A stretch of 64,000 nucleotides of DNA from positions 21,072 to 85,071 of IMG/VR virus record IMGVR_UViG_3300036785_000488, one strand, 5' to 3'. This DNA is from a virus. The notes under the pieces were generated by a model. The model saw nothing but the letters and a program-made list of their open reading frames with translations. It had not been told where the DNA came from and did no database searches. Every line of letters begins with the position of its first letter. Within the stretch, counting starts at the first letter, position 1. Below are positions 1 to 64,000 of the stretch, in pieces. The position numbers and the translations under genes were made by a program.

Positions 1-426
1 GGCTTCGTCTACAAGTACGAGAACCGGGCAGTGGCTGTCCATGCCGTGATCGACGGCAAGCCACTGTGCGGCACCGAGGTGGATATGACATCCTTTGAGA
101 CCTACCTCGGACAGCCCGACGACATCACCTGTCGTCGGTGCAAGATGTCAGTCAGCCACCGTGGGCACACGGTCGAAGAGCCTGGCGCGCAGGCAAGTGC
201 TGACACAGTCCCGCAAACGCGTGAGCGGGACACCTTCACCGACCTCCTGGGGCACCTGCGTGCCTTCCATGGCATGCCCGACTGCTTCAGGGCGGTCGAC
301 GGCGTCGAGGACAACATCCGTGAGCTGCATGCCAAGTACCACCAGACACAGCCACCTGGGGCGAACTTTGGCAAGACCGCCCCTCCCCACTCTGCGGGAG
401 ATCTCACATATTTCTCTTCGCCCTGA
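1..426 (+). CDS. hypothetical protein, 5' end runs off the window
   Basis: Frame is open from position 1 to TGA 424-426; CxxC (CRRC) present. Confidence 0.5.
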   Translation, partial: GFVYKYENRAVAVHAVIDGKPLCGTEVDMTSFETYLGQPDDITCRRCKMSVSHRGHTVEEPGAQASADTVPQTRERDTFTDLLGHLRAFHGMPDCFRAVDGVEDNIRELHAKYHQTQPPGANFGKTAPPHSAGDLTYFSSP

Positions 427-463
427 CTTGCATCTGTCACAACCATCCTGTACCCTTATGGAC
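405..463 (+). promoter_or_regulatory. conserved leaderless promoter, copy 1
   Basis: TTTCTCTTCGCCCTGAC-TTGCAT(428-433)-17 nt-TACCCT(451-456)-7 nt-ATGGCTAC(464). Confidence 0.75.
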
Positions 464-1402
464 ATGGCTACCACTACCAAAACCAAGAGCACCAGCTCTC
501 CCAGGGACACCTACGCCGACGTGACAGCACGAGTGCTTGAGGCTCTCGACGCTGGCACGGTCATGTGGCACAAGCCCTGGGTCAGCACCGACGGCGGGCC
601 GGTCAACATCGATTCCAACCGCCGGTACCGGGGCATCAACGTGTTCCTGCTTGAGTTCACCGCCATGGAGAAGGGCTACAGCTCGTCTCGCTGGGGCAGC
701 TACAAGCAGATCGCCGCTCGGGGCGGGCAGGTCCGCAAGGGCGAGAAGGGCACGCTGGTTGTGTTCTGGAAGATCCTTCGCAAGGAGGACAAGGTCGACG
801 GCGAGACGCAGGTCAAGAAGATCCCCTTCCTGCGCCACTACACCGTGTTCAACGAGGACCAGGCTGACTGGGACGACCCCGAGACCGACAAGCGGCGCAA
901 GCCTGCTGAGCGCGTCGAGCGCGACCCCATCGAGGCGGCGCAGGAGCTGCTCACTGAGTACCTCGCCACCGGCCCCTCGCTGAGCCACGGGGGCGACAGG
1001 GCCTTCTACGTGCCGTCGTCCGACAGCATCCGCCTGCCGCACATCGGTGACTTCAAGAGTGCTGAGCACTACCACAGCACCCTGTTCCACGAGGTGACGC
1101 ACAGCACCGGCCACAGCAAGCGGCTGGCGCGTGACGGCATCGCCCAGGGCAGCTTCGGACGGTTCGGGGACGCGGTCTACTCCAAGGAGGAGCTGATCGC
1201 TGAAATGGGTGCAGCCATGCTCTGCGGCGTCGCTGGGATCGACCAGGCGGCGACCATCCCCGAGACCGCCGCCTACTTGGCGCACTGGCGTGACGCCCTG
1301 CGGGCCGACAACAAGCTGATCGTGCAGGCGGCGGCGCAGGCGCAGAAAGCTGCGGACCTCGTCCTCGGCACCACGTTCGACACCAACAAGGAGGAGTCAT
1401 GA
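464..1402 (+). CDS. ardC: ArdC-like antirestriction / ssDNA-binding protein with zincin-like C-terminal domain
   Basis: WHKPW, YRGINVFLL, W.SYKQ...GGQVRKGEKG, YTVFN.DQ, AFY.PSSDSI.LP, TLFHEVTHSTGH, YSKEELIAEMGAA; start moved to ATG 464 on the promoter spacing. Confidence 0.9.
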   Translation: MATTTKTKSTSSPRDTYADVTARVLEALDAGTVMWHKPWVSTDGGPVNIDSNRRYRGINVFLLEFTAMEKGYSSSRWGSYKQIAARGGQVRKGEKGTLVVFWKILRKEDKVDGETQVKKIPFLRHYTVFNEDQADWDDPETDKRRKPAERVERDPIEAAQELLTEYLATGPSLSHGGDRAFYVPSSDSIRLPHIGDFKSAEHYHSTLFHEVTHSTGHSKRLARDGIAQGSFGRFGDAVYSKEELIAEMGAAMLCGVAGIDQAATIPETAAYLAHWRDALRADNKLIVQAAAQAQKAADLVLGTTFDTNKEES

Positions 1403-1643
1403 ACACGATCCAGCGCGCCGTTCACATGATGGACTGCGAGGACAACGTCAAGCGTGCCGTCACCACCTGGGCTGAGCTGATCCCAACAACCCACACAAGC
1501 TCTTCACCTTCGGGACCGAGGGCGACCTCTGGCGTGCGCGCTGCTACTGCGGCTGGGACAGCGAGTGGTTCGACACCAAGAAGGAGGCCCGTGAGGCACA
1601 GGTCGAGCACGACCTCTCAGAGCGTCTGAAGGGTTGGACATGA
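1399..1643 (+). CDS. small hypothetical protein, apparently -1 frameshifted near 1480
   Basis: ATGA overlap with ardC; the more protein-like second half (HKLFTFG...RCYCGWDSEW...) lies in the -1 frame and ends in an ATGA overlap at 1640-1643. Confidence 0.45.
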
Positions 1644-2158
1644 GCACCAAGGTGGTGACTGCTGATGACCTGCGCCCCGGCGACCATGTGGTTGCCGTGG
1701 GCGACGAGGCCGTCGACTTCAAGGTGCTGACTGTCCACACGCACACGCACACCCGTGGCGGTGGGGTCACCATCGACCTGTACACCACCCGTGACCCGTG
1801 GCCCAACATCTACCTGGATGCGGAAGAGCTGGTGACCATCACAGTGAATGACCCGGTCCCAGTCGTACAGCACCAGGAACTGACCTGGCAGGAACGACAA
1901 CGGTGGGGCCGGGACTCGCAGTGGCGTTGGTGGTACCACCCACCGGGCAGCCAGACCGGCTACTTGGTGACCGGTGAAGGCAGCAAGGAGCGACTGCTCC
2001 CGAAGAAAGACTGGCGCAAGCTGCCTCCGGTCAGCACCGGCTTCCACCGCATCCCCGACGATCCTGAGACCGGCAACCGCATGTGCGCCTGCAACAAGTG
2101 CGGCAAGGAGATGACCACACTGTCCATCGGCTACCACCGACAGAACACAGGTCACTGA
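1640..2158 (+). CDS. hypothetical protein with C-terminal C2H2-like Zn motif
   Basis: ORF; CNKC...H....H at the C-terminus. Confidence 0.6.
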   Translation: MSTKVVTADDLRPGDHVVAVGDEAVDFKVLTVHTHTHTRGGGVTIDLYTTRDPWPNIYLDAEELVTITVNDPVPVVQHQELTWQERQRWGRDSQWRWWYHPPGSQTGYLVTGEGSKERLLPKKDWRKLPPVSTGFHRIPDDPETGNRMCACNKCGKEMTTLSIGYHRQNTGH

Positions 2159-2163
2159 CATGA

Positions 2164-2221
2164 CACATCTTTTCTTTCGTCCTGACTTGTATCCAGACCC
2201 CCAAGGTGGTATCTTCTAGAC
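2164..2221 (+). promoter_or_regulatory. conserved leaderless promoter, copy 2
   Basis: TTTCTTTCGTCCTGAC-TTGTAT(2187-2192)-17 nt-TATCTT(2210-2215, TGn-extended)-6 nt-ATGGCTAC(2222). Confidence 0.75.
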
Positions 2222-2608
2222 ATGGCTACTGACACCGAACACTGGTTCATCAATCACGACAACCTCGTCATCACGGCGAGCTGGATGGCCGACAACGGCT
2301 ACTCAGCCGGAGCCGTCGCACGCATGATCGAGAAGCCCTGGACGTACGAGGATGAGTTCAAGGCGGCTCGCATAGAGCTGGGCGAGAGTGCCGCCAAGCC
2401 GACACCTGGACAGGGGGACGAGCTGTTCCCTGAGGGTCGCCAGGTCTGGTACGAGGGCGATGACCCCAGGGGGTTCCTCGTCGCCATCAAAGAGCGTTTC
2501 GACCTTGAGCTGGAGCTGAAGGAAGACCAGTCGGGCTTCGCCTTCTTCTGCCCGCCTGGGTACGTCGATGCCATCGTCTACACCAATGAATGGCCTATCG
2601 GAACATGA
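2222..2608 (+). CDS. hypothetical protein
   Basis: ORF directly after the promoter motif, phage-like codon use. Confidence 0.7.
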   Translation: MATDTEHWFINHDNLVITASWMADNGYSAGAVARMIEKPWTYEDEFKAARIELGESAAKPTPGQGDELFPEGRQVWYEGDDPRGFLVAIKERFDLELELKEDQSGFAFFCPPGYVDAIVYTNEWPIGT

Positions 2609-2859
2609 CCAAGAACGAGCGCAAGGCCCTGGAGCAGTGGCGCGAGTTCCTCGCCGGTCCCTGCGACGACAAGTGCCCGTCGCCGCCGCCGTACAACGGC
2701 CACAAGCACTACTCGGCGTGGTACGAGAACAACCGCTCGACGGTGGTTGGACTGAACCACCTCTTAGAAGGCTGGGATCTCAGCTACTTCGCCAGGCTGC
2801 GTGAGCTGCAACCCACGCTTGAAGAGATCGACGCTGAGAACAAGGAAGAGTACGCGTGA
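2605..2859 (+). CDS. hypothetical protein
   Basis: ATGA overlap with the previous gene. Confidence 0.6.
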   Translation: MTKNERKALEQWREFLAGPCDDKCPSPPPYNGHKHYSAWYENNRSTVVGLNHLLEGWDLSYFARLRELQPTLEEIDAENKEEYA

Positions 2860-3029
2860 GCACCATCATCCGCTACACCAACCCAGAGCGTCGCCCCAAC
2901 GGTACGTACCGCTGCGTCGCCTGCCTGACCATCCACACCAACGCCGACGACGCCCGGAACTGCGCCGTCGCTGACCATGAGAAGAAAGCCAAGGCTGTGA
3001 AAGCAGCGAAGAGAGGAAAGAAGAAGTGA
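2856..3029 (+). CDS. 57-aa protein with CxxC, basic C-terminus (not in ORF track)
   Basis: GTGA overlaps at both ends; MSTIIRYTNPERRPNGTYRCVACLTIH...KRGKKK. Confidence 0.6.
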   Translation: MSTIIRYTNPERRPNGTYRCVACLTIHTNADDARNCAVADHEKKAKAVKAAKRGKKK

Positions 3030-3325
3030 GGGAAGCAACTGACAACCACGTCTACGAGGTCGAGCCTCGCCTGGGGGACAAGCGTGCCCTCATGATCGAG
3101 GCGTCCAAGGGCAAGGGCCGCGGCAAGGACCAGGACACCAGCGCGCTGCTGCGCTCGGCGGTCGCCTTCGCCGTCGCGTTGATGGAGGACCCCACCCTCA
3201 ACCCCGAGTGGGACGACGACCCCGAGTGGACGAGCATGGGCGTGTACCACACGTACCCCAAGGCGGGGCCGGTGCGCCGCTACGTCGGTGAGGTCAAGGA
3301 CGGTCGTTTGGTGCGGCCCTCATGA
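3026..3325 (+). CDS. hypothetical protein
   Basis: Coupled ORF in the early gene run. Confidence 0.6.
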   Translation: MREATDNHVYEVEPRLGDKRALMIEASKGKGRGKDQDTSALLRSAVAFAVALMEDPTLNPEWDDDPEWTSMGVYHTYPKAGPVRRYVGEVKDGRLVRPS

Positions 3326-3582
3326 GCTTCGCCGTACAGCGGTTCACGATAGAAGGCAGGTGGGAGGACGCGGGGGAGTACCCCAACACGGCGTCCACCA
3401 CCATCACCCACGCCCGTGAATGCACCAAGCACTACGGCACGCCGTACCGTGCCATCGTGCGTGAGACCGACCAGGTGCTCGCTGCCTTTGAGAAGGTGGA
3501 GGTGTCTCCTGGGCACGAACGGCATACCGGCAAGGTCCGTCGCTGGAAGGACGAAGAGAACACAGAGGGTGAGGATCAGTGA
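3322..3582 (+). CDS. hypothetical protein
   Basis: ATGA overlap. Confidence 0.6.
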   Translation: MSFAVQRFTIEGRWEDAGEYPNTASTTITHARECTKHYGTPYRAIVRETDQVLAAFEKVEVSPGHERHTGKVRRWKDEENTEGEDQ

Positions 3583-3962
3583 TCCGCAAACAACCATGCT
3601 CAAGCTGCCCCTATCGCCAGGACGCGCCATCGGGCCTGTGGTCCGCTGAGACCTACGACAAGCTCATCCCCTACGACGAACCGACCTGGGGGCAACCCGT
3701 GGCACCCTTCGCCTGCCATGCCACGCCGGAGCACGAGTGTCACGGCTGGGCCGTGTGCCACTCCAACCGGGGCGCTGAGAACGAGCTGCTCGCTCTGCGA
3801 TTCGCAGGAAGGGCGAACGAGGAGATCCCAGAGGCGGCTGTGCCGCTGTTCAGCTCGGGCACCGAGGCGGCAGAGCACGGCAAGCGTGACCTTGAGGAAC
3901 CCTCCCAGGACACCAAGGACGCCGCTGCCAAGCTCATGAACAAGTACGACAGGCTTCGCTGA
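3579..3962 (+). CDS. DUF6283-like Cys/His protein
   Basis: PCSSCPYRQDAPSGLW...YDKL..YD, FACH, CHGW pattern recalled from actinobacterial DUF6283. Confidence 0.6.
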   Translation: MIRKQPCSSCPYRQDAPSGLWSAETYDKLIPYDEPTWGQPVAPFACHATPEHECHGWAVCHSNRGAENELLALRFAGRANEEIPEAAVPLFSSGTEAAEHGKRDLEEPSQDTKDAAAKLMNKYDRLR

Positions 3963-4049
3963 TGTGGTGGCAAGTAGTCGGATGGATCACGAGCACCACC
4001 GGTTTCGTCATTATCGGCTGGTGGCTGCGAGGCAAATGGGAGGGACGCA

Positions 4050-4253
4050 ATGTCCAAGTTCACTGATGCTCAGAACGACCCCGAGTTCCGGGCACGCGCC
4101 ATCGCACGGGGCAAGCGCACCGTCTTCCTGGACGTGTCATGCCCGTGCGGATCGAACCTCTTCGCTGAACCTGGGACCGGCGAGACTGTCTGCGACAAGT
4201 GTGGCCGACACTTCATCCGTTTCGGACGTCGCTGGGTCGTCCAGGAGAACTGA
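4050..4253 (+). CDS. small Zn-ribbon protein
   Basis: CPCG...CDKCG; GGAGG upstream. Confidence 0.6.
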   Translation: MSKFTDAQNDPEFRARAIARGKRTVFLDVSCPCGSNLFAEPGTGETVCDKCGRHFIRFGRRWVVQEN

Positions 4254-4314
4254 CAACGACATCATGGACTGGTCGCAGAAGGTCAAACGGCTCACATCCC
4301 CAGGAGGACCCCCA

Positions 4315-4653
4315 ATGGACATCGACATCAAGCTGCAGTGGCACTCGCCTGAGGAGATGTTCGCCGCCATCTTCATGCGTGACGGCAAGGAGTGGTACCT
4401 CGACGGTGCGCTCGTGGGCTTGGACGGCGACCCAGGCGACGCTGTGAAGGATCTGATCGAACTCGCTATTCACCTGGTGACCGAGGGCGAGAACTTCCTC
4501 ACCAACGGACCCATCTCCCTGGAGGACCGTGTCTGGCTGTTCAAGCTGCTCGACCAGGGGACCATCGCAGCCTCGGACGAGAGCAAGATGTATCTCGCCA
4601 TACGCTATGCGTGCGGCGACATCGACCCCTACCAGTTCAGACTCGTCAAGTAG
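4315..4653 (+). CDS. hypothetical protein
   Basis: AGGAGG about 6 nt before ATG 4315. Confidence 0.6.
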   Translation: MDIDIKLQWHSPEEMFAAIFMRDGKEWYLDGALVGLDGDPGDAVKDLIELAIHLVTEGENFLTNGPISLEDRVWLFKLLDQGTIAASDESKMYLAIRYACGDIDPYQFRLVK

Positions 4654-4972
4654 CAGGCTCGTCGGTCACCAGGAGCACCGCCGTCTGGTCATCCTCGCTC
4701 AGCTCAGGCTCGCTGTCGCTCGCTGCTGACTGATCGCATGCCGTACACAGTGTGGACTCCGGCATCGAGTACGAGCCGACGAGCACCGGCACGACGAACT
4801 GACGGGCGCAGAGCAGGCAGGGCACGCTGATCGTCACGACCTCGCTCTGCAGATCCTCCAGGGAGAGCTTGAGAGCGTCGCAGGGGATGCCTGCGCTCTC
4901 CATGGAACTGCACGCGCGCTCCAGGTCGTACAGAGCATTGCGCCTACGAATCAGCTCGGACTTGGTCGTCAT
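4646..4972 (-). CDS. Zn-finger-like hypothetical protein
   Basis: CLLC...CTAC; GAGGAGG upstream. Confidence 0.55.
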   Translation of the reverse strand: MTTKSELIRRRNALYDLERACSSMESAGIPCDALKLSLEDLQSEVVTISVPCLLCARQFVVPVLVGSYSMPESTLCTACDQSAASDSEPELSEDDQTAVLLVTDEPAT

Positions 4973-5153
4973 CGATCCTCCTCACGTACACCTCGACGTG
5001 CTTGTCGGGACAGGGACACAGCTCTGAGTGGACGTCGCCGTAGCTCTTCTCGCCACGCTTGATCTTGCGGTCGGGGTAGGCGACGTCGGGCCGGTGGATG
5101 CCGATGATGCTGGCGTGCGTGTAGCCGATGAAGATCATGTGCCGCTTGATCAT
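4944..5153 (-). CDS. hypothetical protein
   Basis: Coupled ORF starting MIKRHMIF. Confidence 0.5.
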   Translation of the reverse strand: MIKRHMIFIGYTHASIIGIHRPDVAYPDRKIKRGEKSYGDVHSELCPCPDKHVEVYVRRIDDDQVRADS

Positions 5154-5500
5154 GGGAACCCCCTCACTTGTACCCAGTGCCACACCATCACTGCACTGGC
5201 TCGGTAGCTGCACCCACCGTCGGGGTCACACTTCTCGTTGCACCAGTAGTCGTGGTTCTCCAGGTGGCCGATCCCACCGATCACAGCTCGCAGCGAACAC
5301 TCGCGGTGCACCGGCCCGTAGTGCGGCTTGCCGTTGGCCGGGATCGCACCCATGAACGTGCCCTGGTCGCCGTCGTTGATCTTCTCGGTACAGAGCACGC
5401 AGGGATCACCCACAGGGGTCGGCACCTGGATGTTGTTCTCACAGATGTCCGACGGCCACGGTTCACCGAAGTACGTCTCCCACCATTCCAGGTCGCTCAC
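5150..5500 (-). CDS. Cys/His-rich hypothetical protein
   Basis: CVLC...HREC; GTGA overlap. Confidence 0.65.
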   Translation of the reverse strand: MSDLEWWETYFGEPWPSDICENNIQVPTPVGDPCVLCTEKINDGDQGTFMGAIPANGKPHYGPVHRECSLRAVIGGIGHLENHDYWCNEKCDPDGGCSYRASAVMVWHWVQVRGFP

Positions 5501-5838
5501 CGCAGCTCGGGCGACGCTGTTGACTCCATCAGCTCAATGCTCTGGATGGTGATGAGTGAGTACCTGTTCTTCTTGTCATGGTCGAGGATCAAGTACGCAG
5601 AGTCAGAGCTGGGGTGGCTGTTGATCTCGGTGAGCCTGCCAGCTACCGGCTCACGATCACCGTTGAACGTGAGCCGCACGAGCTTGCCCATGTATTGCGC
5701 CGCCTGGCCGACGTCAGGTTGTCCCATGGCGTCACGCGCTGCTTTGATGAACTCCTCCTGGAGACGAGGAGCCGCGACATTGCTGGCCCCACTGCGACGC
5801 ACTGGGGTGGCCTCGATAGGGACGATCTCGTCAGACAT
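5497..5838 (-). CDS. hypothetical protein
   Basis: ORF from MSDEIVP. Confidence 0.55.
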   Translation of the reverse strand: MSDEIVPIEATPVRRSGASNVAAPRLQEEFIKAARDAMGQPDVGQAAQYMGKLVRLTFNGDREPVAGRLTEINSHPSSDSAYLILDHDKKNRYSLITIQSIELMESTASPELR

Positions 5839-6241
5839 CGGGTGTCTCACCGGAGTAGTCAGGGTGCTGTGTTGCCATGTGGCGCTCGACATTGGCGAAG
5901 TGGCGATTGCAGCACGGACACACTCCCTTGCCGATCCTTCGCTTGAGCTTGGTGATCTGTCCCTTGGTAGCGGAATGCGAACGACGTTCCCGTTCCACCT
6001 CTTCACGCAACCGTCGTGTGCGTGTCTGTTCAGCGTCGAGCTGAGCGGTAAGACGCTGGGCACGGCTTTGACCGGCTGGCGTGTGTTGATGGCCGAGAGG
6101 ACAATAGATGAAGTACGACCGTCCGTCATCGTGCTCTCGTTGTTGGAAGTTACGAAGATCACTCGGCACGGCGTGGTTGATCCCGCACCAACACGTCATC
6201 ACGACCAGAGTGTCGGTGAAACTTACGGTCAGTTCACTCAC
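5831..6241 (-). CDS. Zn-finger / coiled-coil protein
   Basis: CWCG...YCPLGH, coiled coil, CPCCNRHF...HM...H. Confidence 0.7.
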   Translation of the reverse strand: MSELTVSFTDTLVVMTCWCGINHAVPSDLRNFQQREHDDGRSYFIYCPLGHQHTPAGQSRAQRLTAQLDAEQTRTRRLREEVERERRSHSATKGQITKLKRRIGKGVCPCCNRHFANVERHMATQHPDYSGETPDV

Positions 6242-6395
6242 TGGGCACCACCTCATGAATCACCGTCACGGCTCTGCGTAGCTCTTCCATGGCCTCCCAC
6301 AGGTCATTGGACGAGTGACTTTTTTCCGCTTGTAGTTCGGCGTCCCAGGCGTGCAGTACATGCCTGGCGGCAGCAAGCAGCTCTCGCTCACTCAT
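6234..6395 (-). CDS. hypothetical protein
   Basis: ATGA overlap, MSERELL. Confidence 0.5.
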   Translation of the reverse strand: MSERELLAAARHVLHAWDAELQAEKSHSSNDLWEAMEELRRAVTVIHEVVPSE

Positions 6396-6799
6396 GAAAA
6401 AACTACGTCTTGTCGGTACGACGCAGCAGTGCGAAGGCCGCGGGCGAACTGCTGAGTGAGCAGCAACCACGATGGCGATTTTTCTGGGCTGTGTTCAGAC
6501 ATCATCTTCATCTCCAGCTCCTCCAGCCGATGAGCCAAGAATGGACAGTGCGTGTGCTTGATGAGGCCCTTATGCTCCTCGTGCGCCAGCAAGATGATCA
6601 GCGGATCTTCTGGTGCACCGTTGGGCCATTCACCCAGGAGATCGGCATCACTGAAGAGGTCGTAACGAAGGTCTGGAAAGACCGGCCCACCGGTATTGCG
6701 ATAATCCAGTAGGTCGTACCCACCGTAGAGCGCCCACAGCAGTCGTAAGGCATCGAACTGCTTGGCGGGTCCGGTGAAGCAGCCATGACTGACGTTCAC
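6392..6799 (-). CDS. hypothetical protein
   Basis: ORF in the coupled run. Confidence 0.6.
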   Translation of the reverse strand: MNVSHGCFTGPAKQFDALRLLWALYGGYDLLDYRNTGGPVFPDLRYDLFSDADLLGEWPNGAPEDPLIILLAHEEHKGLIKHTHCPFLAHRLEELEMKMMSEHSPEKSPSWLLLTQQFARGLRTAASYRQDVVFS

Positions 6800-6955
6800 T
6801 TATTTCCCCTCATAGTCTTCCCAATGTACCCCCACAAGCTGTGGTTGGGCAGGGTTAGGTTTCTCGGGGAAGAGCAGAGCGGCGAGAGCTGCCTTTAGGT
6901 CAGTCAGCTCCTCGCGCAACCGCGCGTTCTCAACAACAAGTTGCTGGTCGTTCAT
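6800..6955 (-). CDS. small coiled-coil protein
   Basis: TGATG overlap, MNDQQLVVENARL. Confidence 0.5.
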   Translation of the reverse strand: MNDQQLVVENARLREELTDLKAALAALLFPEKPNPAQPQLVGVHWEDYEGK

Positions 6956-7167
6956 CAATGCGCCAAGGGAGAGACCGTGATGCTGGCGACCTGTGAGTCG
7001 AGAAGGTCGACCCAACCGAACAGTGTCTGAATGTGATACGTCCCCCCGTTATACGGGTAGGGACTAGCCGGGACCGCAGGCGCTGGGGGGGCGTAGGACG
7101 CCATGCGGTAGCTCACTCCTTGGATCACACGACCATCGGTAGTGATGACAGTGGCTTGTACAGGCAT
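6955..7167 (-). CDS. hypothetical protein
   Basis: GGAGG upstream, MPVQATVIT. Confidence 0.55.
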   Translation of the reverse strand: MPVQATVITTDGRVIQGVSYRMASYAPPAPAVPASPYPYNGGTYHIQTLFGWVDLLDSQVASITVSPLAH

Positions 7168-7169
7168 AG

Positions 7170-10019
7170 TCAACCTCCTGTGGCTTTGAAGTGTGCGGCG
7201 AGTTCGTTGATCGACAGCGCACGGTTGTAGATAGCGACGTGCGCCAGGTCTCCGGTCATCCACTGCGTCGTGCGCGCGCCGCGGCCCATGCGCCAGTACA
7301 AGGCTGCTTGAGCTTGACGCGCTGTTAGCTGAGTAGTGGTTCTCAGTGCACCATCTCGGTAGATGTAGAGATTCGTACCGTCAAAGATGAAGGCACCGTG
7401 GTGCCAGTTACCGTCAGCGGTGCTTGCAACATCTTGAGGAGCGTTCTGCGGCCCGCCCCAACAGATTCCGTTCAACAAGCCAGTGGTCGGCCATGAACTC
7501 AGCGATGCGTTATACGTCCCCGTTGGAGTACCGGTGGTCGAACTGTTCAACTCCACCATAACGCCGCCTGTCGAAGTCGATTGAATGCGGTACCACAACT
7601 CGATGGTGAACGGCGTGCCGTAGACGACTGTCTCTGCGACTGTCTCGACCAGTGAACCACCCGTACCGTCGAAGTGCGCCGATCCAGGACTAGCTCCCCA
7701 GGGATCAGCACCACCGAAGATGACGACGCCGTACAACTGAGCCGTCTTGCTTGCACCCGAGGAGTCAGCAGCAGTGGTCGAGTGGAGTGCTTCGTTGAGC
7801 TTCCAGTACGCAGCAGGGGCTGACTGTAGGACGGCGGCACTGTACGAAGTGTTGAGGTTCGTCACCTGCATGCCCGCCTTGACGTTCATGGCAATCGAGT
7901 TCGTCGGGACCCCTCTGCCGGTGTTGTAGTGCTGTGCGATCTCAGTCGGAGTCAGAGGGCGGTTGTAGACAGCCATGTGCGACAGACTGCCGAGAAGTGA
8001 CCCCCACTGACGGTTTGAGTACCCGAGTCGCCAGTAGCCCATAGGCATCGTGAACGGTTGCTGACCGGCGAGAGCCTGCTGCGCCCGCAGTGATCCGTTC
8101 CGATAGATCTGTCCTGTTGTCGTCGCAGCGTTGTACACGTACACCAGGTGGTACCACTGATTGTCCGAGGAGACTTCACCCGCCCCAGCGATCCCTGAAC
8201 CGGTGGAACCGAAGATGTATCCGTAGGATCCTCCCGACCACAGACCAGTCGTGGCTGAACGTACAGCGTTATTGCTCGGGTTGTTGGCAGGGCTGGCGAC
8301 GGTCGGACCTTCGGGGAGGAAGTCCATGAACCCGGTACCGATTGTGTTGCTCCTGAACCAACACTCGATGCTGAACGAGTTGGGTATCTGTTCCTGGTAG
8401 TTCCTGACGATCTGGTTCGACGCAGCGGCACCTGTCCCAGTCACAGCGTCCGTTGTGCTCCAAGGATCGGTTGCGCCAATGGTGAGCGTTGAACCGATGA
8501 CCGTTGTGCCTCCAGGCGGCTGTGTATTGAGCCGCCAGTACAGATCGGGGTTCGATGACCGCACGGCGCTGGCGTAGAGCGCAGCGGTTGGGAGTGGGGG
8601 AGCAGCGGTGTAGTGGCTGATGATCTCGGCATACGGGAGCGCCCGACCGTACGCCGCCACGAAGCACAGGTTCCCCATGAACGGGTTCGCCGCTCCCTGA
8701 CTCACTCCCCGACCGACATGCCAGCAGCCCTGGAATGGGACAGGCACCGTGGCGTTCGTTGCCGAGGCAAGTACACCGTCGACATAGAACGACCACGTCT
8801 GAATACCGTCGTACGTGGCAGCAATGTGATGCCAGCCACCGTCACCCGCTGTGGCGGGGCCGATCTGAGGGCCGAGAACGGAAGCACCGCCACCACCTGT
8901 TCCAGACGGGGGATTAACGCGGGCGAACGTGTTCACTCCTACACCCGGTCCCTGGAGAAGGATCGACGGTCCATAACTGGGATTGCTGGTTGGGAATCCG
9001 GTGGTGTCCACGTTGAACTCCATCGGTACGGATGAGATTGACCCAGTAGTCGCCGGGTTGGTCTGCATCCAGAACTCCATGGTGTATGCGCCACCACGGG
9101 GCCAGGGCTGGGTCGGATTCTGGAGAAGGTGACTGATGTTGGGGGCGGCACCTGTCCCGTTGAAGTACGCCGCACGGTGACCGCCCCACGGGTCCAGGGC
9201 AGTACCGAAGGCCACGGTGCCGAACACCTTGGCGTCAGCCGGTGCGACGTTCAGGGGCCAGAACAACTGGTTCGGGTTCGACGCTTGCACCGCCGCCTGG
9301 TAGACCGACCAACCGTCGACCATTGCCACAGACAGGCTGGACGTGGCAGCCATGTTGGGACCGTTGGACCACCAGTCGTCCGGTTCGGGATCCAGGATCG
9401 ACTCACTGACGAGATCGACCTCGGGGAACCAGTCGGCCTGGGAGGTCACCACGGTCTCACCGGTCATGATGACTGTGGCCTGCACCAGGTCGTCGGCGGT
9501 GACACTCATGTCACCCTCTCCAACGAGAGTGACGCTCGGCGTGGTGGTGATCGGGATCGTGTCGGGCGTGAGCGTCGTGGTGGCCTGCATGCCGACCTGG
9601 ACGGCCACATCAGGTGTGAGCGGCGGCGGGGGCAGGGGCGAAGGCGCGGGGGTGTACACCTCCCCGGTGAACTCAAAGATCCAAGCAGTGTCCCAGGCGT
9701 CGGCTGGCCCAGCGACGAGCGGACTCTGGCCGACCAGTGCGTAAACCGCTTGGAGGCCCTGAGACAGCACAGTATCTGCCGGGGCGTTGGGATCGAAGTT
9801 CTGCCGAGACGGCACGTTGAAGAGCACCTCGGTGCCAGGAACCAGCGGCACCATCTCGACCACCTGACGCTCACCGTCGAGCGGGCCGTCCTGGAGGAGC
9901 ATCATCACCGGAGTGCCGACCGGGCCGACATGGGCGGCGGCGAAGAGCGTCGAGCTGGCAGCGAGGTTGACCGACACGACATTGAGAGCCGAGGTCGCAG
10001 CCAACGTGACCGTGGTCAT
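7170..10019 (-). CDS. large virion appendage / lectin-like protein with three LamG (concanavalin-A-like) domains
   Basis: Three repeats of YW.LN ... [YF][TS][MI]E.W ... W[HY]H...[TVI][YF][DN] ... G.L.[HF][VM]A.Y.R.L...E[IL]..H[YF]. Confidence 0.8.
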   Translation of the reverse strand: MTTVTLAATSALNVVSVNLAASSTLFAAAHVGPVGTPVMMLLQDGPLDGERQVVEMVPLVPGTEVLFNVPSRQNFDPNAPADTVLSQGLQAVYALVGQSPLVAGPADAWDTAWIFEFTGEVYTPAPSPLPPPPLTPDVAVQVGMQATTTLTPDTIPITTTPSVTLVGEGDMSVTADDLVQATVIMTGETVVTSQADWFPEVDLVSESILDPEPDDWWSNGPNMAATSSLSVAMVDGWSVYQAAVQASNPNQLFWPLNVAPADAKVFGTVAFGTALDPWGGHRAAYFNGTGAAPNISHLLQNPTQPWPRGGAYTMEFWMQTNPATTGSISSVPMEFNVDTTGFPTSNPSYGPSILLQGPGVGVNTFARVNPPSGTGGGGASVLGPQIGPATAGDGGWHHIAATYDGIQTWSFYVDGVLASATNATVPVPFQGCWHVGRGVSQGAANPFMGNLCFVAAYGRALPYAEIISHYTAAPPLPTAALYASAVRSSNPDLYWRLNTQPPGGTTVIGSTLTIGATDPWSTTDAVTGTGAAASNQIVRNYQEQIPNSFSIECWFRSNTIGTGFMDFLPEGPTVASPANNPSNNAVRSATTGLWSGGSYGYIFGSTGSGIAGAGEVSSDNQWYHLVYVYNAATTTGQIYRNGSLRAQQALAGQQPFTMPMGYWRLGYSNRQWGSLLGSLSHMAVYNRPLTPTEIAQHYNTGRGVPTNSIAMNVKAGMQVTNLNTSYSAAVLQSAPAAYWKLNEALHSTTAADSSGASKTAQLYGVVIFGGADPWGASPGSAHFDGTGGSLVETVAETVVYGTPFTIELWYRIQSTSTGGVMVELNSSTTGTPTGTYNASLSSWPTTGLLNGICWGGPQNAPQDVASTADGNWHHGAFIFDGTNLYIYRDGALRTTTQLTARQAQAALYWRMGRGARTTQWMTGDLAHVAIYNRALSINELAAHFKATGG

Positions 10020-10167
10020 TGAACCGAGTGTACGAAGCCCTCAGTGCTCAACCGAGGACACGCGTGAAAAAAATTTCTCGGAGCTACCTACGCCGTCTGA
10101 TCATGAGCGTGCTCACCACAATCCAGACCGCCAGGCCCAGAGCAAGGATGACGATCAGGAGATGCGC

Positions 10168-10710
10168 TTACTTGACCGGCGAGACGTACTCGGGTGGGCT
10201 GAACGGCGGCAGGTTGCCCGTCAGGAACGCCACCAGCTTCTCCTTCAACTCGTCGGTCCACTCACCGTCACCACCGTCGCCGCCCAGCGGCGGCAACACG
10301 ATGGGGTGCGCCGGAACGACCGGGATGTAGATCGGGTGCTCAGGGCTGAGTCCTGAGTCGGGCGGCGGCGGCACCGGGATGTAGATCGGCGGCGTCGGGA
10401 AAGGCTCGTTGGCCCCGCCCCAGGTGCCCAGTGGCGGCAAGCCACCAGGTGCAATCGGGTGCGACGGCCCCGGCTGTGGTCCCGGCCCACCGATGTCGAC
10501 GTACTCAGGAGGCTGACCACCCCAGGTACCCAGCGGCGGCAGCGTCGGGAAGTAGATGGGCGGTGTCGGGAACGGCTCGTTTCCACCACCCCAGATACCT
10601 GGAGGGAAGACATCAGGCGGCGGGTCTACCGGCAGATAGATCGGGGGCATGGGGTGGGCGTCAGCGGGGGCGGGGACGTACGCCTCAACGACTACGAACT
10701 GCTTGGGCAT
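10168..10710 (-). CDS. Pro-rich repeat protein
   Basis: Repeats G[IT]WGG.NEPFPTPPIY and P.HPI; GAAAGGA upstream. Confidence 0.7.
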   Translation of the reverse strand: MPKQFVVVEAYVPAPADAHPMPPIYLPVDPPPDVFPPGIWGGGNEPFPTPPIYFPTLPPLGTWGGQPPEYVDIGGPGPQPGPSHPIAPGGLPPLGTWGGANEPFPTPPIYIPVPPPPDSGLSPEHPIYIPVVPAHPIVLPPLGGDGGDGEWTDELKEKLVAFLTGNLPPFSPPEYVSPVK

Positions 10711-10769
10711 GGGCTGGTCCTTTCGTTCAGGCTCAGTCTTACAGGCGTGGCTTAACGCAGCGTGACCAC

Positions 10770-12242
10770 TCAGTCCATGGTCCGACGAACCGCATCCTCG
10801 GCACGGTTGGGGTCCACTTTTCGGAGGCCCTCGGCCCGCTCGGCCCCGAAGAGCCGCGCCAGCACGCCCGCCTGGGTGCGTCCCTCGACGGTCACCTTCA
10901 AGAAGTCTCGGTTGTCCTGGATCTCCTTGACGCTCTGCGTCATCCGCATGAATCGGTCCAATTCGGACGACAGGTTGGCGTCGGGGTAGCCGCCCTGGAG
11001 CTGCTCGGAGAAGAAGCCGAAGGCGACCCGCTGGCCCTGCATCTCCAAGAGGCTGTGCAGAATCGACATCAGTTGATCACGATTCCGTATCTGAATCGGG
11101 ATCGAGTACTTGCACGACGAGCCAAGTTCAAAGAGAGGACACACTGCGGCGAGCGAGCACGAGTCGCATTGACGCAGCCCAGCTCCATTCATGACGGCGA
11201 CGTCGTTGGTGACCTCGACAGTGCCCGTCCCGTTCGGATTCTCCATGACGGTGGTGTGCGGGCGGAAATCGAACACCGGCAGAGGCCGGATGACGTCGGG
11301 CAGGTGCGACCCGTTTGAAGCGGGTTCAGGAGCTAAGTGATCAACTGCCTGTTCGGGCAGAGGCGCAGTTTCCGGGGGAGTCGGATGTCCATTTGCAGTT
11401 GATCCATTACGTCGTTTGAGCAGCTTGGCGCGTTGCGGCCCCTCCATGGACTGCTCCATTTGCCGCCAGGCCCATACCGTGTAGCGGGCGACCTCGTCGG
11501 AGTCGTCGTTGACAATTTTGTCAGCGTCGAACCCGGCGGCAGTGAAGTGGCTGCGGTGCCGACGGCGGATCTTCTCCTTGTCGTCAGCCGGATACCGGCG
11601 CAGCCGGTTCTCATCCCAGATCATGGTTTCTCCAAAGCGCGTAGGAGAAATCCACGAGGACGAGACGAGCGTCGAGTACAGCCCTCCTGGGGCGTCGTAA
11701 GGGTGCGAGAACGACAGCCCATGCAGGTTGATCTTGGTCCGACGCACGAGGGACGAGAGCACGTTCTGGGTCCGGTCCTCAACCGGCGGGACGCCGAGAT
11801 TGGGGTGCTTCTCGACCATGGTTCGGAGAAGAGGCGCGCCCCAGTCCTCGTGCCATACCGGGACGAACTTGTCGTCGGCCACACCCGCCCAGACCTCACG
11901 CTGGCGCAGCACCCAGTCCAGACCCAGGCTCCCGGCGTCGTATTCGGTGAAGAAGGCGATCCTCTCCAGGTTGTCCTGGACGAAGCCCAGGTAGGCCGAG
12001 AGGAACTCCTCGTGCTCGGTCTGGCTCCAGTTCTTGCGCTCGGTCGCAGAGCTGCCCGACATGACGAAGATCTTCTGCTCATCGGGGAAGACGTCAGCTA
12101 GTAACCAAGGTTGTTTAGTGATTCGTGGCTGGAGGTGGAGGTAGTTGACGGCGACGTGCGGCACGCCCTCGGCGGCGAGGAGCTTGCGCCAAGCCGGGGT
12201 CTCGGCCCCGGCGAAGTACAACTCAAGATGACGCAGGCTCAT
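10770..12242 (-). CDS. hypothetical protein with C-terminal Cys cluster
   Basis: 490-aa ORF; LYFAGAE start; CDSC....CP......C motif. Confidence 0.75.
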   Translation of the reverse strand: MSLRHLELYFAGAETPAWRKLLAAEGVPHVAVNYLHLQPRITKQPWLLADVFPDEQKIFVMSGSSATERKNWSQTEHEEFLSAYLGFVQDNLERIAFFTEYDAGSLGLDWVLRQREVWAGVADDKFVPVWHEDWGAPLLRTMVEKHPNLGVPPVEDRTQNVLSSLVRRTKINLHGLSFSHPYDAPGGLYSTLVSSSWISPTRFGETMIWDENRLRRYPADDKEKIRRRHRSHFTAAGFDADKIVNDDSDEVARYTVWAWRQMEQSMEGPQRAKLLKRRNGSTANGHPTPPETAPLPEQAVDHLAPEPASNGSHLPDVIRPLPVFDFRPHTTVMENPNGTGTVEVTNDVAVMNGAGLRQCDSCSLAAVCPLFELGSSCKYSIPIQIRNRDQLMSILHSLLEMQGQRVAFGFFSEQLQGGYPDANLSSELDRFMRMTQSVKEIQDNRDFLKVTVEGRTQAGVLARLFGAERAEGLRKVDPNRAEDAVRRTMD

Positions 12243-12448
12243 GGCTTCTTCAGACTCTCAGACGCCTGGATGAACGCCTTGGACAGGTAGCGACGGGCGG
12301 TCTCCTTGGCTGAGACCCGCATCTCCTCACGGGCTGCCCGCACCGCTTCTCGGAGGTCCTTTGCCACCTGGTGGGCCTCCCTGGTGGCCTGCTCTAAGGC
12401 AAGCCGCTCTGTGGTGATCGCCATCACTTCTTCTGGGTCAGGACTCAT
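12239..12448 (-). CDS. small coiled-coil protein
   Basis: Coupled ORF. Confidence 0.55.
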   Translation of the reverse strand: MSPDPEEVMAITTERLALEQATREAHQVAKDLREAVRAAREEMRVSAKETARRYLSKAFIQASESLKKP

Positions 12449-12899
12449 GGAGCGGATCCCGGTGTACGTCGGCCTTCACTGAAGGACCGTAATAGCCAAA
12501 TTCATTGAGGTCATCCCCGGCAAAGCGGACGTGGTGAGCGGGCACCTGGGCCTTGAGCGTGGGCAGATCCTGCTTCGGATCGTCGGGATGCTTGGCGTGC
12601 TCGGCGGCGTACCGGGCACTGAGCGTCACCCAGTCCCCGTGGTTAATGTGACCGACGCCCCTGGGGGCGGCTCGGTAGATGGTGGCGGTGTGGTCGGGGT
12701 TGCCGCGGGCGGCACGGATCTGGCGGATCGACTCCTGGGGGTGTGCTGTCCCGGTGAAGTGGTGGGGCTTCTCGTAGACATCGAGGCCATGCATGAAGTT
12801 GCCGGGTTCGGTCAGGTCGTGCAGTGGCGGGCCATCAGAGGTCGGGATGTGCCCGCCCTGGTAGTCCTCAAACTGCTCCCCTAGAGCTTCTCGGCTCAT
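12438..12899 (-). CDS. leader-tagged protein (MSREALGEQF), ART-like domain of polyvalent-protein type
   Basis: TIYRAAP...INHGDWVTLS..YA.EH...GDDLNEFGY. Confidence 0.65.
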   Translation of the reverse strand: MSREALGEQFEDYQGGHIPTSDGPPLHDLTEPGNFMHGLDVYEKPHHFTGTAHPQESIRQIRAARGNPDHTATIYRAAPRGVGHINHGDWVTLSARYAAEHAKHPDDPKQDLPTLKAQVPAHHVRFAGDDLNEFGYYGPSVKADVHRDPLHES

Positions 12900-13240
12900 T
12901 CGTAATCCTCAGACCGAGGGCGTCTTCCTTCAGCCACAAGCGAGAGGCGCGAAGACTTCACAGGATCATGTGTCTTATAGCTCTTCCATCCCTGCTTTTC
13001 TGTCTGTGCCAATGCCAGATCCCCCTCCACCGTTTCAAAACCAGGATCACGATGAAGTTTCAGTCCTTGCGTGTGGACTTTCCAAACATCTACACCCGTA
13101 TGGCTTTTGAGCGGCTCCGTCGACATAAAGACAGCATCCCCCACTCCTTTGCGAAGACCCTGACGTTGAATGCTCTCTCGATTCGTCGGATAAGAGATGT
13201 GGTACATGAACTGCTGTGGACTGAGTGCTTCGTGACTCAT
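12896..13240 (-). CDS. leader-tagged protein (MSHEALSPQQF), KptA/DarT-like ART fold
   Basis: YHIS...NRESIQRQGL...AVFMS...VWKV. Confidence 0.65.
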   Translation of the reverse strand: MSHEALSPQQFMYHISYPTNRESIQRQGLRKGVGDAVFMSTEPLKSHTGVDVWKVHTQGLKLHRDPGFETVEGDLALAQTEKQGWKSYKTHDPVKSSRLSLVAEGRRPRSEDYE

Positions 13241-13617
13241 GCCGGTTCCCAGTCCCCTGCTGTGGCATCGATCCGCAGCCGTTTGGGCAACCGCTCACCC
13301 AATGAACGCGCCCAGGCTTCACCCTCCCCCGTCCGGTCGGACGAATGCCGAGGAGGGCGCACACCACGGGTCTCGGCGGCGATCCCCTGGGCATGACGGT
13401 ACACAGCGGTGGCGATGCCCTGGCGTCGCACCTCTGGGGAGGTCGCGATGTTGCCGATCTCCCCGGTCTTGTGATGCCACATGATCATGCCCACGTTCGT
13501 CGCACCGCCGCCACCGTACGCCCGCACCTCATGATGAGAGCTACCCCCCATCTCCCTGGGCGTGGCCTTCTTGAAGACGTAGTGAAACTGCTCCGGGTTC
13601 AGAGCACGGTGGCTCAC
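13237..13617 (-). CDS. leader-tagged protein (MSHRALNPEQF), GNAT acetyltransferase
   Basis: Acetyl-CoA motif A: I.TSPEVRRQGIATAVY; S..RT.EG.AW. Confidence 0.75.
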   Translation of the reverse strand: MSHRALNPEQFHYVFKKATPREMGGSSHHEVRAYGGGGATNVGMIMWHHKTGEIGNIATSPEVRRQGIATAVYRHAQGIAAETRGVRPPRHSSDRTGEGEAWARSLGERLPKRLRIDATAGDWEPA

Positions 13618-13817
13618 ACCGGCTGGCGCGGTCCCCGTGCCCTGCCGTCAACGAGGTAGAAGGCCCCGATGGCGATGTCGACCAGGAAGCTCAGGAACGC
13701 CGCCATGAACCATGTGTACCACCAAGTGCTCCAAAGCTGGCCGGTGGCCGACGCACTGGCGATGATGCCCAGGACGACGAGCACGATGGCTCCTACAATG
13801 AAAAGTCGGAAATACAT
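13614..13817 (-). CDS. small membrane protein, 2 TM
   Basis: Two hydrophobic segments; AAAGGAG upstream. Confidence 0.65.
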   Translation of the reverse strand: MYFRLFIVGAIVLVVLGIIASASATGQLWSTWWYTWFMAAFLSFLVDIAIGAFYLVDGRARGPRQPV

Positions 13818-13829
13818 CCCGGCTCCTTT

Positions 13830-14378
13830 CTATTTCTGCAATCGATGTACGACCGTGCGGTGGTGGCCCTCGGCCAGCCAGCGGGTGCCGCCGTGTTCAT
13901 AGTGCTCGGGCAGATACGGGATGCCTTCTGGGTGTTCCTCTACGGGCTGGGCGTAGAGGCTGCCACCGGCAGAGCGTTCCTCTCTCACCCGTCGAGCAGC
14001 CGGATGCCCGAAGTCTTCAAAATGCTCGGGCGGTCCCTCCTCGGCGTAACGGCGCAGCGTCGGCGTGTGCAGGTGGCGCTGCGAGGTCATCACCCGCCCA
14101 CGGGGATAGCTGAAGTCACTCTCCTGCTGCTCCTGGTAGCCCTCGGTGGCGATGTGTGGGGCGTCAACACCTCGTTTGGTTTGATGAATATCGGCCCGGT
14201 GCATGACGTGCTTGGCGACGCGTCCGGTGATCACCTTGGGCACCTCTGATCCTCCGAGGGAGGGATGCAGCCCCATCTCATGCGCCACCGGACCCAGGTG
14301 CTCCTTGCCCTCATCGATCTCTGAAATGTCCTTCATGATGAGGTGGAACTGCTCGGCGTTCAGTGCTCGATGACTCAT
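13830..14378 (-). CDS. leader-tagged protein (MSHRALNAEQF), ParB/Srx-like C-terminus
   Basis: VMTSQ..L ... WLAEGHHRTV. Confidence 0.65.
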   Translation of the reverse strand: MSHRALNAEQFHLIMKDISEIDEGKEHLGPVAHEMGLHPSLGGSEVPKVITGRVAKHVMHRADIHQTKRGVDAPHIATEGYQEQQESDFSYPRGRVMTSQRHLHTPTLRRYAEEGPPEHFEDFGHPAARRVREERSAGGSLYAQPVEEHPEGIPYLPEHYEHGGTRWLAEGHHRTVVHRLQK

Positions 14379-15001
14379 CGCAGATGCGGGTACTCCTTCC
14401 GCACATGCTCGGGGATCTGCTCCCCGCGCTGGTGAGCTTCGGTGACGTAGTCCTCATGCGTCTTGAAACCAGACCGGTGAGGGACGATGGCCGAGATGTG
14501 TTCTCGTTCGTCCTCGGGCTTGTATGCCCCCTCGGCGGCGTTGACGTAGAAGATGCCCCGGCGCATTTTCTGGCCTTTGGCCTTCAACCCTGCCTGCACC
14601 GCATTGGCCCGGACATCGGACATCGGCTCCGTGGAGCTACGGCGAGGCCAATCGGCCATCTCCCCGCGAGGGATTCCTTCTCGGATATTCCAGTCTGTCC
14701 CTGGTCCGCGAGAGGGATGAATGCGGGGAGTGTTCGTCATGGGGGCGGTGATGTGACCGCCGTAGAGTTCGGCAGTCGGGGAGTCTTTGATGCGTTGCTC
14801 TCGCGTCTCAGCCACATTGTGACCAGCGATGCGCGCCGAAAGAGCATCAACGGCTGCCTCACGGGTCCCCACATGGAAGGGCTGATCCTGGTGGCCGATG
14901 ATCCCCGTCGGTGTGCCGTGGAACCATGTACCGGGCTGCGACTCAAACTCCTGGCGAGTCATCTCATGGAACTGCTGAGGGCTAAGAGCGCGATGACTCA
15001 C
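14375..15001 (-). CDS. leader-tagged protein (MSHRALSPQQF), ART-like domain
   Basis: WFHGT...FHVGT.EAA...GIFYVNAAEG. Confidence 0.65.
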   Translation of the reverse strand: MSHRALSPQQFHEMTRQEFESQPGTWFHGTPTGIIGHQDQPFHVGTREAAVDALSARIAGHNVAETREQRIKDSPTAELYGGHITAPMTNTPRIHPSRGPGTDWNIREGIPRGEMADWPRRSSTEPMSDVRANAVQAGLKAKGQKMRRGIFYVNAAEGAYKPEDEREHISAIVPHRSGFKTHEDYVTEAHQRGEQIPEHVRKEYPHLR

Positions 15002-15156
15002 TTGTACCGCTCCGGGTCAAAGAGGGTTTGCTGCTCCTCGATGGGATGAAGAGGCCCAGCCTTTCTCAGCCATGGGGCTTCTTCGTAGAGATGGTGCTCC
15101 TCACAGTAAGGACAATGCTGCCCGAACTGCTCTGAACTAAGAGCGCGATGACTCAC
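14982..15156 (-). repeat. 20-nt direct repeat encoding the shared leader start
   Basis: GTGAGTCATCGCGCTCTTAG is identical at 15001-14982 and 15156-15137; degenerate copies start the genes at 14378, 13617, 13240 and 12899. Confidence 0.85.
14998..15156 (-). CDS. 52-aa leader-tagged peptide (MSHRALSSEQF), not in ORF track
   Basis: GTG 15156 to TGA 14998: MSHRALSSEQFGQHCPYCEEHHLYEEAPWLRKAGPLHPIEEQQTLFDPERYK. Confidence 0.75.
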   Translation of the reverse strand: MSHRALSSEQFGQHCPYCEEHHLYEEAPWLRKAGPLHPIEEQQTLFDPERYK

Positions 15157-15424
15157 GGTGCTTCTTCACGTTGTGACGCTGCATGCGCTGCTCTTGATGA
15201 CGGCGTGCCTCGGCCTTGATCGGCCTCAGAGCACGGTTCCCTTCTTCCTTGGAGTAGGCCAACGGAGGGTTATCGGGGTTGAACAGACGGCCCTGTCGGA
15301 GGCCCTCGTTCTCCTTCTCCGGTTCAACCACCTGAGGGTTGGTTTCACGCATACGTTGCTCAAGCGACGACCCCGGTACCGGCGTGGTGGCGAACTGCTT
15401 GGAGAGGACCCAGTGCTGTGTCAC
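15137..15424 (-). CDS. leader-variant protein (MTQHWVLSKQF)
   Basis: GTG 15424; variant L-S-x-Q-F leader. Confidence 0.6.
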   Translation of the reverse strand: MTQHWVLSKQFATTPVPGSSLEQRMRETNPQVVEPEKENEGLRQGRLFNPDNPPLAYSKEEGNRALRPIKAEARRHQEQRMQRHNVKKHRESSRS

Positions 15425-15431
15425 TGCGCCT

Positions 15432-15641
15432 TCACGCCTCTTCTTCTTCCTCACCAGGTTCAGTACCTGAGGGCTGCCGGTGCTCGGCGGTGTAGTCGTG
15501 AGAGAAAGCGGGCCGATACACGTTCGACGTCAGGTTCTGAATGCCACGCACGCGCGCTGCCAGCCCGTCCATGTTCCCCTGACCGATGATGTTCTGCTCG
15601 GTGTAGAACTGCTTGTTCGACAATGCTTCACTGGCGCTCAT
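15432..15641 (-). CDS. leader-tagged peptide (MSASEALSNKQF)
   Basis: ATGA overlap with the upstream gene. Confidence 0.65.
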   Translation of the reverse strand: MSASEALSNKQFYTEQNIIGQGNMDGLAARVRGIQNLTSNVYRPAFSHDYTAEHRQPSGTEPGEEEEEA

Positions 15642-16159
15642 GATGTGTCTGGCTCCATTTCGTTGAGGCGCGGATCTGAGATCTTCAGCTCGCGCTGACG
15701 TGTCATCTCCGCATCGATGTCTTCCCAGGGCTTCGGCAAGCGTTTGCGGTCGGGCCGATATTCCGCCCAGCGATACGTCGGGTTGACGAAAAAAAGACAA
15801 GGGAATCCGTTGGCACTGACAGCAAGGACAGCCTCGGGATCCGAAGAGACCACCAGGTTCAGATCGTGTCCTGCAGCTCGGAGCTGACCGGCATGTGCCA
15901 CCAGGAGAGCCGGGTCCGAGTAGTCAGTCCGCTGAGTGTCCCGATGCAAGAGATCCTCGTAGAAGCCCGGACGGCCCATGCCGTTGATGCGGCACCAGAA
16001 CTCGACCGAATGCTCGTCCTTCTCGGTGGTGGAGAAGACGATCTGGTACCCGGAGCGCAGGGCCTTGGCGAGCCTGACGCCCTCGACCACCGGCTGAAAG
16101 CCGTGGACAGTGCTGTGTTCGCCCAGGACCCCCTCAACGGTGATCAGGGCGGTGCTCAT
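15638..16159 (-). CDS. HAD-fold-like protein with degenerate motif I
   Basis: ALITVEGVL where DxDGxL is expected; LVVSSDPEAV. Confidence 0.55.
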   Translation of the reverse strand: MSTALITVEGVLGEHSTVHGFQPVVEGVRLAKALRSGYQIVFSTTEKDEHSVEFWCRINGMGRPGFYEDLLHRDTQRTDYSDPALLVAHAGQLRAAGHDLNLVVSSDPEAVLAVSANGFPCLFFVNPTYRWAEYRPDRKRLPKPWEDIDAEMTRQRELKISDPRLNEMEPDTS

Positions 16160-16419
16160 CAGCTTGAGTACTGGGAAGCCCTGGCTCCCCGGTTCTGCAT
16201 GTTGTCGGGACCGTAGGGGGCGGGCTGCGTCGGCTCGTTCTCTCTCAGCTCCCATGCCTCCCTCAGGAGGGACGGCCACTGGCCGGGATCCCGACCGGCC
16301 AGGGTGCCGTCGAAAAATGACGACCAGTTGGTGGCCTTCGGCGTGCGGCCAGCCGCCTTGGTCGTCACGCGCAGCGCCGGAGCTGCGCTAGGGACCGCCG
16401 GAGGTCCTGAGCGCCTCAC
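16159..16419 (-). CDS. hypothetical protein
   Basis: Coupled at both ends. Confidence 0.5.
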   Translation of the reverse strand: MRRSGPPAVPSAAPALRVTTKAAGRTPKATNWSSFFDGTLAGRDPGQWPSLLREAWELRENEPTQPAPYGPDNMQNRGARASQYSS

Positions 16420-16688
16420 TTCACCCTCTTGACCGTCATGTGGGTGTCCCCGCGCTCGATGGCCCCGGCCACCCGGTGATGGCCGTCACCGACGTAGTAC
16501 CGGCCCTGGTACGGGTGCACTAGGGGATCGGTGGAGATGTCACCGGGATCCTGGCGGGCGATATCGGCCACCTTGTCCTGGTTGACGTAATTCTGCGTGG
16601 CGACCACTTTGTCCAGGCGCACTTTTATGCGGGGCATGCGGGGGTTGGGTTTTTCTGCGAACTGCTTGGTCGACAGCGGCACTGACAC
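16416..16688 (-). CDS. leader-tagged ParB/Srx-like protein (MSVPLSTKQF)
   Basis: VATQNYV...P.V...GRYYVGDGHHRVA. Confidence 0.75.
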   Translation of the reverse strand: MSVPLSTKQFAEKPNPRMPRIKVRLDKVVATQNYVNQDKVADIARQDPGDISTDPLVHPYQGRYYVGDGHHRVAGAIERGDTHMTVKRVK

Positions 16689-16743
16689 GCCACGAGCTTA
16701 GGTGGCTCGGGTTGGCGCACCTGGGCCACTTATGCTGGTCCCG

Positions 16744-17037
16744 ATGACGACGACTACACCTCAGAAGGGCTTCTGCTTCCAGTGCGGGACCGAGGTCGAC
16801 GGCGACATCTTGGAGCACACCTCGACGCACTCACCGGCTGCAGAGAAGCCCAAGACGGCGATCAAGACACGACAGCAGCGTCTTGACGACGTCGTCGGGG
16901 CGATCAAGAGGGTGAGCGAGGAAACTGACGTAACCGTCCAGACCGAGATCCTGGACCGCGAGGTCATCATGGAGCTGTACATCGTCCGGGCGAGCCTCAC
17001 CCAGAGCAGGCGGCGCGCCGCCGAAACGGAGGAATAG
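16744..17037 (+). CDS. hypothetical protein, probably leaderless
   Basis: TATGCT-7 nt-ATG; CFQC...H...H. Confidence 0.55.
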   Translation: MTTTTPQKGFCFQCGTEVDGDILEHTSTHSPAAEKPKTAIKTRQQRLDDVVGAIKRVSEETDVTVQTEILDREVIMELYIVRASLTQSRRRAAETEE

Positions 17038-17039
17038 AA

Positions 17040-17414
17040 ATGGGAGTTTCCGACTGGAGGGCCTGGACCACGCAGAACGGCGGCACCCTGCCCACCGCCC
17101 CGAACCCACCTGGTACGCCCTGGATCCCGAACTCACCGTTCCCTGGAGTGGGGCCGATTCCCGACCTCATCAGCGGCTCGACCTCGATCCCGACGTACCC
17201 GAACACCCCGACGACCGTGAATGCCGTCGACCCGTTCTACGTGGGCACGTACGCGACCGGCGGTGGCTGGGTGAACGTCATGGAGCGGTACATCGTCCCC
17301 TCCCCCGGCACCGCCGGGACCCAGACCGTTGCCTGCTGGCCTGCCGGGTCTCCTGGAGCGAGCGTGCCCGCAGGGCCGATCATGAGGCCGGTCGTAGCGG
17401 GGATCACCTCCTAG
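17040..17414 (+). CDS. Pro/Gly/Thr-rich protein
   Basis: GGAGG upstream; low-complexity ORF. Confidence 0.6.
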   Translation: MGVSDWRAWTTQNGGTLPTAPNPPGTPWIPNSPFPGVGPIPDLISGSTSIPTYPNTPTTVNAVDPFYVGTYATGGGWVNVMERYIVPSPGTAGTQTVACWPAGSPGASVPAGPIMRPVVAGITS

Positions 17415-17420
17415 CTCCAC

Positions 17421-17936
17421 ATGGCCCGAAATTACGCCGAGGAGTACCGCGCTCGGTCGGAACGCGCACAAGGACGGGGCTTCACCGGCTACACCCACCA
17501 GGAGCGTGAGCGTCGGCGGCTCCAGGCCATCGAGCAACACCCGCTGGGACACGCGCTGCGTCCAGGCTTCAGACGCCCCGGCGACATCCCAGTCGATCAT
17601 GGTCTCCAGGGGCCGTTCAGTCCCAGCCCGGACACCGACCCCACGACAAACATTCCGGACTGGGACTATTACTGGCCTACCAGAACGATCAACCCACCGC
17701 GACCCAGAACTCTCCAGGCGCGCTACTCAGCTCGGGCGCAACGGATCGAAGTCATCTTCCGTGCCGGATCACCGGCCAGTCCCGATGCCACCTGGCACTA
17801 CAACGACATCCCTCCGCAGATCTGGACGGCGTTCAAGCGCAATGAGTCACCAGGGCGGTTCATTAACGCAGTACTGAACGGTTGGGACGGGACCAACGGA
17901 GGTCCGGGGGGATGGGGAACCCTTGTCGGGCAGTAG
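17421..17936 (+). CDS. KTSC domain protein
   Basis: RYS...QRIEVIFR...W.YNDIP..IW.AF...ESPGRFIN. Confidence 0.75.
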   Translation: MARNYAEEYRARSERAQGRGFTGYTHQERERRRLQAIEQHPLGHALRPGFRRPGDIPVDHGLQGPFSPSPDTDPTTNIPDWDYYWPTRTINPPRPRTLQARYSARAQRIEVIFRAGSPASPDATWHYNDIPPQIWTAFKRNESPGRFINAVLNGWDGTNGGPGGWGTLVGQ

Positions 17937-18017
17937 AGCAAAAAGGCGAGAATCTCGTCGGGCGCATTGACGCTCTCATTGCCGACATCGATCAGTCCCT
18001 GAAAGAAAACACCCTCA

Positions 18018-18359
18018 ATGTTCCTCGGAAGCGACTACGAAGACCCGGAGGAGAACGAGTGGGTACTACCCGAAGTTCCAAGCCCCGACTCGGTTCCTGA
18101 CAACACCACTTGCCACGGGCCTCTGTATTTTTGGCGAGGCGAAGCCAACCCGAGGCAGACCCTATTCTCGGTGGCGATCACCCGAGAGATCACAGCTCCC
18201 TGGCGGCGAGGACTGGGGCTGACCCTGCGTAAGGGAGCAACTGCCAAGGCAGTCGGGCTGTGGTTCCGGGGCCGACCTCCTCGGATTCTGGGTGAAGCCC
18301 CAGTTGAGAAGGACTGGAAAAAGGTCGTAAAACGCTCTGGAGAGCTAAGCGAGCTGTAG
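18018..18359 (+). CDS. hypothetical protein
   Basis: ORF. Confidence 0.5.
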   Translation: MFLGSDYEDPEENEWVLPEVPSPDSVPDNTTCHGPLYFWRGEANPRQTLFSVAITREITAPWRRGLGLTLRKGATAKAVGLWFRGRPPRILGEAPVEKDWKKVVKRSGELSEL

Positions 18360-18372
18360 TATTTTTCCTGGG

Positions 18373-19275
18373 GTGGCTCACAAGTGTGAGATCCCTCATC
18401 ATCCGAACCTCGTCAGTTTTCTGTGTAGCTGCGGACAGCATTTTGTGCGTGATGACACCGGAGCGATGGTCAAAGAAAGCAGGAAGACAGCAGTGGCGAC
18501 TGAAGCCGTAGAGAAGGTCTGGGACAAAATTCAGCCGGATCATCGAAGCGGGAGCATTCCCGTCTACAACGGAAGTGAGTGGAGGGTTTTCCGGAACACT
18601 CAGACGATCTATGCCGGTGCCGAGACTGCCATCGACCCGGCTAAGGCCGATGTACTACGTCAGAACGTCGTAGACCTCCTCGGTCATTACCCCAAGACCG
18701 TTCAACAGCTAGAAAAACTGGGGGTCCGAGTCCGATCACTCCTGAACCACCGCATCGAGAGCTGCGACGATGTCGTTGCCTGGGGCGAGTCATTCTTCAA
18801 CTACGGGCCTCCTGGCATTCGACCGGCACACGCCCAGGACACCATGGACCTGGCGTACGACGACATCATCATCGAGGTCAAGAGAGGCAGAGATCCCTTC
18901 TACGTAGTGCCTGCAACTACGAGAGGAACTGGAGTCTCAGAGACGGTCGACTTCTCCTGGCCGGGGGCGAAGAGACGGTACGGCTCTCGTCACCCCTTCA
19001 CAGAGCGGGCCTTCTCCATCCAAGAGCCGAAGGCACCCAAGCCACCCCGGTACCGGGGCAAGACGGCAGAAGGCGAACCACAACGTCCTCGTGGGCGTCC
19101 GCGCAAGGACGGACTGGCAGCCGGATCCAAAGAGGCCAGAGCTGCCGACCGCAAGAAGGAGCGCGAGCGTCAGGCCAAGCGCAAGACACGTCAGGCCAAG
19201 AAGGAGGCGACCATCACCGAGTTGCCCCGGCGGCGGCTCGTGCGGATCAGGGACGAGCGCAAAGAGGCGTGGTGA
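18373..19275 (+). CDS. hypothetical protein with AT-hook and basic C-terminus
   Basis: RPRGRPRK. Confidence 0.65.
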   Translation: MAHKCEIPHHPNLVSFLCSCGQHFVRDDTGAMVKESRKTAVATEAVEKVWDKIQPDHRSGSIPVYNGSEWRVFRNTQTIYAGAETAIDPAKADVLRQNVVDLLGHYPKTVQQLEKLGVRVRSLLNHRIESCDDVVAWGESFFNYGPPGIRPAHAQDTMDLAYDDIIIEVKRGRDPFYVVPATTRGTGVSETVDFSWPGAKRRYGSRHPFTERAFSIQEPKAPKPPRYRGKTAEGEPQRPRGRPRKDGLAAGSKEARAADRKKERERQAKRKTRQAKKEATITELPRRRLVRIRDERKEAW

Positions 19276-19524
19276 GTGGCCTCAGCTCTGAAGACCTGGC
19301 GGCAGTCCAGACGTGAAGCTCAGTTCTGGCAGAAGGCTCAGGCGAGATCGGTCAGCCTGGCGAAGGGCGAGGTGGTCAACAGCATCGACCTCACTCTCAT
19401 GTCTGCCGGTCAAGCGATCAGCCGGTACCGAACACTGGTCGATCCAGAGATGAAGACCGACCAGCTCTTTGAGCTGAGAATGCAGCTAGAGGCAGCTCTC
19501 GGAATGCTCGACAATCTTCTCTGA
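19276..19524 (+). CDS. hypothetical protein
   Basis: Adjacent ORF with GAGG upstream. Confidence 0.55.
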   Translation: MASALKTWRQSRREAQFWQKAQARSVSLAKGEVVNSIDLTLMSAGQAISRYRTLVDPEMKTDQLFELRMQLEAALGMLDNLL

Positions 19525-19705
19525 CTGCTGCCTACCCCAGCTCTGGGCGTGCAGCACAGCTCGACGCTTAGCGACGTCCTCGGTCTCGTAGGGCTTGGCG
19601 AGGATGCCGCACACCGTGCAGCGTGCGACCCAGCGAGGGCCTGACTCCTTATTCACCAGGCGGGCGCGCTGAACAGAGCAAGCGTGCGGTACTACCTCAG
19701 TCACC

Positions 19706-20044
19706 TCAGACACCTTGCTCATCTTCGACCACTCCCTCGATGCCGGAGAAACACTCCTGGCACAGCGAGGTGGGCGTGTCACCCAGCGTCACCGCACGAG
19801 CGACGGGGCGCTTGTGGCAGTTGTCACAGAGCTGCTGTTCCTTCGGGGTCACTCTGATGCTCCACACCAGTTCGATACCGCTCCCTTTGGACACAGGTCT
19901 CATGTCCCAGTCGACGTTGACGAGGCCAGCAGCCTCCAATGCCTCGATGGGTCGACGGGCGATTCCGTTGTACTTGCGTCCCTTGGAGCCTGCTTCAGTC
20001 ACCTGCTCCAAGATCCGCTTCTGTGCTGTGGTCAATGTAGCCAT
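19706..20044 (-). CDS. wHTH-like plus Zn-ribbon protein, leaderless
   Basis: MATLTTAQKRILE...LEAAGLV; CDNC...CQEC. Confidence 0.6.
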   Translation of the reverse strand: MATLTTAQKRILEQVTEAGSKGRKYNGIARRPIEALEAAGLVNVDWDMRPVSKGSGIELVWSIRVTPKEQQLCDNCHKRPVARAVTLGDTPTSLCQECFSGIEGVVEDEQGV

Positions 20045-20146
20045 GGAGTAATTATACACCCTCCACAGAGCAATGCAAGTCAGGTCGAAGGAAAATGTGT
20101 GACATAGGTGACTGGCATTCTGCTGTGCATGGTGTATACTCTTCCC
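20045..20146. promoter_or_regulatory. divergent pair of conserved leaderless promoters (copies 3 and 4)
   Basis: Minus: TTTTCCTTCGACCTGAC-TTGCAT-16 nt-TATAAT-6 nt-ATGGCTAC(20044). Plus: GTGAC-TGGCAT-16 nt-TATACT-6 nt-ATGGCTAC(20147). Confidence 0.75.
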
Positions 20147-21604
20147 ATGGCTACCAACCCAACCAGCTCGACCACCGGCCAGCCGTGGATCGAGATCGAC
20201 ATCAAGGGCTTCGCCCAGATCCTTCGCAACAAAGGGATCGCACGCATCGCCCTGGAACCCATCAGCAATGCCTTCGACACCGAGGCAACCGAGATCAACG
20301 TGACCTTCTCCCAGCGGGATGGCAAGGCGTTGCTCATCGTCATCGATGACGACCCGAACGGCTTCGCTGACCTGCGCGACGCTTACATGCTGTTCGCCCC
20401 GTCAAACCGACGGGAGGACCCCAGCAAGCGCGGTCGCTTCGGTCAAGGCGAGAAGGAACTGATTGCCGTCTGCTTCGACGGCGGTCACGTCCACGTGATC
20501 TCCACCACCGGAGCAATCCACTTCGACCAAACCGGTCGAAGCAAGTCGAACAAGAAGACGAAGACCGGTACCGAACTCGCCGCCGGGTTCAAGTGCAACA
20601 AGACCCAGGCGGCTGAGTTCGAGTCGCTGGTCCGCTCGCTGATCGTCCCCGACGGGGTGAAGCTCACCTTCAACGGCGAGGTGATCGAGCAGCCGACGCC
20701 GGTCAAGATCGTCCGCGAGACCCTGCCCACCAAGATCGTGGACGACGAGGGGAACCTGGCCGACACCCGGCGGCTCACCTTCGTTGAGCTGTACGAGCCA
20801 GCCTCCGGTGAGGCTGCCTTCATCTACGAACTGGGCGTGCCTGTGGTCGAGCACGACGGGCGCTGGCACATCAATGTCATGCAGAAGGTGCCGCTCAACA
20901 CGGCCCGTGACAACGTGACTCCCAGCTACCTCAGGAGACTCCGGGAGATCATGCTGAACGAGACGCACGACCTCCTCACCTCTGTCGACATGAAGTCGGC
21001 CTGGGTGACCGAGGCTCTGCCTGGGGCGAACGAGGAGGCTCTCACGAACGTGGTCACCTCCATCCACGGCAAGAACGCCGTCATCGCAGACCCGTCCAAC
21101 CCCGAGGCGACCAAGCGTGCCATCGATCAAGGTCGCACCATCATCCAGGGCAGGCAGTTCACCACCGACACCTGGAGCCGGATCCGCGAGCACAGCATCT
21201 TCAAGCCCGCCGGTCAGGTCATCGAGACCGGGATCCCGTCGTCACCAGGCGGCGTGCCGCCAATGTCCAGAGACAAGTGGACTCCTGAGATGAAGCACTT
21301 GGAGAGCTACGTCCACAAACTGGGCAACCATCTTCTCGGGTTCCCAACTACCGTCGAGTTCATGAACGTGCCCGTCCAGGGGGCGAGGCGGGCTGCAGCC
21401 TGGTGGGGCGTCGGGACGATCACGTTCAACCTGTGCCGCCTGGGCAAGAACTGGCCTGCCACTGCCTCCCAGGAGAAGGTCGACGCTCTGGTGATCCATG
21501 AGTTCAGCCACCACACCGACGAGGATCACTTCTCGGACGGGTTCATCCACAAGCTGGCCGAACTCGGGGCGAAGCTACGGTCATGCAAAGCGAGGTTGCG
21601 CTGA
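20147..21604 (+). CDS. GHKL (Hsp90/MORC-like) ATPase with C-terminal HExxH
   Basis: EPISNAFD (N box), DDDPNGF (G1), GRFGQGEK (G2), GTEL (G3); IHEFSHH. Confidence 0.8.
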   Translation: MATNPTSSTTGQPWIEIDIKGFAQILRNKGIARIALEPISNAFDTEATEINVTFSQRDGKALLIVIDDDPNGFADLRDAYMLFAPSNRREDPSKRGRFGQGEKELIAVCFDGGHVHVISTTGAIHFDQTGRSKSNKKTKTGTELAAGFKCNKTQAAEFESLVRSLIVPDGVKLTFNGEVIEQPTPVKIVRETLPTKIVDDEGNLADTRRLTFVELYEPASGEAAFIYELGVPVVEHDGRWHINVMQKVPLNTARDNVTPSYLRRLREIMLNETHDLLTSVDMKSAWVTEALPGANEEALTNVVTSIHGKNAVIADPSNPEATKRAIDQGRTIIQGRQFTTDTWSRIREHSIFKPAGQVIETGIPSSPGGVPPMSRDKWTPEMKHLESYVHKLGNHLLGFPTTVEFMNVPVQGARRAAAWWGVGTITFNLCRLGKNWPATASQEKVDALVIHEFSHHTDEDHFSDGFIHKLAELGAKLRSCKARLR

Positions 21605-22014
21605 TGAGTACCAAGAAGATTGACGAACTGAGAGAGGTTCTCAACGCTGCCTGCGACGTCGTGACGGCCCCAACCATTGCGGCGTACAAAGCAGGCAGTT
21701 ACGAGAAGCGTGTGCCACGGCCCCGCATGAAGCGGCTCATTAAGGCACTCATCAACTCCGGTGCGTTCACCGAGGAGTACCAACAGACACTGATCCAACG
21801 CTTGCGTGCGGTCGAGGCAGCCGAGCAGCGCAGCAGAGAGTGGGCTGAGGGTGAGGAAGAGCGAGTACAACAGCGCAGAGCCGCAGTCGATGCACAGCGC
21901 CACCCGTTCACTGCGAAAGAGGGTCCTGGGTACATGCTCTGCACTGTCTGCAACTCCACGATAAGCAGCACCCTCCATTACGACCGGCAAGGGAACCTGC
22001 TGACCAATGACTGA
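21604..22014 (+). CDS. hypothetical protein
   Basis: TGATG overlap; CTVC...H. Confidence 0.55.
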   Translation: MSTKKIDELREVLNAACDVVTAPTIAAYKAGSYEKRVPRPRMKRLIKALINSGAFTEEYQQTLIQRLRAVEAAEQRSREWAEGEEERVQQRRAAVDAQRHPFTAKEGPGYMLCTVCNSTISSTLHYDRQGNLLTND

Positions 22015-22867
22015 AGAGCTGACCGAGACAGACCTGGACCTCATGGCCCGGATGCACTGCACGATCCCGCCCAAGAAGGCGGGACGGCTGGAGCTGGTGA
22101 AGTTCACCATCACCGACGAACCCGACCCCGCCGCTGAGTTGCACTACGGCGTCCGGTCAGCCACACCGGGTGAGTACACCAAGCTCCAAGAGCGCGTCTC
22201 CGGTAAACCCCTAGAGGGCACGCTGTGGATGAGCGACACGCCTGCCGAGCTGAAGGACCACCTGCCGGTGGCCCGGAAGATCGCAGACCCGAACTGCAAG
22301 CGTGTGCTGATCATGGGACTGGGTCTCGGCTGCATCATCAAACTGGCGGCGAGCTTCGACCATGTCGAGGACATCTACGTGGTCGAGCAGGACTCCAGGG
22401 TGATCAAGCTCGTCGGGCGTTGGTTCGACAAGGAGTACGCCGGTCGCGTGCACGTCATCGAGGGCGATGCGTACGAGCAGCCCGTCGGTCCCCGTGAACA
22501 CTGGGACGTGGTCTGGCACGACATCTGGCCGGACATGGGCGAAGACAACCTGGCCCCCATGCACTTCCTCCACCAGAGGTACCGGGACCACTGCACCTGG
22601 CAGGGACTGTGGGCCTTGGAGTTCTGCATGATGCAGCAGGACGTGACGCGCGAGCTGGTGCAGCGCGTCGAGAGAGTGGACGGCAAGAAGATCGACGTCA
22701 CGCACACCCTGTGGAAGGAGTACAACGAGTTCCTCGACCTGGAACCGCACTACAAGTACTTCGCGCAGCAGGGTTACGTCGCTGCCTCTCGTCACGGACA
22801 CAACACAGTCCTGGATGAGCTGGACGGCAAAATCCCGAAGAACAAGACGATTTTCGGGGTGCTATAA
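22007..22867 (+). CDS. class I SAM-dependent methyltransferase / spermidine-synthase-like protein
   Basis: LWMSDTP.E, RVLIMGLGLG, VVEQD.RVI.LV, VIEGDA, WDVVWHDIW. Confidence 0.8.
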   Translation: MTEELTETDLDLMARMHCTIPPKKAGRLELVKFTITDEPDPAAELHYGVRSATPGEYTKLQERVSGKPLEGTLWMSDTPAELKDHLPVARKIADPNCKRVLIMGLGLGCIIKLAASFDHVEDIYVVEQDSRVIKLVGRWFDKEYAGRVHVIEGDAYEQPVGPREHWDVVWHDIWPDMGEDNLAPMHFLHQRYRDHCTWQGLWALEFCMMQQDVTRELVQRVERVDGKKIDVTHTLWKEYNEFLDLEPHYKYFAQQGYVAASRHGHNTVLDELDGKIPKNKTIFGVL

Positions 22868-22925
22868 ACCAGCGCGAGCACCAGGAGATGGAGCGCCTGA
22901 TGGCAGAGGAGGAGCAGGCCCAGCA

Positions 22926-23147
22926 ATGAGGGGGTTCTGGGGCATGCACTGCTTCAACGGACTCAGCCCTGCCCAGCAGGTGAGGCTGATCGGCTGGGGC
23001 AACCTGCCCCTGGGCTTCCAGCCCGAGGGGAAGTGCCAGGAGCCAGCGGCGGTCGCCATCGAGACCGAGGCCGACGCTGCTCCTGGTCCCCGGTTCTACT
23101 GCTGGGACTGTGCCCTGCTACCTGGGAGAACTCCGGGATGGAGTTGA
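22926..23147 (+). CDS. hypothetical protein
   Basis: ORF with PRFYCWDC. Confidence 0.5.
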   Translation: MRGFWGMHCFNGLSPAQQVRLIGWGNLPLGFQPEGKCQEPAAVAIETEADAAPGPRFYCWDCALLPGRTPGWS

Positions 23148-23160
23148 TCAGTTACCGCAG

Positions 23161-23213
23161 ATTTCTCCTCGTCCTGACGTGTCACACACCTGAGTTCCCG
23201 CTATACTGATGTC
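23161..23213 (+). promoter_or_regulatory. conserved leaderless promoter, copy 5
   Basis: TTTCTCCTCGTCCTGAC-GTGTCA-17 nt-TATACT(23202-23207)-6 nt-ATGGCTAC(23214). Confidence 0.7.
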
Positions 23214-23717
23214 ATGGCTACTTACAACGAACCTCAACTAGATGCGGCAGGGCCACCACCCCTCGACGCAGCTCCCCCACCCGAGGCGGATCCCTTTGAG
23301 GATCTGCGGATCGCATCCCAGAACTACTGGGCTGGGCGCACAGGGCGGGAACGTCCTCCGGCACCCACGTTTCGCCTGGTAGGGGACAAAAAGCTCCTGG
23401 GCCGGTACATGGATCCCTACGGCTGCCAGGCCCACATGCAGGCACGGCGGCAGCTCTGGGAGAAGTGGTACACCGGCTTCTTCATCTCCTGTGGGGTGAC
23501 CCTGATCTTTGCCGAGGTCGACTGGGTGCTGATCTTTCTCGCACTCCCGGCCTATGCCATCTGGTACTTCTCGGTCAAGGCGAAGCACCGCAGGCAGTAT
23601 GACCTGTACTACGGAGTGCAGGAAAAGATCCTCACCACCGGGGAACCAGAGTGGGTCCCCTACGACAAGGAGCGGCTCAAACTGCTCGACCGCAATCCCA
23701 TGGCAGTCTGGCCGTGA
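23214..23717 (+). CDS. membrane protein, 2 TM
   Basis: Hydrophobic hairpin WYTGFF...AIWYF. Confidence 0.7.
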   Translation: MATYNEPQLDAAGPPPLDAAPPPEADPFEDLRIASQNYWAGRTGRERPPAPTFRLVGDKKLLGRYMDPYGCQAHMQARRQLWEKWYTGFFISCGVTLIFAEVDWVLIFLALPAYAIWYFSVKAKHRRQYDLYYGVQEKILTTGEPEWVPYDKERLKLLDRNPMAVWP

Positions 23718-23743
23718 CACCGACGACAAACAGAAAGGAACCC

Positions 23744-23962
23744 GTGGCCCCCAAGACCCTGACCACCAAGACCCTGAAGAGGGTGAAGCTAGACGACAAC
23801 CGAGAGGTCAGGATCTCCCGGATTCCGACCGGCTTCGGTGAGCATCTGATCCGCGTGGGCATCAACACCCTGCCCGACGGCGACAACATGAGCGGCGCTG
23901 TCTTCCCTGAGAGCAAGCTGAATGACGTGATCACCGCCCTCCAGGGGGCCAGGAATGCCTGA
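23744..23962 (+). CDS. small protein, possibly PC4/YdbC-like nucleic-acid binding fold
   Basis: AGAAAGGA before GTG; beta-strand pattern then GAVFP..L..VI.AL. Confidence 0.45.
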   Translation: MAPKTLTTKTLKRVKLDDNREVRISRIPTGFGEHLIRVGINTLPDGDNMSGAVFPESKLNDVITALQGARNA

Positions 23963-24251
23963 CGACGACGAGCTGATGGAGATGCGGTGCCGCACGTGCG
24001 GCATCCTCCTGGGCGTCCGCAAGCGTCAGGGACCCTTCGTCTTCTGGTGCTCCGACGAGTGCGCCGACACGGTCAACGCCAAGTCCGAGCGGGACCAGGT
24101 GAGGGACGAAGTCGCCGTCGAGCTGTACCTGGGCGGCGTCGGCATCATGGAGGTCGCCCGGTTCACCGAGACCCCGTACACCAGGATCCAGCAGCTCCTG
24201 TACCGGCGGAACATCCCCCTGGTCCGACCGGCCAGGAAGGTGCCTGCCTGA
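23955..24251 (+). CDS. Zn-finger plus HTH protein
   Basis: CRTC...WCSDEC; LYLGG.GIMEVARF...Y.RIQQLL. Confidence 0.65.
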   Translation: MPDDDELMEMRCRTCGILLGVRKRQGPFVFWCSDECADTVNAKSERDQVRDEVAVELYLGGVGIMEVARFTETPYTRIQQLLYRRNIPLVRPARKVPA

Positions 24252-24375
24252 GCGGTACCCTGGGGCTGCAGACGGCCCCCAACGTCCACACCTTTCTCAC
24301 ACTGGGTTCACATAGTGGACGGGGACCACACTGTTGCGATGGGGCCGTCTGCCACCATCCTCAAGATCTCCTGGG

Positions 24376-24720
24376 TTATCCTGGGACCTCATCCTCCTCT
24401 CGGCTTGGTAACCCGGTTGGAGCGCAGTAGCCATGTGATCGAGGCCCCCCTTCGTGGGGGGCCTCGACGCGTCCAGTGGCATACATGGTGATGTGCTGGT
24501 GGCCGAGCCGCTGGTGGGTGTCGACGTCGCAGCTCCAGGTGATGCCCCGACCCTGGAACCACGAGACCGCCCAGGCGACGGCCCGATACGGCGTGCGCTC
24601 ATAGTGGATGGTCTTGGGGAACGCATCGTCCCCGATGTAGAGGTCGACGGGGACCCAGCCCCCGTGGGCGTCTGCGAGGCCCCAGTCGACCCGCAGTCTG
24701 AATGGTGGTAGTGGTTCCAT
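24376..24720 (-). CDS. hypothetical protein
   Basis: ORF with GAGG upstream. Confidence 0.5.
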   Translation of the reverse strand: MEPLPPFRLRVDWGLADAHGGWVPVDLYIGDDAFPKTIHYERTPYRAVAWAVSWFQGRGITWSCDVDTHQRLGHQHITMYATGRVEAPHEGGPRSHGYCAPTGLPSREEDEVPG

Positions 24721-24912
24721 ACCTCATATAAGGACGACACCATCCCGATGTGTCAAAAATAATTCGGGTATTGTGGCGACGTTCACGGTCCCGGCGTCAG
24801 TCACGATGACAAGCCCGTTGGCGGTTAATGACCGGGGGAAACCGCTCCCGTAATCGGTCGCGGAAACTACGCCCGCAGGGGACCGGGCAAGAGCCGGTCA
24901 AGTCCCCGAGCT

Positions 24913-24969
24913 ACATTTTTCTCCTCGCCCTGACATGCGGCATGGCCCCAAGGCCGGTACAATGGGGCC
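24913..24969 (+). promoter_or_regulatory. conserved leaderless promoter, copy 6 (integrase)
   Basis: TTTTTCTCCTCGCCCTGAC-ATGCGG-17 nt-TACAAT(24958-24963)-6 nt-ATG(24970). Confidence 0.65.
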
Positions 24970-25902
24970 ATGCCACGAGCCAAGACCTACACCACCGGGG
25001 GGTGGATCGACCACTGGCTGGCCCAGGTCAAGCGGAAGGTCGAGCTGTCCACGCACACCGACTACACCCGATGGACGAGGCTCTACGTCAAGCCCACGGT
25101 GGGGGCGATCCCGCTCGATACCCTCGACGCCGACGACGTGGACGACATGATGAACGACTTGGCTGAGCGGGGCCTGTCCCCGTCCACGGTGCGCCTGGCC
25201 CGCACCCTGCTGATCTCAGCCCTCGACGCCGCCGTCAAGCGGAAGAAGATCCCGTCCAACGAGGCCCGCCTGACCGACCTGCCCAAAAAGACCAAGGCCC
25301 GGATCAACGACCGGCTCGACGCGGAGCAGGCCAAGGCCGTGCTCGATGCCCTCTCAGAGGACCGGCTCTCTGCCCTCGCCGTCGTCGCCCTCTCCCTGGG
25401 GGTGCGTCCCGGCGAGCTGTTCGCTCTCAAGTGGAGCGCCGTCGACCTGGAGGCCAAGACGATCCGGATCCAGGCCGGTCTCAAACGGAACGCCGACGGG
25501 TGGTATCTCAAAGGCCCGAAGACCGATGCGGGCAAGCGCACGCTGCCACTCCCCGAGTTCGTCGTCACCGCTCTCCAGGCCCACCAGGACCAGATGATCG
25601 CTGAAGATCTGCATGGCCCAGACAGCTTCGTCTTCTGTGACACAGCCGGGGAGCCGCTCAAGGCCCGTGACGTCCTCACCTGGTGGCACAAGGCCACGCT
25701 ACGAGCTGGCGTGGGGCGGCGACGGTTCTACTGCTCCCGGCACACTGCGGCCACGCTCATGCTGAACAACGGGGTCGCCCTGGAGGTGGTCTCCAAGATC
25801 CTGGGGCACTCCGGCTATGCCATCACCTCGGACGTGTACGCCGAGGTCCAAGAGGAGCTGCAGCGCGACGCCGCCGACGTCATGGACGGTGTCCTGGGGT
25901 AA
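24970..25902 (+). CDS. int: tyrosine recombinase / integrase
   Basis: GVRPGELFALKW, PKT, RFYCSRHTAAT, ILGHS, DVYA; SAM-like core-binding N-terminus. Confidence 0.9.
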   Translation: MPRAKTYTTGGWIDHWLAQVKRKVELSTHTDYTRWTRLYVKPTVGAIPLDTLDADDVDDMMNDLAERGLSPSTVRLARTLLISALDAAVKRKKIPSNEARLTDLPKKTKARINDRLDAEQAKAVLDALSEDRLSALAVVALSLGVRPGELFALKWSAVDLEAKTIRIQAGLKRNADGWYLKGPKTDAGKRTLPLPEFVVTALQAHQDQMIAEDLHGPDSFVFCDTAGEPLKARDVLTWWHKATLRAGVGRRRFYCSRHTAATLMLNNGVALEVVSKILGHSGYAITSDVYAEVQEELQRDAADVMDGVLG

Positions 25903-25929
25903 GGGGCCGGGGCCGGTAAGACTCAAGGT

Positions 25930-26526
25930 GTGCCCCAGGACAAGTACAACCCCTACGAGTTGCCCGCCGACACGCTGGCCTACCTAAGCATCACCAAGAT
26001 CAGCCCCCAGATAGTGGACGAAACCGTTGTGCTACCCGACCTCACCCAGGCTGTCGCCATAGAGCACATCCAACAGGCTGTCGCCTGGCATGCCTCTCTA
26101 GGTACGACCGTGGTGGACCCACGACTTGGTCCTCCTGGCAGTCCCATGTTCACCAGCTTCGACCCGCTGTTCAGTGACGGGCTGGCCGACACCTCGCTCT
26201 GGATCTACGGGAACGGTCTCACTGCGCCCTACCCAGCCGCTCCCTTCGTATTAGAGACAGCAGAATGTGCGCCGGGGTTCAGCGCAGGGAGGGGCGGCGG
26301 GACCATCAACATCACGGGTACCGATTTTCTGGATCCCAACACGCCAGTGAGTGTCTTCATCATCAATGATGAGTATTTCTACAACCTCGTCGGCTCAACG
26401 ATCACCGACACGACGTGTGCCTTGGTAATCGCGCCTCCTATTCCTGTCGGAGAAACCACGATTAGAGGACAAGACGGCCCCGGCGTGTGGTCCTCCAACG
26501 CGATCCCACTGGTGATCCCGCAATGA
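25930..26526 (+). CDS. Ig-like (IPT/TIG-like) domain protein
   Basis: GGGTINITGTDF; AAGACT-6 nt-GTG start. Confidence 0.6.
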   Translation: MPQDKYNPYELPADTLAYLSITKISPQIVDETVVLPDLTQAVAIEHIQQAVAWHASLGTTVVDPRLGPPGSPMFTSFDPLFSDGLADTSLWIYGNGLTAPYPAAPFVLETAECAPGFSAGRGGGTINITGTDFLDPNTPVSVFIINDEYFYNLVGSTITDTTCALVIAPPIPVGETTIRGQDGPGVWSSNAIPLVIPQ

Positions 26527-28190
26527 ACACAGTGATCCCCGGCAACGAGTACTGCTTGGTGCGGCAGATCGCCATCGCCAACTATCCAGGAGCCAAGTGG
26601 CTCCCGACGATGTTCGGACAGACCGGAGCGCCGCCCGCAGTACCGGACGATCTCCTCTACGTCACAACGCAACCGGACACAACCGACTGGCCGTTCGACT
26701 CCACCCATTTCACTTGTTTCATGCCGACATGGAGTAACGACTTCCCGATGGACTGTTACGTCACGGCGATCTGGTTGATGCCCGACAAGTACGGGAGCCA
26801 GGATCCGAACGACACTCAGTTCACCGACATACCAGGCACCTTCACCTGGACCGGCAACAACCTGCCACCTCCACCCATTCCGGTTGAGTTCACCATCGTC
26901 GGTCATCTTCCAGCCACCGGAGGAACCGTCACACTCGTAGCGCAGACAAACGACTTCACACAAGTAACGGGGTCCATCGGCTGGGGTGCTGGATCCACCA
27001 GTGGAGGAGCATTGTCGTGGGCGCTCATTGACCCTTGGGACATCTCGGCCACCTTTGATGACTTCACACAGTTCGGATTCGACACCGGAACGACGGTGAC
27101 CATCTATCTCTACGACCAGTACAACCAAGAGATCGGTCAGCAAGACACGGTGTTGTCCTATGGAACCCTCCCAGGAACAGTCACGTTGGCGGCGACATCA
27201 TCCCTGACGTTGGCAACGACAACAACGCCGGGACCAAAGGTGACGATGGCTGCGTCAGCCGGTCTCATGATGGCTGCGACAACAGCGCCACCACCCCCTA
27301 TCTTCACGGCGACACCGACGACGATGCCGATGGGCGGCGGCACGATGACACTGACAGCAACAGGCGGGAACGACTTCAATGCGGTGAACTGGGTCGGCTA
27401 CAGCAGTACCCCCGACGACACCGGATCAAAGGGAGCCATGGTGTCGTGGCAGTACATCGACACAACACACATCACTTGCGTCCTACCGAACCTCGGTTAC
27501 ACCACGACACTGTGGGTGGAGGTGGAGGGTCTCGGTTGGAACGAGGCGTTCTCAGTAAACCAGGTGGCAGTGACAAGTGATGCGGTCAAACTGAGTTCCA
27601 TCTCACCAACCATCGGTCAGGAAGGCGACGCCCTCACACTCACCGGTACCGGGTTTCTCAGCTTGCCACTCGATGCTGGTGGCAAGCCGCTCGTCTACTT
27701 CCTATCCGGTTACGGCTATCCAGAGACCAGTCCGGATGATGTGACCGTAGTCGAGGTCAACGACACCACGATCACATGCATAATCCCGTATCTGGATCCG
27801 TTCTACGACACACCGAACACCTATTACGTCGGCCTGCTATCCGCTCAGTGGGATGGTGTTGGACCGCCACCGGTTATTCCTTCTCCACAGCCACTGATAC
27901 CAACTGCCTTCACGGTCTCACCGACGACGATGTCCGCTGCTGCTGGCGGCACGTTCACTCTCAGCGCAAACCTAAACGTAGGCAACTTCACTCAGGTCAC
28001 CGACGTGCAGTGGATCGGCGTTTCAGTGTCGGGTGAGGGTGCACCGTCGAACTGGACGCTCGTCAACCCAACGACGATCACAGCGTCGTTCAATAACTTG
28101 CACATCCTCAGCCCAGGAGCCGTGATCGCTCTCCAAGTAACGATCAGCGGTCAAACGATTATTGGTGAGCCGTACGTGATACTGACGTAG
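26523..28190 (+). CDS. multi-IPT/TIG Ig-like virion surface protein
   Basis: Repeated GGT[VMF]TL...[DN]F..V, ISP.IG..GD.LTLTGTGF, DTTITC. Confidence 0.7.
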   Translation: MNTVIPGNEYCLVRQIAIANYPGAKWLPTMFGQTGAPPAVPDDLLYVTTQPDTTDWPFDSTHFTCFMPTWSNDFPMDCYVTAIWLMPDKYGSQDPNDTQFTDIPGTFTWTGNNLPPPPIPVEFTIVGHLPATGGTVTLVAQTNDFTQVTGSIGWGAGSTSGGALSWALIDPWDISATFDDFTQFGFDTGTTVTIYLYDQYNQEIGQQDTVLSYGTLPGTVTLAATSSLTLATTTTPGPKVTMAASAGLMMAATTAPPPPIFTATPTTMPMGGGTMTLTATGGNDFNAVNWVGYSSTPDDTGSKGAMVSWQYIDTTHITCVLPNLGYTTTLWVEVEGLGWNEAFSVNQVAVTSDAVKLSSISPTIGQEGDALTLTGTGFLSLPLDAGGKPLVYFLSGYGYPETSPDDVTVVEVNDTTITCIIPYLDPFYDTPNTYYVGLLSAQWDGVGPPPVIPSPQPLIPTAFTVSPTTMSAAAGGTFTLSANLNVGNFTQVTDVQWIGVSVSGEGAPSNWTLVNPTTITASFNNLHILSPGAVIALQVTISGQTIIGEPYVILT

Positions 28191-28199
28191 TCTCTGGGT

Positions 28200-29465
28200 A
28201 TGCCCCGCTTCAGTGTCTTCACCCCCAGCCACCGCCCCCAGTACCTAGACGAGTGCCTCGACAGTCTCCGACAGCAGACCGAGCAGGACTGGGAATGGGT
28301 GGTGATACTCGACGGGACGGTGTGGCGTCCCCCCTATACCGACCAACGAATCCGGGTGATGCGCGCACCGGGCAATGTCGAGGGAGTCGGGGCGCTCAAG
28401 CGACTGGCGTGTGAGGAGGCACACGGTGAGATCCTGGTCGAGCTGGATCACGACGACATCCTGGCTTCCTCAGCTCTAGAGGACATCGGAACGGCGTTCA
28501 ACAATGAACCCGATGTCTCGCTGGTGTACAGCCACACCGCACAGATCAGCCCAGACGGCACCCGTGACGACTCACGCTTTGACGAAGCACACGGCTGGGT
28601 CTACGAGGACATGACTGTCGATGAGCTAGAGGTGCTGTGCTTCAAGGCGATGAACCCGACTCCGCACAACGTCAGCTACATCTGGTACGCCCCCAACCAT
28701 GTGCGCGCCTTCCGCAAGAGTGCGTACGAGAAGGCGGGCGGCTACGACGCCGACCGGCGTGTACTAGACGACCAAGACCTCATGTGTCGGCTGTATCAGG
28801 TCGGGCCGTTCAAGCTGATCGACAAGTGCTTGTACCTCCAGCGGATCCATCCGACGAACACGCAGAGCGAACCGGACACCAACGCCTTCATCCAAGAGGA
28901 GACCGTGCGGCTCTACGACCTCTACATGGAGGCCAACTGCCTCGCCTGGGCGAAGCACTGGGGCCTCGCTGCACTGGACCTGGGGGCGGCACACAACCAC
29001 CCCGACGGATACCTCGGTGTCGACAAGGTGCGCGGACCCGACACCGACATCGTGGCTCAGTTGCCGTGTGGATTGAGCGAAATACCAAGCAGTTCCGTTG
29101 GCGTCATCCGTGCCGTCGATTTTCTTGAGCACGTAGGCGAGAAGGTGGCTCTGATGAACGAGATCTACCGACTCCTCGCCCCAGGTGGACTGCTGCTGTC
29201 ACAGACACCGAGCACCGATGGCCGGGGCGCATTCCAGGACCCGACACACGTCAGCTTCTGGAACGAGAACTCCTTCTGGTATTACACCGACCTCAACTAC
29301 CGGAACTTCGTCCCCGAGATCGAGGCCAGATTTCAGACCTCCCGACTGGTGACATATTTCCCCACTGAGTGGCACCAGGAGCACGACATCTCCTACGTAG
29401 CGGCGAATTTGATCGCGCTGAAGGATCCAATGCCCCGCAACGGCGGGCAGATTTTCTGGGGTTAG
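28200..29465 (+). CDS. GT2 glycosyltransferase fused to class I methyltransferase
   Basis: SVFTPS...LDECLDSL..Q...WEWVVILDG, ELDHDD, DQDL; LDLGAA, DFLEH, EIYRLLAPGG, DPTH..FWN. Confidence 0.88.
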   Translation: MPRFSVFTPSHRPQYLDECLDSLRQQTEQDWEWVVILDGTVWRPPYTDQRIRVMRAPGNVEGVGALKRLACEEAHGEILVELDHDDILASSALEDIGTAFNNEPDVSLVYSHTAQISPDGTRDDSRFDEAHGWVYEDMTVDELEVLCFKAMNPTPHNVSYIWYAPNHVRAFRKSAYEKAGGYDADRRVLDDQDLMCRLYQVGPFKLIDKCLYLQRIHPTNTQSEPDTNAFIQEETVRLYDLYMEANCLAWAKHWGLAALDLGAAHNHPDGYLGVDKVRGPDTDIVAQLPCGLSEIPSSSVGVIRAVDFLEHVGEKVALMNEIYRLLAPGGLLLSQTPSTDGRGAFQDPTHVSFWNENSFWYYTDLNYRNFVPEIEARFQTSRLVTYFPTEWHQEHDISYVAANLIALKDPMPRNGGQIFWG

Positions 29466-29689
29466 CCCCAGGAGCTGACGGGCACGCCACCTTCTGATCC
29501 AGTCGTCTGAGGGGTCGTGGCGTCGTTGAAATCACGCACCGCATTTCTGACTGGCTTGGTCACGACCTCGGCACCGTGGGCGACGCTCGCGGCCCGACCG
29601 ATCCCTCCCAGAGTCCCGGCAAGACCACCGGCCTCACCAGCCTCGGCACCGATGCCCAGGATCTCGGGTAACGCTGCAAGAAATACCAT
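29462..29689 (-). CDS. small Gly/Ala-rich protein, leaderless
   Basis: TACTCT-6 nt-ATG; MVFLAALPEILGIGAEAGE. Confidence 0.55.
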   Translation of the reverse strand: MVFLAALPEILGIGAEAGEAGGLAGTLGGIGRAASVAHGAEVVTKPVRNAVRDFNDATTPQTTGSEGGVPVSSWG

Positions 29690-29746
29690 GCCCCGAGAGT
29701 ACCGGGTGGCCCAGGTTGGCCCCTGCCACCGGGTAAGACTTTGGGC

Positions 29747-30259
29747 ATGCCTGAAGACACAGATGACACATATGAGGCGTTTACCGTCGAGGAGCTGCGC
29801 GAGGAACTCCGAGCCAGGGATCTCCACACGTCTGGCAACAAGGACGAGTTGATCACCAGGCTGGAGGAAGACGACGCTGCTGCCGAGGGGGGCGAAGCCG
29901 GAGCCACCGAGACCTCCACCGAACTCGCTGAGGTCGAGCAGACCGACGAAGAGGAGGCCCCGCTCATCGATCCGCCCAGGGTGTACAGCCCCTACGAGCT
30001 GCCGTCGAACACCGCAGCCGCCCAGGCGTTCGTCGCCGCCCACCCTGACGCTGTCGACCCCGAGTTGGTCCTCGACCCGCCTGAGCGCCACGAAATGGCC
30101 CAGGCCAACATCCAGGACCACGTCGACCAGATGGCCGAACTGGGCGTGACGGTCGAAGACGTTCGCCTGGAGGGGTACACGCCCCCGCCACCACCTCCTG
30201 AGGAGGAGCCTGCCGCCGTACAGACCGAGACTGAGGAGGAACAACCCAGTGCCGTATAA
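29747..30259 (+). CDS. acidic SAP-domain protein
   Basis: TVEELREELRARDL.TSGNKDELITRL. Confidence 0.8.
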   Translation: MPEDTDDTYEAFTVEELREELRARDLHTSGNKDELITRLEEDDAAAEGGEAGATETSTELAEVEQTDEEEAPLIDPPRVYSPYELPSNTAAAQAFVAAHPDAVDPELVLDPPERHEMAQANIQDHVDQMAELGVTVEDVRLEGYTPPPPPPEEEPAAVQTETEEEQPSAV

Positions 30260-30848
30260 CCCGCTCGCCAACCCGTACATCATCAATCCAAGAGAGCTGC
30301 CCGCCAACCAGACAGCGGCGGCAGCGGTTCCGGCCTGGAACATCGGCACGGCGAACCAATGGTGCCAGTCACCGTTCACCACACCGAACTGGAGCGATGA
30401 ATCCCAGCCGGTGGGATCGGTTGCCGCACAGTCGAAGAGTCCAAGCTCTGTGCCTTCGGTGAACGATCCGGACGCTGTTGTTGCCGCCCGTGACGTGAAC
30501 GCACAGAACAACCTCGCCGCTGAGAAAACACGGCAGACAGCGATCCAGACAGCGGCGACGAACGCCATCACCGCCATCAACAACTTGACCGGCGGCGCAC
30601 CTGGTGTCTTCTCGGTCAACCCGGCGTCTGTTGTCCACGGTGTCGCCACACCCGTCACGATCATGGGTTCTGGTTTCACCGGGGCGAGCAGCGTCACCAT
30701 CGGCGTGGCCTGCACAGGCGTCACCGTCGTCAACGACGGCGAGATCACCTGCACCACCGCAGCCACGACAGTGGCCGGGACGTTCAACGTCGTGGTCGTG
30801 GCGACGGGTGGCACCGGTACCGGCGTGGGATTGATGACGTATACGTGA
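30249..30848 (+). CDS. IPT/TIG domain protein
   Basis: VFSVNPA...TPVTIMGSGFTGASSVTIG...VVNDGEITCTT. Confidence 0.75.
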   Translation: MPYNPLANPYIINPRELPANQTAAAAVPAWNIGTANQWCQSPFTTPNWSDESQPVGSVAAQSKSPSSVPSVNDPDAVVAARDVNAQNNLAAEKTRQTAIQTAATNAITAINNLTGGAPGVFSVNPASVVHGVATPVTIMGSGFTGASSVTIGVACTGVTVVNDGEITCTTAATTVAGTFNVVVVATGGTGTGVGLMTYT

Positions 30849-31069
30849 GCGTCCAGCGCGGTGTCACGACACCGCAGCAAATCCCTATGTCACCTCGACG
30901 CTTCCTGATCGACGGCAGTCCCCCACCGTGTTATCGCGACCGGTGGGGGGACTGGCAGTGCGGGCACAATCACGATGAGCTAGACCTTGTGCCGCTCCAG
31001 GACATCTACCACTGGGTGGAAGGCTGGACAACACAGAGAGAGGAAGGAACGCCTATCGAGATTCAATAG
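30845..31069 (+). CDS. hypothetical protein
   Basis: GTGA overlap. Confidence 0.5.
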   Translation: MSVQRGVTTPQQIPMSPRRFLIDGSPPPCYRDRWGDWQCGHNHDELDLVPLQDIYHWVEGWTTQREEGTPIEIQ

Positions 31070-31132
31070 GGTTCGGGTCGCTGACACAGACCTGTTCCCG
31101 CTCCGCAAGTCGCCTCGCAAAAAAGGAGACCC

Positions 31133-31765
31133 ATGAAGCGACGAACAAGCCTGACATTTTTTATCGGGTGTGCCGCACTCTGCGGCACTTTTCTTTTATT
31201 GACCAGCAGTACCGGCGAAGAGGAGATCAAGGGCGTCAGCCCTCGGTTGGTTCCGGCCAGTGGTACTCCCCCGAGAGTTGTCCATACGCCGGTCGGCAGG
31301 GTGACCGACACCCTCGTACCGACCAGCGCACAGACCTCCCGGACGCAGCTACCACATCCGAATCTGATTCACGACATGAATCAGGTCATCACTATCGCGC
31401 CAGCGCCAACGCCTGTGCCGCCACCGGCAGCCCCTGTGGCCGCACCAGCACCGCCGCCGCCTCCTCCCGCTCCAATACCCACCACCACTACCACGACACA
31501 GCCGCCTGCTCCAGCAGCGCCCGTTGTCAACGACGGTGGCTGGCAGCAGGTGGCGATCTGCGAGGAGGGCGGGTCGAACAGCCCGACCTACGGCTACTTC
31601 GGCATCATGCCGTCAAGCTGGGCTGCCTACGGTGGCACGGCGTACTCAGCGACGGCAGGCGGGTCAAGCTGGGCTACCCAGGTGATGATTGGTGACAAGA
31701 TCAATGGAGGCAACGCCCCCTACGCACCTTCCGGGTGCGCTGCCGCGGGCTACGGGGGCTGGTGA
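31133..31765 (+). CDS. secreted Rpf-like (resuscitation-promoting factor) transglycosylase
   Basis: Signal-like N-terminus, Pro/Thr linker, WQQVAICEEGG...YGYFGI.PSSWAAYGG...SWATQVMIG; AAGGAG RBS. Confidence 0.75.
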   Translation: MKRRTSLTFFIGCAALCGTFLLLTSSTGEEEIKGVSPRLVPASGTPPRVVHTPVGRVTDTLVPTSAQTSRTQLPHPNLIHDMNQVITIAPAPTPVPPPAAPVAAPAPPPPPPAPIPTTTTTTQPPAPAAPVVNDGGWQQVAICEEGGSNSPTYGYFGIMPSSWAAYGGTAYSATAGGSSWATQVMIGDKINGGNAPYAPSGCAAAGYGGW

Positions 31766-31776
31766 CGTAAGCTGTC

Positions 31777-31894
31777 GATGTCCATTGAGTGTGGGCATCT
31801 CGCTTGTGGAGTGGCCCCCTGGTTGTCAGCCAGCCAGGGGGTCGCTTCGCGAATACCGGGTCAGTCTGGAGGGGGAATCAAGAGACTGACCCGG
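31777..31894. terminator. three tandem hairpins between convergent genes
   Basis: Stems at 31777-31799 and 31806-31850; perfect 12-bp CCGGGTCAGTCT/AGACTGACCCGG at 31856-31894. Confidence 0.55.
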
Positions 31895-31904
31895 CCCTTG
31901 AATT

Positions 31905-32180
31905 CTACTGAGCCTTCTCAGGCTCCCCTTGATGCTGGAGCTGATGGGCGATCTGGGCCTGGAAGCTCAAGATGGCCTCGGCTGTCTTGATCGCCTGGTA
32001 GTCGGCCAGGGCATTCGCCAGGGCGGGGTACACGTCCGCTGAAGTGGCGAGCCGCTGGGCCGTGAAGCGGGCCTCAGGATCGAGCACGACCCGACTCTGG
32101 CCGTTCTGGTCGAGCACCACGATGAAGAGGCACTGGACCTCGTGGCCCTGCTGTGCTTCGTTGCCGTTCGTCTCGGTCAA
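31905..32180 (-). CDS. hypothetical protein
   Basis: GGAGG before TTG. Confidence 0.6.
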   Translation of the reverse strand: MTETNGNEAQQGHEVQCLFIVVLDQNGQSRVVLDPEARFTAQRLATSADVYPALANALADYQAIKTAEAILSFQAQIAHQLQHQGEPEKAQ

Positions 32181-32572
32181 TCTGTCCTCCTACGACACCT
32201 CAGACGGTTGCACTCCCGGCACTCCCGGCGTCCGTGGTGGATGAGCGCGTCTTCCAGGCTGTGACCGTGCTTGCAGTGAGTCTTCGACCCCAGCGCCCCT
32301 CTCCGAACGTTCTCACGGCGGGTGACCGGCTCCAGGTGATCAGGACGGCAACAAGCCCTGTTCCGGCACAGGTGATCCAGCTCCAGGCCATCCGGCACCG
32401 GCTGTACTAGCAGCTCGTAGAGAACCACATGAGCAAGGAGATCCTTCCCAAGGTGATTGAGGTGACCATAACCATTGGGGTACCTAGCGGCAGTCCAGGG
32501 CCAGCAGTCGTCAGCGACGAGGAACTTGTCCTCCAGTCGCTCAAGAAGTGATTTGGCATCACTCCTAGTCAA
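32177..32572 (-). CDS. free-standing HNH endonuclease
   Basis: CWPW...NGYG...AH...Y...ELDHLCRNRACCRPDHLEPVT..EN; THCKHGH...CREC. Confidence 0.88.
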   Translation of the reverse strand: MTRSDAKSLLERLEDKFLVADDCWPWTAARYPNGYGHLNHLGKDLLAHVVLYELLVQPVPDGLELDHLCRNRACCRPDHLEPVTRRENVRRGALGSKTHCKHGHSLEDALIHHGRRECRECNRLRCRRRTD

Positions 32573-33128
32573 CCTCGCCTGGCTCCTTTTTGTACATGCC
32601 TTTTCTGTGTCGGATCTCGGTGACCACAGTACTCGTCACGACGCAGAAATCGCAGAGATAGACCTCCTGGCCCTTCCAGCTTTCGGGAGTGAGTCGCTTG
32701 CGATCAGCTCGCCAGTCGATGCAGTCGGTGCCCTTGGGTCGACGGTGCAGGTTGTAGCACTTCCCGGCATCCTCTTTGTACGTGTCCTTGGTGGCGTAGA
32801 ACTCGGGGTGGAAGCCGGTCCAACGCTCCCTCAGACCCTTGAGGATCTCGTCACGGTGGCCCTCCCAGAAGGTGTGCGGACCCCGGATCGTGGAGCGCCC
32901 CACGCGCTTGCCCTGGGCGTTGACCGCATCCTTCTCACCACAATGACAGGGGTCCTCCGGCGCGACGAGGAGAGCTGCCGAGTCAGACTTGACGTTCCCG
33001 TGCTTCTGGACGTGACGCCGCACGAGCTGGTCGAGGATCGGGTCCTGAGCCTCAAGCTCCTTGGGGCCGTCGTAGAGCGGCAGCTCCTCGATGGTCTGAC
33101 ACTCTCTACATACAAGAAGCCGAGGCAC
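32565..33128 (-). CDS. Cys-rich hypothetical protein
   Basis: RLLVCRECQTIEELP, C...H.RP...C, YLCDFC. Confidence 0.7.
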   Translation of the reverse strand: MPRLLVCRECQTIEELPLYDGPKELEAQDPILDQLVRRHVQKHGNVKSDSAALLVAPEDPCHCGEKDAVNAQGKRVGRSTIRGPHTFWEGHRDEILKGLRERWTGFHPEFYATKDTYKEDAGKCYNLHRRPKGTDCIDWRADRKRLTPESWKGQEVYLCDFCVVTSTVVTEIRHRKGMYKKEPGEVD

Positions 33129-33355
33129 TACCGGCAGTAGCGTCCATCCGGTGTTCTCTTCTCACCGCCGTCGATGCCAGCCTCAAACACGCCGTACCCG
33201 TTGCCGCCCCGATTCAGGTTGCGCCGGTCGGCCAACTGGAGGAGGTGGTCAGGGTCGGGGTAGTTGGAGCGGTCGATGCAGATGCGCTTGTAGGTCCCGT
33301 CGACCGTCCCCTCAAGCAGCTCAGATTCCATCGAGCGGTCCTTGATTGCCGTCAT
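33128..33355 (-). CDS. hypothetical protein
   Basis: AAAGGAG upstream. Confidence 0.6.
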   Translation of the reverse strand: MTAIKDRSMESELLEGTVDGTYKRICIDRSNYPDPDHLLQLADRRNLNRGGNGYGVFEAGIDGGEKRTPDGRYCR

Positions 33356-33364
33356 GGCTCTCCT

Positions 33365-33610
33365 TTAGACCTGGACAGGCTGGCCCTGATCGGACCCCTG
33401 CGTGGTCATGGTCGCGCTGTCGTCGTAGTCCTTCGCCGCCTTCTGCTGGTTCTCCCAGCGTCTGATCAGTCCACTAGCGACCACAGGACCAGCGTCAGCG
33501 GCGATGCTGGTGGCGGCTCTGAAACCAGGCACGTACGCCTGGAAGCCCCCCCAGTGACCGATCTGCACACCACCAGTACTGACCGGCTGAGGCCCTTGCT
33601 GCTCTGCCAT
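33365..33610 (-). CDS. hypothetical protein
   Basis: AGGAG upstream of MAEQQG. Confidence 0.55.
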   Translation of the reverse strand: MAEQQGPQPVSTGGVQIGHWGGFQAYVPGFRAATSIAADAGPVVASGLIRRWENQQKAAKDYDDSATMTTQGSDQGQPVQV

Positions 33611-33620
33611 GGCGACTCTC

Positions 33621-33998
33621 CTACCAGACGTCTTCCACGCCCACGTTACGCGCCGAGGACTGTGCGCCTGCGACACCCCCGGACAGCTCGTAGCGAGCGT
33701 TGGGGTAGAACCGGTCGACTTTGAAGGCCATGTCGATACCGGGCTGGCGGTCGGGGTAGTCGGGGTAGCCGAACCGGGGCGGGAAGGGGATGATCTGGGG
33801 GAGCGGGGGGCGCACCGTGGCCTGGATGACGTCGCCTGGAATCGTGGCCGTCATGAGCGAGGCCGTGACCAGAGCCTCCTGGGAGGCGTAGGTTGGGCCA
33901 GCCTCGTAGTAGACGTCGCCGCTCGATATTTGCTCCTGGTTGTCCGGTGGGATCACCGGCATGTACGGCTGGTTGCCGAGGGTCCTCCGAGGAGCCAT
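33621..33998 (-). CDS. hypothetical (probably structural-region) protein
   Basis: ORF downstream of the fibre genes. Confidence 0.6.
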   Translation of the reverse strand: MAPRRTLGNQPYMPVIPPDNQEQISSGDVYYEAGPTYASQEALVTASLMTATIPGDVIQATVRPPLPQIIPFPPRFGYPDYPDRQPGIDMAFKVDRFYPNARYELSGGVAGAQSSARNVGVEDVW

Positions 33999-34014
33999 GC
34001 TCAATTATGCCCCG

Positions 34015-34515
34015 CTACGCGATCTGGATTGCGACGTAGCCGGTTCCAATCGCCCCGCCAACGACACCACGCCTGAGGTATCCGCTCGATCCCCCCACTC
34101 CAATAGCCTGGAGAGCAAGCGCCCCAGGAGCCGTGATGTTTGCGAAGCATGTAAACGACAGGGGGTAGGTATTCGCTGCGATCTGACCAGCCGCGCCCCA
34201 CAATATCTGCGTACCGGTGGGACCAGAGAAAGAACCCGCAGCAGTCCCGATGACAACCTGGACAGTAAGGGATGAGTTTTGGCCCAAAGGCATATATCCC
34301 TGACCGGTGAAGGTGACCATCCACAGACCTACCGCCAGTGAGCCGGTCGAGAGAAAGGTCTGCATTGCTGTTGTTACGTTGAAGTCGGCACCGATAACGC
34401 CCGCCACCTGATTTATCCCTATCCCTGGCGGTCCCTGAGGCCCGGCGGGACCGGGGACACCAGTCACAGCAACGTAAGCACTCGTTCCTACATCCCAATA
34501 CTTGAGAACAGCCAT
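34015..34515 (-). CDS. small fibre-associated protein, LKYWD family member 1
   Basis: MAVLKYWDV...AY, short G-X-Y stretch, beta-rich C-terminus. Confidence 0.7.
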   Translation of the reverse strand: MAVLKYWDVGTSAYVAVTGVPGPAGPQGPPGIGINQVAGVIGADFNVTTAMQTFLSTGSLAVGLWMVTFTGQGYMPLGQNSSLTVQVVIGTAAGSFSGPTGTQILWGAAGQIAANTYPLSFTCFANITAPGALALQAIGVGGSSGYLRRGVVGGAIGTGYVAIQIA

Positions 34516-37500
34516 TAGCCCGTCCCTAAGTAATCCACGAATACGAATGTGATGTTACGGCCAGTTTGCCCAGCCCAAGCCGCAGAAGCCGAGCTTGCTA
34601 TCCGAAACTGATCACCGGCATTAGCTCTCACACTCTGATTGACTACGTGTGAGACCCCTCCTCCGCTATTAGTGTTTGAAATGGTGTATTGCTGAAAAAT
34701 AGTGGCTCCGTTCCCCGACTCCATGTTAAGCCATCCTTGTTGAGCTGCCCCCGTCGTAACACCACGTACTTGTGCTCCGATACGCCAAACTCCTGCTATA
34801 GGTGCCGTGATCAAACCGTTGGCGATGTTGTAAAGGTTGTAGTCGTCGTACACCTCAGTGTCGAAGGTGACTAAGCCATTGGTGGTGGGCCACGTAAAAG
34901 CGGCGTTGCGGTAAGCACTGGCATGTAAAACATCGCGAGCCTTTTTCCACGCACCACCGTTCAAAGACACCCAGACCTCACCTGATGTGTCCGTGAAGAA
35001 GTTGACCCCGGAGGGTGGCGGTACTTGTGGCGGAATGTATGGAACGCTCCCCGGTGTCGGTGTGCTGGTATCAACCCAGAGCAAACCTGCGGGCGGGGCG
35101 ATGGTCGGTGCGTTCGACGGTGGTGCAGTCGAGGCCACCTCTGCGTAGGCCACTGATGTAGCAAGAGGCCAAGGAAGATTCGCTATCCAGTTCGGTGAGA
35201 TCAACAACGCATTGTTGGCCCATGCCGTAGTGGGCATGGCGCTCTGATTCGCGATGTAAGCACCAGTGCCGAAGAGAAGCGTGACGTGACCACCAGGAGA
35301 GTTGACGTTTGACGCCTGAGTTTGAATGCCAACCGTGGCACCCGCCGGGGAGGATGGACTCCAAATCGTGAACATATACGGATGATTTGCCAACACGTTG
35401 ATCGGAGTCTGGAGTGTGATCGTGTTCCACGCACCAGGCGTCACCGATGCCGGGTTACCTACTGCAAGCTGAGTGGTAGTTGCCGGGTCCCACACCTGTA
35501 CTTGCCAGCCAGCCGTTGTCAAACCACCAGTGTTTGCAGCATCGCAATACCAGTCGACACTGCTCACCCAACCAGCAGTACTGAACTGAAACCGAAGTCC
35601 GATGTTGTAGCCCGATAGCTGCTGGCCGGAACCCTCTGTCAGATGGATGTTGTCAGCCGCTGCTGCAACACCTTTGGGGCCGTAAAGCAGGTCGTTCTGG
35701 GTATTTAAGTAGAAATCACCCGTTACTCCCTGATTGGCTGGTAACCCCGCTCCGCTCCAGACCGTGCCACCACCACTACCCGAAGATCCCTGGGCACCCT
35801 GTGCTCCTGCTGCTCCTTGCGCGCCAGCGGCTCCCTGAGCACCAACATTGCCTGCGATGCCAAGAGTCCAAGCGGCATACGTTCCGCTGCCTGCCACGGT
35901 GTCGATGTTGATCGTGAGCGAGGTGCCTGAATATGCCGTAACGGCACCTTCCATGTAGTTGGTCGGCGTGGTCGTATAAGCGGCACGTACACGCGCACCG
36001 ACCCCATAAGCGAGACCGGCTTGAGTTACGAAGACTTTTGATCCGACGCCAATCGCGAAAGAAGTTGCCGATGTAGCGGTGTAACCCGCACCTTGTGCGC
36101 CTTGCGCTCCTGTCGTCCCCTGAGCACCTGCTGCGCCTTGAGGACCCGTACTACCGGTTGCTCCAGCCGCACCCTGTGCTCCTGTTGTTCCTGGAGCACC
36201 GGTCGCGCCTTGTGCGCCTTGTGCTCCTGTCCCCGTCGCTCCTTGCGGACCTTGCGGTCCCGTGCTACCCGCAGCACCAGTAGCGCCCTGAGGCCCTGCA
36301 CCCCCAGTCGCTCCTGTTGCGCCTTGCGGACCTGCCACACCAGTCGCACCGGTAACACCTTGTGTACCTTGTGGTCCCTGTGCTCCTGTCCCTGTTGCAC
36401 CTTGAGTACCTGTTGCTCCTTGCGCTCCTGTCGAACCTTGGGCACCAGTTGCTCCCTGCGCTCCCGCTGCTCCTTGCGTCCCCTGTGGGCCGCGCAGCGT
36501 CGTGATGTACGTCACCGTCACCGAGGTCTGTGACTGCACCGAGGTCACGTTGCCGTAGAAGCCCAACGAGTTGGCGTTGGTCGACATCACGTTGTCGCCA
36601 ACCTTGATCGTGCGACCGGCGACAGCAGTGGGCACGATGGCTGCGGTGGTACCCGAGCCGTTCATCTGCGTGACGGTGGTCCAGTTGTCCAGGCCCTCTA
36701 GACCCTGCGGTCCTTGTGCTCCAGCGGCTCCCTGCGCGCCCGCCGCCCCTTGTGCCCCAGCAGCACCTTGAGCACCAACAGAACCCTGGGCACCCGTCGC
36801 TCCTTGAGCACCAGTACCCGTCGCACCCTGAGCACCTTGCGGACCCGTACCGCCGGTAGCTCCCGTCGATCCCTGCGGACCTATACTGCCAGTCGCTCCG
36901 ACTGCGCCCTGCGCTCCTTGAGCACCCTGCGCTCCTGTACCGGTCGCGCCCTGAAAACCTTGCGGGCCTTGAGCACCCGTCGAACCGGGAGCACCGGCTG
37001 CACCTTGTGCCCCAGCAGCACCTTGTGGTCCGGTAACGCTTGCGCCTTGAGCGCCCTGAGGCCCAGTGCTACCAGTCGCACCAGTTGCACCCTGAGGTCC
37101 AGCGCCACCAGTGGCACCGGTTACGCCTTGAGTACCCGTCGCTCCTTGCGCTCCTTGCGCTCCTGTACCTGTGACTCCCTGGGGACCTTGAGCACCCGTT
37201 GCGCCCTGCGTGCCCTGAAGACCCTGAGGGCCTTGGACTCCAACCTGGCCCGCGATCCCAATGTTCCATGAGACAAAGGTGCCGGTACCCATGGTCGTGT
37301 CGACATTGATCGTCAGCGTCGTACCCGAGTACGCCGTGACGGCACCCTCCATCCAGACAATCGCTGTATTGCTCGCGCGTGCTCGATCACCGACCAAGTA
37401 CGCCAGTCCAGCTTGCGTCGTGAACGTCTTCGATCCGGTACCGATGACGTTGCTCGTAGTCGAAGTAGCGGTGTAGCCAGCCCCCTGCGGACCCTGTGTA

Positions 37501-38921
37501 CCGGTCGCACCTTGCGCGCCCGTGGTTCCTTGTGCCCCGGTGGAACCTTGCGCTCCAACAGCGCCCTGCGGACCTGTGCCACCAACGGCACCCGTAGCTC
37601 CTTGCACGCCCTGAGGACCCGTCGATCCAGTTGCCCCCGTCGATCCCTGGGCACCGGGCGATCCCTGGGGGCCGGTTACCGATGCGCCCTGTGCTCCCTG
37701 TGGTCCTTGCGTGCCGGTGGCACCTGCGGCCCCAGTCGTACCTTGCGGACCCGCCGCTCCTATGACGCCCTGGGTACCCTGTGGGCCGGTCGATCCGGTT
37801 GCCCCGGTGACTCCCTGGGTCCCTTGGGGACCGGTCGACCCCTGGGGACCGGCGGAACCCTGTGGTCCCGGCACCGAGGACGGCGCACCCTGAGCGCCCT
37901 GAGCACCAGGCGCACCGGTTGCTCCCTGCACCCCTTGGGGACCAGTCGAACCAGTCGTGCCGGTGGCACCTTGCGGACCCGCTGCACCTTGTGGTCCCGT
38001 GCCCCCGGTCGCACCGACTGCTCCCTGCACACCCTGCGGTCCCGGCACAGTCGAAGCTGCACCCTGCACACCCTGAGGACCGGTCGCACCGACAACTCCC
38101 TGTGTCCCCTGAGGACCGGTCGGGCCGGTTGCCCCGACGACGCCCTGCGTCCCCTGGAGGCCCTGAGGCCCCTGGGTGCCAGTAGCTCCCGTGGCACCCT
38201 GTGTGCCGGTCGAGCCTTGCGGGCCTGCTACACCCTGAGTGCCCTGGGGGCCAGCAGCCCCGGTCGTTCCAGTTGATCCGGTGAGTCCCTGGAAGCCCTG
38301 CGGACCCTGACTACCCTGCGCCCCGGTGACTCCCGGTGGACCCTGCGCGCCCTGCGCCCCGGTCCCCGGCGGTCCCTGGGGACCTTGTGATCCGGTCGCT
38401 CCCTGCGGGCCTGCTGCGCCCTGAGCGCCGGTCCCTGATGGCCCCTGCGGCCCGGTTCCTCCCGTCGCACCTTGAGAACCCTGGGGGCCTGCTGGTCCCT
38501 GTGCTCCGGTCCCCGCCGGTCCCTGGACACCCTGAGTTCCCTGCGGACCCTGAGTCCCTACAGCTCCACTATTGCCCTGCGGACCCTGTGTTCCAGGTGA
38601 GCCAATGGCACCCTGGGCACCCGGAGATCCCTGAGCGCCTTGAGGGCCTTGGGTACCACCGCCGCTGCCCTGGGGAGTGGGCGGGAGGTACGTCGGGTAG
38701 GCCGGATCACCGCCCTGAAAGATGCACCAGACGACGGCACCGACAGCCGGTGTCGAACTCGTCGTCGTGAGCGGAGGTGCCCAGATCTTGACCGGCATGG
38801 TCCCGTAGATCTGGGGGATATACATCTGAATGCGATGCGTCTTGGACGGATCATTGGTCGCGTAGACCTTGGCCGGGTAGACGCCGGGGTACTGCGAGCT
38901 GCCGTTCGTACTAACAGACAT
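34515..38921 (-). CDS. baseplate spike (gp5/gpV OB-fold) fused to long collagen-like fibre with DUF4082-like and C1q-like domains
   Basis: YPGVYPAKV...DP....RI...IPQI...WA.P...PAVG..VW..FQGGD..YP; about 1000 aa of G-X-Y with inserts; GLRFQFS..G....WNTITL.TPI.V; VTFDTEVYD.......G.ITAP.AGVW. Confidence 0.8.
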
Positions 38922-40101
38922 CGATGTTGGAGGCGTATGCCGCCCGCCAACGATTGTTGACCAAGGTGGTGGGCGGGGCGTTGGAGATCGAGTAGGCGAA
39001 CGGATTGGTGGGGGAAAAGGCGACAGCAGTGCCTTGGATGGCGCGCACTCCTTTGTCCCCAGTGGAATCGCGCCCAAGAGAAAGGTCGAGGGAGTAGCTC
39101 CACGACTCGATCTTGTGGACCACACACTGCACCCACCAGATACCGTCGTTGACGGCATCGATGCCGGAGATCACTACGGGCACCCCCTGGCGCACGGTGG
39201 TGAGACCACTGACGGTAGCGATGGCCTGGTAGACCCAGCGGTTGGAGTCAGCTATGCCCTGAAGAGTGGCCTGAGCTGCACCCTGGTTGACGACCACGGT
39301 GTCGGAGATCTGTTGACCGAAGAACGGGTAGTTCTGGTCCCGACCCAGAGGGATGGAGTTCGTGGCGTCGTTGTTGGCGCTGAAGATCTGACCGGTTCGG
39401 AGATCCAACCCACCGATGTTCCGCACTGCCTTGGTACCTCCGGCGTAGCTAGAGTTCGACTCACCGGTCAAGGAATGGAACACACTCATGGTCTGTTGCA
39501 GTCCATTCGGAGCAGCATTACGAGACACGAAGATCGGCATGGTGGACCAATACCGCTGCATGGAGAGATCGACCGACACAAAGCGAATTCTGGTCTTGTT
39601 GCACGCCAGGGAGTAGCCGGTCTTCGCAGACAACTGTGTCAGATAAGACCACGCCGAATCACCAGTACAAGAAAGTTGCGGCCATATTGGATCATCGTCC
39701 TGAACAACCGAGGCCAAGAAGTACTGACTCGCAATCTGTTCCACCAAGGATGATGCCTGGACGGTCGACCATGCTCCGATGAAGGGGTCCTTGAGGGTAT
39801 AGCTGGCTCCGATACAAACCACATCCTCAAGAGCTGAGAGGTCGGAGATGGTGCGGTCGTAATGGTTTTCAATGTGATCGACGTATCCATAGAAGTAGTC
39901 GAGATCGAGAGGTTGCCAGCCGTACTGCATCTTCACCGGAGTACCAGGCTGCAGCTCAGGAACCGAAGTGTTCTCGCCGCGCAGTGTGATGATGGCGGTG
40001 TCGTGCATCCCCTCAGTCTGGACGACCTTGACATTGCTCACCGTCTTGATGGCAGCACGGCCCGCAGGGTCGAAGATCGGTAGGGCGTACGCCTTGATCA
40101 T
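38911..40101 (-). CDS. baseplate hub (gp27/GPD/VgrG-like)
   Basis: Position; [33 protein letters not shown]. Confidence 0.75.
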
Positions 40102-40376
40102 TGGGATGGGAGCCTGATGATCGAGCCGACGACGAGGTTGTCGGGATAGAAAATCTCGGGGTTGGCGTAGGCGATCTTGTACCAGTAATCGGGGATGCCG
40201 TAGAGATCACTGGCGATGGTGTCCAGGCGATCACCCTCGACCACGGTGTAGTACACGAAGTTGACCACGGGTGCGGGAGGTGGACCGTAGACAGCGGCGG
40301 CGTACGCCTGTTCGTCAGGATCGTTGAGGACCGTGACCACCGGCTGACCCATATAGCGAGATCCGTTGACGATCAT
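40098..40376 (-). CDS. LysM / tail-X baseplate protein
   Basis: YTVVEGDRLDTIA..LYG.PDYWYKIAYANPEI.YP..L..G..IRLP. Confidence 0.85.
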   Translation of the reverse strand: MIVNGSRYMGQPVVTVLNDPDEQAYAAAVYGPPPAPVVNFVYYTVVEGDRLDTIASDLYGIPDYWYKIAYANPEIFYPDNLVVGSIIRLPSQ

Positions 40377-41704
40377 TTCGTGAACGGCTTTCCGTTGGGG
40401 AGCTTCTGTGGACCACCCTGACCCGACGTGGTGATCAGTTGGCTGACGAGGTCGGCACCAGACTCCGAAGGGTTCCAGACACGCATGACCTGGATCTGCG
40501 CCCAGGCTTCAACCGGGATCATGTCGGAGGAGAACAGAGTGAAGGCGTAGTTCAAGCTCGTCATGAAGCCCTGGAACTGAATGGAGTTGCCAGCTCCGAA
40601 GACAACCTGTACCGGCAGCATGGATGCGGCGTAGCCACCCCACCCGTTCGATCCGAGACCTGTAGCACCGCCACCTTTCACCGATGCATCGAAGAGACCA
40701 TATAGTCGCTCTAAAGCGCGGATGTCCCAACGAGTTCCTTCATCGGATGGCCCAGGGATGTTCCCCTGCCATACCTCGTACATCCGGTTGAAGTAGATGG
40801 TGAAGTTGATGGTCTGGTTCTGTGCCATGTACCCGCCAGATTGGAACATCTCATTGGACTGCATCTGGAACGGATTCAGATGTGCCTGGTCGATCTGGAG
40901 GTTCATGTCAATCTCCAGAGGGTTCATCATGAAGTAGCACTTGAACTGTTTCGCCACCAGCTCGCCTATTCCTCCGCGCACGAGGTGCGTGATCGGGGCA
41001 AACTCCGGTGCTGAACCGAAAGGGGCGACCCTCATGCTGCCACTGCCTTTGACCGAGGGAACATTCTGTCCCTGGAAGAGAGCAGAGAAGGGGAGGTTGT
41101 TGCGAGGGTCTTTCAGGGCCTCGATGTTCTTCTTCAGGTCGGCCATCTGCTGCGGGTTGAGTCCCGTGTTCGTGCTGCTGCTGTTGCCGCTGCCGCTACC
41201 TGACCCCGACCCAGGGGAAATAGTGGCGCTGCCAGAGGCACCGGTCACCCGCTTCACACCTCGGAAGGGTTCAGATGCGTCACCGATGAGGTCAACTTGC
41301 GCCATCTTGACCACATCACCGCTGTGCGGTGCTTCGATGGTCTGCCCACCTCCGGCGTACATCTTGACGTGCGCGTTCTGCCCACTGTTCCCAGGCTGGA
41401 AATACAACAACAGATCACCGACGACTAGGTCACCAGCGGTAAGGCCCGACTGCTTCAGGGCGTCGTACGCCGTCGTCAAGGTGGTGTTGTTGCCCCACTC
41501 GGTGTCTGTGGTCCAGCCGACATCGATGTGCGGGCCATTGAGATAGGAGTAGTTCATCAACCCGGAACAGTCGAAAGCGCCCGGTCCATGTGCCCCGTAG
41601 ACGTATGGCTTGCCGAGCTGTCGCTTGGCAACCGCGAGAGCTGCATCACCGGGTCCCGTCGTCTGGGACGTGACGTTCTCCATGGGGCTGAGGAAGTCAG
41701 CCAT
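40373..41704 (-). CDS. NlpC/P60 peptidase fused to tail-tube-initiator-like domain
   Basis: LGKPYVYGA.GP.AFDCSGL, HV.MY.GGG..IEAP; C-terminal FMMNP...F..FS.DMIP. Confidence 0.85.
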   Translation of the reverse strand: MADFLSPMENVTSQTTGPGDAALAVAKRQLGKPYVYGAHGPGAFDCSGLMNYSYLNGPHIDVGWTTDTEWGNNTTLTTAYDALKQSGLTAGDLVVGDLLLYFQPGNSGQNAHVKMYAGGGQTIEAPHSGDVVKMAQVDLIGDASEPFRGVKRVTGASGSATISPGSGSGSGSGNSSSTNTGLNPQQMADLKKNIEALKDPRNNLPFSALFQGQNVPSVKGSGSMRVAPFGSAPEFAPITHLVRGGIGELVAKQFKCYFMMNPLEIDMNLQIDQAHLNPFQMQSNEMFQSGGYMAQNQTINFTIYFNRMYEVWQGNIPGPSDEGTRWDIRALERLYGLFDASVKGGGATGLGSNGWGGYAASMLPVQVVFGAGNSIQFQGFMTSLNYAFTLFSSDMIPVEAWAQIQVMRVWNPSESGADLVSQLITTSGQGGPQKLPNGKPFTK

Positions 41705-44382
41705 TACGTGGACCTCACTCCTGCGATGATGGTGCGCTTGGATACTGCACCAACAAACTGAGTGGCGAGATTCTCCATGTCCTGTGCTGACGCGCCACTC
41801 GGAACTTGCAGCACGACCGATCCCTGGTTGAAGTTCAAGTGTGTGACCGGAGCACCTCCACCACCCATGCCGCCGCCACGGTTATAGGGGGAGCGGGAGT
41901 AGTTGTCCGCTGCCGGAAGCACAGCTTCGCCTTGGTGGAGGAGAGCGAGCTGGGTGCGAGCGACGAGCTGGGAACCACGCGCCAGTGAGCTGTAGCCACC
42001 GCCCGACCATGTGCTCAGACCCTTGTACGAGGCACCGGACAGACCCTTCCCGGCCTGGAGAGCACCGACGATGTCGCTATAGGAACTGGATTTCAACGTG
42101 TCGACTGTGGCTTCCAGTCCCTGCTGCCAGCTCGTGTATGCCTGGACGCCTTGTCCCCCGCCCAGATTGTTCATGTTGGAGGACCCTGGCATCGGGTACG
42201 TCGTGTTCAGTGGGTTGTACTTCGCCGTGTTGTGCCAGTTGCCGCCCTCGCGGTTCTCCCACGTCACGATGGAGTTGACGTTGGAGGAACTGGTAGGCGC
42301 ACCGATGGCGGCCAGGAGGGCCTGCGCCCAGGTGGTCTGGTTGTAGTCACCACCCGCCGGGATGGTCCCGGAGAAGGCACCGGTATTCCCCGCACCAGAA
42401 GCGGAGCCAGCGTTACCACCACCGGTTGAGCTTGAACCTCCTGAGGAACCTCCTGAGGTCTGCGTTACCTTGAACATTCCGGATGCATCAGAAGTGGTGG
42501 ACAGATTGCCGCGAGTGAGGAACCCAGTTATTGGGCCTCCCACACCACCACCAGCTCCTGGCATACCAGTGCCGGATCCTTTGCCACCAGTGAGTCCAAA
42601 AACCAGAGCAGCGGCGAGCGTGTTCTGCCCCTTTTGAACTGGTTGGGTGAGAGCGTAGAGAACGCTGTCGCGGGGCGGCTTCTCCAACAGATGGTGTGCC
42701 GAGGTCTTTTCCGCCGTCTTGGGCTGGCTGTGCTTCGGTTCCGCAGCACCAGCAGGCGTACCTCCGAGGAGACCACCAAGGAAGCCACCGATGTGACCAC
42801 CAATGCTGCCGAGCATGTGACCAGCACCGCCAAGGAGGTGACCGGCACCCCCACCACCGAGAAGTCCCATAGGGCTGAGTTTGAGAAGACTGCCAAGTCC
42901 ACCGCCGCCGCCGAAAAGGCTGCCAAGTCCACCGAGTCCCCCGAATCCATGGAGGAGACCACCGAGCTGACCGAGACCGCCACCACCGAGGAGACCGCCG
43001 ATACTGCCCAGCCCCCCTCCTCCACCGAGTCCACCCATCGGACTGAGGAGCTTGCCGAGAATCCCACCTCCGGGAAGGAACCCACTCAGCGGACTCCATC
43101 CACCGGGACCACCGCCACCAGTGAGTGGACTGAGAACCGAGGCAGCAGCCCCCCACCCAGCCTGGCCCAGCACACTGAGATCTCTAGCGGTCTGACCGAG
43201 AGCTGGGAAGAACTGAGACTCCGCTCGACCCTTGGCACTCTGTGCCTTCAGTTGCTGCATGTAGGTCGAACCGGCAGCCGGTGTACCAGAGATGTCGGTT
43301 CCACCCCTGCCGAGTTTCTTGCCCTGATTCTGCATGGCGATGCGCTGAGTGGCGTAACTCCAGAACGCTTCGTAGCCCGCGCTCCCAGGTGCGAGGCCGA
43401 ATACCTGCTCAAGGTTGGCTGCCCATGGGTGACCCGGCTTCATCCATTCTTCAAACTGGGCGTACGACGGCTTCCCCCCGACATTGCGCGACATGAAATC
43501 GAAGATCTGTACGTACTGTGCCGTGCCGGTGAGCTGCTTCCCGCCGGGGCTGAAGTTGAAGCCGTAGGCCATCTCTTGGTTGAGAGTCTGCGGGGCCATC
43601 GACTGGAGTTGCGTCTGCATGGCCTGCTGTGGACTCATGTTCGGCACCAACGTCATCAGGTTGCCTGCTTGACGCCATGCGTTCGCCCCTTGTGCCGATC
43701 CTGGAACGATGCCCATGTTCATCGCCATGTAGAGATTGCTCTGGGCGAAGTCCGAAGGCTGTTGTGTGAGGACCCCCGCTGGCTGCTGATACAGGCTGCG
43801 CTGACTGACACCAGCAGCGGGAGCGATCATCTGGGCGATGGTCTGACCCTGTACTGCTTGGGAAACCAGGCCCTGGGCGTACTTCGCTCCTGCACCGACA
43901 GCCGCTGGAATCATGGAGTCTGCAGCTCGCTGAGCCATCGCGGCTGTGCCCGATTGCTGTTGAGGGAACGAGGAACCGGTCCCTCTACTGGCGGTGCCCT
44001 GGTCCATACTCGGCGTGCCCTTGAACCCTTGGTCACCCGGCTGAGTCGCGTTCGGCATCTGCATCGTGGTGTCGGCGGCATCACCGGTCTTGCCGGAGGG
44101 TCCACCCGGACTAGGTGCACCCATCCCGCCGCCACCACCACCGCCCAGTCCACCCAGAGTGCTGATCGCACCCTGCAGGTTGTTCTGCATGTTCTGCATG
44201 CTCTTGTTGAGCGTGTCTACGGCACTGCTGATGTCACCCAGGATCTGCTTGGCAGTGGTGCCGAAGTTGGTGAAGGCCGACTGGACACCGGACACCGCGC
44301 CAGAGATCTTGCCGACCTCCTCCCCGAATCTCTTCGGACCTTCGGAGTCGAAGAGACCAGCTCCATATCCGCCGTCAGGCAT
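41704..44382 (-). CDS. tape measure protein with C-terminal lysozyme-like domain
   Basis: Position; Gly-rich; WAQALL.......NV..I.TW..REGG......YNPLNTT; ALLHQGEAVLPA. Confidence 0.8.
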   Translation of the reverse strand: MPDGGYGAGLFDSEGPKRFGEEVGKISGAVSGVQSAFTNFGTTAKQILGDISSAVDTLNKSMQNMQNNLQGAISTLGGLGGGGGGGMGAPSPGGPSGKTGDAADTTMQMPNATQPGDQGFKGTPSMDQGTASRGTGSSFPQQQSGTAAMAQRAADSMIPAAVGAGAKYAQGLVSQAVQGQTIAQMIAPAAGVSQRSLYQQPAGVLTQQPSDFAQSNLYMAMNMGIVPGSAQGANAWRQAGNLMTLVPNMSPQQAMQTQLQSMAPQTLNQEMAYGFNFSPGGKQLTGTAQYVQIFDFMSRNVGGKPSYAQFEEWMKPGHPWAANLEQVFGLAPGSAGYEAFWSYATQRIAMQNQGKKLGRGGTDISGTPAAGSTYMQQLKAQSAKGRAESQFFPALGQTARDLSVLGQAGWGAAASVLSPLTGGGGPGGWSPLSGFLPGGGILGKLLSPMGGLGGGGGLGSIGGLLGGGGLGQLGGLLHGFGGLGGLGSLFGGGGGLGSLLKLSPMGLLGGGGAGHLLGGAGHMLGSIGGHIGGFLGGLLGGTPAGAAEPKHSQPKTAEKTSAHHLLEKPPRDSVLYALTQPVQKGQNTLAAALVFGLTGGKGSGTGMPGAGGGVGGPITGFLTRGNLSTTSDASGMFKVTQTSGGSSGGSSSTGGGNAGSASGAGNTGAFSGTIPAGGDYNQTTWAQALLAAIGAPTSSSNVNSIVTWENREGGNWHNTAKYNPLNTTYPMPGSSNMNNLGGGQGVQAYTSWQQGLEATVDTLKSSSYSDIVGALQAGKGLSGASYKGLSTWSGGGYSSLARGSQLVARTQLALLHQGEAVLPAADNYSRSPYNRGGGMGGGGAPVTHLNFNQGSVVLQVPSGASAQDMENLATQFVGAVSKRTIIAGVRST

Positions 44383-44528
44383 GTTCGCTCACCACGACGT
44401 CTACCCAGTGCTTGCGCTCGTAGTAAGGCATGGCCTTGATCTCGGACAGGCTCCAACCAGTGAACTTCTCTGAGATGCGGCGGTACTCCAGGAAGAGGAG
44501 ATCGAAGGGGGAGAGAGTGTTAGCGAAA
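44375..44528 (-). CDS. frameshifted extension of the tail assembly chaperone (T domain)
   Basis: +1 frame reads FANTLSPFDLLFLEYRRISEKFTGWSLSEIKAMPYYERKHW...; no good independent start. Confidence 0.65.
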
Positions 44529-45338
44529 TAAGTCGACAAGGCTGAGGGTGTAGTCGGCCTCCCGTCCGCATTCGGTGCATGTCACCATCACCTCCTCCAT
44601 GCGGGGGCCAGGTTGCGCCTCAGCCAGAGCGTTCACGACAGTACGTCGGTCGGCCATACTCATCCGCTGAGCGGCAGGACCGGCCACCGGTAAGCCGTCG
44701 AGCTTGCGAAGACAGCGATCAATAGCGATGGTGGCTTCCTCCGGACCCGTGCGGTTGCCGTCGCCCACCATCTCAAGCTGGACAGCACCGGTTATGAGGG
44801 CGAGGGTCGCCGTGTGCCCATTGCGAAGCTCGACCTCGATCTCCTGAACCATCGGGTTGTCGAGTTTCTTGGTGGGAATCGAGTCCAACTCCACGATGGT
44901 GCCGAAGGTCTCACCGCAGAGACGACAGGGGAAATCAGGCACCTCCCAGTCATGACCGAAGGTGAGCATCCGCACCTCAAGCATGAGCTGGGCGCGATCT
45001 CCAGTCAGCATCCCGGCCAAGACGTTGGCCGGGACGGGATCGATGGTGCCGACTGCCTCCACCGTGCGCTTGAGCAACAGGTCGACCACCCTGGGGACAT
45101 TGATGGTCGGGTTGCGTAGCTCGCGCGCCATGGCCTCCTCATCGGAGCCATTGATCTCGCGGATCCGGGCGTCGGTGTGCAGGTTGCCCTCGGGATCGAT
45201 GTAGCCACCAGGCAACGGGAAGCGGTTGGACGGCGGTGCGTCCAGGAGAGGAACCTCCGGCTTTGTGAGCGCGTTGACCTGAGCCGCTGCCTTTTCCGGC
45301 TCAGCGAGCGGATCGATCTCCGAGTCGAAGACGGTCAT
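44520..45338 (-). CDS. tail assembly chaperone / T4 gp26-like
   Basis: Between tube and tape measure; LPGGY...REI.G.DEE, GDR..L...R..TFG, CRLC, CTEC. Confidence 0.75.
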   Translation of the reverse strand: MTVFDSEIDPLAEPEKAAAQVNALTKPEVPLLDAPPSNRFPLPGGYIDPEGNLHTDARIREINGSDEEAMARELRNPTINVPRVVDLLLKRTVEAVGTIDPVPANVLAGMLTGDRAQLMLEVRMLTFGHDWEVPDFPCRLCGETFGTIVELDSIPTKKLDNPMVQEIEVELRNGHTATLALITGAVQLEMVGDGNRTGPEEATIAIDRCLRKLDGLPVAGPAAQRMSMADRRTVVNALAEAQPGPRMEEVMVTCTECGREADYTLSLVDLFR

Positions 45339-45946
45339 ATGCTGGCCGAGGGAGAGAGGAAGTTGGTCGGGTCCTGACTGGCGGTGAGCATGCCCCAGCC
45401 CTCGTGCGCCAGGGTGAGGTTCTCGATGAAGACGGCATTACCTCCAGCCTCCAGGTCAGCGAAGGAGTAGCCCATCGGCCAGGCGTTGTAGAGGAGGAAC
45501 CGCACCTTGATGGGGGGCGGATTGTCCACCCCGGCTGCCCACCCCGTCGTGGTGATCGGGTGAGCCATCACATCGATGGTCACTCCGACCCGGAAGTTCG
45601 TGGAGGGAGTCCCGAACCCCCTCCCGACATTGACGGCGAAGATCTGGCTCAGCCAGTTGTAGACCTCGTTGGTTCCGACGTTGGTACCCGAGGCTCCCGG
45701 CGTCATGACCGGCGCCGCCATCATCCCTCTGGTGAGCGTGATGGGACCGAACTCGGACTGACCGGGCATCTTGCGCGTGGTTGTGTTGTTCCCACCCTCG
45801 CGGTATGGGATGACCTCGTTGTTGACGGCCAGGCCAGACATCGCCATGAAGCCCATGCGGGCCAGCGTGGGGATGTTCGGGTGGTTGATGTTGACGTTGA
45901 AGCGGAAGTTCCTCAGGGGGTCTGAGTTCAGTGGTCGACTGGTCAT
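45335..45946 (-). CDS. tail tube protein (T4 gp19-like)
   Basis: DPLRNFRF.V, GF..MSGL....EVI.YREGG.N....KMPG.....ITL.RG, NAWP......L.AG. Confidence 0.92.
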   Translation of the reverse strand: MTSRPLNSDPLRNFRFNVNINHPNIPTLARMGFMAMSGLAVNNEVIPYREGGNNTTTRKMPGQSEFGPITLTRGMMAAPVMTPGASGTNVGTNEVYNWLSQIFAVNVGRGFGTPSTNFRVGVTIDVMAHPITTTGWAAGVDNPPPIKVRFLLYNAWPMGYSFADLEAGGNAVFIENLTLAHEGWGMLTASQDPTNFLSPSASI

Positions 45947-45954
45947 GTGTACTC

Positions 45955-47571
45955 CTATCCGGTAGTGACCGACACGCTCTGCCCACCGGCCCACTGACCG
46001 ATGCTGATGACGACGAACTCGGCGGGGTACTGAAGGGCCACACCGACCTCGACGTTGACGATGCCCTGCTGGATGGTCATCGGCTGGTTGTTGCTGGCAT
46101 CACAGGTGACGTAGAAAGCGTCTGCAGCATTCTGACCACGTAGCCCGCCGCTCTGCCAGAACGACGTCAAGAACTGATTGAGCACCGAAGTGATCTGGTT
46201 CCACAGCACCCAATCGTTCGGCTCAAACACGGCGAACCGGGAGAGCGACACCAGTTCTGTTCTGAGGTAGATGATGGTGCGCTCGACTGAGACGTAGCGC
46301 GTGACGAGATAGGGCGACAGTGTGCGTGCCCCCCAGACCACAATCCCCGAACCGGGGACAGAAATGAGGCAGTTCACATTCCCCTGGGTCAGGATGCCCT
46401 GGTCGCTGTTGGTGAGTGTGAACTCCAGTCCCGTGACACCCTGAAGAGATGCGCCCAACCCGGCTGGGGCCTTGGCGACACCTCTCGCCAGATCGGTAGC
46501 GATGTACTGACCGACCACGAACCCACCCGGCGGAATAGTCCGAGTACGACCTGGAACCGGCGAATAAGGGTCGGAGATTTGAGTCTGCGGGTAGTACACC
46601 GCGGCCTGAGCTGTAGCTCCCAGACCCTGAACAGAGGGCAGGATACTGCTACCAGGATTCTGTGATGGAGGAGCTACTCCCGGAGGGCAGTCAACCACGA
46701 TGAAGATGTCACCGCGATTCGTCGCGTAGGTGATGACCATGCCGAACGTGGTGGCATCGCTGGCACTGATGCCGGGGAGGTTGAGCACGAACGGCTGATC
46801 CGGGAACTGATCAAGGCGATTCACCGCATTCTGGATGTCGGTGAACGTGAGCGCACTGCCATCCGATCCAGGCGGGACGTTCAACTGCTGACTCGCTGTC
46901 GTTGCAGCCGGGTTGTTGTGGGGAGCTGGAGTCGGTGTGCCGTGGGTCTTGGCGAGGTCCACGACATTGATGAAGTTCGACCCGCTAAACGAACTGTTGA
47001 TGACATCGACGGCGTAGTTGTTCACCCCGGCGTTGGTCGAGCCAGGGACCATCGATACGTCCTGCCAACGCTCCACCGTGTTGACCGCTGCGTTGCCCAG
47101 GTACTTGACCACCAAGGTGAAGGTCAGCGGCGTCATGTCAGGCGAATTAGGGGGCGGCAGGACCGTACCGGGCAAGATGTCGATCCAGATGTTGTTACCC
47201 CACTGCCCTGGGTTGTCTGCCTGCACCTGGAGTGAGGACTGAGGTGTCGTAGTGCTCTGGTCCTGGAAGGTGAACGCCGAGATCGTCGGACCCGATGTGT
47301 CCATCCGGTAGGCCCGGATGATGAGAGCGTTCGTACCACCTGCGGAGAAGTAGGAGAAGACCGCCAGATGAAGCGCACTGGGCGGGTAGGCCGTCTCAAA
47401 GCCACCGTAGGAGTAGGTGAAGTCCTTCCACGAGGAGACGACAGTGGGCACAAGCGGACCCCTGGGGCAGGCCCCGACGAAGCACGCTGAGGCAGCCCCC
47501 GGCGAAGAACCGGCATAGGCGGGGAACGACGAGAGGTCGACGTAGACGCCGGGACGGGTGAGAGTTGCCAT
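45955..47571 (-). CDS. contractile tail sheath protein
   Basis: RPGVYV, GPLVP, AAVYYP, PPGG.V.G....D..RGV.KAPAG, WGARTL, FAVFEPN, VGVA...PAEFV. Confidence 0.95.
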   Translation of the reverse strand: MATLTRPGVYVDLSSFPAYAGSSPGAASACFVGACPRGPLVPTVVSSWKDFTYSYGGFETAYPPSALHLAVFSYFSAGGTNALIIRAYRMDTSGPTISAFTFQDQSTTTPQSSLQVQADNPGQWGNNIWIDILPGTVLPPPNSPDMTPLTFTLVVKYLGNAAVNTVERWQDVSMVPGSTNAGVNNYAVDVINSSFSGSNFINVVDLAKTHGTPTPAPHNNPAATTASQQLNVPPGSDGSALTFTDIQNAVNRLDQFPDQPFVLNLPGISASDATTFGMVITYATNRGDIFIVVDCPPGVAPPSQNPGSSILPSVQGLGATAQAAVYYPQTQISDPYSPVPGRTRTIPPGGFVVGQYIATDLARGVAKAPAGLGASLQGVTGLEFTLTNSDQGILTQGNVNCLISVPGSGIVVWGARTLSPYLVTRYVSVERTIIYLRTELVSLSRFAVFEPNDWVLWNQITSVLNQFLTSFWQSGGLRGQNAADAFYVTCDASNNQPMTIQQGIVNVEVGVALQYPAEFVVISIGQWAGGQSVSVTTG

Positions 47572-48293
47572 TACTCCTCCTGTGAGCGGTATTGGCCGGT
47601 GGAAATGAGTGACTGATCGGCGGTGCGGGAAATGAGGTCAGGACCGATCACCGTCTTTTCACTGGTGGTGTCGATGACGGTGAGGAGCACGTTACGAACG
47701 CGGGTGTTGGCGACAGCAATGATGTCCTCGACCTCGGTCGGAATGCGGACCCGGTAGATCTGGCGGAAGAGCCGCTTGTCGGCTTCCATCCCGTTGGCTC
47801 TGGTGGTGCCGAGCATGTCGACGCGTCGCACGGTGCCGCCAGGACAAGTCATCTGAGCGAAGCGAGGATGCAGACGGCTCTGCAGCAGGGCGGCGCTCAT
47901 CTGGGAAATGTGCTGGTTGATCCGTGCGCTGGCCGTGATGGTGTAGTCGAAATCCATCGGAATGGGGTAGTTGATCGAGGGAGGGACCTCTGTGGTCCAA
48001 GGGATGTTCTGGAGGTAGCGGTACCCGACCTGGACCCAGCCCCGGTGCTCACGCTCGTGGGCTATCCGCTCCCCGGTGAAGTTGATCGTGATGTTCGGGT
48101 AGGTAATCCGGCGCTCCTCCCGCTCCGGATTGTGGAACCACACCGGTACGGGCCGGGGAGCTTCATCGGTGGCGTTCAGGTCTCTCACGGTGATGCCGGT
48201 GAGAAGGTTCTTCAGACCCATGTCCTCCTCGGTGTACTGGCCGAGGAAGGGATCGTTCGGAGCCTGGTCGTTGATCGGGTTGACGAGAGTCAC
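47571..48293 (-). CDS. tail terminator / sheath stabiliser-like protein
   Basis: Position before sheath; VPVWF..PE.E....TYP.ITI, P.PMDFDY.I. Confidence 0.65.
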   Translation of the reverse strand: MTLVNPINDQAPNDPFLGQYTEEDMGLKNLLTGITVRDLNATDEAPRPVPVWFHNPEREERRITYPNITINFTGERIAHEREHRGWVQVGYRYLQNIPWTTEVPPSINYPIPMDFDYTITASARINQHISQMSAALLQSRLHPRFAQMTCPGGTVRRVDMLGTTRANGMEADKRLFRQIYRVRIPTEVEDIIAVANTRVRNVLLTVIDTTSEKTVIGPDLISRTADQSLISTGQYRSQEE

Positions 48294-48730
48294 CTGAACA
48301 CCGCTTCCGCCAGTGCGTCACGGAACTTGGCGACGGTGTCGCCCGACTGACGAGTCAGGTCCATTGCCGCCTGGGTGACGGGATAGATCTGCTCCATCTC
48401 CTGGGCGCGGCCGTGCAGCTCGTGCGACTCGGGGAGACCCACATGCATGTTGCGGGGGAAGGCTCGACGCCCAACGACAGCCGCAGCCGCCCGCCGGTAC
48501 CACGCCGCCGGGGACTCGTAGACCTGGAGGGCATCGGCAACGTCGTGGTACTGCGACAGCGACGACTCGCCCTTGATGGTTTGCTGCATCGAACCCTTGA
48601 GGTGTTCGCCTGCCTTCGTCGCCGCGTCTGTGATCACCCGAGCACTGGACATTTTCTTGTAGCCCTGGGCGACTTTGGCGAGCTTGTCCAGGTCTGACGT
48701 CTTCACGCAGGTGAACGAAGAGGAAGGCAT
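48290..48730 (-). CDS. hypothetical neck-region protein
   Basis: Coupled to the terminator-like gene. Confidence 0.55.
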   Translation of the reverse strand: MPSSSFTCVKTSDLDKLAKVAQGYKKMSSARVITDAATKAGEHLKGSMQQTIKGESSLSQYHDVADALQVYESPAAWYRRAAAAVVGRRAFPRNMHVGLPESHELHGRAQEMEQIYPVTQAAMDLTRQSGDTVAKFRDALAEAVFR

Positions 48731-48854
48731 TTTCCTCAGATCTATGGGCGATTTTTCAAGCGTGTTACAACTCATCCGGCGTTAGCGGGCCGAACGAGTC
48801 AAGCGTACGCCGGGTGGCTCCGGAACCCTGACCACCCGTCGTAGCCTGGTCGCT

Positions 48855-50015
48855 GTGTCGATGACCGGGTCCGGGAAAACAGGGCTGACCGTCACTCCAA
48901 CTGTCATCCCTCCACAGGTCTCGGGGCTGCCCAATCCGTACGACATCACTGCTGGACAATCTGGGCAATACCCCGACACAGACCAGGCGCTGTCGTATCC
49001 GCCGGTTGACCCCTCGTCCACCCAGCGCATCGCTCAGATGACCCGGCTGCGTCTGCGCGACCTACCGCGCCCATTCCTGGCGCGGCAGACGTGCTCCGGA
49101 GTGGCCTGGCGGTTTGAGCTACCGGTGGAGAACATCCTGCGCGACACCCTCCAGGTCGTCCTCACGGACACCACGGCGGGGGGCACCACGGGCCTGGTCA
49201 TCGACCGAGATTTCATCTGCGACGACCACGGAGGCGTCCTCACGTTCTTCCAGGCCCCGCCCCAGGGGATCCTGATGGTCTGCCAGGGGACCTTCTACCG
49301 GGACTTCCTCCCCGCCGAGCTTGACCTCTATATCCGCACGGCGTACATCCAGCACACCTACGGGATGGAACCGGCGGGCACCGTCGACATGGGCTACCCG
49401 CCCCCGGAGGGGCCTCCTCCCCTGGGGACCACCGGCCAGCCCATCGAGTACGGCACCCCGATGCCCATGCAGATCTCCGAGGTCGAGGAGTACCCGATCT
49501 CGATCCTGGTGACGATCATGGCCCTGTGGGACATGGCCGTGGGGGCGGCACAGCAGCACGACGTACATACGCCCGACGGGGTGACCATCCCCATCGGTCA
49601 GACCTTCCAACAGATCACCGCCATGATCGGTCAGCTCCAGCAGCAGTACCTCATGCTGTCCTCAGCTCTAGGCGTGGGTCTGTACCGCATCACCATGAGC
49701 AAGCTCCGGCGCACGTCCCGCACGACGAAGAGGTTGGTGCCCGTGTTCAGGTCCAAGGAGTACGACGACATCACCTGGCCGCAACGAGAGATGCCACCCA
49801 TCGACGTCACCCAGCAGATGTACACGTACCAAGGCACCTGGACACCGGATCGTCCTTTCGCCAAGAACGACCTCATCGACTACGAGAGCCACCGTTACGT
49901 CTGCCTGCAGCCGAACACCAACATCGACCCGACGAGGGACGTGGATCCGAAGACAGGGCAGGGGTACTACTGGCAGTACACGACCATCAACACAGGTTGG
50001 GTGGGCTGGTGGTGA
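48855..50015 (+). CDS. putative head-tail adaptor with C-terminal carbohydrate-binding-like module
   Basis: R.RLRD near the N-terminus; TPDGVTIP..Q; GTW......KNDLIDY....YVC...N....P......YW; start uncertain. Confidence 0.6.
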   Translation: MSMTGSGKTGLTVTPTVIPPQVSGLPNPYDITAGQSGQYPDTDQALSYPPVDPSSTQRIAQMTRLRLRDLPRPFLARQTCSGVAWRFELPVENILRDTLQVVLTDTTAGGTTGLVIDRDFICDDHGGVLTFFQAPPQGILMVCQGTFYRDFLPAELDLYIRTAYIQHTYGMEPAGTVDMGYPPPEGPPPLGTTGQPIEYGTPMPMQISEVEEYPISILVTIMALWDMAVGAAQQHDVHTPDGVTIPIGQTFQQITAMIGQLQQQYLMLSSALGVGLYRITMSKLRRTSRTTKRLVPVFRSKEYDDITWPQREMPPIDVTQQMYTYQGTWTPDRPFAKNDLIDYESHRYVCLQPNTNIDPTRDVDPKTGQGYYWQYTTINTGWVGWW

Positions 50016-50018
50016 CCG

Positions 50019-50225
50019 ATGAGAAACATCGACTGGCGCTCCATCGCCGCACTGATCCTCGCCATCGGGGCGGCATTCGCCATTGTCATCCTGGCGTGGT
50101 CCGAAGCCGACCATCAGGTTGCCGGTCACATCTCCGAGGCCGAGTCCACATTGCTCGCCACTGTTCTCGGGGCGATGGTCGGCGCTGTCGCCACCTACCT
50201 CGGCATGCGTGAGAAGAACGATTAG
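50019..50225 (+). CDS. small membrane protein, 2 TM
   Basis: Two hydrophobic helices. Confidence 0.65.
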   Translation: MRNIDWRSIAALILAIGAAFAIVILAWSEADHQVAGHISEAESTLLATVLGAMVGAVATYLGMREKND

Positions 50226-50732
50226 ATGCCGCTCTATACCCCCGCCTGGTACCCCAAGGACCGCTTGCTTCGCATGAACGAGGTCATGCGGAACTACCAA
50301 CGCGTCTGGGGCGAGAACGTGTTGTGGTTTGAATTCGACCAGATGGCGACGACCAAGCACGAGGTCTATGACGAGGGTCCGAGCCGCGCCTGGTACCCGC
50401 CCGTGGTACTGCCGGTCATGTTCATCGATTTTCGCCAGGACGATCCCATCGACAGCGAGCAAGGTTTTTACGTTCTGTCGACCGCCAGCGTCTGCTTCCA
50501 GGTGACCGAGGCCACCGACCGGTTCCGCTTCACTCCACTCGCCACAGCCAACCACTTCCGGGATCGCTTCCAATATGGAGACATCGTTTTTCGCGTGACC
50601 AAATACGAGAAGCAGGGCTTCGTCAACGGCACCTACCTGACAGTCTCGGCCTTGGGCGAACAGGTCAAGGGCGAGGAGGTCGTCAATGACGCCCAGCAGG
50701 CCGATTTTTTCTCGCAGACCCTGGTTTGGTGA
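50226..50732 (+). CDS. putative head-closure (neck) protein
   Basis: GENVLWF.F......VYDEG, DRF.Y....FRV; follows the adaptor-like gene. Confidence 0.55.
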   Translation: MPLYTPAWYPKDRLLRMNEVMRNYQRVWGENVLWFEFDQMATTKHEVYDEGPSRAWYPPVVLPVMFIDFRQDDPIDSEQGFYVLSTASVCFQVTEATDRFRFTPLATANHFRDRFQYGDIVFRVTKYEKQGFVNGTYLTVSALGEQVKGEEVVNDAQQADFFSQTLVW

Positions 50733-51172
50733 TGATCAAGTACAACTTCCAACTCAGCGCCGGGGCCGATTGGCAGTTCGTCGTCCGATTACGTGATCCG
50801 AACACGGGCAACCTCGTCCCCCTGACATCAGCGGTGATGGACATCCGCAACTCCAACGGGGTCCTCGCTCTGCACATGGACGGCCCCTCCAGCCGCTGCG
50901 TGATCTTGCCCGATGATTGCTCGATCCAACTCCACATCACCCCCGAGGACAGCCTGACCTACTTCCAGTGGGGGAACTACCCAGGGTCGGTGCAAGCGGT
51001 CGGGTACTGGGGCATCGGACGGTCGTACAACTACGACCTCTTCGCCCTCTACGAGACCGGAGTGCAAGACCGCATCATGCGCGGCTTCTTCCACGTCGAT
51101 CCGAACATCACCCGGTTCGATGGCATGGTCAATCCAGAACTCACCGTCGCCACCAGAGGTTCATATGACTGA
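50732..51172 (+). CDS. fibre-associated (BppU/LtfC-like) protein
   Basis: GADW.F......G..V.LT.A.MDIR, YDL......DRIMRG.F.V...IT. Confidence 0.55.
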   Translation: MIKYNFQLSAGADWQFVVRLRDPNTGNLVPLTSAVMDIRNSNGVLALHMDGPSSRCVILPDDCSIQLHITPEDSLTYFQWGNYPGSVQAVGYWGIGRSYNYDLFALYETGVQDRIMRGFFHVDPNITRFDGMVNPELTVATRGSYD

Positions 51173-52445
51173 CACCTCCCTTGTCTTTTCCGAAACCGAG
51201 AACCTGGTCGAGATCTTGGTGCCCGGTTTGCCGGGACCCCCTGGGCCTCCGGGACCAACTGGGCCTGGTGGAGTCCAGGGCATCCGCGGTCAACAGGGTC
51301 CTGTCGGACCCGCAGGACTCCAGGGTCCTCCGGGCGGCTTCGTCGTCGCTGGCATAGTGCCTGACCCAAGCCATCTCCCCGCCCTTCCCGCAGATGCTCA
51401 GTTCGGCATGGTGTGGTTGGTCGGCACGACGAGCTACACCGTGTACTACTACCTCGTAGGACACGGGTGGCAGACCCTCGCCATCGCTGCGGGACCGCAG
51501 GGACCACCAGGTGCTTCTGGACAACCGGGCGCTCCAGGAATTCAGGGCGTCGTGGGACCGACCGGTCCAGCAGGAGCCGTTGGGCCTGCTGGCGCACCCG
51601 GCGGGATGCAGGATCTCGTCCCACCAACCTGGAACGACCTGACGCCTTACATCGCAGGGGCATGGAGTCCGGTACCGGGTTCAAACGTGCAGTACTTGAT
51701 CGACGCCTGGGGCCGAGTGCAACTCGCTGGCGAGATTTTCTATCCGGGTGCAAACCCGATGGATGGCTCTGTCATACTCCAGTGCCCACCGCTGACATAC
51801 CCGGCTAACCCGGTAACAGTGTTGGCGGTGGAGGACGTGATCCCGGCCCGCTTCTATCGGATCGACATCCTCCCCAACGGATCCATCGAGCTGAGATTCC
51901 CTGCAACCAACACGACCGGACAAGTCTTCTTGGACAGCATTTCTTGGATGACCGCAGCAGTCCAGCCCCAAGGCAGCACGGGCAGCACTCCTCCTCCTGC
52001 GGTTCCTCAGACCGCTTCATACCTCTGGCTAACTGGTCCACCAGCAGACCTGGCGGTGCCGGTTGGCACGAATGTGTCCCTTCCTTGGACTGTCTTTGGG
52101 TCCACTGGGAATGACATCGCCGTAAAGGCTGACACCCAGACGATCATCTTCAATACAACGGGCGTCTACGGGATCAACTGGGACATCCGTATGACCAGTA
52201 CAGGCGGCTCAGTCCTGCCGTCATTCTCCACGAACGCCACGGGGTTCAACGCAGGCATCACCGACATAGGCAGCACACCCTCAGTGAACGTGGGTGGAAC
52301 AGTCTGGAGAAGTAAGGGATCGGCGGTCGTAGAAGCGACAGCCGGTGCCCAGATGAAGTGGCAGGCGTTCTTCGGTTCACCCGCTGGCGCTAGTGAAACG
52401 ATGAAGTCGAAGCAGTCCAGTCTGACCGTCGTGAAGACCCAATAA
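51165..52445 (+). CDS. collagen-containing tail fibre protein
   Basis: Two G-X-Y stretches; DAWGRVQL.G...LDSISW module; C-terminal beta domain. Confidence 0.7.
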   Translation: MTDTSLVFSETENLVEILVPGLPGPPGPPGPTGPGGVQGIRGQQGPVGPAGLQGPPGGFVVAGIVPDPSHLPALPADAQFGMVWLVGTTSYTVYYYLVGHGWQTLAIAAGPQGPPGASGQPGAPGIQGVVGPTGPAGAVGPAGAPGGMQDLVPPTWNDLTPYIAGAWSPVPGSNVQYLIDAWGRVQLAGEIFYPGANPMDGSVILQCPPLTYPANPVTVLAVEDVIPARFYRIDILPNGSIELRFPATNTTGQVFLDSISWMTAAVQPQGSTGSTPPPAVPQTASYLWLTGPPADLAVPVGTNVSLPWTVFGSTGNDIAVKADTQTIIFNTTGVYGINWDIRMTSTGGSVLPSFSTNATGFNAGITDIGSTPSVNVGGTVWRSKGSAVVEATAGAQMKWQAFFGSPAGASETMKSKQSSLTVVKTQ

Positions 52446-52455
52446 GGAGAAGCAA

Positions 52456-52638
52456 ATGACACCAGAGGAAAAGGGCATCATCGACCCAGTGACCGGACGG
52501 ACGCTCAGCGACCTGGAGCGGGCACCTAACGAAGATGAGGTTGGCACCGAGGCCGATCAGTACGGCTCAGCCGAGGGCCTGGGAGACGAGGATGCCGGTC
52601 CCGATGACGAAGACGAGCACGAACGAGGTCGGGAGTAG
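52456..52638 (+). CDS. small acidic protein
   Basis: AAGGAG RBS. Confidence 0.55.
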   Translation: MTPEEKGIIDPVTGRTLSDLERAPNEDEVGTEADQYGSAEGLGDEDAGPDDEDEHERGRE

Positions 52639-53535
52639 GTGGCCTGGTTCGCCTGTGCCAACCATCGCCCGATAGGAGCGAACACGGGAGGCACACTGGG
52701 ACCGAATCTCGGCCTGGTGCTGCACCATGCGGTGATGAACGGGAGTCTGTTCAACTTCTTCAACTCGCCCAGTGCTGAAGTCTCGGCGCACTTCTGGGTC
52801 TCCCAGGACGGCAGGATCGAGCAATACGCTTCAACAGACACGGTCACGTGGCATGGCAAGTCACTGAATAGTCGGTACGTGGGCGTCGAGACCGAGGGCT
52901 GTACATCGCCAGCCAACGGCTACGCCGACCCGATGTCTGAGGCCATGACAGCCGCACTGGCACGCATCTACCAAGAGGGCGCTCGCGTCCATGGTTGGAA
53001 GAACGCCAAAGCCAACGCTGACGGCCAAGCTGGCTTTGGCTACCACCGCATGGCGGTGCAGACCGCATGCCCATGCGATGTACGACTCAACAAGCGCGAC
53101 GAAATCCTGAGCCGTGCCTTCGGATCAGCACCCATCTCACCACCACCTCAGACAAGGAAGGGAGCCGTGGCTATCGTCTCTAAGAAAAATGCAACCGGCT
53201 ACTGGATCTTCGGCAGCGACGGAGGAGTGTTCAGCTTCGGTGACGCCCAGTTCTACGGCTCGCTGCCTGGCCTCAACGTCAAGCCGAACGCACCGGTCGT
53301 AGGTGGTGCTGTCACTGACAGTGGCCGCGGGTACTGGATGTGCTCCTCCGATGGCGGGATCTTCTGCTTCGGGGATGCACAGTTCCACGGCTCGATGGGC
53401 GGTAAGCCGATGAACGGCGAATGCACCGGTATGGACGCCGCTGGCGGCGGCTACTGGCTGTTGGGTCGTGACGGGGGGGTGTTCGCCTTCGGCGTACCGT
53501 TCTACGGCTCAGCCGCCGGGATGGTCGCCACCTGA
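52639..53535 (+). CDS. endolysin, N-acetylmuramoyl-L-alanine amidase (Amidase_2) with C-terminal GYW..SDGGVF.FGDA repeats
   Basis: LVLHH, SAHFWV..DG.IEQY, WH, GVETEG, YH....TACP; three GYWxxxxDGG[VI]FxFG repeats. Confidence 0.9.
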   Translation: MAWFACANHRPIGANTGGTLGPNLGLVLHHAVMNGSLFNFFNSPSAEVSAHFWVSQDGRIEQYASTDTVTWHGKSLNSRYVGVETEGCTSPANGYADPMSEAMTAALARIYQEGARVHGWKNAKANADGQAGFGYHRMAVQTACPCDVRLNKRDEILSRAFGSAPISPPPQTRKGAVAIVSKKNATGYWIFGSDGGVFSFGDAQFYGSLPGLNVKPNAPVVGGAVTDSGRGYWMCSSDGGIFCFGDAQFHGSMGGKPMNGECTGMDAAGGGYWLLGRDGGVFAFGVPFYGSAAGMVAT

Positions 53536-53541
53536 GATGGA

Positions 53542-53745
53542 GTGGAGCTTTCGATCATCGCTCTGGTGTCCGGAGTAGCGGGCATCATCACTGCCTGGGC
53601 GGCGGTAATCAGGGCGAAGGGAGAAGGCAGCAAGCAGTGCGAGGAAAAGTTGGCAGCAGCACGTAAGGAGGCCGAGGAGGCCACCGCCGAACTGCACCGA
53701 ATACGAATGCAGCACGGGCTTATCATCCCTGAACATGGCGACTGA
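53542..53745 (+). CDS. holin-like small membrane protein with coiled coil
   Basis: Single TM then coiled coil, directly after the endolysin. Confidence 0.55.
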
Positions 53746-54385
53746 GAAGAAACCCTTCTTCAGCTTCACACGGCTGGCAATAATTTCGACAGCGTTCCTC
53801 ATCCTGGCCTTGATCCTCGGCAGCCTTTCCATCAGCAACGCTGCGAACAAACCTGGACCACCAGGCCCACCTGGGAAGGAGGGACCGGCTGGCCCCGCAG
53901 GCCCTCAGGGACCAACGAGTGGTACAACTACGACCGGCACAACGGCGGCAGGCGGCACGACCACAACAGGCCCGGTCACTGGGCAGGCGGGTCCCGAAGG
54001 CGAGAGGGGTGTGGTGGGTGCCACAGGGGCGACCGGTGCAACCAGCACCGGGGGCGTGGGAGCGACTGGTGCCGTGGGTGCTCCTGGCGCTACAGGCGCA
54101 AATGGAGTCGGCACGGCGGGAGCGACAGGAGCCACGGGCGCTGTGGGTTCGGCGGGCGCAACAGGATCGACGGGGAAAACGGGCGCGACCGGAGCCACAG
54201 GCGCGACCGGCGGCGTCGGTGCAACAGGAGCACAAGGCCCGCCAGGAGCACGGGGCGCAACAGGACTAACCGGTCCCCCCGGTCCATCTGGCACGTTCTC
54301 CTGTCCAGCGGGGTCGAGCATGCAGGAAGTCACCCTCAATGGCAAAGGCGGGCAGACCAACGTGTTCGCCTGCGTGATCGGTTAG
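53735..54385 (+). CDS. membrane-anchored collagen-like protein in the lysis cassette
   Basis: N-terminal TM, GAT/GPP triplets, C-terminal Cys pair. Confidence 0.7.
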
Positions 54386-54618
54386 GCATCCTCCACCCTG
54401 GGGGGCCGGTCCCAGTCGTAATGACCATGGGGGCGATTCTGCTCTGTGACGTGTTTTACCGTCTTGCGGGCCAGTGAAGTCGCCGCCGTGCGGTAGCTCT
54501 TCGACGGTGAGGACTCGGTGAAGACCTGACCACACGAACACACAGCGGTCAGCCAATGGACGGTGGCACTCTCAGTGAAGGCGCAGTGCGTCGAGATCCC
54601 CGTGATCCAGTGCTCCAT
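54382..54618 (-). CDS. small Cys/His protein
   Basis: AVCSCG...KHV. Confidence 0.5.
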
Positions 54619-54629
54619 GTCGCAGGAGA

Positions 54630-56165
54630 CTATTCAGAATCACTCACCAGGCGCGAGGTATAGATGTTGTCCACGTATCCCGTGGCACCAAGGAGGATGG
54701 GGTCCAGCCCAATAACTGCGAGTATCTGATCCTCCAGGGAGGGAACCGTTGGAGCTTCATAGCTCTCCACCAACATGAGCGACGATGCTGTCAGGTGGAC
54801 CCGTGGTGGAGTAGATAGAGAGGCAGTAACAACCAGGCGACCATTGGCCGAAAGGGCGACTCGCGCCAGCACGGTATGCGCCCCCGCCATCACCCTCATC
54901 GAGGCGGATGCCACCATGTGAATGACTGGCGGCGGATGTGTCACAGCAGCAACGACGAGACCCGTCTGGGGAGCCATCTGGACCACACCGGATACCGGGA
55001 CGTATGTCGAGATATTGGTGACGGTCAGGCGAGCCGTTGGAGCGAAGGGAGAAACAACAGCGTTGTGCGTCGCCACCGACGACACCGTCATCCCGGCATG
55101 GGCAGCCATGGAGACCTGGCCGGTCACCTGAGGTGCAACGTGGAGAGCAGCCCTGGGAGCCAAGGTGAACGTGGCGATAATGCTCACTGGAGCAGCATCC
55201 ACACGCATGTAGGCGAAAGCCTGGTGCCTGATGATCACGGCAACCGACGGGACCACCATCATCGAGGTTGTTCCGGCGAGAGCAACCTGACCGACCAACG
55301 TGGTCCTGCCTGTCACCATGAGAGTGGTCGTCGGCTTCAGTACTACGGCACCGCGCTGTGTTACCTGTGTAGCTACCGCCAACGCAGCCGTCGCTGTCGG
55401 ATGGACAGTGACGACCTGAGTGGTCTTGCCACTGACGGTCAGCTTGGCCGTGCCCGTCATGACCGTTCCAATGCCGCCTTGAATCAAGAAGGCTGTCACC
55501 GACATAGACGCAGTGGGAGCGAGAGTGACAGGAGTGCCAAATACGGTGCGTAGAACAGCGACGGCCAGCGAGGTACTACTGGCGAACGTGACGGTGGCGA
55601 CTTCGGTGTTCGACCCACTCGCTGTCATCCCAGCCGTGGCTGACTGGATGACTCCTGAGACCTGCTGCACACCCCCAGTAAGAGTCGCCCCCGCCGTAGC
55701 GGACATCGGGACTACCCCGAGGGGACCCGGCGCTCCAGCCACTGCCATGGCGGCACCAGCGGCGAAACTGACCGACCCGGTATAGATGAGGCCGCCGATT
55801 GGAAGGAGTGAGCCAGCAGCAATCATGGACACCGACGAGGCGACGGTGCCCAAGGTCGTGACAATCATGGATGCGGTGGCATGCAAGCTCACACTGGAGA
55901 GTTGGGTGACCTTGGCGGTGGTAGTGAGAGCCGCGGTGGCGGCTTGGTTGACCGCGGCGAGTTCGGTCACCGCAGGCGACACGTTCAGTGCCGCTCCACC
56001 AGCGAGGGTGACGAAGGAAAGCTGCTTGACCGTGGCAGCTACGACCAGGCCACCGGTCGCCACATGATTGACGTTCCCGGCCTGACCGGCGACGTACTTC
56101 CAGTTGTACAACTTGTTGTAAAGACGTATCGGTGTGGTCCCGGCGGCGGGCGAAATATCAGTCAT
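54630..56165 (-). CDS. Ala/Val/Thr-rich repeat structural protein
   Basis: About 22-aa repeats of V.[LM].[AG]T[AS].[LM].V. Confidence 0.7.
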   Translation of the reverse strand: MTDISPAAGTTPIRLYNKLYNWKYVAGQAGNVNHVATGGLVVAATVKQLSFVTLAGGAALNVSPAVTELAAVNQAATAALTTTAKVTQLSSVSLHATASMIVTTLGTVASSVSMIAAGSLLPIGGLIYTGSVSFAAGAAMAVAGAPGPLGVVPMSATAGATLTGGVQQVSGVIQSATAGMTASGSNTEVATVTFASSTSLAVAVLRTVFGTPVTLAPTASMSVTAFLIQGGIGTVMTGTAKLTVSGKTTQVVTVHPTATAALAVATQVTQRGAVVLKPTTTLMVTGRTTLVGQVALAGTTSMMVVPSVAVIIRHQAFAYMRVDAAPVSIIATFTLAPRAALHVAPQVTGQVSMAAHAGMTVSSVATHNAVVSPFAPTARLTVTNISTYVPVSGVVQMAPQTGLVVAAVTHPPPVIHMVASASMRVMAGAHTVLARVALSANGRLVVTASLSTPPRVHLTASSLMLVESYEAPTVPSLEDQILAVIGLDPILLGATGYVDNIYTSRLVSDSE

Positions 56166-56168
56166 GGC

Positions 56169-56603
56169 TCACGCCCCCAGAGCAATCAGATTGACCCGCA
56201 TCTGAGCGTTCTGAACGGCGGTCCCTCCATGCCAAATCATCACGCCGACCTGCGTGAGTGAGCACTGACCCTGCTGGAGCGTAAGTCCAAGCTGGTTGTA
56301 AGGCGTGGCATCAGCCATCATCGCCATTGCGACGTACCCGGTACTGAACATATTGGACGGGAGAGTCAAGGCAATGGTCGCAAACACCGTGCTGGTGGCG
56401 ACATAAGTCTGTGCGAATAGTTTGAGCGTCGTTCCCGCTGTCGGTGTCGTTCCTACCTTGACCGAGGCATAGCGTCCGAACGGATCGTCGGTCGGCACCG
56501 TACCGGACGGACCCTGAGGTCCCGTCGATCCCGGCGGTCCTGGTGCCCCAGAAATGGGCACGTACGCCCCCTGGGCAACATCCCAGTACTTCAGAATGGG
56601 CAT
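56169..56603 (-). CDS. LKYWD family member 2
   Basis: MPILKYWDVAQGAYV, G-X-Y, ends ..LIALGA. Confidence 0.7.
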   Translation of the reverse strand: MPILKYWDVAQGAYVPISGAPGPPGSTGPQGPSGTVPTDDPFGRYASVKVGTTPTAGTTLKLFAQTYVATSTVFATIALTLPSNMFSTGYVAMAMMADATPYNQLGLTLQQGQCSLTQVGVMIWHGGTAVQNAQMRVNLIALGA

Positions 56604-56604
56604 C

Positions 56605-57045
56605 TCACGCCCCCACAACCCAGAGCATGAAATGAACCGCCGTCGTGATAGCCCCACCGGACCCGTTAAAGGCGTAGACCGTCAACTGGGTAGGAGAACT
56701 CCCGGTCTCAACAGCCGTGAACCCGGTCGCAGTTCCTCCGGGAAGGATCGCTCCCGTGAGGACAGGAATGTAACCGTACTGGAACGTCCAACCGTAGGTG
56801 GAGAAGGTAATGATGAACTTCCCAGTCGAGTCCGGGGTCGCAGTACCGTGCGTGAAGCAGAACTTGATGCGGGTCCCAGCGGGAGGCATCGCTCCCGTAA
56901 AGACATTCTGTAACGCTGGATTGATCGTGTCGACCGGGAACAATCCTAAGGCACCTTGTGTGCCGACAGGACCCTGGGCACCCTGAATAGCTGGAGCCTG
57001 TATGTATGCCCCTTGCACCTTGTCCCAGTACCGAAGCGTCGGCAT
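56605..57045 (-). CDS. LKYWD family member 3
   Basis: MPTLRYWDKVQGAYI, G-X-Y, ends ..LWVVGA. Confidence 0.7.
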   Translation of the reverse strand: MPTLRYWDKVQGAYIQAPAIQGAQGPVGTQGALGLFPVDTINPALQNVFTGAMPPAGTRIKFCFTHGTATPDSTGKFIITFSTYGWTFQYGYIPVLTGAILPGGTATGFTAVETGSSPTQLTVYAFNGSGGAITTAVHFMLWVVGA

Positions 57046-57476
57046 CAGGCCCCCACCAGCAAATAATCAAACCGCACAGTCCCACTCGTGACCCATGCAC
57101 TGGCGTAAAAAGCCCAAACGATAAGTGTGGTGAGGGTGCTGTTGTAGTCGACTGAACAGCCGGTGTTGTTACCGCCAGCAGTAGTGCTATCCCCAACAAC
57201 CACCATCGCAACGTATCCATACTGGAATCCGGCAGCGGTGATGTCGATTGAGTTTTGCGCTGTACTGGGGGCAGTCACCGTGATCGAACCACACCACGTC
57301 TTGAGCTTCGTTCCTACGGGTGGTGCCGCACCGATCCAACCCCCACCGGGAACGACTTGGACTGAGTCAGTGGGCGACAGTCCCTGCGACCCTTGCGGAC
57401 CCGGCGGTCCCTGCGCTCCCGTGTAGAAGGACAGATACGCCCCCTGTGCAACGTCCCAGTACTTCAGTACAGCCAT
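57045..57476 (-). CDS. LKYWD family member 4
   Basis: [18 protein letters not shown], ends ..YLLVGA. Confidence 0.7.
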   Translation of the reverse strand: MAVLKYWDVAQGAYLSFYTGAQGPPGPQGSQGLSPTDSVQVVPGGGWIGAAPPVGTKLKTWCGSITVTAPSTAQNSIDITAAGFQYGYVAMVVVGDSTTAGGNNTGCSVDYNSTLTTLIVWAFYASAWVTSGTVRFDYLLVGA

Positions 57477-57483
57477 GAGGCAT

Positions 57484-58605
57484 TTACCCCGTGCCCAAGT
57501 ACTTGATCGCCAGGAAATTATTGGAGGCGTCGGCAAACGTGGTGGACACCCCTGCGAGAGTACAAATCGCTTGATACAAGATGATGTCTCCAACAGCACA
57601 ACGCTGAACGTCAGTCAGCGTGCAACGAGTACCAACATTCGCCCAGTTGGTCTCCATTGTGCCGCGAGACACAGGAGTGCCGTTCTTCACCAAGTTGGTC
57701 TGAATACTCTGGGGACCAGTGGTGAGGTTCGTAAACGGTGCATAGTTGGATCCAGCAAACAACCAGAGACCAGCTACCGGGATAGTCATCTGCTGCGAAG
57801 TCCGCGCCCACACCCCGTACGGATCATCAAATCCGTCCCAGGGGAAGTTGGTGAACGCCGTGGGGAAGGTGTAAACCGCTCCCCGTTGCAGCCTGACGAA
57901 GAGAGCTTGTATCGCCCTCTTCCAAACACTCCCATTGTTGGATACCCACACCTCGCCCGCCTCGTCAGTGAAGGTGTTGAACCCCGTGGCCGGTGGAGCA
58001 GTCGGTGGGGAGTAGGCCACAGCCGATGGCGTGGGCGTGCTGGTGTCGAGCCAGAGGAGACCCTCTGGGGGCGTGATCGTGGGGGCGGCTGGCGGCGGGG
58101 CGGTCGAGGACACGTCGAGGTACGCCGCCCCCGAAGCCAGGCCACTCGCGACCGTGTTGATCGTCGCCGTGTTCAGGTTCGTCATGCCCGAGGCCACGGT
58201 GATCTGTGCCATGGAGTAGGCGTTCGCTGGCGTGGCCGGAGGAGTCGGACTCGCCGCCGCAGTCCCGGTTACGAAGGTGAATACGAAGTCGTTGTTGCTT
58301 CCAGCATCCAGTTGGTTGTCCCGAACTTGGCAGACGATGAGATCGATCCGACTGTTACTGGCCGGAGCAGCAGCCAGGGGACCGACGACCTCGGCGGCGT
58401 CCCAGCGACACAGTGCAGCACCTTGGCCCGTCGCCAGCGGTACTATCACCGTCCCTGGGGCGACGCTCACGGTCATGGTGTTGTTGACCGCCGTCACGGC
58501 ACCACCGGTCGTACCACCGGTCGGCCAGACCGTGCCGATCAGGGAGCGATCAAGTGTTGCCGTGTAGGTACCAGCCTGTTGCCATAACGGCCCGTACCGT
58601 GTCAT
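57484..58605 (-). CDS. minor tail / fibre protein with C1q-like C-terminus
   Basis: MTVSVAPG, SRIDLIV..VRD, PP.P.NA..[LM]A; GLLWLDTSTPTP module shared with 34515-38921. Confidence 0.75.
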   Translation of the reverse strand: MTRYGPLWQQAGTYTATLDRSLIGTVWPTGGTTGGAVTAVNNTMTVSVAPGTVIVPLATGQGAALCRWDAAEVVGPLAAAPASNSRIDLIVCQVRDNQLDAGSNNDFVFTFVTGTAAASPTPPATPANAYSMAQITVASGMTNLNTATINTVASGLASGAAYLDVSSTAPPPAAPTITPPEGLLWLDTSTPTPSAVAYSPPTAPPATGFNTFTDEAGEVWVSNNGSVWKRAIQALFVRLQRGAVYTFPTAFTNFPWDGFDDPYGVWARTSQQMTIPVAGLWLFAGSNYAPFTNLTTGPQSIQTNLVKNGTPVSRGTMETNWANVGTRCTLTDVQRCAVGDIILYQAICTLAGVSTTFADASNNFLAIKYLGTG

Positions 58606-58609
58606 GGCG

Positions 58610-58993
58610 TTAGCTCAAGGTCTTGGTGTACGACCCCGAGGCGATGGAGAAGGTGTCACCAGCGTTGACGGTCTTGGACGCCGAGAGTGCGCCGAACCAA
58701 CGGCGTACCGGCGTCCCTGCCGAGTCGTACTCGTCCACTCCAGTCACGGTGCAGGCGGGCATGTTGGTGTAGGTGAGCGCCACGTTGGACGAGATCGAGC
58801 CACCAGAGGCAGCAGCGAAGGTGATCGTCTGGCGGGCGTAGCTGCCGCCGGTCACCTCCGTGCCAGCGGCGGTCGCCGTACCAGTAGCGGTCACGAGAGC
58901 CACCTTGATCGGGGCGACCGGGGCGACGTATGCCGCCTGACCCGATGACGCACCCAGCATCGCATTGGCCTCTACGGTTACAAGGTTCGCCAT
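58610..58993 (-). CDS. virion structural protein (fibre-base type)
   Basis: VAL.TA......GTEVTGGSYARQ.ITF, F.AL...KTV..GDTF. Confidence 0.7.
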   Translation of the reverse strand: MANLVTVEANAMLGASSGQAAYVAPVAPIKVALVTATGTATAAGTEVTGGSYARQTITFAAASGGSISSNVALTYTNMPACTVTGVDEYDSAGTPVRRWFGALSASKTVNAGDTFSIASGSYTKTLS

Positions 58994-59319
58994 TACGCCT
59001 CCTCGGACGTGGTAGGAATCTGAAATTCGGGCGTCTCCACCGCCCATGCTTCAAACAGCTCCTGCTTGAGTTCCTCAGGTTCGTTCTGCAAGAAGTTCCT
59101 GAGCGCGTCGTCCTTGCCGACGCCTGCCTCCCCGACTGCCTGCATCGTGGTGGTGCAGATGGGGCAACCGTCCTCAGCACAACAGTCGACGTGCTTGGAG
59201 ACAGAGAGGTCGGTGCCCTCCCCGGTGACGGGGTGAGAAAAGGCGACGTACTGAACGTGACGAGGTGCAGTGTCGGTCTGACCGCACTTGTCGCAGGTTC
59301 TCGTTTCCAGGTCAACCAT
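58993..59319 (-). CDS. Cys/His protein
   Basis: CDKCGQ.D..PRH, H.DCCA..GC.IC. Confidence 0.65.
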   Translation of the reverse strand: MVDLETRTCDKCGQTDTAPRHVQYVAFSHPVTGEGTDLSVSKHVDCCAEDGCPICTTTMQAVGEAGVGKDDALRNFLQNEPEELKQELFEAWAVETPEFQIPTTSEEA

Positions 59320-59858
59320 CAGTGGTACACCAGCTCTCTGCTCTCCAGCCACTCGTAGAGACCCTTGGGGACACGGTACTTACGTCCACGCAGGAACGTG
59401 TAGTTCGTACCGGCCCCGTAGGTCATGTCCTCGACATCGGTGTTGACCCGGATGACCCGCCATTCGTCTTCGACGGTGATCGGTTCCATCCCGAGGTCCA
59501 CCACCTCCAGAGGATTCGGAGCTGGCTCCTGAGCCTGTTGCTGGGTCTGCACCTCGCGGAAGTCCTTCATGGGGTTAGCAGCGACCTGAGGCTGTGACGG
59601 GTCAAGGATCTCATCGTCATCCACCGTGATCGGCGCGTCCTTGATCTGGTCGACCTTTTCCTGGGCGCTCTCGGGCAACTCCTCAAGCTCCCCAGTGATG
59701 GGGTCGAAGATCCCCTCCTGCTCGACCACGATGTCGACCTGGTTGACGAGACCAATCTCTTTCTGACGATCAGCCAATTCCTTGGCCTTTTCGTTGGTCA
59801 GACGCTGACGTTCTCGACCGGTGTGGTCGCCGCGTTGTGGTCCTCCGCGTGCTGGCAT
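59319..59858 (-). CDS. post-capsid (head-associated) protein
   Basis: TGATG-coupled to the capsid gene; IRVN.D.EDMTYG.G..Y.F..G.KY.VP. Confidence 0.65.
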   Translation of the reverse strand: MPARGGPQRGDHTGRERQRLTNEKAKELADRQKEIGLVNQVDIVVEQEGIFDPITGELEELPESAQEKVDQIKDAPITVDDDEILDPSQPQVAANPMKDFREVQTQQQAQEPAPNPLEVVDLGMEPITVEDEWRVIRVNTDVEDMTYGAGTNYTFLRGRKYRVPKGLYEWLESRELVYH

Positions 59859-61099
59859 CAGTTCGTCTGGGCGATGCAAACAGCCTGGTCAGTCACCAAG
59901 CCGAACCCCCATATCGCATACCAGCAGAGGGCGTGCTCACGTCCGAAGTCGAGGACGCCACCGTCACGCAGCTCGACCGGCAACGCGATGGCGTGACCGA
60001 AAGCGTTGTCACCGAGGTACATGGCCCAGTGCACAACCGGCGTACCGGCACCCGCAGGTTGGGTCTGCCGAATCTGCGTGGTCTCGATGTAGACCGTGTC
60101 GTTCAGGCGACCGATCTCTCCGAGCATGAAGTTCCCCGGTGCCGAGTACTTCGTGATTTCAATAAATTCTGGATTATCGCGAAGACGCCGGGACTGGTGC
60201 GGGTCGATGAAGCAGACGTACGTCTCACCGATGCGCGGCACGTTCTTCGTCGCCAACGTCTCGACCGCGTCCTTGGTCACCGACACGCTCATGTAGTACG
60301 TGCCCTTGTTGGTGCCCGTGGTCAGGTCGGTCTGCTGGGTGCCGACGGTACCGGCGTCGTAAGGCGACAGCGGAGTACGTGTCGCAGCCGGAGCCGGGAG
60401 GGCGTAGCCCCACAGCACCGACGAAGCGTTGTAGAGCGTGTCCCGCGCGGAGCCGTCAAGGTACTTCGCCATGTTGCGGCCCAGGAGCCGTGAGGACGAA
60501 GCCATGACGTCGTCAAAGGACGCGTTCAGAAGCAGCTCTGAGACTGCGACTGCGTAGCCCTGCTCTGCCACCGTGATGGCGTACTGGCTGGCGGTGAGCG
60601 CAGCGGTCTGCATACGCACACCTTCGACCAACTGTGTTGCGTCTCCGAGGTTGTTGTCATTCTGTTACCCCACCGGTTTCCCGGTGTGGGGCGGTCATTT
60701 CTGCCGCCCTCTGCATCTTTACCATCGATGCAGATCGGACTGTATCTTCACCTCCCGAGGGAGGGCTTCGCGTGCAGTCTCTACGGACTCGCCGGTTTCC
60801 CGGATTGCCTCGGTATTCCCCTGGTTTTGGGGGGGTTCACCGATACAGCGAAGTGGTGATCCTGCCAGTCACCCGACAGGACGGCCCATCGACCTCATGA
60901 AGTTGATCTGGAGACCTGGCTGGATGCCAAGCTCAGTCTTCTTCACGGCGAACTGCTCGAAACGCAACACCGGCATGCTCTGGAAGAGGATCTCCTTCGA
61001 CCAGATCACCTGGATAGCCGGGGACAACTGGGAGTTGGTCCCTGGATATCCGGTAGGTGAAGCACTCAGAAGGGGAGTGCCGGTGATGCTGGAAGGCAT
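59858..61099 (-). CDS. major capsid protein (N4-gp56 type), spliced: exon 1 61099-60892, exon 2 60657-59858 (335 aa)
   Basis: IWSKEILFQSMP.LRFEQFAVKKTEL...PG..INFMR|YNNLG...L.EG; EQGYAV.VSELL, GEIGRL....IET, DFGR....WY..WG; 208+800 nt = 336 codons. Confidence 0.92.
60658..60891 (-). ncRNA. group I self-splicing intron without ORF (234 nt)
   Basis: Exon ends in U, intron ends in G; P3 CUUCGC/GCGAAG, P4 UCGGU/ACCGA, P7 GACUG/CAGUC; R-like GUAGAGACUG and S-like AAGAUACAGUCC; P2, P8 and P9 hairpins; removal restores the frame. Confidence 0.92.
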
Positions 61100-61157
61100 T
61101 GTGCCTACCTCTCTTTCCTCTCAATAACGGCCTGAGACTTTCCGGCCTCCTTTTCCT

Positions 61158-61955
61158 CTATTGCCTGCGACTCGCTGAAGCCGCCCGCAACAATGCGTCA
61201 CGTTGGTCAGCGTACTCCTCGGGCGTCAGCGCCTTGAGGTCATCTGGCGTCAAGGTACGCGTCTGCGTCGCCGTCTCTGCTGGACCTATCGGAGGGGCGG
61301 TCACGCCGACGGTCGGACGAGACGCACTTACCTGCTGCAAAAATGCTTGCGTGTCGCCCACAATGCTCCCGGATATTTCCTGGAGTTCCTTGATCTTGAC
61401 GTCGATCTCCGCTTCGCTGTTACCGCCGACGAGTCCACGCAACTGCGGAACGATGGTCTCGCCTTCCTCCATCATGCGCTGGGCGAGATAGCTCTGGAGA
61501 CCAGCATGACGGCGCTCCTGCTCAAGCAGTGCGAGTGCCTTCTCCCGGTCCTGGTGCTCCTGCTCCAGCTTGGCTTCCCATTCCTGGTCCTTCTTCGCGA
61601 TTAAATCGCGCAGCTCCATCTCGTCTTCCTGCTTCTTTTTTTCAGCCTTCTCAAGCTCCCGCTGCGCCTTGGCTTCCGCCTTCTGCCGTTCCTCGTCCTG
61701 CTGGCGGAACCGGGCGAGTTCGGCGTTGGCCTCATCGATCTGGGTGGAGAGGGTGCTGAACCGGGCACGCTCTTCCTGGCGAACCTTCTCGATGTCCTCG
61801 GTGCTGAAGGTCTGAGGGTCGGTACCACTGCGGGGCTGACGCGGTGGTTGGGCCGGTGGGGCCGGTTCCTGTACCTCGACCGTGATGTTGTTCGGGTCAT
61901 TCGGATCCGGCGGCGGTGCTGCCTCTGGGTCCTGCTGTGTCGATGTGTCTGCCAT
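61158..61955 (-). CDS. capsid scaffolding protein
   Basis: Between portal and capsid; FSTEDIEKVRQEE, long coiled coil, C-terminal LKALTPEEYADQR..LL. Confidence 0.85.
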   Translation of the reverse strand: MADTSTQQDPEAAPPPDPNDPNNITVEVQEPAPPAQPPRQPRSGTDPQTFSTEDIEKVRQEERARFSTLSTQIDEANAELARFRQQDEERQKAEAKAQRELEKAEKKKQEDEMELRDLIAKKDQEWEAKLEQEHQDREKALALLEQERRHAGLQSYLAQRMMEEGETIVPQLRGLVGGNSEAEIDVKIKELQEISGSIVGDTQAFLQQVSASRPTVGVTAPPIGPAETATQTRTLTPDDLKALTPEEYADQRDALLRAASASRRQ

Positions 61956-61965
61956 GCCTGCCTTT

Positions 61966-63726
61966 CTACTCATCCTCTTCTGGGACTCGACGCTGGGGCA
62001 GCACAGCCCCGTGAGCGAGAGCAACGATGCGGCTCTGCATCTTCTTCACATCGTCGGAATCGGTCAGATCGATGCCGGGGAGCACGCCGAGCTTGGGCAC
62101 AGCTCCTGGGCCACTCGTCACACCCTGACCACCGGCAGACTTGACGCCACCACCGTTGCCCTTGCTTCCATTACCGTCGCCGCCCTGGGGCGGTGGCGGG
62201 TTCGGCACTGGGCCGTCGGGCGGGATCATGCCGGTCATGTTCACGGTGAAGCTCGCCGCCTGGGACTTGAGGAACTCCAGGGCGGCTTGCTGTTCAGTGT
62301 CATCGACCAGTTCGTGGAACAGCTCTTGGAGCTTCTCGTCGGGCTGCTCCTCGCCCAGCTCCATCAGCGCACCACGCTTGGACTCCAGGCCGAGGGCCAT
62401 CTTCACTTGCAGCTCGTTGAGCTTGACGAGTTGGTCGACAGGCAGCGGCGGCTGGAAATGGACCGTGTTCTCGTAGGTGATGTGGTCCATCGGGTCCAGC
62501 ATCGGCATCTGGTCGTCTTGGAGCGGCGGGTCGATCAGATCGTTGTACGTCAGCATCTCTGGCTCTTTCATGAAGAGCGTCTTGAGCGCCAACTTGTTGA
62601 CAGCGGCGAATCCCTCGCCGTACTGAGTGGCCTTGAGGTGGAACCGGTTCATCAACGGCTGGTACTGAATCGCCAAGGCGACACCGCTGGTATTGGAGAT
62701 CGCCTGCTCCTCACCGAGGGCCGTGACGGGCACGCCAGTCATCTCATGCATGGCCCTCTTCACGACCTCCAGGTACTTGATCGACATCTCGATCCCCTGG
62801 GGGTCGAAGAGAAGGTTGGAGATCTTGGCCTCCTTGTTGGGCACGCTCCAGGTCTGGTGCGTGCCCTTCTCCAGGTTGGCCGCACGCGCTCCGATGATCA
62901 CCGTCACCGGGGCGGCGTGGTAGTTGATGATGTCGCTGATGTCGGTGGCCTTCTCGTTGTACTCCCGGTTAAGGACAGTGATGTCCTGGATGTCAGGCAT
63001 GCCCCAGGGCGACGACGGGATCGGCAGGTTGGAGATGTGGACGATGGGGATCTCGCCCAGTGGGTTCTGCCTGGAGTCGATCAGTTCGTCGTTGACGTAC
63101 TCCTCGATCACGCTCTCGGTGAGCAACTCGGTGTACGTGAAAACTTGGCGGGTCCCCTCTTGAGTTGTCCCCCAGAAGCGGTACTTGAGTTTGAAGCGAA
63201 TTAGGCGATTTCGGTCGTGGGGATGCCACTCCGGGAAGCAGTACGCGGAGTTCAGAGGAAGGATGCGGACCTTCCCCGGATGTGGCATCCCTGACGGATC
63301 AGTCCACGGCTCCTCATAGGCCACTTTGATGAAGCAGTCCCCCGTGACCGATCCCATTGCACCGCACTCCCACAGCAGAGAGTCCTTCTTGTTGTCGATC
63401 TCCCAGATGCGCTGGAGCCGGGTAGGAACAATGGCACCCGTCGCGTCGGGGGAGCGGAAGCCGACGCCCTTGCCGAACACGAAGTTGGTGGTGAAGTCAG
63501 ACAGCGCGCGCGTGTAGTTGAACGTGAGCTGCGGGTCACCGAGGTCGGGGCGCTGCGCCCAGTGGTAGCCCAAGTAGAAAGCCCAGTTCATTGCGTATCT
63601 GTTCAAACGCGGCCCGTGTACCTCAAATTCTTCGTCGGCAAGCTCGACCAGCCCCAGCGGACTGATCTGGATAGTGAGGTCTGAGCTAGCGGCTCTATAG
63701 CTGGGCGACTGAAACTGGATTGCCAT
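61966..63726 (-). CDS. portal protein (SPP1 gp6-like)
   Basis: WAFYLG.HW, FNY, G.VTGD.F.KV, NPLG.IP.VHI.N....SPWG..D, SNTSGVAL..QY.PL. Confidence 0.92.
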   Translation of the reverse strand: MAIQFQSPSYRAASSDLTIQISPLGLVELADEEFEVHGPRLNRYAMNWAFYLGYHWAQRPDLGDPQLTFNYTRALSDFTTNFVFGKGVGFRSPDATGAIVPTRLQRIWEIDNKKDSLLWECGAMGSVTGDCFIKVAYEEPWTDPSGMPHPGKVRILPLNSAYCFPEWHPHDRNRLIRFKLKYRFWGTTQEGTRQVFTYTELLTESVIEEYVNDELIDSRQNPLGEIPIVHISNLPIPSSPWGMPDIQDITVLNREYNEKATDISDIINYHAAPVTVIIGARAANLEKGTHQTWSVPNKEAKISNLLFDPQGIEMSIKYLEVVKRAMHEMTGVPVTALGEEQAISNTSGVALAIQYQPLMNRFHLKATQYGEGFAAVNKLALKTLFMKEPEMLTYNDLIDPPLQDDQMPMLDPMDHITYENTVHFQPPLPVDQLVKLNELQVKMALGLESKRGALMELGEEQPDEKLQELFHELVDDTEQQAALEFLKSQAASFTVNMTGMIPPDGPVPNPPPPQGGDGNGSKGNGGGVKSAGGQGVTSGPGAVPKLGVLPGIDLTDSDDVKKMQSRIVALAHGAVLPQRRVPEEDE

Positions 63727-64000
63727 TTATCGTTGCGTCAACCGTCGTGCGTAAAAATCCATCTGGGTACGAGGGAGCCGGTTTCGCAGGGCGGCAGACC
63801 TGGCGGCGCGAGCTACAGCGGACTGATACTGATTGGCTGAGGAGACTGTCGCCGCCACCGCATGGCGGGGGTGATGATGGTGGTGGAACGAGTGATCCAC
63901 TACGCGTGGGGGCGGCGTCGCAGACACGCCATCAACGCCCATACCGGCATGAGCATGATGGCGAACCACGACTGCACCGAGCAAACCACTACTGGCGTCG

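What the first reader, a model, noticed from the sequence alone, without database searches (positions are those of the whole stretch)
12438..16688. Array of nine unrelated cargo proteins sharing an N-terminal tag: candidate capsid-targeting / injected-effector system
Seen: nine genes in one minus-strand run begin with a related 10-12 aa peptide and then diverge completely: MSREALGEQF (12899), MSHEALSPQQF (13240), MSHRALNPEQF (13617), MSHRALNAEQF (14378), MSHRALSPQQF (15001), MSHRALSSEQF (15156, missed by the ORF track), MTQHWVLSKQF (15424), MSASEALSNKQF (15641), MSVPLSTKQF (16688). Codons vary synonymously between copies, which points to selection on the peptide. Most starts overlap the upstream stop (ATGA/GTGA). 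Interspersed genes (membrane 13614, HAD-like 15638, 16159) lack the tag. Recognised cargo: three ART-like domains, one GNAT, two ParB/Srx-like, three short peptides. Knowledge: these domain types recur in phage polyvalent and MuF-associated proteins, and T4 internal proteins use a short N-terminal capsid-targeting sequence. Inference: this is a modular locus where any domain given the tag is loaded into the head and delivered at infection for host takeover or anti-defence.
Basis: partly seen in the sequence, partly recalled or inferred. Interest (0 to 1): 0.92.

Follow-up and report, generated by a model that had tools for sequence, protein, structure and literature searches.

The report
Shared address tag on phage effectors
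An uncultured soil phage starts nine small, unrelated enzymes and peptides with the same 10-12-residue peptide, probably an address label that loads host-attacking proteins into the virus particle, though no virion data exist to show this.

Summary
Nine minus-strand genes (window 12438-16688) begin with M-S-x-x-A-L-[S/N/G]-x-x-Q-F or a shorter form. A profile of the tag scores 26-36 bits on strong copies and at most about 15 bits anywhere else in six frames of seven related phage genomes. Conservation is in the peptide: Ala uses 4 codons, Leu 5, Ser both codon families. The tag also marks about 35 more genes (at least 17 unrelated cargo families) in related soil-phage contigs, including another array of ten. 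Cargo are ADP-ribosyltransferase folds (two shown by modelling), a GNAT, ParB/Srx-like proteins and, in relatives, a C3-type ART, Arr-type ARTs and a zincin. This is the domain set of giant phage 'polyvalent' proteins, and one cargo domain has 3,928 relatives, mostly inside 500-4,000-residue proteins. Tagged proteins are small, basic and almost cysteine-free. Some tagged genes in relatives sit beside the portal or among structural genes. Virion loading is the best reading (about 45%) but is not shown. No prohead protease or MuF was found, the scaffold resemblance is not significant, and the main array lies beside DpdA. The scan has reported analogous arrays with other tags in other phages. I class this as a new variant of the T4 capsid-targeting idea.

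The parts
16416..16688 (-). First gene of the operon: tagged (MSVPLSTKQF) 90-aa ParB/Srx-like protein with a DGHHR motif
   Evidence: Pfam gives VapB-like, DUF6551 and ParBc_2 below cut-off, and PHROG gives ParB-like at E 1.6e-3. Tagged orthologues exist in G005, G006 and L070.
16689..16731 (.). Divergent intergenic region with a -10-like TAAGCT 6 nt before the GTG start and an inverted repeat GTGGC...GCCAC
   Evidence: A TARRCT hexamer followed by 6 nt and the start codon is conserved in four related loci. The motif is unique in the window. Its function is inferred.
16159..16419 (-). Untagged 86-aa conserved gene
   Evidence: Homologues in G001 and G005; no family hit.
15638..16159 (-).
   Evidence: No Pfam or PHROG hit. 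Homologues in G001, G002 and G009, where it lies next to DpdA.
15432..15641 (-). Tagged (MSASEALSNKQF) 69-aa acidic peptide
   Evidence: Tagged orthologues in G001, G002 and L070.
15137..15424 (-). Weakly tagged (MTQHWVLSKQF) 95-aa basic protein
   Evidence: The L070 orthologue starts MMDPEVLSRQQF and shares the downstream GRLFNPDNPPLA stretch.
14998..15156 (-). Tagged (MSHRALSSEQF) 52-aa peptide with CxxC
   Evidence: 33 bits on the tag profile.
14375..15001 (-). Tagged (MSHRALSPQQF) 208-aa ADP-ribosyltransferase-fold protein
   Evidence: AF2 mean pLDDT is 83.5, with residues 1-6 of the tag below 50. The top structural hits are all ART fold: RES, MbcT and ParT at Z 4.7-5.4. Seventeen homologues keep a tag variant.
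13830..14378 (-). Tagged (MSHRALNAEQF) 182-aa protein with a C-terminal EGHHR motif (ParB/Srx-like by motif only)
   Evidence: Tagged orthologues in G001, G002 and L070; no family or PDB hit.
13614..13817 (-). Untagged 67-aa membrane protein
   Evidence: Hydrophobic sequence.
13237..13617 (-). Tagged (MSHRALNPEQF) 126-aa GNAT acetyltransferase
   Evidence: Pfam Acetyltransf_1 at 27.5 bits, above the 20.7 cut-off.
12896..13240 (-). Tagged (MSHEALSPQQF) 114-aa minimal ART/Tpt1-like protein (a lead only)
   Evidence: Atlas neighbours include Tox-ART-HYD1 and PARP clusters, and Tpt1/KptA by structure at TM 0.61.
12438..12899 (-). Tagged (MSREALGEQF) 153-aa ART-fold domain that elsewhere lies inside giant polyvalent proteins
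   Evidence: phrog_2579 at E 3e-30. AF2 mean pLDDT is 81, with residues 1-16 below 50. ART-fold hits at Z up to 5.7. The profile finds 3,928 relatives, mostly domains of 500-4,000-aa proteins, and the match starts just after the tag.
10770..12448 (-). Downstream genes of the same strand run: a 69-aa ORF and a DpdA-like DNA transglycosylase
   Evidence: phrog_887 at E 3e-44. In G001 and G002 the tagged array also lies between the 173-aa gene and DpdA.

Best explanation
The peptide M-S-x-x-A-L-[S/N/G]-x-x-Q-F (core L-[S/N/G]-x0-2-x-Q-F within the first 12 residues) is a portable, flexible N-terminal address tag. This phage lineage puts it on small effector proteins that other phages carry as domains of giant polyvalent proteins. 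The most likely job is to dock each protein inside the assembling head, so that it is packaged and enters the next host with the DNA. There the ADP-ribosyltransferases, acetyltransferase and ParB-like proteins would act on host targets before phage genes are expressed.

Shown:
- The tag exists, is conserved as a peptide, is modular and is disordered in models.
- The cargo folds and their kinship with polyvalent-protein domains.
- The unusual composition of the cargo.

Inferred:
- The receptor (capsid interior, scaffold or portal), packaging and injection.
- Whether the tag is cut off.
For: 1. Specificity. Tags score 26-36 bits against at most about 15 bits of background in seven genomes.
2. 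Peptide-level selection, from codon usage in 21 tags.
3. At least 17 unrelated cargo families in seven contigs, and a further array of ten.
4. Cargo folds.
   - ART fold for the 208-aa and 153-aa proteins.
   - GNAT.
   - In relatives, ADPrib_exo_Tox, Arr-type ART and an HExxH zincin.
5. The 153-aa domain has 3,928 relatives, mostly inside 500-4,000-aa multidomain proteins that also hold GNAT, ParB and zincin modules. Those matches begin right after the tag. Such phage polyvalent proteins are argued to be capsid-packaged, and T4 Alt is a packaged ART (PMC5512222).
6. Composition of 33 tagged proteins against conserved untagged ORFs of similar size.
   - Median length 132 aa, maximum 326 aa.
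   - Median pI 9.3 against 6.0 (Mann-Whitney p = 2e-4).
   - 29 of 33 are cysteine-free against 81 of 237 (Fisher p = 3e-9).
   - In G000, Cys is 0.18% in tagged proteins against 0.73% in structural proteins.
7. Gene position in relatives. A tagged zincin lies directly upstream of the portal in G005, and a tagged gene lies inside the structural module in G002.
8. No MuF domain in G000 or in the complete relatives, so the usual carrier for packaged toxins is missing.
9. The tag is a low-confidence N-terminal extension in both models.
10. The T4 CTS is a precedent for one shared leader on diverse internal proteins (PMC3012670).
Against: - No virion proteomics exists and no host is known.
- The main array lies beside DpdA, behind its own small regulatory region, not in the head module.
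- No HK97-type, T4-type or ClpP-type prohead protease was found, so a T4-like cleaved leader is unsupported.
- The scaffold C-terminal resemblance is only 7.5 bits, rank 23 of 141,832 six-frame positions.
- The capsid-protein look-alike segment scores 1.2 bits in the tag-bearing clade.
- The tagged set contains orthologues, so the composition statistics overstate independence. By family, about 16 of 20 are Cys-free.
Confidence: 0.45

Rival explanations
1. The tag is a short linear docking motif for a common intracellular hub, not the virion. The hub could be a host machine (replisome, RNA polymerase, ribosome) or a phage protein such as DpdA, and the tag would bring several enzymes to one site during infection.
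For: The tag is a disordered terminal peptide like other short linear motifs. The array is co-oriented and contiguous with DpdA in three phages. Some cargo and neighbouring proteins also end in Q-x-x-[L/M]-F, which resembles bacterial sliding-clamp-binding motifs; this resemblance is from my own knowledge and was not tested. A tag-like peptide sits at a C-terminus in distant phage G009, so position may not matter.
Against: It does not explain why tagged proteins are small, basic and nearly cysteine-free. It also does not explain why tagged genes appear next to the portal or among structural genes. No candidate hub co-varies with the tag in the few genomes available.
Confidence: 0.25
2. The tag controls the amount or timing of toxic effectors. 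It would act as an N-terminal degron, a processing site or a translational-coupling aid shared by genes of one operon.
For: The tag is always at the very N-terminus in the main clade. Ser2 is always AGY, which creates the RTGA stop-start overlap in most junctions. The cargo are potentially toxic ARTs.
Against: Apart from Ser2, codons vary freely, so the signal is not in the RNA. Tagged genes also occur singly outside arrays, in other operons. Untagged genes in the same operon use the same overlaps. A degron would not predict the cysteine and charge bias.
Confidence: 0.12
3. The tags let the separate proteins assemble with each other or on a phage-encoded scaffold. This would rebuild a non-covalent polyvalent complex, and the complex as a whole may or may not be packaged.
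For: The array holds the same domain set that is fused in single polyvalent proteins, including a ParB-like module and the 153-aa domain that are joined in phrog_2579 and in the large proteins.
Against: No conserved untagged partner with repeated binding sites was found. Copy number and composition of arrays differ widely between close relatives, which fits independent cargo better than a fixed complex.
Confidence: 0.08

Closest known systems
Phage T4 capsid-targeting sequence (CTS) on internal proteins IPI, IPII, IPIII and Alt
   Same: One short N-terminal peptide is shared by otherwise unrelated, polymorphic, mostly small basic proteins, including an ADP-ribosyltransferase. The genes are clustered in a variable locus (PMC3012670; PMC5512222).
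   Different: There is no sequence similarity. No gp21-like or other prohead protease was found, and no sign of a cleavage motif shared with head proteins. The phage has an SPP1-type portal and a separate scaffold. Packaging is unproven here.
Polyvalent proteins of phages and conjugative elements (Iyer et al. 2017)
   Same: The domain repertoire is the same: ART, ParB/Srx, GNAT and zincin. The 153-aa cargo domain is a frequent module of such giant proteins. An ArdC-N + MPTase-PolyVal protein is encoded at window 95-1402.
   Different: The domains here are separate genes in different frames, each with its own tag, instead of one polypeptide cut by a peptidase.
MuF-domain polymorphic toxins of temperate phages (Jamet et al. 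2017, PMC5576092)
   Same: A constant head-associated N-terminal module is joined to variable toxin domains such as ARTs.
   Different: The constant part here is a 7-12-residue peptide, not a MuF domain. No MuF domain was found in G000 or its complete relatives.
Encapsulin cargo-loading peptides
   Same: A short disordered terminal peptide that could dock diverse enzymes on the inner face of an HK97-fold shell. This is an analogy from my own knowledge.
   Different: Those peptides are usually C-terminal, have a different sequence and are in a non-viral compartment. Binding to the capsid protein was not tested here.

Membership tests
T4-type capsid targeting sequence | Short N-terminal peptide shared by unrelated proteins of one phage | tested here: met
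   Nine genes in the window and about 35 more in relatives; profile separation of 26-36 bits against at most about 15.
T4-type capsid targeting sequence | The leader ends at a prohead-protease cleavage site and the phage encodes that protease | tested here: inconclusive
   No Peptidase_S78, S77 or ClpP match in G000 (72% complete), and no S78 match in complete G001, G002 and G009. The S77 control matched none of the 14 control genomes, and divergent proteases could be missed.
T4-type capsid targeting sequence | Tagged proteins are found inside the virion, and the tag suffices to load a foreign protein | not testable with these tools
   Needs virion mass spectrometry and a tag-reporter fusion.
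Polyvalent proteins | Two to fifteen effector domains in a single polypeptide | tested here: not met
   The domains are separate ORFs joined by RTGA overlaps in different frames.
Polyvalent proteins | Characteristic domain set (ART, ParB/Srx, GNAT, MPTase and others) | tested here: met
MuF polymorphic toxins | N-terminal MuF (PF04233) domain fused to the toxin | tested here: not met
   No PF04233 match in G000, G001, G002 or G009, while the control genomes gave matches.
ADP-ribosyltransferase superfamily (cargo 14375-15001 and 12438-12899) | ART fold | tested here: met
   The VIA-align lists consist almost only of ART-fold chains, with Z up to 5.4 and 5.7. The Z values are modest, and catalytic activity is untested.

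The most novel reading that the evidence does not exclude
A protease-independent, 7-12-residue portable address peptide loads any small, cysteine-free protein into the head of a phage lineage that lacks MuF and giant polyvalent proteins. It would be a phage counterpart of encapsulin cargo-loading peptides. The injected effector set could then be read directly from sequence, and foreign proteins could be loaded by adding the tag.
Probability: 0.35. Interest if true: 0.8.

Novelty: new variant of a known kind. Interest (0 to 1): 0.6.

Why it matters
If the tag is a loading signal, it names the packaged effector set of a group of uncultured soil phages directly from sequence. It would also show that the polyvalent-protein strategy can be split into separately addressed parts. 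It offers a short peptide to test for loading proteins into capsids. It also links a large, unannotated ART-like domain family (3,928 representatives) to this kind of delivery. Even if the receptor is not the virion, a shared docking peptide on about 20 unrelated effector families is a testable handle on what these enzymes attack.

Tried and rejected
- **Conservation at the DNA or RNA level.** Rejected by the codon analysis. Only Ser2 (always AGY) is tied to the RTGA overlap.
- **Scaffold C-terminus mimicry (KALTPEEY).** It scores 7.5-8 bits and ranks 23-26 among six-frame positions. L-[S/T]-P-E-x-[F/Y] is also a generic helix N-cap pattern. Not significant.
- **Capsid-protein segment RM-x-T-x-ALT-x-x-Q[F/Y].** It scores 14-15 bits in some distant relatives but 1.2 bits in the tag-bearing clade. 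Coincidence.
- **Prp/L27-type leader cleaved by a host protease (LQFF|A of Firmicutes).** This was only an idea from memory. The one host hint is a Gemmatimonadales MAG contig, a phylum I do not know to have that system. Not pursued.
- **Searches that found nothing.**
  - No DNA or protein match in 50,697 GenBank phages.
  - No match to the tag DNA pattern in 185,579 prokaryote genomes.
  - No RNA holder listed among public runs; the only full holder is a soil metagenome that may be the source.
  - The sigma-70 and terminator scan was no better than shuffles.
  - Literature searches found no description of this tag.
- **A second, C-terminal motif GQG[K/R]LF.** It is shared by ART homologues, one G005 cargo, a 469-aa protein upstream of the portal, and the scaffolds of distant relatives. 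It is suggestive, but it does not co-vary with the scaffold in G005.
- **'HAD-like' label for 15638-16159.** No support.
Full report
**Setting.** The window is bases 21072-85071 of an 85,071-bp linear virus record that CheckV rates 72% complete. It has an SPP1-type portal, tail sheath, baseplate protein, NlpC/P60 protein, tyrosine integrase and an ArdC-N + MPTase-PolyVal protein, so it is a contractile-tailed, probably temperate phage of about 62% G+C. It has no near relative among 50,697 GenBank phages. The only full public holder is a soil metagenome. A 110-kb phage-like contig binned with a Gemmatimonadales MAG carries a scaffold homologue (37% identity) and the tag. That is the only host hint, and it is weak.

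**Observation.**
- I built a profile from 15 unique 11-residue tags. It scores the strong copies at 26-36 bits.
- The best non-tag position in all six frames of seven related genomes scores 10-15 bits. The tag is absent from the rest of the genome.
- The three weak copies (starts 12899, 15424, 16688) are each backed by orthologues in other contigs that keep the motif.
- The core is L-[S/N/G]-x0-2-x-Q-F within the first 12 residues. Short forms exist, such as M-L-S-P-R-Q-F.

**Peptide or nucleic acid.** In 21 different tag-coding sequences the start codon is ATG, GTG or TTG. Ala uses four codons, Leu five, and the Ser/Asn position uses AGY, TCN and AAY. At codons that encode the same residue, third positions agree in only 49% of pairs. 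The peptide is therefore what is conserved. The one DNA-linked feature is Ser2, always AGY, which creates the RTGA stop-start overlap seen at seven of twelve junctions.

**Spread and modularity.**
- The tag DNA pattern found five more IMG/VR contigs and ten JGI metagenome contigs. It found none in 185,579 prokaryote genomes.
- I fetched the whole relatives. They carry 3-7 tagged genes each. One 9.7-kb contig carries ten in a row.
- With the tag removed, the cargo fall into at least 17 families with no detectable similarity.
- In G000, G001 and G002 the array lies between the same two conserved genes, a 173-aa gene and DpdA, but its content differs. In tagless G009 those two genes are adjacent. 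This is a variable cassette site.
- Orthologues of two cargo keep a tag variant (L-G-x-Q-F) down to 33% identity.

**Cargo.**
- The 126-aa protein is a GNAT above Pfam's cut-off.
- The 208-aa and 153-aa proteins gave good models (pLDDT 83.5 and 81.4). Their structural neighbours are almost only ADP-ribosyltransferase-fold proteins: RES, MbcT, ParT, diphtheria-type toxins, Rhs ART toxins, Arr and Tpt1. Z values are modest, up to 5.4 and 5.7.
- The 114-aa protein has ART/Tpt1 leads only.
- The 90-aa protein is ParB/Srx-like at sub-threshold scores. The 182-aa protein has only an EGHHR motif.
- In relatives, tagged cargo include a C3-type ART (PF03496, 36.6 bits), Arr-type ARTs (PF12120, 45.5 bits) and an HExxH zincin.
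- A profile of the 153-aa family hits 3,928 cluster representatives. Most top hits are domains inside 500-4,000-residue proteins that also hold GNAT, ParB-like and zincin modules. The match begins at profile positions 8-13, just after the tag.
- So the array is a polyvalent protein taken apart, with a tag on each piece. Iyer et al. argue that phage polyvalent proteins are packaged and delivered, and cite T4 Alt as a packaged ART.

**What the tag looks like.** In both models the tag is a low-confidence N-terminal extension. Its core fits a helix N-cap with a hydrophobic staple. This comes from my own knowledge, and it explains why loosely similar strings occur elsewhere.

**Indirect evidence on destination.**
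- Thirty-three tagged proteins have a median length of 132 aa (maximum 326) and a median pI of 9.3, against 6.0 for 237 conserved untagged ORFs of similar size (p = 2e-4).
- 29 of 33 lack cysteine, against 81 of 237 (p = 3e-9). By family it is about 16 of 20.
- In G000, Cys is 0.18% in tagged proteins, 0.73% in structural-module proteins and 1.17% in the rest.
- In G005 a tagged zincin gene lies directly upstream of the portal. In G002 a tagged gene lies between two structural-module genes. In the Gemmatimonadales-bin contig an Arr-like ART with a degenerate tag lies between the putative large terminase and the portal.
- No MuF domain is present in G000 or in complete relatives.
- These points fit proteins that travel in the particle. 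None of them proves it.

**Evidence against, or missing.**
- No HK97-type, T4-type or ClpP-type protease was found, so a cleaved T4-like leader is not supported.
- The main array lies beside DpdA. It starts at a 43-nt divergent region with a -10-like TAAGCT 6 nt before the start codon and an inverted repeat, conserved in four loci. Its timing is unknown.
- The scaffold C-terminal resemblance noted earlier in this scan is not significant.
- A look-alike segment in the capsid protein does not track the tag.

**Comparison with known systems.** The thing works most like the T4 capsid-targeting sequence with its polymorphic internal-protein loci. It fails or cannot be tested on the defining protease and virion features, so I do not file it as a member. 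It shares the domain set, but not the single-polypeptide architecture, of polyvalent proteins, and it lacks MuF. Other windows of this scan reported analogous arrays with unrelated tags in other phages, so the kind recurs. This particular peptide, its lineage and the split-polyvalent layout are new as far as the searched literature shows.

**Verdict.** The best reading is virion loading at about 0.45, followed by an intracellular docking motif at about 0.25.

Noticed in passing
Homologues of window 14375-15001 (alignment A2); G005 81470-82108 and 10533-11942; L001; scaffolds in L035-L045: A second portable motif appears at the extreme C-terminus. Most homologues of the 208-aa ART end in IPGQG[K/R]LF. 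The same kind of ending is on an unrelated tagged C3-type ART and on a 469-aa protein upstream of the portal in G005. Scaffolds of distant relatives end in GQGLF[G/S]. Proteins between terminase and portal in G002, G008 and L033 carry Q-x-x-[L/M]-F near their ends. This could be a portal or capsid docking end, or a sliding-clamp-binding motif.
   Followed up: partly
G009 (L054) 35707-35943 minus strand and 35120-35404 minus strand: In a distant 91.6-kb phage without N-terminal tags, a 78-aa protein ends in KHRALNTKQFK. This scores 24.8 bits on the tag profile, far above background. The neighbouring 94-aa protein ends in RHTGLNSWQFGD. The peptide may therefore work at a C-terminus too.
   Followed up: partly
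window 16689-16731: A 43-nt divergent regulatory region lies between the tag operon and a plus-strand operon. It has an inverted repeat GTGGC...GCCAC and a -10-like TAAGCT 6 nt before the GTG start, which suggests a leaderless first gene and an operator. The TARRCT-6 nt-start layout is conserved in G005, the Gemmatimonadales-bin contig and L070.
   Followed up: partly
window 59858-61099 minus strand: The major capsid gene is split into two ORFs (60869-61099 and 59858-60631). Relatives have one continuous ORF of about 340 aa. This fits the intron noted by another reader of this window. I did not test the ribozyme fold.
   Followed up: no
window 10770-12242 minus strand: A DpdA-like (queuine tRNA-ribosyltransferase family) gene suggests 7-deazaguanine DNA modification. 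It is conserved in G001, G002, the Gemmatimonadales-bin contig and G009, usually next to the 173-aa gene.
   Followed up: no
Region between the putative large terminase and the portal in G001, G002, G005, G006 contig 151 and G008: This roughly 3-kb stretch is a second variable locus. Its genes differ between phages and include ART-like and zincin genes, some of them tagged.
   Followed up: partly
window 95-1402 plus strand: An ArdC-N + MPTase-PolyVal protein probably starts at an internal M-A-T. This matches the leaderless ATGGCTAC gene class noted by another reader, and it carries no tag.
   Followed up: no

What the first reader, a model, noticed from the sequence alone, without database searches (positions are those of the whole stretch)
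60658..60891. Minimal ORF-less group I intron interrupting the major capsid gene
Seen: the capsid gene is split into two ORFs by 234 nt that fold as a group I ribozyme. P1 has exon GGU pairing with GCC (U.G at the splice site); P2 GUCCUGUCGG-GUGA-CUGGCAGGAU; P3 CUUCGC/GCGAAG; P7 GACUG/CAGUC; three P9 hairpins; terminal G. Splicing gives AGG-U|AC-AAC-AAC = ...INFMRYNNLGDATQLVEG, a 335-aa protein. Knowledge: phage group I introns are best known in nucleotide-metabolism and replication genes. Inference: the most abundant virion protein depends on efficient splicing, which could act as a late-expression checkpoint.
Basis: partly seen in the sequence, partly recalled or inferred. Interest (0 to 1): 0.8.

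Follow-up and report, generated by a model that had tools for sequence, protein, structure and literature searches.

The report
Small self-splicing intron in capsid gene
The major capsid gene of this soil phage is split by a real 234-base ORF-less group I self-splicing intron, a relative of introns proven to splice in Cluster J mycobacteriophages, and its intron family turns out to sit mostly in phage capsid genes, up to five per gene.

Summary
Window 60658-60891 (minus strand) is an exact 234-nt insertion in an HK97-type major capsid gene. Removing it gives a 335-aa protein colinear across FMR|YNNL with intron-less capsids of Streptomyces phages GiJojo and BRock, and with 45 of 45 metagenomic relatives. 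A soil DNA contig skips exactly these 234 bases. The insert is a group I ribozyme. Its Rfam RF00028 score is weak (26.4 bits, below the cut-off of 50). However, it aligns at 78% identity with the ORF-less BAKA tail-gene intron and matches the LittleE capsid intron, both shown by RT-PCR to splice (Pope 2013). On 66 distinct family members, P2-P9.2 and the P7 pseudoknot show strong covariation. It has no ORF, and no RNA data were available. So it is a new member of a known kind; the proposed "late checkpoint" role has no support. The more interesting result is about the family. It occupies at least 11 sites in this same capsid family, with up to five introns in one gene that still splices in silico to an open frame. 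About half of 102 viral loci carrying the intron core lie in major capsid genes of four PHROG families. I found no paper or cultured-phage record describing this.

The parts
60892..61099 (-). Exon 1 of the major capsid gene (69 codons plus the first base, U, of the Tyr70 codon). It ends ...UUC AUG AGG U.
   Evidence: It matches phrog_1357 major head protein, profile positions 24-72. It is 85-100% identical to exon-1-equivalent parts of 45 intron-less relatives.
60658..60891 (-). The 234-nt ORF-less group I intron (intron position p = 60892 minus the window coordinate).
   Evidence: RF00028 26.4 bits, E = 1e-4. It aligns at 78% identity with the BAKA intron. Blastn matches Cluster J introns at E = 9e-13. 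A DNA contig skips exactly this stretch. Its antisense ORFs have no Pfam hit.
59858..60657 (-). Exon 2 of the major capsid gene (AC of Tyr70, 265 further codons, and the stop).
   Evidence: Pfam PF25209 Phage_capsid_4 (29.2 bits, cut-off 27). phrog_1357 at E = 6e-45.
60883..60894 (-). P1: exon GGU (60894-60892) plus intron C1, pairing with intron G6-G7-C8-C9. U(-1).G7 is the wobble pair at the 5' splice site.
   Evidence: MFE fold. In the family the IGS covaries with the exon: CGGU/GCCG, UCCU/GGGG, GCCU/GGGC. The exon part of this copy's P1 is the shortest of those tabulated.
60859..60882 (-). P2 hairpin (10 bp, GUGA tetraloop). The UGA in the loop (60871-60869) is the first in-frame stop for ribosomes reading in from exon 1.
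   Evidence: All 10 pairs show compensatory changes in the family (helix 1). Early in-frame stops are enriched in the family.
60848..60853 (-). P3 5' strand, CUUCGC (partner 60766-60771).
   Evidence: All 6 pairs are compensatory and 92% of cells are paired (helix 2).
60785..60844 (-). P4-P5-P6-P6a domain (P4 UCGGU/ACCGA, P5 CCCC/GGGG, P6 GG/CC, P6a CCGG-GAAA-CCGG).
   Evidence: In one search, helices 3-5 are 98-100% paired; helix 6 (P6a) only 67%.
60775..60779 (-). P7 5' strand, GACUG (within GUAGAGACUG, i.e. J6/7 plus P7).
   Evidence: It aligns to the RF00028 consensus AGACU. P7 was not in my model, yet it is 98.4% paired, with G-C/A-U exchange at the last pair (helix 7).
60766..60771 (-). 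P3 3' strand, GCGAAG.
60751..60764 (-). P8, a short 5-bp hairpin with a CUCG loop. It is much longer in relatives, which is why this copy is the shortest found.
60738..60750 (-). J8/7 plus the P7 3' strand: UGAAGAUA-CAGUC.
   Evidence: It matches the RF00028 consensus GAAGAUAUAGUC.
60670..60734 (-). P9 (8 bp, loop GAUGGUAAA), P9.1 (6 bp) and P9.2 (GAAA loop). P9.2 is where LittleE and L012 carry their homing-endonuclease ORF.
   Evidence: In one search, helices 10-12 are 88-100% paired, with compensatory changes at 17 of 20 pairs.
60658..60669 (-). Conserved 3' tail GGUAACAGAAUG, ending in the terminal G (omega-G) at 60658.
   Evidence: The tail GGUAACA(R)AnnG is conserved to its last G across distant members.

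Best explanation
This is a compact ORF-less group I intron. The capsid pre-mRNA folds into the P1-P9.2 ribozyme. An external guanosine, bound at P7, attacks after the U of the U.G pair in P1 (between 60892 and 60891). The freed exon 1 then attacks after the terminal G (60658). This joins AGG-U to AC-AAC and produces mRNA for the 335-aa capsid protein. Unspliced mRNA would give only a 76-residue peptide, because an in-frame UGA lies in the P2 loop.

The intron belongs to the actinophage intron family that includes the BAKA tail intron and the LittleE capsid intron. Because it has no endonuclease gene, it most likely persists as a selfish passenger. Spread would be by recombination between co-infecting relatives, perhaps helped by free-standing endonucleases, or by IGS-guided integration at sites ending in GGU.

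Shown here: the exact insertion, the family membership and the conserved structure. Inferred: the splicing chemistry, that splicing happens in vivo, and how the intron moves.
For: - Exact colinearity of the spliced product with intron-less capsids, and with 45 of 45 IMG/VR relatives, where the gap equals the Tyr codon alone.
- An intron-less DNA allele in soil run X3 skips exactly the 234 nt. The intron-bearing 5' junction occurs with 0 differences in a second sample from another study, X2.
- RF00028 alignment covers all 253 model positions, including J6/7-P7 AGACU and J8/7-P7 GAAGAUA.AGUC.
- Homology to the BAKA and LittleE introns, whose splicing was shown by RT-PCR; LittleE's also by N-terminal protein sequencing (PMC3706429).
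- Covariation on 66 distinct family members: 91.5% of cells paired against 36-42% when partners are slid. 50 of 61 pairs have compensatory changes. The covariation score is 0.489 against about 0.06, and 0 of 500 shuffles reach it. P7, which was not modelled, is 98% paired.
- Family members in the same capsid family score 31-86 bits on RF00028, and 7 of 15 pass the cut-off.
- Genes with 2-5 such introns splice in silico to open 328-334-aa frames.
- The P1 guide sequence covaries with the exon across sites.
- The upstream reading frame stops early inside the intron: median 12 nt against 42 and 32.5 in the other frames.
- No ORF with a Pfam match lies in the intron.
Against: - There is no RNA evidence, because no RNA run holds this sequence.
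- The Rfam score is below the curated cut-off.
- The exon part of P1 is only 3 bp. The window has AGG where the 14 relatives printed at the site have CGN, so A(-4) faces G10 where C would pair.
- No convincing P10 pairing with the 3' exon was found by eye.
- The covariation alignment was fitted to a model built from this intron and three relatives, which inflates pairing for every helix except P7.
Confidence: 0.9

Rival explanations
1. The intron is a decayed, splicing-dead copy, so the capsid gene is broken and the contig represents a defective phage or remnant.
For: This copy has the lowest RF00028 score seen in the family (26.4 bits). It has the shortest exon part of P1 and a unique A at -4 that removes a possible C-G pair. 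Its P8 is truncated compared with relatives.
Against: All core helices are intact with no mismatches. Both exons are open and 90-100% identical to intact relatives. Portal, scaffold and capsid genes are in order. Stretches with no differences, one of them spanning the 5' junction (60850-61099), occur in soil run X2, from a different study than the likely source run, which fits a propagating phage. Site-33 introns L135 and L096 carry the same guide sequence (GGGCCGUC) and have only UGGU/GCCG in P1.
Confidence: 0.06
2. Beyond being selfish, the intron is used by the phage as a timing or dosage control on capsid synthesis.
For: Only indirect evidence. The family is strikingly concentrated in major capsid genes and other virion genes, which could reflect a benefit tied to these genes.
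Against: There are no regulatory data. All 45 of the closest capsid relatives lack any intron, so the intron is dispensable. Sporadic distribution is the usual signature of a mobile selfish element. Cluster J introns were reported simply as efficiently spliced.
Confidence: 0.1
3. The insert is not an intron. Either the capsid is made as two polypeptides from a split gene, or the insert is another kind of repeat or insertion element, or it is an assembly artefact.
For: Two separate ORFs can be called, of 76 aa and 257 aa. There is no Rfam hit at the gathering threshold.
Against: Every homologue is one continuous protein across the site. The insert has U/G boundaries, a conserved ribozyme core, and homology to experimentally spliced introns. 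Logan's separate assembly of the likely source run reproduces the whole junction region, and a contig of run X2 from another study reproduces its 5' part. The downstream ORF would need a TTG start inside a conserved helix region.
Confidence: 0.02

Closest known systems
Mycobacteriophage BAKA/Optimus gp34 minor-tail-gene intron (Cluster J; Pope et al. 2013, PMC3706429)
   Same: It is also ORF-less and small (265 nt), with U at the end of exon 1 and G at the end of the intron. It aligns at 78% identity with the same P2-P9.2 layout, an identical P9 hairpin and the same GUAACA tail. Its splicing was shown by RT-PCR.
   Different: It sits in a tail gene of a Mycobacterium phage. Its P1 is 6 bp (GGCGGU/GCCGCC) with a longer P1 loop, and its P8 is long and two-part. 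Many helices differ from the window's by compensatory changes.
Mycobacteriophage LittleE gp13 major capsid intron (Cluster J)
   Same: It belongs to the same intron family and also sits in a major capsid gene. Its splicing was verified by RT-PCR and by N-terminal sequencing across the junction. Its ribozyme part aligns with the window's intron.
   Different: It is 820 nt and carries an antisense homing-endonuclease ORF in P9.2. The capsid family is different (with an N-terminal processed domain) and the insertion site is unrelated (GTGG|YAVP).
Rfam RF00028 group I catalytic intron; compact bacterial introns
   Same: The P3-P9 core, the J6/7 and J8/7 consensus, the U.G splice-site pair and the terminal G. 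The size is near the lower end for the class. The same core motif occurs in a CPR 23S rRNA intron (69.9 bits on RF00028, L189), and beside tRNA genes in Arenicellales, where no intron was confirmed.
   Different: This copy scores below the curated threshold. The subgroup was not determined with the tools. It lacks P7.1/P7.2 and P5abc, so by architecture it looks unlike the IA2 introns of T4. That comparison rests on my own knowledge and was not tested here.
Multi-intron phage genes (Staphylococcus phage Twort orf142 with three group I introns) and classic T4 td/nrdB/nrdD introns
   Same: Self-splicing group I introns in protein-coding phage genes, with sporadic distribution among relatives.
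   Different: This comparison is from my own knowledge. The relatives found here carry up to five introns of one family in a roughly 1-kb capsid gene, and all of those are ORF-less.

Membership tests
Group I intron (Rfam RF00028) | Covariance-model score at or above the curated gathering threshold (50 bits) | tested here: not met
   26.4 bits, E = 1e-4 on 551 nt and 3.7e-6 on the 85-kb record, with full-length alignment 1-253. Family members in the same capsid family reach 31-86 bits, and 7 of 15 are over the threshold.
Group I intron (Rfam RF00028) | Conserved core helices P3-P8, with the P3/P7 pseudoknot, supported by covariation | tested here: met
   91.5% of cells paired against 36-42% in slid controls. 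50 of 61 pairs are compensatory. P7, which was not in the model, is 98.4% paired. The window copy has no mismatch in any helix.
Group I intron (Rfam RF00028) | 5' splice site after a U that forms a U.G wobble with the internal guide sequence; intron ends in G | tested here: met
   The boundaries are fixed independently by protein colinearity and by an intron-less DNA allele. They fall after U (60892) and after G (60658). U.G7 within P1 appears in the MFE fold. The guide sequence covaries with the exon across sites.
Group I intron (Rfam RF00028) | Guanosine-initiated self-splicing and a ligated-exon product | not testable with these tools
   No RNA run holds the sequence. Splicing is shown experimentally only for the relatives BAKA and LittleE.
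Cluster J-type actinophage intron family (BAKA / LittleE) | Sequence homology over the ribozyme and a shared peripheral layout (P2, P6a, P9, P9.1, P9.2, GUAACA tail) | tested here: met
   Blastn E = 9e-13 over two pieces. 78% column identity. Shared helices with compensatory changes.
Mobile group I intron with its own homing endonuclease | An endonuclease ORF (LAGLIDADG, GIY-YIG, HNH and similar) inside the intron | tested here: not met
   The intron is only 234 nt. The two antisense ORFs (57 and 88 aa) have no Pfam hit. The only endonuclease found in the 85-kb record is a free-standing HNH_3 28 kb away.
HK97-fold major capsid protein (host gene) | Both exons match one capsid family in colinear order, in a portal-scaffold-capsid gene context | tested here: met
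   phrog_1357 matches exon 1 at profile 24-72 and exon 2 at profile 85-344. Pfam Phage_capsid_4. An SPP1-type portal lies upstream. The homologues are annotated as MCPs in GiJojo and BRock.

The most novel reading that the evidence does not exclude
The window's intron is one copy of a so far undescribed radiation of small ORF-less group I introns that target the most highly expressed virion genes of actinobacterial phages.

What was seen:
- At least 11 insertion sites in this one capsid family, with up to five introns per gene.
- About half of 102 intron-bearing viral loci lie in major capsid genes of four different PHROG families. Most of the other annotated matches are tape-measure, major-tail or HNH-endonuclease families.
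- Every site ends in GGU or CCU, matched by a 3-5-nt guide sequence.

This pattern would fit movement between sites by guide-sequence-directed (reverse-splicing-like) integration rather than by endonuclease homing. It could also reflect a benefit tied to capsid expression.
Probability: 0.3. Interest if true: 0.75.

Novelty: new member of a known kind. Interest (0 to 1): 0.5.

Why it matters
Taken alone, this is a clean extra example. It shows that annotation pipelines will miscall such capsid genes as two ORFs, and that Rfam's group I model misses this actinophage subfamily at its threshold.

The family context is worth more. One capsid gene lineage carries one to five ORF-less introns at a dozen sites, and the intron-less and intron-bearing alleles occur in the same soils. 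That is a natural system for asking how endonuclease-free group I introns move, and why they gather in capsid genes.

It also gives a practical covariance model for finding split structural genes in actinophage genomes and soil viromes.

Tried and rejected
- Rfam at the gathering threshold found nothing in the window. Only the permissive search found the intron.
- No RNA holder was listed for the capsid gene, so expression and splicing could not be examined. Only DNA contigs could be laid.
- I tried to show that the window's intron arose by a jump from site 33 rather than sharing origin with the other site-69 intron (L126). Identity favours the site-33 copies (82% and 78% against 75%) and the guide sequence is identical. 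However, no branch holding the window's row is supported, and the AU test does not reject a clade of the two site-69 introns (p = 0.39). I do not make the claim.
- Subgroup assignment (IA, IC3 and so on) could not be tested. The shared core motif occurs in a CPR 23S rRNA intron and beside tRNA genes in Arenicellales, which does not settle it.
- The free-standing HNH_3 (window 32177-32572) has only a weak C-terminal similarity to the LittleE and L012 intron endonucleases (E about 0.003). That is no basis for calling it the mobilising enzyme.
- My first junction finder and the naive P1 finder gave some spurious calls where exons are short. L068's 5' boundary and one L097 intron remain unresolved. 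The refined chaining was used for the multi-intron genes.
- No P10 pairing was found by eye.
- Searches of the paper library found capsid-intron reports in actinophages only for Cluster J. Absence from that library does not prove novelty.

Full report
**What is there**

The capsid gene lies on the minus strand. Exon 1 (60892-61099) ends ...UUC AUG AGG U. It is followed by 234 nt (60891 down to 60658) that begin CGAUGGGCC and end GGGUAACAGAAUG. Exon 2 begins AC AAC AAC CUC at 60657 and runs to the stop at 59858.

Reading through from exon 1 meets UGA after eight codons, at 60871-60869. Joining the exons in a script gives a 335-aa protein reading ...INFMRYNNLGDATQLVEG.

Exon 1 matches profile positions 24-72 of phrog_1357 (major head protein) and exon 2 matches positions 85-344. 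Exon 2 also passes Pfam Phage_capsid_4. An SPP1-type portal gene and a probable scaffold gene lie just upstream.

The window is part of an 85-kb IMG/VR viral contig estimated at 72% complete. It holds only this one copy of the intron.

**The boundaries are exact**

- The spliced protein aligns without a gap across the junction to the uninterrupted, annotated major capsid proteins of Streptomyces phages GiJojo and BRock. INFMRYNNLG is identical in all three.
- A capsid-based scan of IMG/VR gave 47 loci. In all 45 that contain both parts, the two exon equivalents are separated by exactly the three bases of the Tyr codon.
- Laying public soil-metagenome contigs on the gene gave one contig (run X3) of a related phage that skips exactly 60658-60891.
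- Contigs in X1 and X2 skip the same stretch but have CGC or CGT in place of the AGG Arg codon.
- A contig of X1 (the likely source sample) covers the whole intron with no differences. A contig of X2, from a different study, covers 60850-61099, including the 5' junction, with no differences.
- No other choice of splice sites keeps the conserved R-Y-N-N. The chosen sites follow the group I rule: U before the 5' site and G as the last intron base.

**It is a group I ribozyme**

Rfam gives no hit at the gathering threshold. The permissive search aligns the insert to all 253 positions of RF00028 at 26.4 bits, with E = 1e-4 locally and 3.7e-6 over the whole record. This includes the J6/7-P7 motif AGACU and the J8/7-P7 motif GAAGAUA.AGUC.

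An unconstrained fold recovers P1 (GGUC-GAUG-GGCC, with U.G at the splice site), P2, P3, P4, P5, P6a, P8, P9, P9.1 and P9.2. The z-score is -4.3. P7 (GACUG/CAGUC) is the expected pseudoknot with P3.

**Relatives with proven splicing**

Blastn against 50,697 phage records finds the intron only in Cluster J mycobacteriophages (apart from one weak match to Microcystis phage MaeS): the BAKA-type minor-tail gene and the LittleE capsid gene.

Pope et al. 2013 (PMC3706429) showed by RT-PCR that both of those introns are spliced. For LittleE they also used N-terminal sequencing across the junction. They noted the U/G boundaries and that the 265-nt BAKA intron lacks an endonuclease gene.

The window's intron aligns with BAKA's at 78% identity. 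Compensatory differences occur in P2, P3, P6a, P7 and P9.1. In LittleE and in a metagenomic relative (L012), the antisense endonuclease ORF sits in P9.2. In the window P9.2 is a short GAAA-capped hairpin.

**Family-wide structure test**

I built a covariance model (R1) from the window, BAKA, LittleE and L012 copies, leaving P7 out. A scan for the conserved P4'-P6-J6/7-P7 core found more than 117 viral contigs and more than 120 genome contigs. R1 found 69 copies in 44 of these sources.

On the 66 distinct sequences:
- 91.5% of cells form standard pairs, against 36-42% when partners are slid by 1-3 columns.
- 50 of 61 pairs show changes on both sides.
- The covariation score is 0.489 against about 0.06.
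- No shuffle of 500 reaches the observed values.

The alignment is fitted to the model, which favours the modelled helices. P7, however, was not modelled, and it is 98.4% paired with G-C/A-U exchange at its last pair.

Members of the family scored in six capsid-family loci reach 31-86 bits on RF00028, and 7 of the 15 hits exceed the threshold. The window's copy is therefore a low-scoring member of a securely group I family. Its short P8 makes it the shortest copy seen, at 234 nt against 238-340.

**ORF-less**

The intron is too short for an endonuclease. Its two antisense ORFs have no Pfam match. The 85-kb record has no HNH (PF01844), GIY-YIG or LAGLIDADG_3 match. Its one hit is a free-standing HNH_3 endonuclease at window 32177-32572, 28 kb away. 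That enzyme is only marginally similar to the LittleE-type intron endonucleases.

**Oddities of this copy**

The exon part of P1 is only GGU/GCC. The Arg codon before the splice site is AGG in the window but CGN in the 14 relatives printed at the site, and CGG in the other intron-bearing allele at this site, L126. A C at -4 would pair with G10, and G(-5) with U11, giving 5 bp.

Site-33 introns L135 and L096 carry the same guide sequence (GGGCCGUC) and have only UGGU/GCCG. A short P1 is therefore typical of this sub-lineage. The A at -4 is present in both soil samples. I could not find a P10 pairing.

**How it most likely works**

It most likely works by standard group I self-splicing. The in-frame UGA in the P2 loop would release ribosomes before they reach the P3-P9 core.

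Across 30 distinct introns of this family in capsid genes, the first stop in the upstream exon's frame begins a median of 12 nt into the intron, with a maximum of 36. The other two frames give medians of 42 and 32.5. From my own knowledge, this fits the translation-splicing interplay described for the T4 td intron.

That splicing occurs is inferred from four things: the intact core, the intact exons, homology to spliced relatives, and stretches identical to the window, including the 5' junction, in a second soil sample. No RNA data exist.

**The wider pattern (beyond the finding)**

Thirty-three of the pattern-derived loci matched the window's capsid protein by tblastn; 31 are 58-86% identical relatives and two are distant (24-27%). 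Four are Streptomyces genome contigs, presumably prophages. Thirty of the 31 carry family introns at places where the capsid match is interrupted.

Refined splice mapping places the introns at about 11 or more sites. In window-protein coordinates these are roughly 33/34, 38/39, 46/47, 52/53, 69/70, 99, about 130, 138/139, 244/245, 308/309 and about 315.
- L135 has five introns of 266-300 nt. Removing them gives an open 332-aa frame, 68% identical to the window's protein.
- L089 has three introns (328 aa).
- L120 has two introns (334 aa).
- L126 has at least four, one of them at the same R|Y site as the window.

Every 5' exon ends in GGU or CCU, and the guide sequence covaries with it (CGGU/GCCG, UCCU/GGGG, GCCU/GGGC).

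I took one flanking ORF from each of 102 viral loci that carry the intron core. At least 54 match major head protein families: phrog_1357 (26), phrog_10 (18), phrog_2263 (8) and phrog_752 (2). Most of the other annotated family matches are to tape-measure and major-tail proteins or to HNH endonucleases.

There are caveats.

Among cultured phage records, only Cluster J carries relatives of these introns. The six Streptomyces phages with this capsid family match only in the exons.

**Origin of this copy**

By identity, the window's intron is nearest to copies at site 33: 82% to L135's first intron, which my refined mapping places at site 33, and 78% to L068, against 75% for L126's site-69 intron. 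The tree is unresolved, and an AU test does not reject a common origin of the two site-69 introns (p = 0.39). The 45 closest capsid relatives lack any intron, so acquisition looks recent. The donor and the mechanism remain open.

**Comparison and novelty**

The feature is a new member of a known kind. Group I introns in actinophage capsid and tail genes have been known since 2013, and this copy belongs to the same intron family. The 'checkpoint' idea is unsupported, and the statement that phage introns are mainly in nucleotide-metabolism genes understates what is known for phages of Gram-positive hosts.

In the library I could search, I found no description of the following:
- the density of these ORF-less introns in one capsid lineage;
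- up to five introns in one capsid gene;
- the strong bias of the family towards major capsid genes.

That pattern carries most of the interest score.

Noticed in passing
L135:5600-8020 (IMG/VR contig); also L097, L126, L089/L101/L149, L120: Homologues of the window's capsid gene carry two to five ORF-less introns of the same family. L135 has five (266-300 nt), and removing them gives an open 332-aa frame 68% identical to the window's protein. In all, at least 11 different insertion sites are used in this capsid family.
   Followed up: partly
102 viral loci, L063-L177 (alignment A6): ORFs flanking introns with this core motif are mostly virion genes. At least 54 of 102 match major head protein PHROGs of four families (1357, 10, 2263, 752). 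Most of the other annotated matches are tape-measure, major-tail or HNH-endonuclease families. This is a strong bias and was not corrected for relatedness.
   Followed up: partly
window 60893-60895 (Arg69 codon): The window uses AGG, whereas the 14 capsid relatives printed at the site and the other allele with an intron at this site use CGN. The A at -4 removes a possible C-G pair with intron G10 in P1. The same base is present in contigs of two soil samples.
   Followed up: partly
window 32177-32572 (-): A free-standing HNH_3 (I-HmuI-like) endonuclease gene of 131 aa, the only homing-type endonuclease found in the 85-kb record. It lies 28 kb from the capsid gene and has only a marginal similarity to the LittleE-type intron endonucleases.
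   Followed up: partly
L190, L227, L268, L291 (Streptomyces genome contigs): Streptomyces genomes hold this capsid family with a family intron at site 46/47 or 38/39, presumably in prophages. This points to Streptomyces-like actinobacteria as hosts of the wider phage group. The window's own host is not established.
   Followed up: no
L010:4900-6750; L013:7940-9430; L219:150-2540: Other metagenomic contigs carry three to six group I introns packed within 2-3 kb. They share the P9 hairpin CUGCAUCGAUGGUAAAGAUGCAG and the GGGUAACA tail. Their host genes were not identified.
   Followed up: no
L189:6133-6331; L181:4263-4310 and similar Arenicellales loci: The same P4'-P6-J6/7-P7 core motif occurs in a 23S rRNA intron of a candidate-phyla-radiation bacterium, and between tRNA genes in many Arenicellales genomes. 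The core is therefore shared well beyond phages.
   Followed up: no
L005:1501-1564 (Microcystis phage MaeS): A 64-nt match (78% identity) to the intron core lies next to hypothetical genes of a cyanophage. It may be an unannotated group I intron.
   Followed up: no
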